Assembly (NCBI GenBank): GCA_029974275.1
Contig: JARKSN010000341.1
Span: forward strand, 1 to 23,254
Source of the DNA: Candidatus Hydrogenedentota bacterium
Lineage (GTDB): Bacteria > Hydrogenedentota > Hydrogenedentia > Hydrogenedentales > SLHB01
DNA length: 23,254 nt
Direction: 5' to 3'
Of the stretch, positions 1 to 23,254 are shown in pieces. Position numbers and translations under genes: made by a program. The stretch's first letter is position 1. The number at the start of each line of letters is the position of its first letter. The notes under the pieces were generated by a model. That model was given only the letters and a program-made list of their open reading frames with translations. It had not been told where the DNA came from and made no database searches.

Positions 1-1
1 G

Positions 2-1444
2 GCCGAGTGCATGAAAGCCGCCGGGAAAATGAAGGAGGCCTCGCAGATCACCGCGCGGTTTTACGAAACGTCGGGACAGTGGCGCGAGGCGGCGTTTGCG
101 TATACGCAGGCGGGGGATTATCTGCATGCGGCGGATTGCTATGCGCGGGCGGCGGATCCGGTGCGCGCCGCTGAGTGTTATGAAAAGGCGAACGCGTTTT
201 ACCGCGCGGGCCTTGCCTATGCGCATGCGGCGCGATTTGCCGAGGCCATCCGGACGTTGCAGAAGGTGTCGGAGAGGGACCCCGATTTCGACGCGTCGCG
301 CCCGTTGTTGGGCCGGTGTTTCTATGAGTTGCATGATTTTGCCCATTGCGCCGCGGCGCTCGAAAACCATCTGATGGGCAAGAAAGTCGATACGGCCAAC
401 AAGGAGCAGTTTTACATGCTCGGCATGGCCTATGAACAATTGGGCAAGCTCGGCGAGTCGCGCGACATTCTGTACAAGATACGCACCGTCGATGTGGGAT
501 TCCGCGACGTGGCCGATCGCATTTCCAACATTTCGTCGCGGATTTCGATGCAGGCCTCCGGTTCCATTCCTGCCGCCCCGATGGAGCTTGCCGCCGGCCG
601 CGCGCATGCCCCCGGCGACGACGCCACCAAGGTGATGGAAACCGTCGAGTCGTCGTTGGGCGGTCGCTATCGGCTCGAGCGCGAACTTGGGCGCGGCGGC
701 ATGGGGGTCGTGTTTCTCGCGCATGACACGCAGCTTGACCGGCCCGTCGCGTTGAAATTTCTGGGTTCGCTCATTGACAATGCGCCGGAATTCCGCGAAC
801 GCTTTATCCGCGAGGCCCGCACCGCCGCCCGCATCACGCATCCCAACATCATCGGCATCTACGACATCAGCGCGAGCGTCGGCAAATCGTATATCGCGAT
901 GGAGTACGTGGAGGGGCCGAGTCTGTACAAATATTGCCAGGCCAAGGGAAAACTCTCGCCGCGCGAAACCATCAGCGTCGTCAGTCAATCCTGTCTCGCG
1001 CTGTCGGCGCTGCACGAGGCCGGCATCGTGCATCGCGACATCAAGCCCGACAACATCCTTGTCGCCAAGGGGGGTCTTGTCAAACTCACCGATTTTGGTC
1101 TTGCCAAGGCCGAGGATTCGCGCTTGACCCGCACCGGCATGCTCATGGGCACGCCGAGTTACATGTCTCCCGAGCAGGTGCTCGGAAAGGAAGCCGATCC
1201 TCGCAGCGATGTTTATTCGCTGGGGCTTGTGATGTACGAGTGTTTGACGGGGCAAACCGTGTTCCGGGGGGACAATGTTCTCGAACGTCAGCTGCAGGAA
1301 ATGCCGCCGCCGCCGAGCCAGGTGAGCCAAGATGTCCCCGCCGTTCTCGATGGGATCGTCATGCGCTGCATCGCCAAAAAACCGGATGAGCGGTACGCGG
1401 CCATGCGGGAGTTGTATGACGCTCTGAAGGCGGTGGCGCTTTGA
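2..1444 (+). CDS. TPR-repeat Hanks-type Ser/Thr protein kinase (5'-truncated by window edge)
   Basis: The frame is open from base 2 (GCC GAG TGC ATG). N-terminal helical repeats (AADCYARA, AAECYEKA, FYMLGMAYEQLGKL) precede a complete kinase domain: GRGGMG, VALK, HRDIKPDN, DFG, GTPSYMSPE, SDVYSLG. No TM segment in the visible part. Confidence 0.93.
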   Translation, partial: AECMKAAGKMKEASQITARFYETSGQWREAAFAYTQAGDYLHAADCYARAADPVRAAECYEKANAFYRAGLAYAHAARFAEAIRTLQKVSERDPDFDASRPLLGRCFYELHDFAHCAAALENHLMGKKVDTANKEQFYMLGMAYEQLGKLGESRDILYKIRTVDVGFRDVADRISNISSRISMQASGSIPAAPMELAAGRAHAPGDDATKVMETVESSLGGRYRLERELGRGGMGVVFLAHDTQLDRPVALKFLGSLIDNAPEFRERFIREARTAARITHPNIIGIYDISASVGKSYIAMEYVEGPSLYKYCQAKGKLSPRETISVVSQSCLALSALHEAGIVHRDIKPDNILVAKGGLVKLTDFGLAKAEDSRLTRTGMLMGTPSYMSPEQVLGKEADPRSDVYSLGLVMYECLTGQTVFRGDNVLERQLQEMPPPPSQVSQDVPAVLDGIVMRCIAKKPDERYAAMRELYDALKAVAL

Positions 1445-1517
1445 GGCAACCGCTCTCATCGCAGGGGGGGTGCGGCGCCGTTGTTTGCGGCGTGCGTCGT
1501 GGGAGGAAAGGAAAGCC

Positions 1518-2144
1518 ATGAAGCGTCGTCTGCGTCTGCAAGCAATGGTTGTTGGAGGCGCGGCGTTCTTGATCGCCGCGGTTGTCGCCTGGGACAACGT
1601 CGAAGCCGGGGATGCGGCGCGCCGCGCGGCGGAGTGGCGGCCTGCGCCTTTGAACGCGTTTGGGCACGTGGCCGTTGCGTTTCTGCTTGCCGGCGGCGAG
1701 CATCGTTTGCCCGACGATGTCCCTATCGGCGTCGTGTCCGACAAGGAACTCGTTGAGCGGGCAAAGTCCAGTCCCGGCTTCTCGGGCGAAGGGTACGCGA
1801 CGTTGTATGCCGATCCGCTGCCGCGATACGTCATGCTTGTCGTGTGGCGCCTGTGGTCATCGGAATGGGGCAAAGGCTTCTACCTGTTCGACTTGGAAAG
1901 GAAGGTCTATCTCGGCACAAAGGACTACCGCGTATTTGCAGAAGCCATCCAGCGCATTCCCGATGGCGAGGGTCTGGCACAAGTGGATACATGCACCCGA
2001 TCGGCGTTCAGCGGCCATCCTTACACGGCTCTCCGTCTTCATTTTCTCCTCAAGCGCAAACACGTGTTGACATCCGACTACAGCCATCCCGCCGTCGTTT
2101 GTGATTGCGGGGCTGGCGGAATCCGCTGGCTGGATACGTGGTGA
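1518..2144 (+). CDS. Hypothetical exported/membrane-anchored protein (208 aa)
   Basis: ATG 1518 follows GGAGGAAAGGAAAG. Basic N-terminus plus a hydrophobic stretch (MKRRLRLQAMVVGGAAFLIAAVVA..VEA). No recognised family. Confidence 0.65.
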   Translation: MKRRLRLQAMVVGGAAFLIAAVVAWDNVEAGDAARRAAEWRPAPLNAFGHVAVAFLLAGGEHRLPDDVPIGVVSDKELVERAKSSPGFSGEGYATLYADPLPRYVMLVVWRLWSSEWGKGFYLFDLERKVYLGTKDYRVFAEAIQRIPDGEGLAQVDTCTRSAFSGHPYTALRLHFLLKRKHVLTSDYSHPAVVCDCGAGGIRWLDTW

Positions 2145-2401
2145 GAAGCGTGGCCATCCCGATGGCCCTGGGCGGGAACATGGCCCCAGCGGCTTGGCGG
2201 CGCCTTCGATCGGGACGCGTTTGAGCCGGACGAGGCGATCCGGAAGCTTGTCCGCGGCGGCAGACGGCGTGCGTCTTGAACATCCGGCGAATTTTCCGGC
2301 GATTGGCTCTCTTGTCGGCCCTGCATCGCTTTTTCGGCAGTCTTCGGAAACGGTTTTCCTGCCTCATGGCGCTCGATAGGATCGCTACGAAATTTTTTCT
2401 C

Positions 2402-2431
2402 TTGCCATATATATGGGTGTCATGATATTAT
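2402..2431 (+). promoter_or_regulatory. Putative sigma70 promoter of the radical SAM operon
   Basis: TTGCCA (2402-2407), 18-nt spacer, TATTAT (2426-2431) with extended -10 TG at 2423-2424, inside an AT-rich patch 122 nt upstream of ATG 2554. Confidence 0.55.
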
Positions 2432-2433
2432 CT

Positions 2434-2490
2434 CCACGATATATTGTGTTTTTCGGGCGGCGTTGTGGCCTGGATTTCTATATCTTGTGT
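2434..2490. promoter_or_regulatory. Tandem NrdR-box-like operators
   Basis: CCACGATATATTGTGT (2434-2449, 14/16 to acaCwAtATaTwGtgt) and TTTCTATATCTTGTGT (2475-2490, 12/16). Their starts are 41 bp apart, and the first covers the predicted transcription start. Confidence 0.6.
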
Positions 2491-2553
2491 CGTCGAGATG
2501 TCGGCAAATGCCGGCATGGCGTGCGGTTGGATGTCATACAGTGAGGATCGCTC

Positions 2554-4251
2554 ATGAAAACGTGCAGCGTCTTGGTGCGTTTCCCAGGCAACCCTTTTTC
2601 TTTCAATGCTTTGCTGCCGGATATCCATGCGGCGAGCGCGGCGGGCGCGCTTTTGGAAGAGGGGCATGACACGCAGGTTTGGGATTTGGGGACGCTGGAC
2701 ACGATGGAGCGGCTTTTTCCGGCGCGTTACCGTGGCGTTTTGGAGCGGATCGCCGATCCGATGATGGAGGGGGGGATGCCGTCGGCGGGGGCGGTGCTGC
2801 AGACGGTGGTGCAGCGCGGTTCGTTGGACCGGGCGTTTGCTTCGCGTTGCGAGAAACTTTGTGCAGAGCTTGCCGAGACCTTGGCGGGGCAGCGGGGCCT
2901 GCATTTTGTGGGGTTTTCGTTGACGGCGGCGGAAGATGCGGCGGTTGCCGTTCGGGTGGCGCGGCGTTTGCGGGAGGAAAGGCCCGAGGCGCTTCTCGTG
3001 GTTTTTGGTCCGTACGCGGAGGCTTTTGCGGCGGCGGAAGATGTGGAGAGTCGCGGGGCGTTTGACTGTTATGTCGTCGCGGATCCGGAATTCGTGTTGC
3101 CGCGGTGGGCGGGGGTGTTGGGCAATCGCGTTGCGTGGGCTTCGGTCGCGAACTTGGCGTATGCGGTGGGCGCGCGGTTGCATTGGACGGCGAAGCGGCG
3201 CGCGGTTGAGTCGGAGGATCCGCCGTTGCCGGCCTATCATTGCGAGGCGTATCCGGCGTTGGCGGGGATGCACAAGATCAAGCTTTTTACGCTGGCGGAC
3301 AGTCAGGGATGCGCGTGCCGGTGCCATGCGTGCGCGTTGCCCGACAGCGAATTGGGTTTTCGGCGGACGTCTCCTGATCGGGTTCGAGAGGCGATGGTGG
3401 AGGCGGGCCTTGAGCACGGCGCCCGGGCGTTTCACGTGGCGGGGCCAGGGACGACGGGGGCGCATGCGCGGGCCGTCGCCATCGCGATTTCGGGGGGTGG
3501 GCTGGATGTCGCATACAGCCGTTCGCTGTCGATTGGCTTGACGGATCCGTCGGTGTTTCCGCTTTTGGAGGGGTCCGGTTGCCGGGCGGTATGGTTCCGG
3601 GTGGATACCGGCAGTCAGATGCTGCTGGAGAACCATTACGGGCGGGGGATCGAGGTTTCGCATGTGGAGCGGGTGTTGCGGGCCGCGAAAGGCGCTGGAT
3701 TGTTCACGGGGGCTCGGTTCACGTATCCCTGTCCGGGCGATGATCGGCACACGGAGGCCGAGACGATCCGGTTGGTGGAGCGCACGCGGCTGGATGCGGT
3801 CCATGTGGCGTTGCCGGAGGTTGTGTATCGTTCGACGTGGCATCGGCATCCGGAACTGTTTGGTTTTGGCAGGGAGGCGTCTTTGGGGGATGGGCGAGCG
3901 ATTGCCGGGCGGTTGCGTTTTCCGATGCCGAAATATTTGGAGCCGTTGCCGTATGCGGTGGGGCGTTTGGGCAAGGGGCAGGTGTTGGCGGGCAACGAGG
4001 CGCTTTCGTTGGAATTGGCGCGGCGCGATGTGACGACGTGTTTTCCGGAGGCGTTTTTTTTGGTGGCGCGGCTTGGTCAGCAGGCCGGCAAGGAACGGGC
4101 GCTTGCCTTGCGGGCGCAGCATCATTTCATGACCGGGGCGGTGTCGTCGATCGCGGCGTTGGCGTCTCGATTCAACCAGGCGGCTTGCGTTCCCGCCTAT
4201 GCGAACGCATTGCGTCGCACGGTGCGGTTGCGTCTGGCCGCTGGAGATTAG
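2554..4251 (+). CDS. Cobalamin-binding-domain radical SAM protein (divergent)
   Basis: CxxxCxxC in SQGCACRCHAC (nt 3310-3333). B12-binding-like N-terminal motifs (ALLEEGHDTQVWD, FVGFSL, VVFGPYA, FDCYVVADPE). RVDTGSQ sits at the usual GxESGS position. RBS GAGGA. Confidence 0.82.
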   Translation: MKTCSVLVRFPGNPFSFNALLPDIHAASAAGALLEEGHDTQVWDLGTLDTMERLFPARYRGVLERIADPMMEGGMPSAGAVLQTVVQRGSLDRAFASRCEKLCAELAETLAGQRGLHFVGFSLTAAEDAAVAVRVARRLREERPEALLVVFGPYAEAFAAAEDVESRGAFDCYVVADPEFVLPRWAGVLGNRVAWASVANLAYAVGARLHWTAKRRAVESEDPPLPAYHCEAYPALAGMHKIKLFTLADSQGCACRCHACALPDSELGFRRTSPDRVREAMVEAGLEHGARAFHVAGPGTTGAHARAVAIAISGGGLDVAYSRSLSIGLTDPSVFPLLEGSGCRAVWFRVDTGSQMLLENHYGRGIEVSHVERVLRAAKGAGLFTGARFTYPCPGDDRHTEAETIRLVERTRLDAVHVALPEVVYRSTWHRHPELFGFGREASLGDGRAIAGRLRFPMPKYLEPLPYAVGRLGKGQVLAGNEALSLELARRDVTTCFPEAFFLVARLGQQAGKERALALRAQHHFMTGAVSSIAALASRFNQAACVPAYANALRRTVRLRLAAGD

Positions 4252-4255
4252 CGGC

Positions 4256-5500
4256 ATGTCTTTCCCCGCGGTTGTGGTCACCGGCATGGGCGTGCTGGCC
4301 AGCAATGGTTTGGGCCGGGACGCGTTTTGGAAGGCCTTGGCGGAGGGGCATTCGGGGATTGGCCCGGTGACCCGTTTTGACACGTCGATGTTTCCCTGTC
4401 AGATCGGCGGCGAATTGAAGGATTTCCGGCCCGAGGATTTCATGTCCAAAAGCCAGGTGAAGCATTGGCACCGGCACGTGCATCAGGCCGTGGCGTCCGC
4501 CCGTTTGGCGGTGGAGGACTCGGGGTTGGCCTCGGCCGGGTATGATCCGGAACGCATGTCGTGCGCGGTGGGCACGAGCGTTGGGAATCCGAACGAGGCC
4601 TACCAATGGGGGCTCGACACGTTCGAGGCGCATGGTTACCGCAAACTTCCCAAGATGGGTTCTTCGGCGTTTTCAAGTCATTCGGCGACGGTTCATGTAA
4701 GCATTGATTTTGGGTTGCGCGGGCCGGCGATCACCATTGCCAGCGGCTGCGCCACGGGGATCGATGTGCTGGGATGGGGACTGGCGCAGATACGATCCGG
4801 TCGCGTGGACGCGGCGGTTGTCGGCGCGACGGAGTCCCCGTTGTTTCCGATGTCTTTCGCGACGGCCAGCGCGTTGGGGATATTGTCGAAGCGGAATGAG
4901 ACGCCGCATCAGGCCATGCGGCCTTTTGATCGCGGCAGCGACGGCATTGTGTTGAGCGAGGGGGCGGCGACTTTGGTGCTGGAGCGGGCGGATTATGCGC
5001 AGGCGCGGGGCGCGAAGATCTATGGCGAGGCGGCGGGATTTGGGGCCGCCGCGGAGGGGCTTAATCCGTTGATTCTGGACAAGGAGGGCGACGGGTTGTC
5101 GCGGGCGATTCGCGCGGCCATTGGCGATGCGGGCGCGGTTCCGGAGGACATTGATCATATTGAAAGCCACGGGGTGTCGCTCGAGATGTACGATCGGTGC
5201 GAGACCCGGGCGTATCAAAAGGTGTTTGGCCGCCGTTTGGCGCGGATGCCGTTGACGGCCATCAAGTCGATGATTGGGCAGGCGTATGCCGCGGGCGGGC
5301 TGCTGGGGGTGGCGGCGGGGTTCATGACGCTGGATACGGGGCTGATTCCGCCGATTCTCAATCTTGAGAACCCAGATCCCGAGAGCGGCATGGATTTTGT
5401 GGCTCCACGGCCTCGGTTGGGCGATGTGCAGACGGTGTTGACCACGGCCATGAGTTTTGGGGGCACGCACAGCGCGGTGGTGACGCGTCGGTTCCATTGA
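4256..5500 (+). CDS. Beta-ketoacyl synthase (KAS II/FabF-like) with atypical Cys-His-Gln triad
   Basis: VVVTGMG, ASGCATG (Cys165), MRPFDRGSDGIVLSEGA, SHGVS (His305), IKSMIGQA (Gln342 where FabF has His), SFGGTH. ATG lies 4 nt after the radical SAM stop. No symbol given because it is unlikely to be housekeeping fabF. Confidence 0.92.
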   Translation: MSFPAVVVTGMGVLASNGLGRDAFWKALAEGHSGIGPVTRFDTSMFPCQIGGELKDFRPEDFMSKSQVKHWHRHVHQAVASARLAVEDSGLASAGYDPERMSCAVGTSVGNPNEAYQWGLDTFEAHGYRKLPKMGSSAFSSHSATVHVSIDFGLRGPAITIASGCATGIDVLGWGLAQIRSGRVDAAVVGATESPLFPMSFATASALGILSKRNETPHQAMRPFDRGSDGIVLSEGAATLVLERADYAQARGAKIYGEAAGFGAAAEGLNPLILDKEGDGLSRAIRAAIGDAGAVPEDIDHIESHGVSLEMYDRCETRAYQKVFGRRLARMPLTAIKSMIGQAYAAGGLLGVAAGFMTLDTGLIPPILNLENPDPESGMDFVAPRPRLGDVQTVLTTAMSFGGTHSAVVTRRFH

Positions 5501-5523
5501 CGGGGGGAGCAGGAAGAGGTTGT

Positions 5524-5688
5524 ATGGCTAGGCAAGCGCACAGCGCGGCCCTCCTTGCGCGGGAACGGCCGGTTCAGCTCTTCGCGAGGCGCGCGCGGGC
5601 CGGCGGGGCTCCTGGCGTCTGGGGGAGGGGCCGTCGGCGCGGGGGCGCGGTCTTGCGTTTTGACGCGGATGCGGGTTGGCGACCATGA
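5524..5688 (+). CDS. Possible small basic ORF (54 aa)
   Basis: AGGAAGAGGT precedes ATG 5524, and the stop overlaps the kinase start (ATGA 5685-5688). The Arg/Gly/Ala-rich product could be a GC-rich artefact. Confidence 0.35.
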   Translation: MARQAHSAALLARERPVQLFARRARAGGAPGVWGRGRRRGGAVLRFDADAGWRP

Positions 5689-8186
5689 CCGGGTTGTCCA
5701 TATTGCTGCTATTTTCGGCGGCGTCGTGTTTGGCGTTGGGCGGCTTGGTGATGTGGCGCGATCCTCGCAACGCGACCAACCGCGCCTTCGCGGTGTTGGC
5801 GGCGAACCTGATGTTGTGGTCGTTGGGCGTGTTTTTGATCATTCACGCCGTTGACGAGGCGCAGGCGCGTTTTTTCCTGCGCGCCACGTTTGTCGTGGTT
5901 TCGTTCCTGCCCGCGGGCCTCTATCTGTTTATCGCCCTATTCCCCCGGCAACGTTTTGAGGGGTCGCGCGCGCTGCTGGCGTTGCTGTACGTGTTTGGGG
6001 GGCTGTCCATAGCGGGCGCGTTCACGCCGCAGTGGTATATCCAGCGCATCACGGTTTTGGAGGATGCTCCGCCGCTGGTCGCGTATGGCCCCGTTTTTTA
6101 CATCTTTTCCCTGGGAATCGTGCTGTCGACGATCTGTTCGTTCGTCAACATGTTGCGCAAGTTGAGGACGGCGGTCGGCATCGAGCGCAGCCAGGTCCAG
6201 TACGTGATTTTGGGCACGTTCGTTTCGACGGGTCTGGCCATTTCAAGCAATGTGTTCGCGCCGATATTGGGGATCGGCTCGACGCAGCCGTTTGGCCCGG
6301 TGTTTATGGTTGTCATGGCGGCGTTTTTCGCGTATGCCATGATCCGGTACCATCTGATGTCCATTTCCGTGATTATCTCGCGCACGGGCGTGTACGCGAT
6401 CATCATGGGCTTTGTCATCGTCGTGTTTTTGGGCACGGTCGCCGTGGTGCACCTGCTGTTTAGCGGGGGGGGCTACACGGAGGATCTGCTGCCGACGGTG
6501 CTGGCGGCGCTGGTCATTGCGTTGGGGCTGCAGCCGCTCAAGGAGCGCGTGCAGCTTGTTCTCGAGCGCACGTTGCTCAAGCGGCGGTATGACATTCATC
6601 GGTTGTTGGCGCGGACGGGCCAGCACGCCAGCCAGGCCGCCAATTTCGAGGAGCGGCTCGGGACGATTTGCCTGGATATCCGCAACACCATCGGCGTCGC
6701 CTCCATTCGCGTTTTGCTTGTCGACGAGGCCAATCCCGATGTCCTCGTCGTTGAATACACGGACAATCCCGACGAACGCGGCGCGCGCGTCGAGGGGTAC
6801 GCCGAGTTTCTGGGGGTTTTGCGAGAGCGTCCGGCCCCGGTCGTCCTCGAACAATTGCAGCGCCGGGCGCCCCATCTGGACCTTGCCCGGCTCATCGAGC
6901 CGATGAAGTCTTTGGGGGCGGCGTTATGCTTGCCGCTCAAAAGCGCCCGAGACCTCGCGGGCATCATGCTTTTGGGCGAGAAGACGTCGCGCGATCCGTT
7001 TCGTTCCGATGATTTGATGGTTTTCACGGCGTTGTCGGGGCCGTTGGCCACGGCCATCGAAAATGCCCGTCTGTACCGGCAGTTGGAGGAGGCCAACCAA
7101 CACCGCGCCCGCATTCTCAGCCATATGCGGGGCGGGGTGATTGCGGTGGACCTGGATGGTCGCGTCACGACGGCCAATCACTATGCCACCGAACTACTGG
7201 GGGCGATTGCCGTGGGGACTCACGTGAGCGGATTGCCGGCCCAGGTCGGCAGCATTCTCGAGGCGACCTTGACGCGGCAAAGCGCCGTGCGCGATTTGGA
7301 GACGCTCATTCCGGGCGCTGACGGCGCCGATGTGCCCGTCATGCTTTCTTCGTCGGTGTTGACTTCCGCCGGCGGCGCGCCGGCGGGGGCGATGATCACG
7401 ATATACGACTTGACCCAGGTCAAGCGCCTCGAGCAGAACGTGCAGCGCGTGCATCGTTTGTCTTCCATTGGAACGTTGGCGGCGGGAATGGCTCACGAGA
7501 TCAAGAATCCGCTTGTTTCGATCAAGACGTTCACGCAATTGTTGTTGAACCGGTATGACGATCCGGATTTTCGGGCCACGTTCACGGACATAGTGCCGCA
7601 CGAGGTGGAGCGGATCGATTCGATTGTTTCGCGCCTGCTGGATTTTGCGCGCCCGAAGCCGATACGGTTCGCGCCGCATGACGTCAAGAAGGTCATTTCG
7701 GAGGTGTTGACGCTGGTGGAGAACCAGGCGCAGAAGGCATGCATCACGATTGAAACACGTTTTCCAGACGATCCGCTGGAGATTTACGGGGACGAGCAGC
7801 AGATACATCAGGTGTTTTTGAACCTGGTGTTGAACGCGATCGACGCCATGACGGAGGTGGAGGGGGGGCATTTGCTCGTCAGCGCCGAGTTCGGCACGAT
7901 GTTGTTGCGTCGCAGCACGTTGATGCCGACGTTGGAGGTGGATTGCATCCGTATCCGGATCGTCGATACGGGGTGCGGCATTCCGCAGGAGAGCCTTGAA
8001 CGCATTTTCACGCCTTTTTTCAGCACCAAGGAGAGCGGCACGGGGCTGGGGCTTTCCATCGTGCACGGCATAGTCACGGAACATGGCGGCGAGATTGACG
8101 TCGCCAGTTCGCGCAAAGAGGGGACGTGTTTCACGGTCACGTTGCCGCTTGCGCGGACGCTCGCTTCTCGAGGAGGAGGCCAGTGA
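5685..8186 (+). CDS. Membrane sensor histidine kinase: multi-TM (7TM-type) N-domain, GAF, PAS, HisKA, HATPase; PrsK-like architecture
   Basis: About 9 hydrophobic segments in the first ~290 aa. GAF (LCLPLK..LAGIMLLGEK..TAIENARLY), PAS (GGVIAVDLDGRVTTAN), H-box AHEIKNP (His604, nt 7494), N-box NLVLNAIDAM, DTGCG, PFFSTK, GTGLGL. Confidence 0.93.
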   Translation: MTGLSILLLFSAASCLALGGLVMWRDPRNATNRAFAVLAANLMLWSLGVFLIIHAVDEAQARFFLRATFVVVSFLPAGLYLFIALFPRQRFEGSRALLALLYVFGGLSIAGAFTPQWYIQRITVLEDAPPLVAYGPVFYIFSLGIVLSTICSFVNMLRKLRTAVGIERSQVQYVILGTFVSTGLAISSNVFAPILGIGSTQPFGPVFMVVMAAFFAYAMIRYHLMSISVIISRTGVYAIIMGFVIVVFLGTVAVVHLLFSGGGYTEDLLPTVLAALVIALGLQPLKERVQLVLERTLLKRRYDIHRLLARTGQHASQAANFEERLGTICLDIRNTIGVASIRVLLVDEANPDVLVVEYTDNPDERGARVEGYAEFLGVLRERPAPVVLEQLQRRAPHLDLARLIEPMKSLGAALCLPLKSARDLAGIMLLGEKTSRDPFRSDDLMVFTALSGPLATAIENARLYRQLEEANQHRARILSHMRGGVIAVDLDGRVTTANHYATELLGAIAVGTHVSGLPAQVGSILEATLTRQSAVRDLETLIPGADGADVPVMLSSSVLTSAGGAPAGAMITIYDLTQVKRLEQNVQRVHRLSSIGTLAAGMAHEIKNPLVSIKTFTQLLLNRYDDPDFRATFTDIVPHEVERIDSIVSRLLDFARPKPIRFAPHDVKKVISEVLTLVENQAQKACITIETRFPDDPLEIYGDEQQIHQVFLNLVLNAIDAMTEVEGGHLLVSAEFGTMLLRRSTLMPTLEVDCIRIRIVDTGCGIPQESLERIFTPFFSTKESGTGLGLSIVHGIVTEHGGEIDVASSRKEGTCFTVTLPLARTLASRGGGQ

Positions 8187-8188
8187 TC

Positions 8189-10087
8189 ATGAACGTACTT
8201 CTGGCGCTTGCGGAAGATCGCGCCTTGCACGAGGCGCTCCGGGCGGCCGCGCCGGAATCGTGGCTGGTGCTGTTCGAGCGCAACGCGGAAGGGGCGCTGC
8301 GGCGGATGGTGTCGCTTCGTCCCGATGCGCTGTTGGTGGACGATTCGCTGGGGCTGGGGCGATCGCTTGTGCCGCGGCTGCGTCAATCGGCGCCGGGGGT
8401 TCCCCTTTTGGCGTTGTCGGCGCGAAACGACCCGGAGACGCTCGCCTCGTTTCAACTGGCGGGGGCGCAGGCGGTTCTGGCCAAGCCGTTTTCCGTGGAT
8501 TCGCTGCGCGAGACGCTGGCCGCGCTGGTGCAGCGTGGCGCTGCGGCTCCGGTCGATTCCCTGCCGGTGCGTCGCGCGGCGGAACGCCCTGCGGCCGTCT
8601 CTCCGGGGGTGAGTCAGCACCAGACGACGCTTCGTTGGCTGAGTCGGCTGAACGGTCAGATTGACGACGCGACTCGGCTGGCGCAAAGTCTGGTTGATGC
8701 GTCGGCGGATGTTTTTGACGCCGTCCGATGCGCGGTCGCTTTGGAGGGCGAGGATGGCATCCGCATCGTCGCCAGCCACGGGATCGGCGCTTCCGTGACC
8801 GAGGCGTTGCGGCTGGATTATCTGTCGGGCGTCATGCGCGCGTTCGAGGAAAACCCCTGTCTTATCGAGCGTTTTCCTGCGATGGAGGCGGTCGATGCGG
8901 GGCGCGAGATGGCGTTGTTGGGGGCGCGCCTTGCCGCGCCGCTGCGGATTTCCGGGCGGGTGGCGGGCGGTTTGTTCGTCGGCGAGAAGGCTTCGGGGCT
9001 GGAGTATACGGTGGAGGATCGCGAGTTGCTGGCGGGCATCGCGCGCACCGCGTCCACGTGCCTCGAGAACGCTTCGTTGTACAAGGATATCCGGGATCGA
9101 CAACGTCAGCTCGACACGGTTCTGGCGCACATCAGCGCAGGGGTGATCGTTGTCGGAAAAGACAAATGCGTCAAGATGATGAACGAGAGCGCCGGGCGCG
9201 TGTTGCAGGTGTCCCGGGACGAGGCGGTGGGGCGGAGCGTGCAGCGTTTGGGCAGCGGTTTCGCCGATGTCGCGTTGCGGACGTTGGCGGATCAGAAGCC
9301 GCGGTTGCGTCAGGAAGTGCGCGACGCGGCGATCAACGCGACGCTGGGCCTGAGCGCGACGCCTTTGGGCGACGACGCGGTGGCGATTGTGTTCTCGCGC
9401 TTGCCGGAGGATAGCGGCAAGATGGAGGATGTGGCCTATAGTCCGTTTTGGGAGTATTTGGCGTCGCGGGTGGCGCAGGAGATCAAGAATCCGATGGTGG
9501 CGGTCAACACGTTTGCGCAACTGTTGCCGCGCAAATACGACTCCGCCGATTTCCGGCAGGCGTTCAGCGATGTTGTGCAACAGGAGGTCGCGCGCATCAA
9601 CGGCGTGGTGGAAACGTTGTTCGAGTTTGCGCGGCATCCTCGCCTTTCGCTCCATCCCAGCAGCCTCAACGATGCGGTTCAGAGCGTCCTGCGCTCTTTT
9701 GACGAAGAGCTGGCGCGCTGTTCCATACGCGTGCAGGCGGAACTCGATCCCTCTGCGCCGCAGGTCAATCTTGATCCGCAGTTTTTCGCCCAGGCGTTGC
9801 AGAATGTCGTGCAGAATTCCATCGACGCCATGCCCGAGGGAGGCACGCTGCACGTTCGCACGCATGTCAACGGAGGCACGTGTGAAGTGATGGTGGAGGA
9901 CTCGGGGCCGGGCGTGCCCGAACAGGACGCGCCCCTGGTGTTCATGCCGTTTTTCAGCACGAAGGAAAAGGGCATGGGGCTTGGGCTCACCATCGCGAAC
10001 CGCATTTTGCGGCAACATGACGGGCATATCCGTCTTGTCCCCGGACACAAAGGGGGCGGCGCGTTTGTGCTGGAGGTGCCGTCCTGA
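8189..10087 (+). CDS. REC-GAF-PAS-HisKA-HATPase protein lacking the phospho-His (pseudo-histidine kinase)
   Basis: Receiver motifs PDALLVDD, LSAR, LAKPFS, then GAF and PAS. H-box reads AQEIKNP (CAG 9476-9478). N (NVVQNSIDA), G1 (DSGPG), F (PFFSTK) and G2 (GMGLGL) boxes are intact. RBS AGGAGGAGG; alternative GTG start at 8183. Confidence 0.9.
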   Translation: MNVLLALAEDRALHEALRAAAPESWLVLFERNAEGALRRMVSLRPDALLVDDSLGLGRSLVPRLRQSAPGVPLLALSARNDPETLASFQLAGAQAVLAKPFSVDSLRETLAALVQRGAAAPVDSLPVRRAAERPAAVSPGVSQHQTTLRWLSRLNGQIDDATRLAQSLVDASADVFDAVRCAVALEGEDGIRIVASHGIGASVTEALRLDYLSGVMRAFEENPCLIERFPAMEAVDAGREMALLGARLAAPLRISGRVAGGLFVGEKASGLEYTVEDRELLAGIARTASTCLENASLYKDIRDRQRQLDTVLAHISAGVIVVGKDKCVKMMNESAGRVLQVSRDEAVGRSVQRLGSGFADVALRTLADQKPRLRQEVRDAAINATLGLSATPLGDDAVAIVFSRLPEDSGKMEDVAYSPFWEYLASRVAQEIKNPMVAVNTFAQLLPRKYDSADFRQAFSDVVQQEVARINGVVETLFEFARHPRLSLHPSSLNDAVQSVLRSFDEELARCSIRVQAELDPSAPQVNLDPQFFAQALQNVVQNSIDAMPEGGTLHVRTHVNGGTCEVMVEDSGPGVPEQDAPLVFMPFFSTKEKGMGLGLTIANRILRQHDGHIRLVPGHKGGGAFVLEVPS

Positions 10088-10276
10088 AGTTGATTTTTGT
10101 GCGCCGATGAAGTACAAGAAGGTCTGCGGCGCATGTTGCGTCTGAGGCGGGCGATCCGAGCCCGCGCGATGTTTCAAGATCCGCAGCGGTGCGTAAGGGT
10201 GGTTGGTGCAGCGCGACCGTGCGGAGAATTCGAATAGATCGCGTTTTTGGCGTTCTCTGTTGGGCGATCATTTTGC

Positions 10277-10311
10277 TGTCTGTTTTGATCTATCCTTTGT
10301 CATTTTTGACA
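10277..10311. promoter_or_regulatory. Putative upstream activator (bEBP enhancer) sites
   Basis: Perfect palindrome TGTCA-TTTT-TGACA (10298-10311) and a 10/14 copy TGTCTGTTTTGATC starting 21 bp earlier, about 95 bp upstream of the -24 element. Confidence 0.6.
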
Positions 10312-10365
10312 CAATGATGGCGTTGAATACGAGGATCTTGGGAGATGTCCGGCCATCAGTTTCTG

Positions 10366-10378
10366 TAAGTCGTTGTTT
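10366..10378. promoter_or_regulatory. Putative IHF-binding site
   Basis: TAAGTCGTTGTTT has one mismatch to YAANNNNTTGATW, is followed by a T-rich tract, and lies between the enhancer and the sigma54 promoter. Confidence 0.55.
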
Positions 10379-10405
10379 TTGAATGTTTTTTGAAGATATT
10401 TTCTG

Positions 10406-10420
10406 TGGCACACGAATTGC
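10406..10420 (+). promoter_or_regulatory. Sigma54 (RpoN) -24/-12 promoter of the PEP-CTERM gene
   Basis: TGGCAC-ACGAA-TTGC, with exact GG-N10-GC spacing, about 150 nt upstream of ATG 10570. Confidence 0.88.
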
Positions 10421-10569
10421 GTCTCTTATTGGCAGACTACAGAAAAGTTGAAGCGTTCGATGGTGATTAGGTGCATAGACGTGGTGGTGATCGCGCTCGC
10501 GAGCGGATTGCCGGGATGCGGCCACGAGCGCTCGGGAAAGCGCGAGAAACCGGTTAAGGAGAAAGCAAC

Positions 10570-11286
10570 ATGAGGACCCTTGCGACGCTGACGATGGCCT
10601 TTGCCTTGGTGTCGGCCCCAGCCTTTGCGTCGTTTATGCCTACGCAATTGATTCCGCCGACAACGGTCACCGAGCCATGGACGCACATGGGCGGCTATGA
10701 CGAGGCCAACCTGTTCGAGATTTACAATGCATTGTATGGGACGTCCTACACGTCGAATGCGCAGTTGGAGCCGCTCCAAATGACGCCGGATGATCTGTTT
10801 GCGCTGGATCCTGGCGACAAGGCGGGGCCTTTCCAGGCGCGCGCTCGGTATGCGGGGTATGTGCAGAATTTCGGATGGTATTACAACACGCCGGGCGGCC
10901 CCGTGTTGACGCCGCTCATTTCGAACGTGAACGCGTCCGGCATGTTGCCGAACCTGCCGCAATACACCGCGCCGGCGTTTGTGCCGACGGGTCCGTTTGG
11001 GTTTTACGACACGGCCAACGGCAAGACGTGGTTCTCGGAATCCTCGCTGAACCCGAACAACGAAGACCATGTGGTGATGTACAAGACCCCAATTCCGTAC
11101 ACCTATTTGCTGGCGTGGGAAGACAAGCCGTTCCCGCCGAATGGGTCGGCGGACCGGGATTATCAGGACTTGCTGGTTGAGATTTATCTGGGGCCGGGCA
11201 CGATTGTTCCCGAGCCGGCTTCGATGTTGCTGTTGGGCCTTGGCATTGCGGGCGTGATGGCGCGTCGGTTCCGCCGCGCTGCATGA
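10570..11286 (+). CDS. PEP-CTERM sorting-domain surface protein (DUF4114-like passenger)
   Basis: Signal peptide MRTLATLTMAFALVSAPAFA. C-terminal VPEPAS, TM helix and basic tail RRFRRAA. Acidic motif LAWED..ADRDYQDLLV. RBS AAGGAG. Confidence 0.95.
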   Translation: MRTLATLTMAFALVSAPAFASFMPTQLIPPTTVTEPWTHMGGYDEANLFEIYNALYGTSYTSNAQLEPLQMTPDDLFALDPGDKAGPFQARARYAGYVQNFGWYYNTPGGPVLTPLISNVNASGMLPNLPQYTAPAFVPTGPFGFYDTANGKTWFSESSLNPNNEDHVVMYKTPIPYTYLLAWEDKPFPPNGSADRDYQDLLVEIYLGPGTIVPEPASMLLLGLGIAGVMARRFRRAA

Positions 11287-11310
11287 CGGGGTGAGGCAAG
11301 CGATTTTGGG

Positions 11311-11348
11311 AACGCCGCAACGGTACGCCGTTGCGGCGTTTGTTTTTT
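11311..11348 (+). terminator. Intrinsic terminator
   Basis: Perfect 13-bp stem AACGCCGCAACGG/CCGTTGCGGCGTT, loop TACG, then TGTTTTTT, 24 nt after the PEP-CTERM stop. Confidence 0.9.
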
Positions 11349-11582
11349 GGCGGCGAGGCGGCTGCAGGGGCCGGGGCTCTCGCGGGATGATTTTGGATCG
11401 GCGCATGCGTTCATCGGGTCGTCATGTTCTGGAATCGGATCTTGCAGGAGCGAGATGACGCCGCCGTGACGATTCGAGGATCCCTTGTGCGTTGCATAGG
11501 GACGGCATGATACAATGAGCGCCGGACCAACGCTCGGAAGGGCGGGGTCGGATTGTGCGCAGGGAAAGCATGGGAGGGCTGC

Positions 11583-12545
11583 ATGAGCCAGGCATCCGGT
11601 GATGTATTGACTCAACTCGAGGCCGCTTTGCAGCGCTGGACAGATGAAATGGGGAGTTCCCAGACCAGCATTGCGCGGCACTTGGTCGCGGTGAGGGAGC
11701 GGATTCAGGCCGTTGCAGACCAGGCCGCGCAGGCAGGCGGCCCGAACGGCGGCTGGGACGATGCCTTCAAGGGCGTTTCGGACATGGTGGAGCGGTTGCT
11801 GGAAGAGTGGCGCCGCATGTCGGCCGAATGGTCCCAGTGGAGGCCGGGCGTTGAGCAAGCGGTGATGGGGCTGCGCGAAGAGTTGGGTTTGGTGAAGGCG
11901 CAGGCGGGGCGGATCGCAGAGTTGGAAGAGCGGGTTGAAACGCTTATCAAGGCGGTTCGGCTGCAGCATCAGGCGCTGGAACGTCTTTCGCTTCAGAGCC
12001 ATGGGGCCCAGGCGGAGTCCTCGGAGCCGATCCAGGGGGATGCGTCGTTCCAGATGGATGGCGATGCCTCGAAGGATGCGTTTGGCGTTTTGGAACACGG
12101 CGAGGCGGGCGGGCGTCGTCCTCGGTTGGGCGAAATTTTGTTGGCGGAACAGGATGTTACGGATGATCAGTTGGGAGAGGCGCTCGCGGTTCAAGAGCAG
12201 GACCCATACCGCCGGATAGGGGCTATTCTGGTGGATCAGGGCATTGCGACGGAAGAGACCGTCGCGAGGGCTCTGGCGCGTCAGTTGATCATGAGATTTA
12301 TAGATTTGGATCGGGTGGAGCCCGATCCCGAGGCGGTGCGGGTCATCAGCGAGCGGCTTGCGCATCATCATGGTTGTATCCCCGTGAGTGTCACGGGCGA
12401 CGAGGTGCTGTTGGCCATGGCCAATCCGCTGGATTTGATTGCAATAGAGGACGTGGAGTTGGCGAGCGGGCGTCGCGTCGAACCGGCTGTCGCTACGGCG
12501 ACCGCCATTCGCAGGGCGATTGTCCGGAGTTTCGGATTGCGATAG
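11583..12545 (+). CDS. Coiled-coil protein with C-terminal MshEN / T2SSE_N domain, no ATPase
   Basis: Tandem RLGEILLAEQDVTDDQLGEALAVQ and RIGAILVDQGIATEETVARALARQ, then a GspE/PilB N-domain (LLAMANPLDLIAIEDVELASG). No Walker motifs. RBS GGAGGG; TGATACAAT upstream. Confidence 0.85.
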   Translation: MSQASGDVLTQLEAALQRWTDEMGSSQTSIARHLVAVRERIQAVADQAAQAGGPNGGWDDAFKGVSDMVERLLEEWRRMSAEWSQWRPGVEQAVMGLREELGLVKAQAGRIAELEERVETLIKAVRLQHQALERLSLQSHGAQAESSEPIQGDASFQMDGDASKDAFGVLEHGEAGGRRPRLGEILLAEQDVTDDQLGEALAVQEQDPYRRIGAILVDQGIATEETVARALARQLIMRFIDLDRVEPDPEAVRVISERLAHHHGCIPVSVTGDEVLLAMANPLDLIAIEDVELASGRRVEPAVATATAIRRAIVRSFGLR

Positions 12546-12603
12546 GCGTTGCATGGCGGCGCGCATGGGGCGTGCGGGTCATGTACGTATAGGGAGAATC
12601 AGG

Positions 12604-12741
12604 ATGAAGCATGTAACCTTCGTTTCGAAGCATTTGCCTTGTTTGGCCAGCGTGGAGAAGGCGACCGGAACGGGATCGGCGTTGCTGGGGTCGTTGTTTC
12701 GGTCGGCGCTTTTCCGTTGGTTGTTTGGGAAAGGCGCCTAG
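12604..12741 (+). CDS. Putative 45-aa peptide
   Basis: GGGAG 7 nt before the ATG. Product MKHVTFVSKHLPCLASVEKATGTGSALLGSLFRSALFRWLFGKGA, in an otherwise empty gap. Confidence 0.55.
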   Translation: MKHVTFVSKHLPCLASVEKATGTGSALLGSLFRSALFRWLFGKGA

Positions 12742-13030
12742 TACGCATTCTTGCGCGCGCTGACGGCGCGAGGGCATTTTGCAGGCAGGGAATTTGCTGT
12801 GGGGCAGGTTTTGCGCCGGGGCGCGGTCGTTCTCGGGGCGAAGGTGCGTGAAATGCCGGGCGCGGGCGCGTGTCCACCCTTCTGGGAGTTGCGTGGCGGA
12901 TGAGCGCGTCGGCGCGTCTTGCGCGGACGAGGCGATTGCCATGCGATTTGTCGCGCCGGGGCGTTGCGGGCCGGATTCATGGAAAATATCTGAAAGCAAT
13001 GGCCCCGGCTATTTCGGGGAAGGGGGAGAT

Positions 13031-13609
13031 ATGGCTGTTACGCCGTCGACGATGTTGCCGCTTGGGACGGAGGCCCCTGATTTTGCGTTGCCGGACACGA
13101 CGGGGCGCGTGGTGACGCGCGACTCGGTTCGCGGCCCGAAGGGGCTTCTGGTGATGTTCATCTGCAACCATTGCCCCTTTGTCAAGCATGTGCGGAGTGA
13201 ACTTGCCCGTTTGGGACGGGAATTGCCGTCGCAGGGGATTCATGTCGTCGCTATCAACGCAAACGATGCCGAGGCGTACCCCGAGGATAGTCCGGCGCAG
13301 ATGGCGGCGGAGGCGATAGATGCGGGATATGTTTTCCCTTATTTGTATGACGAGACCCAGTCCGTGGCCAAAGCATACCGTGCAGCGTGCACGCCCGACG
13401 TGTTCCTTTTCGATGGCGAGTTGCGACTTGTGTACCGAGGCCAGTTGGATGGGAGTCGTCCGGGCAACGACATTCCCTTGACGGGAGGGGATATTCGGGC
13501 TGCGACGGCTGCGTTGGTTTCCGGGGAGCGTCCTTTGCCGGATCAGAAGCCGAGCATGGGCTGTAATATCAAGTGGAAGGCGGGCAACGCGCCGTCGTAC
13601 GCGGGATAG
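13031..13609 (+). CDS. Thioredoxin-fold AhpC/TSA-family (peroxiredoxin-like) protein
   Basis: MLPLGTEAPDFALPD, FICNHCPFV, FPYLYDETQSVAKAYRAACTPD, PSMGCNIKW. RBS GGGGGAG. Confidence 0.92.
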   Translation: MAVTPSTMLPLGTEAPDFALPDTTGRVVTRDSVRGPKGLLVMFICNHCPFVKHVRSELARLGRELPSQGIHVVAINANDAEAYPEDSPAQMAAEAIDAGYVFPYLYDETQSVAKAYRAACTPDVFLFDGELRLVYRGQLDGSRPGNDIPLTGGDIRAATAALVSGERPLPDQKPSMGCNIKWKAGNAPSYAG

Positions 13610-13710
13610 AGCAGTTTGACTTTTTATGCCTACGGTCAGTCTTGAGAGAGCATTTTCGCCAGGGTTTCTTGAGCGCATATGGCGTAGGCATAATTAACGA
13701 AACTGCTCTA
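13607..13710. mobile_element. 104-bp MITE-like inverted-repeat element
   Basis: 28-bp arms 13607-13634 and 13683-13710 match 23/28 as reverse complements (TAGAGCAGTTT-N6-TTATGCCTACG). TA at both outer ends. AT-rich relative to the flanks. Confidence 0.7.
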
Positions 13711-14700
13711 GTCGGGGCAGGAAGGCGTTTTGAAGTGGTCAAAACCGGTGAGTAGGGAGGGGGCTCCGTCCAGGCGTCCGCCGGTCCATTCGTCCGTGAA
13801 TTCGCCGACGATGGTCACGGGAGTGGTGAACTCGCTGGCGAAGGCGTTCATCGTTTCGTTTGCGTCGGAGGGGGATAGGGCGAAGGCGAGTTCGTAGTCT
13901 TCTCCGCCGCTGAGCATGAAGGGGAGCGGATCGAGGCGGTTTTCGGCGCAGTATTGGGCGAGGGGGTCGATTAGGGGCAGACGGGCGGCGGCGATGTTGA
14001 CGCCGAGGCCCGAGGCGTTTGCGATATGGCGCGCGTCTTGTGCGAGTCCGTCGCTGATGTCGATCATGGCGTGAATGGCGGGGCGGGCGCACAGCCATTG
14101 TCCTTCCGCGATGCGGGGATGGGGGGTTGCGTGGGCGTGGACGAGCGCGGGCTCGGCGTGTCCGTGTTGGATGGCGTGCAGGCCGGCGGCGGAGGCTCCC
14201 GTGGAACCGGTGATGGCGAGCAGGTCGCCGGGGATGGCGCCGCGTCGTCGCAGGAATCGATTGCCCAGGGGTTCTCCGATGATCATGACGTCGATCACGA
14301 TTTTTTGTTCGGAACGCGTGGTGTCGCCGCCGACGATGATGGCTCCGAAACTGGACAGAGCGTTGGACATGCCTCGGTAGAGTTCTTCGATGTAGGAGAC
14401 TTTGACGTTGCCGGGGCATGCCAGGGAGACCAGGCTGAAGAGGGGGATGCTGCCCATGGCGGCGATGTCGCTGAGGCTTGCGGCGGCGGCTTTCCAGCCG
14501 ATTTGTCCGGGGGCCAAGGTATCGCGCCGGAAATGGATGTCCTCAAGGCACAAATCCGTGGAAACGAGCAGGAGCCGGTCGTGCATGCGCAGAACCGCGC
14601 AATCGTCGCCGATGCCTTCGACCACCAGCGCGGATGTGGGGAGCAGCTTGGTTAGGCGGTCGATGAGTCCGAATTCGCCGAGTTCACCGACCGTTTGCAT
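13708..14700 (-). CDS. thiL: Thiamine-phosphate kinase
   Basis: GEFGLID, GIGDDCAV, SLSDIAAMG, IVGGDT, MIDISDGL, SGGEDYEL, GFDHF. Confidence 0.96.
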   Translation of the reverse strand: MQTVGELGEFGLIDRLTKLLPTSALVVEGIGDDCAVLRMHDRLLLVSTDLCLEDIHFRRDTLAPGQIGWKAAAASLSDIAAMGSIPLFSLVSLACPGNVKVSYIEELYRGMSNALSSFGAIIVGGDTTRSEQKIVIDVMIIGEPLGNRFLRRRGAIPGDLLAITGSTGASAAGLHAIQHGHAEPALVHAHATPHPRIAEGQWLCARPAIHAMIDISDGLAQDARHIANASGLGVNIAAARLPLIDPLAQYCAENRLDPLPFMLSGGEDYELAFALSPSDANETMNAFASEFTTPVTIVGEFTDEWTGGRLDGAPSLLTGFDHFKTPSCPD

Positions 14701-15592
14701 GCGGCAGTCCTCCTTCTTCCAGGGCGCGCCATGCTTTTGGCAGCGATTTGATGAGGTCGCGTGCGATGAGGGCGCGTTCTGTTTTGCGTTGGGCCGCTAG
14801 GTCGCCTGCAAGTCCGTGGAGATATGCGCCCAGCAGCGCGGCGGGAAAAGCGGCCATTCCCTGCGCCAAGAGTCCGCCAATCAATCCCGACAGGACATCG
14901 CCCGCGCCGCCTGTGGCCATGCCGCTGTTGCCGGTTGGGTTGATGCGCGTTTCGCCCGAGGGATCGGCGATGACCGTGCCATGCCCTTTCAGCACGACGA
15001 CGCAGCGGTGGGACGCCGCGAATTCCCGCGCCGTTTCTTCGCGAGCATCCTGGATTTCCTGCGTCGAACATCCGGTTAGGCGCGCCATTTCTCCCGGGTG
15101 TGGCGTAAGGATGCGCGGCGCGGGCGCGGCATCCAGTGCGCCGAGGTCCGAGACGAGGGCATTGAGTCCGTCCGCGTCAATCAACAGGGGAACGGGACAA
15201 CGCCGCGTGAATTCAATGGCGAAGCGTTGCGTTCCAGGATGGGGAGAAAGTCCCGGTCCCAGCGCCACGGCCTGTTTGTCCGCTGCAAACGCCAACGCCG
15301 GTTCGAGGGCTGCGTAGGCGAAACTCTCCATCTCCGTCGCCGGCAGCGGCAGGCTCATCGGCTCCAACAATCCCGCCGCGATCACGTCCGCCAATGGGCG
15401 CGGCACGCCCACGGTGACCAATCCCGCGCCCGAACGCGCTGCGGCCATTGCCGTGAGCTTGGCCGCCCCCGTGAATCCGCGCGATCCGGCTAGAACGAAG
15501 AGATGGCCAAACGTCCCCTTGTGCCCAGAGGCGGGCCGTTCCGGCAACAGCGCCCGCATCTGGTCCGGGGAAAGAGTTTGTGGCGTTTTCAT
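14684..15592 (-). CDS. nnrD: ADP-dependent NAD(P)H-hydrate dehydratase (stand-alone YjeF C-domain)
   Basis: HKGTFG, AGSRGFTGAA, LGPGL, IDADGLN, LTPHPGEMARL, VVLKG, MATGGAGDVLSG. No epimerase domain. Overlaps thiL by 17 nt. Confidence 0.94.
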   Translation of the reverse strand: MKTPQTLSPDQMRALLPERPASGHKGTFGHLFVLAGSRGFTGAAKLTAMAAARSGAGLVTVGVPRPLADVIAAGLLEPMSLPLPATEMESFAYAALEPALAFAADKQAVALGPGLSPHPGTQRFAIEFTRRCPVPLLIDADGLNALVSDLGALDAAPAPRILTPHPGEMARLTGCSTQEIQDAREETAREFAASHRCVVVLKGHGTVIADPSGETRINPTGNSGMATGGAGDVLSGLIGGLLAQGMAAFPAALLGAYLHGLAGDLAAQRKTERALIARDLIKSLPKAWRALEEGGLPHANGR

Positions 15593-15598
15593 GGTTGC

Positions 15599-15627
15599 AT
15601 CCTACCCCGCTTGCGCGTGCCGGTCAA
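15599..15627 (-). promoter_or_regulatory. Sigma70 promoter of nnrD-thiL (leaderless geometry)
   Basis: Minus strand reads TTGACC-N17-TAGGAT-GCAACC-ATG. Confidence 0.7.
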
Positions 15628-15791
15628 GAGGTTGCGGCAGGCCGTCGCATTAAACCGCCAAACGGGATGGCGTCTGAGAATGGTTTGTGTTGGCAAGGGG
15701 ATCGTGGGGGGTGGAAATGGATATGGCGGGCTGTGCGTTAGCTCCATGAGTCCCAGATCGGCGCATTGGCGCCAGAAGGAGGGCATTGAAA

Positions 15792-16616
15792 ATGGGTCAG
15801 GTGGGTATTGGCATTAACATGGAATTTGTGCGGCATGAGGACAAATCGTTCGAATGGGGCGTCAGAAAGGCCGCCGAATTGGGCTATGCATACGTCGAGC
15901 CGATGGTGCATTGGGGCCGGGAATTGTTGAGCGAGGCGGGGTATTTCCATAGCGTCTCGATGTTGGACGATCCGTTGCGCATCAAGCGGGCCTGCGAGGA
16001 GGCGGGGGTGAAGCTTTCGGGGCTGTCGACCCATACCCCGTTGTGTAAACCGGAGATCAGCACGGAATACCTGAAACAAGCCATTCGTTTTGCGGCGGAG
16101 TGCGGAGCGCCGGTGGTCAATACAGACGAAGGGCCCAAGCCGCGCTGGACGACCGAGGCCGAGGACTTTGTCCTGATGCGTTACGTCTTGCAGGAAGCCG
16201 CCTTGGTGGCGGAACCGCGCGGCATTCTCATCGGCATCGAGCCGCACCAGCAGTACAGCAAGCGCCCGGATGGTCTCGATCGCATCGCGGGGTTGGTGAA
16301 GAGCCCGGCTATCGGCATCAATTTCGACACGGGGAATAGCTACCTGTGCGGGCACGACCCCTACGAATGGTTGGAGCGCGTGAAGGACCGCTTGGTCCAT
16401 CTGCATGGCAAGGACATTTCGCTCAGTCAGTCGGATACCGAGCGCGGCAAAGTGACGGGAACCCCCGTTGGCTGCGCCTGCGGCGAAGGCGTCATTGATT
16501 GGAAACGCGTCATCGATATCTGTCGAACCGCCCCCCGCGACATCGTCCTGTCGGTCGAGTGCGGAACGGTTGATCAGGCGGAACGGAGTATTCGGCATTT
16601 AAAGGAACGGGTGTAA
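15792..16616 (+). CDS. Xylose-isomerase-like TIM-barrel protein (sugar phosphate isomerase/epimerase family)
   Basis: Metal-ligand pattern IGIEPH, INFDTGN, VHLHGKD, GEGVIDW, LSVEC. RBS AGGAGG; alternative TTG start at 15786. Confidence 0.9.
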   Translation: MGQVGIGINMEFVRHEDKSFEWGVRKAAELGYAYVEPMVHWGRELLSEAGYFHSVSMLDDPLRIKRACEEAGVKLSGLSTHTPLCKPEISTEYLKQAIRFAAECGAPVVNTDEGPKPRWTTEAEDFVLMRYVLQEAALVAEPRGILIGIEPHQQYSKRPDGLDRIAGLVKSPAIGINFDTGNSYLCGHDPYEWLERVKDRLVHLHGKDISLSQSDTERGKVTGTPVGCACGEGVIDWKRVIDICRTAPRDIVLSVECGTVDQAERSIRHLKERV

Positions 16617-16662
16617 GAGGGTTCCCCAGTCGGCAATTCCATTTCATTAAGAAGGAGGATCC

Positions 16663-17736
16663 ATGTCTCAGCCTTTCAAGATCGGTCTCATTGGCGCCGG
16701 GGGCATTTCCGGCCAGCATTTGCGCGCGTTCAAAGGATTTCCCGAGCGGGTGGCGATGACCGCTGTGTGCGACATTAGCGAAGAGGCCGCCCGCAAACGC
16801 GCCGGGGAAGTCGGCGGCGCGACGGTGTATGCCGATGTGGCGAAAATGCTGCGCGATGCGGACATCGAGGCCGTCGACATTTGCACGACGCACGACCAGC
16901 ACGCGGAGCTTGCCTTGGCCGCGATTGCCGCGGACAAGCATGTCCTGCTCGAAAAACCGATGGGATGCAGCATGCAGGAGTGTCGCGACATGGTGGCCGC
17001 GGCTGAAAAGGCCGGTGTTACCGTCATGATTGCGCAATGTCAGCGTTACATGCCGACCTATCGCAGCGTGCGGCGTTTGGTGGATCGCGGAGAGCTTGGG
17101 GCGATTCGCGCCGTGCGCTTCGACTCGATGCAGGACCTCCCCTCTTTTGCGCCGAATGGTCATTGGTTGTGCGACGCGAAGAAGGCGGGCGGCGGCATCG
17201 TGATTTCCGTCAGCGTGCACCGGATCGATCTGATGCGCTACCTCATCGGCGACGTGAAGCGCGTGACCGGCGTGAGCCGCAGCACGACGCCGCTGTTCAC
17301 CAACGGCGCGGAGAATTTCGCGGTGGGGTTGCTTGAATTCGAGAACGGCGCCATCGGCGAGATGTTCGGCACATATACGGGATTCCGCATGCCGTGGGGC
17401 GAGATGTTCATGATTTTCGCGGACGAGGGCACTATCCATGCGGTCCCGCCGCAAGGGCATTATGAAGGCGATTCGGTCATTGCGCTACGCAGGACGGCCG
17501 CGCCCATTGCGGGATGGGAAGACCAATACAACGGCTTCGCTCCGCTTGACGTTGACCGTTCAGAGTTTCCGACGGACGACGGCTTTACCAACGAGATTCT
17601 GCACTTCGCCGACTGCTGTCGCACGGGCAAGGAACCGGACAGCAGCGGTCGTGACAACCTCGGAACGATGGCCACCATTTTCGCCTTCTATGAATCGGCC
17701 CGAACAGGTCAGACGGTGGATGTGAGCACGATATAA
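16663..17736 (+). CDS. Gfo/Idh/MocA family oxidoreductase
   Basis: IGLIGAGGIS, KHVLLEKP, AGGG..SVHRID. RBS AAGGAGG. Confidence 0.94.
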   Translation: MSQPFKIGLIGAGGISGQHLRAFKGFPERVAMTAVCDISEEAARKRAGEVGGATVYADVAKMLRDADIEAVDICTTHDQHAELALAAIAADKHVLLEKPMGCSMQECRDMVAAAEKAGVTVMIAQCQRYMPTYRSVRRLVDRGELGAIRAVRFDSMQDLPSFAPNGHWLCDAKKAGGGIVISVSVHRIDLMRYLIGDVKRVTGVSRSTTPLFTNGAENFAVGLLEFENGAIGEMFGTYTGFRMPWGEMFMIFADEGTIHAVPPQGHYEGDSVIALRRTAAPIAGWEDQYNGFAPLDVDRSEFPTDDGFTNEILHFADCCRTGKEPDSSGRDNLGTMATIFAFYESARTGQTVDVSTI

Positions 17737-17762
17737 AAGTCGGCAAAAAGGACAAAAGCGCC

Positions 17763-18623
17763 ATGAATCTCCTGCGACACATTTATCAGCCCGGCAAAGA
17801 ACTCTCCCTGGCCGACGGTCACACGTCGTTATGGCGGTACCGTTTCGCGACCGACCATCAGAAACCGTTCATTCATCCCCTCACGACGCCGAGCGGTGTT
17901 GCGCTGACCTGTTTTGAACCCTGGGATCACCAATGGCACCGAGGCCTATGGTTTTCCTGGCAGTACATCAACGACGTCAACTACTGGGAAGAGCGCAACG
18001 GCGTTCCGGCGGGCGTCGGCGAGGGAAAGACCGAGTTTGTCGGGCCCGAAGAAGTCTCCCTGACCCCGGAAGGCGCGCGCGTCGTGTCGCGCTATCGCTA
18101 TCTGCCTCCGTCCGGCGGTCCGATCCTGGAAGATGCCCGCGAGGTTTTTTTTGCGATGCCGGAAAACGATCGGTACAGCATCGATTTCAGTCTCGCGTTC
18201 ACGGCAAAGGCAGACATCGTCATTCGGCGCACGCCCGAGGACTGGGGCGGCTACAGCGGTTTCTCGATTCGCACGGCAAGGTCGATGGGCGGGTTCCAAC
18301 TGCTCAACAGCGAAGGCCAGAAAGATGCCGATACCCAACACGCCCCGGCGCGTTGGGTCGATCTGACGGGAAAAGCCGATGGCGGCTGGGGAATTGTCGC
18401 GGGCGTTACCTTTATGGAGCATCCCCACAACCCACGCACGCCCAACCGCTGGAAAACGTTTGGCATGGACGGCTTCGGATACATCAACCCGTCGTTGGTG
18501 ATGCAGGAGCCGCTAGTCCTCAAAAAAGGCGAGAAGCTTTCCCTGCGCTATCGCGCCTTGGCGCATGACGGTCAACTGGATGTAGCAACGCTCGATGCCG
18601 AATTCGCGCGTTTTGCACAGTAG
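17763..18623 (+). CDS. Soluble 'PmoA-like' (PF14100/DUF6807-type) protein, probably carbohydrate-related
   Basis: KPFIHPLTTPSG, DHQWHRGLW, VNYWE, YSGFSIR, EHPHNP, LRYRALAHDG. No TM helices. Confidence 0.8.
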   Translation: MNLLRHIYQPGKELSLADGHTSLWRYRFATDHQKPFIHPLTTPSGVALTCFEPWDHQWHRGLWFSWQYINDVNYWEERNGVPAGVGEGKTEFVGPEEVSLTPEGARVVSRYRYLPPSGGPILEDAREVFFAMPENDRYSIDFSLAFTAKADIVIRRTPEDWGGYSGFSIRTARSMGGFQLLNSEGQKDADTQHAPARWVDLTGKADGGWGIVAGVTFMEHPHNPRTPNRWKTFGMDGFGYINPSLVMQEPLVLKKGEKLSLRYRALAHDGQLDVATLDAEFARFAQ

Positions 18624-18645
18624 GCGTTCCACAGGAGGTTTGGCC

Positions 18646-19134
18646 ATGAGCAAGGAAACCGAAGCGAAACTGACGGAGGGCAAGAAGGCCCCCGGGTTCA
18701 AGCTGGTCGCGCATTCGGGCGATGTGGTTGACTTGGCGTCGTTCAAGGGGCGGCCGGTGATCGTGTATTTCTATCCCAAAGATGACACGCCGGGCTGCAC
18801 GATCGAGGCGAAGGAGTTCCGCGACGCGATTCCGGAATTTGAGAGGCTTGGCGCGGCGGTGTTGGGCATCAGTCCGGATTCGACGGAGTCGCACTGCAAG
18901 TTTGTGGACAAATACGGGTTGAACTTTCGCCTGCTTTCCGATACCGAGCATAGGGTTGCGGAAAAGTATGGCGTGTGGGTCGAGAAGAACAACTACGGCA
19001 AGAAATATTGGGGCGTTCAGCGCGGCACGTTTCTGATCGACCAGGACGGCAAGATCGCGCGCGTCTGGCCCAAGGTTTCGCCGGAAGGACACGCTGCGGA
19101 GGCGCTCGACGCTTTGCGCGCCCTTATGGCGTGA
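18646..19134 (+). CDS. bcp: Peroxiredoxin Bcp/PrxQ
   Basis: VYFYPKDDTPGCTIEA, GISPD, HCKF, RGTFLID. RBS AGGAGG. Confidence 0.95.
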   Translation: MSKETEAKLTEGKKAPGFKLVAHSGDVVDLASFKGRPVIVYFYPKDDTPGCTIEAKEFRDAIPEFERLGAAVLGISPDSTESHCKFVDKYGLNFRLLSDTEHRVAEKYGVWVEKNNYGKKYWGVQRGTFLIDQDGKIARVWPKVSPEGHAAEALDALRALMA

Positions 19135-19158
19135 AGGCGCGCGAACGTCCGCGGCAGG

Positions 19159-19773
19159 TCATTCGAGGAAGGTCGGGTAGGCGTCGGGGGGCACGTCTTG
19201 TTCCAGCGACCAGTAATTGCGAACGGGAAGCGCCCCGTTGATGGCGTGAAGGGGTTTTCCGTCTGCGTCGATGGAATAAACGTAGGTGAAAGAGTTGGTT
19301 TTGAAAATGGAGAATTCGGTGTCCTTCTTGGCGAGTTCGGCGCTGTCGGGCGACTGGGAATGCCGTTGCGGGGTGGCCATCCAGTTGTAGTCGTAACGGA
19401 TGGTGAACGTATAGGGACGCAGCAGGGAAGTCGATCGTTCGATATCGACGATCTCGTATCCCGTGATTTCGCGGTACATTTTGATGTACATCCCCATTTT
19501 CAGTCCGAGGGGATGCCATTTATGGTTGTGGTGCATTGCGCGCGTCTTGTAGATTTCTTGCGCGGCGTTGATGGCGGCCATTTCCTTGCGGGCGAGCGTG
19601 TCGGCTTGACGTTTTAGAAAAGAGACGGTTTGGGGGAGCGGGACGTTGGGATCGGCTTGGGTCGGTGCGGAACACCCCGCGACGAAGGCGATCGCGCTCA
19701 AGGCGCACAGGGCTGCCGCGAGCGCTTGTTTTCCGAGGGAGCATTCCATACGGCGTGATGTGGAGCGTGTCAT
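19159..19773 (-). CDS. Hypothetical lipoprotein
   Basis: The ATG overlaps the upstream stop (ATGA). A hydrophobic stretch ends in lipobox VAGC. Alternative start at 19749. Confidence 0.75.
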   Translation of the reverse strand: MTRSTSRRMECSLGKQALAAALCALSAIAFVAGCSAPTQADPNVPLPQTVSFLKRQADTLARKEMAAINAAQEIYKTRAMHHNHKWHPLGLKMGMYIKMYREITGYEIVDIERSTSLLRPYTFTIRYDYNWMATPQRHSQSPDSAELAKKDTEFSIFKTNSFTYVYSIDADGKPLHAINGALPVRNYWSLEQDVPPDAYPTFLE

Positions 19774-20324
19774 GGGGCGACGGTTCCCTTGCGGACGAAT
19801 TCTCCGGCTTCGTTTTCGTAGAGTTGACCTTCGCGCATGACTTGGACGCGCGCTTCGTGGAAAATGCGCTGGATTGCCGGCAAGGCTTTGCGCGAGAAGT
19901 TGCTGGATTTGAGAATTCCCTCGTAGATGGTCCACCGGTTCGTATTTTCGCCATCGACCAGCAGTGCGTTGGTGTCGCGTTTGCGGAAGGTCGTGGCTTT
20001 TTGGTACTCGGAGCCCGTTCCGACGTCGATGAGGCCGTTGAGTCGTTCCCGCCCGAATCCGGAATCACGGAAGGCGTTGACGATTTCTGCGCGCGCGGCG
20101 CGGGTGCGTATGGCCTGCATGATGTCTTCCGTGTTGACGACGATGCCGTCGCGGTCGGCGATTTGGGGTTGCCGGTCGCCTCGTTGAATGGCGCTTTCGA
20201 TTTCCATGGCTACTTGTTTCATGGACGACTCGGGGAGCGTCGAGAAGTCGGGGGCTATGTTCCGGAGCGTGCTGCATCCGGCAAGCACGCACATCGTGAG
20301 TGCGACGGCGATCGCGTTTCGCAC
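19770..20324 (-). CDS. Lipoprotein, YdbL/DUF1318-like
   Basis: GTG start with AGGAGGA. Lipobox LAGC. Motifs GRERLNGLI, LVDGENTNRWTIY, GQLYENEAGEFVRK. Confidence 0.75.
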   Translation of the reverse strand: MRNAIAVALTMCVLAGCSTLRNIAPDFSTLPESSMKQVAMEIESAIQRGDRQPQIADRDGIVVNTEDIMQAIRTRAARAEIVNAFRDSGFGRERLNGLIDVGTGSEYQKATTFRKRDTNALLVDGENTNRWTIYEGILKSSNFSRKALPAIQRIFHEARVQVMREGQLYENEAGEFVRKGTVAP

Positions 20325-20358
20325 AGGCTATCCTCCTTTTGGGTTCCGGTGGCTGTGG

Positions 20359-22035
20359 CTAGGCGTTTTCGTGTTGATGTCTGGGCGTGAATCCGTCAAT
20401 GGGGCCCGTTTTACCTGTTTTGCCGATGCAGATGCAGTTTTTTCCTTGACGTTTGGCTTCGTAGAGGCCGTCATCGGCAAAACGGATGAGGGCCTCGCAA
20501 TCGAGCATGGCTTCGTGGTCGAGGACGGACAGGCCGATGCTCGCGGTGACCACGAAGTCTTGCGGCATGCCTTGGTATGGTTTTTCCCGCACTTGGCTGA
20601 GCAGACGTTGGGCCTGGGCTTGGGCTCCTTCCAGGCCGGTTTGCGGCATGATGACGACGAATTCTTCGCCGCCGTATCGGGCGACGAGGTCGATCCGGCG
20701 GGTGACTTTGAGGACGCGGGTGGCCATTTCGCGCAGGATGCGGTCGCCTTGCAGGTGTCCGAAGGAGTCGTTGATTTTTTTGAAGTTGTCGATATCGAAG
20801 ATCATGCAGGAGAGCGGCAAGGCGTAGCGCCGGGCACGTTCGAATTCTTCTTCGATGCGGGTTCGGAAGTGGCGGTGGTTGTACAGTCCCGTGAGGCCGT
20901 CGGTAATGGCCAGGAGTTCGAGGCGTTCGTTGGCTTTTTGAATGCTTTCGAAGAGGTGGGCGCGTTCCAGGGCGTTTGAGGCCGCTTCGGCGACGATTTC
21001 GAAGAAGCTGATTTCGCGCGCGGTGAAAGGGGCATGTTTTCGGGCGGCCCGCAGGAACAAGGAGCCGACGTTTGCATCGAATAGGACGATGGGAATGACG
21101 ATGAGGCTTTGGATGTCGGCGCGCCGGAGTTCCGCGGTGAATTCGGCGGTTAGGGGCGCGTGTTGGATGTCGTCGACGATGACTTTGTGGCGCGTGTCGA
21201 GGGCGTGGCGCAGTTCGGGGTATTTGCGCAGATCGATGGCGAGATCGCGCACGTGCTCGTCTTCGTGGGAGGCCAGGACGTGCCCCCGGCTTTCGCCGCC
21301 CCATACGCGCACGACGGAGCAGCGTTCCATTTGCACGACGCGGGCGATTTGTTCGACGAACACGTAGAGGATGTCGTGGGAGCGCCTTCGGGCGGATATG
21401 GCTTTGAGGATTTCGAGGACCGAGAACAGATCGTTTTTGTCCATCGAGATGGTGTGTTGCATGGCGGTCAGGGATTGGGAGAGATGGGCCATTAGGCTGG
21501 TGACGTGCGCCGAGCAGATGTCGGATTCCGGGGCGGCCGGGGCGTATTCCGCGGCTGCGGGGTCGTGTTGGGCTAGCATGGAGGCCAGCCGTTCGACGTC
21601 GGGGCGGTGTCCCGAGCAGTATCCTTGAAAGGCGGCGGGTTGTGGCGCTGCCGTGTTCGTTTTGCCGAAAAGCGCGAAGTTGTGCCGGGAAGAGAGGGCG
21701 ATCAGCAGGCGGTCCGTTCCGGCGAAGTCGGCGGGGGGGACTCCTGCAACGTTGTCGCAGCGCTGCCAGCCCTCGGGCAACGTTCCAAACACGATGACGC
21801 GGCGGGCCACGGCTCGGGCTGCGTCGAGGGTTTCGTGGGAAGCGGCGGTCTCGCCGTCGATGAAGAGGTAGAGGCTATCGCCGGGGTCTCGGGTCGCCAT
21901 GGCCCCGATTTCGGTGGCAAGTTCTTCGTAGACAGCGGCGGCGTCAAACGTCACCCATTTGGTTTCCCTGTTGGGGGAGGCGTTCATGACGTCGAGGATA
22001 TCGTTCCGCGATGCCGGTTTGTCTTTGGGGTCCAT
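20359..22035 (-). CDS. Diguanylate cyclase: N-terminal sensory domain, GAF, GGDEF
   Basis: LAITDGLTGLYN, FDIDNFKKINDSFGHLQGD, RRIDLVARYGGEEF (intact active site and RxxD I-site), YEAKRQGKN. GAF ends in SNALERAHLF. Confidence 0.95.
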   Translation of the reverse strand: MDPKDKPASRNDILDVMNASPNRETKWVTFDAAAVYEELATEIGAMATRDPGDSLYLFIDGETAASHETLDAARAVARRVIVFGTLPEGWQRCDNVAGVPPADFAGTDRLLIALSSRHNFALFGKTNTAAPQPAAFQGYCSGHRPDVERLASMLAQHDPAAAEYAPAAPESDICSAHVTSLMAHLSQSLTAMQHTISMDKNDLFSVLEILKAISARRRSHDILYVFVEQIARVVQMERCSVVRVWGGESRGHVLASHEDEHVRDLAIDLRKYPELRHALDTRHKVIVDDIQHAPLTAEFTAELRRADIQSLIVIPIVLFDANVGSLFLRAARKHAPFTAREISFFEIVAEAASNALERAHLFESIQKANERLELLAITDGLTGLYNHRHFRTRIEEEFERARRYALPLSCMIFDIDNFKKINDSFGHLQGDRILREMATRVLKVTRRIDLVARYGGEEFVVIMPQTGLEGAQAQAQRLLSQVREKPYQGMPQDFVVTASIGLSVLDHEAMLDCEALIRFADDGLYEAKRQGKNCICIGKTGKTGPIDGFTPRHQHENA

Positions 22036-22085
22036 CGGTTGCGTGGCGTCTCCTGAGAGCGAATGGTTTTCTATTTTCCGTGCGA

Positions 22086-22114
22086 ATTATGGACGGTGAA
22101 GGCGCGAAAATCAA
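22086..22114 (-). promoter_or_regulatory. Putative sigma70 promoter of the diguanylate cyclase operon
   Basis: Minus strand reads TTGATT-N17-CATAAT, 50 nt upstream of the ATG, with AGGAG in the leader. Confidence 0.6.
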
Positions 22115-22173
22115 GGGTTCGTTTTGTGCGGAGGGGGTGTGGTCGAGGTTAGTGAATCCATGTCATCTTTGGG

Positions 22174-22202
22174 TTGACAGAATGGCGAGGGGGGTCTAGA
22201 AT
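22174..22202 (+). promoter_or_regulatory. Near-consensus sigma70 promoter of the glycine-rich gene
   Basis: TTGACA-N17-TAGAAT. Confidence 0.8.
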
Positions 22203-22333
22203 GAGGATACCTGGGGTGCTTGCGTATCTGAGGTAGATCGCTCGATACTTTTCGCGGGCAGCGTGTGTGCATGCGACGAGGAAGAGGCGCAGCATGTGTA
22301 AGCGGTTTTTCGCTTCAACGTGGGGAGCAAGTC

Positions 22334-23254
22334 ATGATCATGGCCAGTACCGTTAGGCGCGAGGGCGTGGGACTATCGTGGTGCACGCTGGTGTTGTGGG
22401 CGTTGTTTTGTGTTGTGGTCGCGCCGGGCGTTTCTGCCGTGGCGGATGTCTATTTGAGCGATGGGAGCCTCGGAGACGTTAATCTGACCGGGTGGGGTCA
22501 GATTAACTTCAATACAACGACGGGCGACTGTAGCGGGTACAATCCGTCCAGCGTGTGGACCTCCATCGCGACGGGCGTCAATGACGGCGGGGTCATGACG
22601 TGGCGGTTCCGCAACCTTACGCTTCCTGTTGGACAGAATGTCTACATTCTTGGCGATAAACCGGGATCGATTGCCTGCAGCGGCGATCTGGTTGCGCCGT
22701 GCTATTTCCCCACGTGGTATTCCAGCGGTCTGTGCGGCGGCGGCGTGGGCGGCGCGGGCGGCATGGCCGGGGTGGCCGGCACGAAGGGTTCCGGAGGGAC
22801 CCGCGGGACATATGGCAGTGGCGCGGGCGGCGGCGGCGGCGGCAACGGTTGTCCTGGGAATTGCAGCGCGTCGAACGGCGGCGGCGGCAGTAATGGGTAT
22901 GCTGGCGTGAGCGGCGGCAACGGCAGCACGGGCGGTTCGAACACGGCTGGCGCTACGGGATCTTTGGGGTTCAATCAAACGACCGGCGCGGGCAGCGCCG
23001 GCTCTGGGGGAGCGGGCGGATACCAAGCCAATGCCGGCGGTGGCGGCGGCGCAGGGTCTGGCGGCGGCGGCGGCGGTTCGGGCGGATGCGTCCGGCTCGC
23101 GTACGACGGTCAGGCAGGTGGCCGCGGCGGCAACGCCACGAATGATCCGTGGGGGCAGACGCGAGGGGCCCCGGGCGGATCGGGCGCTAATGGGGCGGAC
23201 GGAGGCGTGGGGGGAAATGCCTCTCGCATCAATGATCCGGCGAGCTTGGCCGTA
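22334..23254 (+). CDS. Glycine-rich exported protein (3'-truncated; not in ORF track)
   Basis: Hand translation: GGGGAG RBS, ATG 22334, 307 open codons to the window end. Signal peptide (..LVLWALFCVVVAPGVSA), a beta-rich cap (DGSLGDVNL..TWRFRNLTLP..VYILGDKP), then GGxGGx tracts. Confidence 0.88.
   Translation, partial: MIMASTVRREGVGLSWCTLVLWALFCVVVAPGVSAVADVYLSDGSLGDVNLTGWGQINFNTTTGDCSGYNPSSVWTSIATGVNDGGVMTWRFRNLTLPVGQNVYILGDKPGSIACSGDLVAPCYFPTWYSSGLCGGGVGGAGGMAGVAGTKGSGGTRGTYGSGAGGGGGGNGCPGNCSASNGGGGSNGYAGVSGGNGSTGGSNTAGATGSLGFNQTTGAGSAGSGGAGGYQANAGGGGGAGSGGGGGGSGGCVRLAYDGQAGGRGGNATNDPWGQTRGAPGGSGANGADGGVGGNASRINDPASLAV

Follow-up and report, generated by a model that had tools for sequence, protein, structure and literature searches.

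A conserved operon of Candidatus Hydrogenedentota with an atypical ketosynthase and a 7TM sensor kinase looks like a lipid-signalling module

Organization and conservation of the locus

The window, i.e., the whole stretch of 23,254 nucleotides analysed from contig JARKSN010000341.1, contains four genes encoding a B12-binding radical SAM-fold protein (rSAM), a FabF-fold ketosynthase (KS), a membrane kinase (HK1), and a receiver-bearing pseudokinase (HK2), followed by a gene for a PEP-CTERM protein (Table 1). All five genes lie on the + strand. The first-pass annotation described the four genes with tight junctions, and the re-read coordinates and domain calls bear this out, with gaps of 4 nt between rSAM and KS and 2 nt between HK1 and HK2. 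Its statement that ACP, reductase, and dehydratase genes are absent also stands, no such family being matched among the 19 window ORFs scanned; Rfam and tRNA searches of the window gave no match. In the case of the "bridging" gene proposed between KS and HK1, the 54-codon frame at 5524–5688, which overlaps the kinase start through ATGA, fails both composition and conservation tests and is withdrawn as a gene. Its GC content is 74%, its GC2 is 0.71 versus 0.43–0.52 in real genes, the codon-position pattern is missing, and the best match in 60 relatives' loci has an E-value of 0.58. In 36 of 44 loci, KS and HK1 are separated by −4 to 20 nt. The case for the sigma70-type site rests on its place just before the NrdR-type boxes, since the number of such sites (three found versus 2.4 expected) is at chance level. 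The two boxes and the absence of the operon's usual fifth gene were missed in the first-pass annotation.

Table 1. Features of the locus, in window coordinates
Feature	Position	Strand	Basis or remark
Sigma70-type promoter-like site, operon	2402..2431	+	10/12 match, extended -10
NrdR-type box 1	2434..2449	.	six key positions C4, A6, A8, T9, T11, G13
NrdR-type box 2	2475..2490	.	spaced 25 bp from box 1, four helical turns between centres
B12-binding radical SAM-fold protein (rSAM), 565 aa	2554..4251	+	profile calls, fold search
FabF-fold ketosynthase (KS), 414 aa	4256..5500	+	profile calls, alignment, structure model
GC-rich spacer, 184 nt, holding the "bridging" frame	5501..5684	+	not a conserved gene
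HK1, HisKA_7TM-GAF-PAS-HisKA-HATPase, 833 aa	5685..8186	+	domain calls, alignment
HK2, REC-GAF-PAS-HisKA-HATPase pseudokinase, 632 aa	8189..10087	+	domain calls, alignment
Sigma54 -24/-12 promoter, PEP-CTERM gene	10406..10420	+	zero-mismatch match
DUF4114-type PEP-CTERM protein, 238 aa	10570..11286	+	stands at relatives' regulator position
Intrinsic terminator-like hairpin, 14 pairs and T tail	11310..11341	+	after PEP-CTERM gene

Across Ca. Hydrogenedentes, the rSAM, KS, 7TM kinase, and REC pseudokinase genes follow one another in a conserved order, with the KS present in 79 of the 135 genomes of the phylum and all four genes in order in 42 of 60 fetched loci. Among 101 genomes, 70 hold both KS and HK1, one the KS only, three HK1 only (G014, G030, and G060), and 27 neither. 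The earlier proposal that enzymes and kinases form one unit is upheld by this order and co-occurrence. Meanwhile, the parts of the module are separable, because HK1 occurs without the KS in those three genomes, the regulator occurs without KS and kinases in four genomes of genus g29, and rSAM, present in 87 of the 101 genomes, is found in 20 that have no KS match. In the loci compared, the Hydrogenedentes operon conserves neither an exporter gene nor any further tailoring gene. A literature search found no published description of the KS–sensor core, and the four-gene operon looks like an unstudied lipid-signalling module.

The Cys-His-Gln ketosynthase and its sensor kinases

The KS model (pLDDT 88.6) adopts the thiolase-type FabF fold, with TM scores of 0.94–0.95 to FabFs. 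Its active site consists of the triad Cys165-His305-Gln342 together with Lys337, and these Cys, His, Lys, and Gln residues are invariant in the alignment of 45 KSs. The third triad position is occupied by Gln in 45/45 KSs versus His in 72/72 control FabFs. Six residues found in 95–100% of the 72 ordinary FabFs (Thr, Thr, Phe, Gly, Asn, and His) are swapped for other conserved residues at KS positions 307, 309, 231, 400, 405, and 342, respectively, and the malonyl/pantetheine site and its gate are remodelled. Compared with FabF/KAS II (TIGR03150; PDB 1J3N and 4LS5), the KS shares the fold, the Cys, the first His, and the Lys, with 36–38% identity to the best structures, but it differs in the Cys-His-Gln triad, the rebuilt malonyl site and gate, the missing ACP neighbour, and the fixed linkage to a sensor kinase. 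A separate FabF with an ACP lies on contig C323 and groups with the housekeeping FabFs in a FastTree tree; the KS is distinct from them by tree placement and residue comparison, in agreement with its first-pass description as atypical. It is highly improbable that the KS is an ordinary extra FabF beside an ordinary two-component system: FabF is its best family as well as its fold, but it scores 334.6 bits against TIGR03150 (cut-off 493.75), His340 is replaced in all 45 KSs, the genome has the separate FabF and ACP, and the 7TM linkage described below is nearly absent from controls.

The photopyrone signal is the product of a Cys-His-Asn ketosynthase and arises without malonyl decarboxylation (PMC4578411, in its available part). 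As far as that part describes the enzyme, PpyS resembles the KS in its stand-alone ketosynthase fold and in the amide at the third triad position, and it condenses head-to-head; it differs in that it has a Cys-His-Asn triad and was modelled on OleA, whereas the KS is a FabF-type protein with Cys-His-Gln. Glu114, a candidate PpyS-like base, does not vary among 44 Hydrogenedentes KSs but is not invariant in the other Cys-His-Gln KSs, and the FastTree tree places the Gln-bearing KSs in more than one clade. The receptor in the PpyS system is a LuxR solo and not a kinase.

Outside the phylum, a Gln-motif pattern caught 80 metagenome loci, 74 of which hold a Cys-His-Gln KS; the 56 full-length sequences form 26 clusters at 70% identity and nine at 55%. 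Downstream of the KS, a 7TM gene occurs within 7 kb in 19/19 loci with at least 6 kb of DNA and in 35/39 with at least 3 kb, versus one of 80 control FabF loci. The very next gene is a 7TM, B12-rSAM, or ICMT-family gene in 63 of 66 loci, the profiles for these three being built partly from the same loci and their representatives confirmed with Pfam. B12-rSAM genes are present in 26/74 loci and ICMT-family genes in 18/74, many clusters containing one to three intact B12-rSAM genes, and an ACP accompanies the KS in 1/74 loci versus 40/80 controls. The control set came from a genome-collection scan with the Gln-type KS alignment and a generic motif, and holds mostly ordinary FabFs (77/80 Cys-His-His); one of its loci, L181, is informative. 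In the anammox ladderane cluster (bioRxiv 10.64898/2026.05.19.726425), FabF homologues with altered triads likewise stand beside radical SAM genes. However, that cluster also contains an ACP, FabZ, and a KS/CLF-like pair with a dead Cys-less subunit, and kinases are not described in the available part of the preprint.

No other HisKA_7TM protein was found in this genome besides HK1, whose phospho-acceptor His604 is intact, as in 48/48 orthologues. In HK2, Gln430 replaces the phospho-His, and Gln is found in 47/47 orthologues, while the receiver is kept (Asp51 in 46/47 and Lys99 in 47/47). The kinase/pseudokinase pair recognized in the first reading of the sequence is thereby substantiated. In another lineage, the phospho-His of the second kinase is replaced by Asp or Glu. 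A complex prediction for the KS with HK1 residues 1–470 returned a score of 0.00, which is no answer and weighs neither way on binding.

In FabF, His340 binds the substrate carbonyl (PMC7138838); hence, the Gln-form KS may be a binder rather than a synthase. The KS would then be a sensor, in which acyl capture on Cys165 reports the acyl-ACP/CoA status by contact and the pseudo-rSAM serves as a second ligand-binding input for cobalamin or SAM. Such a sensor is possible, if doubtful. The second His and a conserved Thr pair are lost with Cys165, His305, and Lys337 retained; minimal clusters such as L258 and L271 hold the KS and kinases only, with no tailoring or carrier genes; and enzyme decay recurs in this module, affecting both the rSAM motif (lost in 46/57) and the second kinase's His. 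However, many clusters surround the KS with one to three intact B12-rSAM genes and a gene of the ICMT family, a setting that points to a pathway, and the 7TM domain implies a ligand outside the cell or in the membrane. Furthermore, the wider clade includes fusions of KS domains to REC, PilZ, PocR, and GGDEF domains, the arrangement of a regulated output enzyme; the REC, PilZ, and PocR fusions place the KS downstream of signals.

NrdR-type boxes and the radical SAM protein

Two features are new here, namely the NrdR-type boxes before the operon and the presence of CxxxCxxC in only 11 of 57 rSAM orthologues. The boxes are found before the operon in 52 of 53 upstream regions, with phased pairs in 25/53 versus 1/901 controls; 28/53 regions have no pair at the 30–33/40–43 phase, and that of the nearest relative (L084) has no 12/16 box match. 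Box 1 is the second-best single site in the genome, scored with a matrix trained on relatives only. Six key positions define the published box, and NrdR binds spacers of 24–27 bp in vitro (available parts of PMC13584703 and PMC12051234, respectively). Both window boxes agree with the rule of six key bases and a spacing of 15–16 or 24–27 bp. In this phylum, nrdR itself scores over the cut-off and has a box pair 33 bp apart upstream, a pair also precedes nrdD, and a box precedes 17 of the 21 loci of the ribonucleotide reductase large subunit with upstream DNA. The phased boxes in its promoter make it probable that dATP/ATP-loaded NrdR represses the operon along with the ribonucleotide reductase genes. 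It resembles the NrdR regulons of the two reports, in their available parts, in the 16-bp boxes, the six key bases, and the helical phase, but differs from them in that no ribonucleotide reductase lies in the operon. Single NrdR-type sites elsewhere in the genome, presumably before thyX-like, ftsK-like, and other genes, occur near the chance expectation and were left unused.

The boxes could alternatively serve an old NrdR-controlled unit of rSAM and pfkB in nucleotide metabolism, into which the KS–kinase–regulator cassette was inserted, so that two units share one promoter. In most loci, the cassette is followed by a PfkB-family gene, which comes directly after rSAM where the cassette is missing. 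The boxes persist in the 13 upstream regions of loci lacking a full KS, and 20 genomes have rSAM without a KS match. This arrangement is nevertheless improbable. The rSAM subfamily of the operon also lies inside KS–7TM clusters of other lineages (15/74 loci), so rSAM came with the cassette; the boxes are still present in each of the 24 loci that show no pfkB on the same strand, some of which end at contig edges; and a KS remnant between rSAM and pfkB in L109 indicates loss from within.

The window rSAM retains the motif (C253, C257, and C260). Its model (pLDDT 85.7) has the two-domain fold of TsrM, AprD4, MgmA, CysS, and OxsB, the best matches being TsrM, AprD4, and MgmA, and this fold search supports a B12-binding domain and a radical SAM barrel in a protein that scores under the Pfam cut-off and has no PF02310 match, such matches occurring in its orthologues only. 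The Hydrogenedentes proteins differ from B12-dependent radical SAM enzymes in that CxxxCxxC is missing in 46 of 57 copies. In contrast, the orthologues of other lineages match both PF02310 and PF04055 with the motif intact, and the window rSAM shares 27% identity over 439 aa with an intact rSAM of other KS clusters. A profile search with the rSAM alignment found only ten proteins, and the outside orthologues were found later by a DNA pattern; the FastTree tree of rSAM gave long-branch warnings, and motif losses were therefore left uncounted. Joint catalysis by rSAM and KS, as first proposed, is weakened by the 46 motif-less orthologues and by the 20 genomes with rSAM but no KS match, although the window copy keeps the motif. 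A role as partner of the class II reductase NrdJ was rejected: TIGR02504 matches occur in 23 of 101 genomes, two over the cut-off, versus 87 with rSAM. PF02867 has no match in this genome.

The downstream genes and the proposed signalling function

A sigma54 response regulator gene follows the pseudokinase gene in 45 of 46 relatives' loci. In this genome it was not found, the best match scoring 472 bits versus at least 726 for 43 orthologues, nor was it found in the nearest relative; in these two genomes the module thus appears truncated or rewired. No regulator remnant lies between HK2 and the PEP-CTERM gene (best E-value 0.10).

The PEP-CTERM gene appears to be a separate transcription unit. 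Its full sigma54 promoter, noted in the first reading, is confirmed by sequence search: no other site in the window matches with zero mismatches, and the 4.38-Mb genome has 11 strict sites in all, this one included. Sigma54 sites stand in four of six PEP-CTERM upstream regions examined (two strict and two looser). Contigs of four RNA-library runs were compared with the window (seven runs listed, all with small shares). From these runs, which belong to three studies, the contigs cover the PEP-CTERM gene and span only 10447–11297, apart from a 35-nt foreign piece at 8019–8053. Their left edges at 10447–10460 lie 15–28 nt past the predicted sigma54 start at about 10432, contigs alone defining no start. 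The four-gene operon and its junctions are uncovered, which is no sign of silence in data of contigs only.

In the first-pass annotation, the KS and rSAM made a signal sensed by the kinases, which drove the adjacent promoter in a circuit like PrsK/PrsR. PrsK, PrsR, and RpoN control PEP-CTERM genes (PMC9850573, in its available part), and the window shares with this system, as described there, a 7TM-GAF kinase, a sigma54 promoter before a PEP-CTERM gene, and, in relatives, a sigma54 activator as regulator. The promoter is real, HK1 is the sole kinase with HisKA_7TM and GAF found in the genome, 58 of 101 genomes carry both the cassette and PEP-CTERM genes, and the sigma54 activator could control remote PEP-CTERM genes in relatives. 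However, the circuit is very unlikely. A PEP-CTERM gene is present in 0/60 relatives' cassette loci, and the output link fails on that count; the neighbourhood check likewise found no conserved linkage with PEP-CTERM/exosortase genes in the same 60. The KS occurs without PEP-CTERM genes in 13 genomes and the reverse in 11, and the single-contig genome G064 holds the cassette with no PEP-CTERM or exosortase match. HK1 scores 125 bits against TIGR02916 (PrsK; cut-off 300) and the cassette regulator 344.3 against TIGR02915 (PrsR; cut-off 502.6), none of the 17 TIGR02915 matches in this genome passes the cut-off, and this genome has no cassette regulator match at the orthologue level. Compared with PrsK/PrsR, as far as the available text goes, the cassette also has an extra PAS domain and a pseudokinase, and it is neither linked to nor co-distributed with PEP-CTERM/exosortase genes. 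Most likely, the PEP-CTERM gene is an accidental neighbour of the operon. Five PEP-like regex matches in relatives' loci were dropped as the hydrophobic tail is missing, and a search of this genome for the exosortase-linked acyltransferase TIGR03694 found none.

The synthase-plus-sensor part of the earlier proposal, once its PEP-CTERM output is removed, is the best explanation available: the operon may be the maker or processor of an acyl signal with its own sensor and regulator, for which the balance is about even. The KS would load an acyl chain on Cys165 from acyl-ACP or acyl-CoA supplied elsewhere in the genome. Because the malonyl site is rebuilt, a non-elongating reaction (head-to-head condensation, transfer, or release) would then yield or process a small lipid-like molecule. 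The product may be decorated in other lineages by the same cluster's intact B12 radical SAM enzymes and ICMT-family methyltransferase; in Hydrogenedentes, the inherited rSAM would mostly have decayed to a non-radical, ligand-binding protein. HK1 would sense the molecule in the membrane and autophosphorylate His604, with the His-less HK2 as partner subunit, phosphate sink, or phosphatase through its receiver. The output would be the operon's own sigma54 response regulator, as suggested by the gene order shown. Against this acyl-signal reading, NrdR repression fits no obvious quorum-signal purpose; the separable parts, the lack of a conserved exporter or further tailoring gene, the scattered tree placement of the Gln-bearing KSs, and the variation of Glu114 outside Hydrogenedentes also count against it.

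The Ralstonia phcBSRQ operon encodes a lipid-signal synthase, a sensor kinase, a receiver-plus-kinase-domain protein, and a regulator (PMC8578825, in its available part). The present operon has the same series of a lipid-related enzyme, membrane kinase, receiver-plus-kinase-domain protein, and regulator, the last missing in this genome. It differs from phcBSRQ, as described there, in the ketosynthase in place of the PhcB methyltransferase, the HisKA_7TM sensor, the sigma54 activator, and the NrdR-type boxes; no homology of the synthases is claimed.

More broadly, and tentatively, Cys-His-Gln KSs and HisKA_7TM kinases might constitute a widespread, as yet undescribed lipid-signal system of uncultured bacteria, wired in Hydrogenedentes to the NrdR regulon. 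The dNTP status would then switch a sigma54 programme as well as acyl-signal production or sensing, and a radical-dead B12/SAM-binding protein would be retained as regulatory subunit. If true, this would provide a first ligand class for HisKA_7TM domains and link DNA-precursor supply directly to cell–cell or developmental signalling. In the literature searched, neither a ligand of a HisKA_7TM sensor nor a function of a Cys-His-Gln FabF homologue was found. The fixed KS–7TM pairing names a candidate signal source for this common orphan sensor domain, and the tempting PEP-CTERM reading is corrected. With its NrdR-type boxes, the operon is a case in which control of signalling genes other than reductases by the dNTP sensor can be tested, and the rSAM proteins of this single phylum run in a natural series from intact enzyme to pseudoenzyme. 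Concrete clusters for study are L277, L279, L270, L258, L271, and L181.

Operon structure and conservation in Candidatus Hydrogenedentes

The window is a complete contig of 23,254 nt from a Ca. Hydrogenedentes bacterium, as judged by the source names of close KS homologues, and its flagged stretch carries genes for a radical SAM-fold protein (rSAM), a FabF-like ketosynthase (KS), a 7TM kinase (HK1) and a kinase-like protein (HK2), followed by a PEP-CTERM gene. The intergenic distances of 4 nt and 2 nt agree with the first-pass annotation; the bridging ORF that it also proposed exists as a 54-codon frame, but has neither a coding signature nor a counterpart in relatives, where KS and kinase lie −4 to 20 nt apart in 36 of 44 loci.

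Features of the flagged stretch
Feature	Position	Strand	Remark
NrdR-type 16-mer 1	2434-2449		3' of sigma70-like site
NrdR-type 16-mer 2	2475-2490		3' of sigma70-like site
Radical SAM-fold protein (rSAM)	2554-4251	+	family calls
FabF-like ketosynthase (KS)	4256-5500	+	family calls
HisKA_7TM-GAF-PAS kinase (HK1)	5685-8186	+	family calls
REC-GAF-PAS kinase-like protein (HK2)	8189-10087	+	family calls
Sigma54 site	10406-10420		1 of 11 strict sites genome-wide
DUF4114 PEP-CTERM protein	10570-11286	+	family calls

Across 101 genomes (the window's own plus 100 from its family and order), the numbers in which each gene was found are 71 for KS, 87 for rSAM, 73 for HK1, 72 for HK2 and 67 for the cassette regulator, a sigma54 response regulator; phylum-wide, 79 of 135 genomes have KS. 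KS and HK1 occur together in 70 genomes, KS only in 1, HK1 only in 3 and neither in 27, while rSAM lacks KS in 20 and KS lacks rSAM in 4; because the genomes are related and many are incomplete, these counts are given without a statistic. Sixty loci were fetched, picked to span all families and genomes without KS, and the order rSAM-KS-HK1-HK2 is kept in 42 of them. The regulator (REC-AAA-HTH) lies immediately 3' of HK2 in 45 of 46 loci, the sole exception being the nearest relative of the window's genome (G019), and a PfkB-family gene usually comes next. In the window's genome this regulator was not found, the best local match scoring 472 bits versus at least 726 for 43 orthologues.

Genus g29 (G028, G037, G042 and G046; genomes 78-91% complete) has a gene set that mirrors the window's genome: the regulator was found, and KS, the kinases and rSAM were not. 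Decay intermediates include a KS remnant of 207 aa flanked by rSAM and pfkB (L109:3100-3723), rSAM-HK1-pfkB (L083:6629-10142) and rSAM-HK1-HK2-regulator without KS (L081). Upstream in the window lie a Ser/Thr kinase with repeats, truncated at the contig start (2-1444, +), and a 208-aa ORF without a family match (1518-2144, +), neither a conserved neighbour of the cassette.

Rebuilt ketosynthase active site and linkage to 7TM kinases

The KS model has the FabF fold, but the protein scores under the FabF cut-off. Cys165, His305, Lys337 and Gln342 are unchanged in 45 of 45 KSs; compared with 72 ordinary FabFs, conserved swaps occur at 231 (F to I), 307 (T to V), 309 (T to L), 400 (G to S), 405 (N to H) and 267 (D to E), and position 208, mostly R/K in FabFs, is G. 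E. coli FabF contacts ACP through Arg206, binds the substrate carbonyl with His303/His340 and has a gate made up of GFGG, Asp265 and Asn404 (PMC7138838, in excerpt). From our reading of the alignments, His340, GFGG, Asp265, Asn404 and Arg206 would correspond to KS 342, 400-403, 267, 405 and 208. Swaps at substrate, gate and ACP-contact positions make normal elongation unlikely, and acyl loading on the Cys is probably preserved; that the KS is a plain FabF, with which the fold agrees, is highly improbable. The KSs of Hydrogenedentes form one group in a FastTree tree (support 100) and join Cys-His-Gln KSs from elsewhere that sit ahead of 7TM kinases (98), this grouping being separate from housekeeping FabFs, including that of the window's genome (96); Gln-type KSs overall are not a single clade. 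Besides FabF, the window's genome has four more ketosynthase clusters (contigs C2, C84, C257 and C336), C84 and C257 with ACPs; in C336 a radical SAM gene lies close to the KS.

Outside the phylum, searching with a nucleotide pattern for the Gln motif, in the form seen there, yielded 80 metagenome loci, of which 74 hold a Gln-type KS, with full Cys-His-Gln visible in 60; at 70% identity the 56 full-length KSs fall into 26 clusters, and at 55% into 9. A 7TM gene lies at most 7 kb downstream in 19/19 loci that have 6 kb of DNA or more, 35/39 with 3 kb and 52/66 with 300 nt, and the gene right after KS is 7TM, B12-rSAM or ICMT-family in 63/66, as judged by profiles partly trained on these same loci, with representatives confirmed by Pfam. 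An ACP occurs in 1 of 74 loci. In 80 control loci the corresponding values are 1 (7TM downstream), 0 (such a next gene) and 40 (ACP). A minimal layout recurs, in which KS is accompanied by one or two 7TM kinases, a REC-GAF-PAS kinase-like protein and a regulator. The extended layout, also recurrent and in one case from Elusimicrobiota, comprises a sigma54 regulator, KS, one to three B12-rSAMs, ICMT and 7TM proteins, frequently together with a gene for a sigma54 DNA-binding domain. In the second kinase, one lineage retains the His and another has Asp or Glu instead.

A Nitrospiraceae variant (L181:7998-16008) combines a Cys-Tyr-His KS, an NAD_binding_4 reductase (SDR), a 7TM-GAF kinase, a GAF-PAS kinase-like protein and a receiver regulator whose output domain we take to be HD-type. 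Extended clusters are headed by a sigma54 DNA-binding-domain protein of ~350-390 aa (L270:3312-4385; also L247, L259, L272, L297, L307, L309 and L315), which may be an RpoN paralogue, either dedicated or truncated. Fusions also occur among related KS domains, with PilZ, REC, PocR and GGDEF as partners (FabF-like domain behind PilZ, REC, PocR or PocR-GGDEF in P0176, P0206, P0207, P0216, P0220, P0227, P0228 and P0233).

The reading we prefer, with about an even chance of being correct, is that HK1 would sense an acyl molecule made or processed by KS, with HK2 adjusting the flow of phosphate and the sigma54 regulator of the operon serving as output. A KS acting as an acyl sensor itself is a possible, clearly less probable, alternative. 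For the preferred signal-making KS, the closest working analogue of the operon is phcBSRQ (PMC8578825, in excerpt), and PpyS shows that a ketosynthase with an amide in its triad can produce a signal (PMC4578411, in excerpt). No description of the module was found in the literature searched (HisKA_7TM, Cys-His-Gln ketosynthases, NrdR box with radical SAM, radical SAM pseudoenzymes, Hydrogenedentes signalling), most subscription journals lying outside its scope; the HisKA_7TM literature found concerns archaeal kinases only.

Radical SAM protein and NrdR-type boxes

The rSAM model matches TsrM, AprD4, MgmA, CysS and OxsB, and 15 of 74 outside loci contain a member of this subfamily (27% identity over 439 aa). 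CxxxCxxC is present in all 14 outside copies long enough to show it and in just 11 of 57 Hydrogenedentes copies, the window's included. Because the motif-bearing copies are dispersed inside one family, the distribution suggests that radical chemistry was lost repeatedly while the protein was retained, even without KS and kinases. At L103:2541-3539, directly after a lone rSAM, lies a different kinase-like gene, presumably of the sugar/nucleoside-kinase type.

Box conservation was scored in 53 upstream regions (4 of 57 omitted, with no mapped start or too little DNA). A 16-position consensus matched at 12/16 or more in 50 of 53 versus 9.4% of 800 AT-rich control windows, and at 13/16 or more in 35 versus 1.9%; spacings peak at 30-32 and 60-61 bp. 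Under a rule of six positions (PMC13584703, in excerpt), a box occurs in 52/53 regions versus 58/901 controls and a phased pair in 25/53 versus 1/901. With a matrix from relatives only, the window's pair ranks second in its own genome, where a pair also lies upstream of nrdR; another pair precedes nrdD, and of 25 RNR large-subunit loci fetched, 21 include upstream DNA, 17 of them with a box there. The 25-bp spacer falls inside the NrdR-bound range (PMC12051234, in excerpt), and the operon boxes are candidate NrdR sites. Such boxes might instead serve an older rSAM-pfkB unit, which we consider unlikely. An NrdR-boxed operon of this kind was not found described in the literature searched, and the supplementary target lists of NrdR surveys could include it. 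The genome's best single site is among four boxes at C186:13137-13323, between what we take to be a CbiM-like metal-transporter operon and a glycogen-synthase-like gene. Two NrdD-like genes (C268:119099-121204 and C222:79-2571) are present, and PF02867 has no match in this genome.

The adjacent PEP-CTERM gene

N-acyl amino acid synthases are tied to PEP-CTERM/exosortase loci; the exosortase-linked acyltransferase TIGR03694 was not found in the window's genome. The first-pass annotation had the kinases, in a PrsK/PrsR-like manner, drive the neighbouring PEP-CTERM gene. RpoN control of such genes is known (PMC9850573, in excerpt), the sigma54 site is real, and 4 of 6 PEP-CTERM regions examined have a sigma54-type site upstream. 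The proposed linkage failed in relatives, with a true PEP-CTERM gene in 0 of 60 loci, and so did the PrsK/PrsR likeness, HK1 and the regulator scoring under the respective cut-offs. Across the 101 genomes, KS and PEP-CTERM are both present in 58, KS only in 13, PEP-CTERM only in 11 and neither in 19; G064 (a single contig) and G015 (10 contigs) have the cassette and no PEP-CTERM or exosortase matches. A circuit in which the cassette drives the adjacent gene is therefore improbable.

The Gly-rich, signal-peptide-like ORF at 22265-23254 (+), truncated at the contig end, has no match in Pfam or NCBIfam. The PEP-CTERM gene shares its contig with an MshEN c-di-GMP-binding protein (11583-12545, +) and a GAF-GGDEF cyclase (20359-22035, −), and is covered, at 99% identity or more, by contigs of four RNA-library runs from three studies (biofilm, activated sludge).
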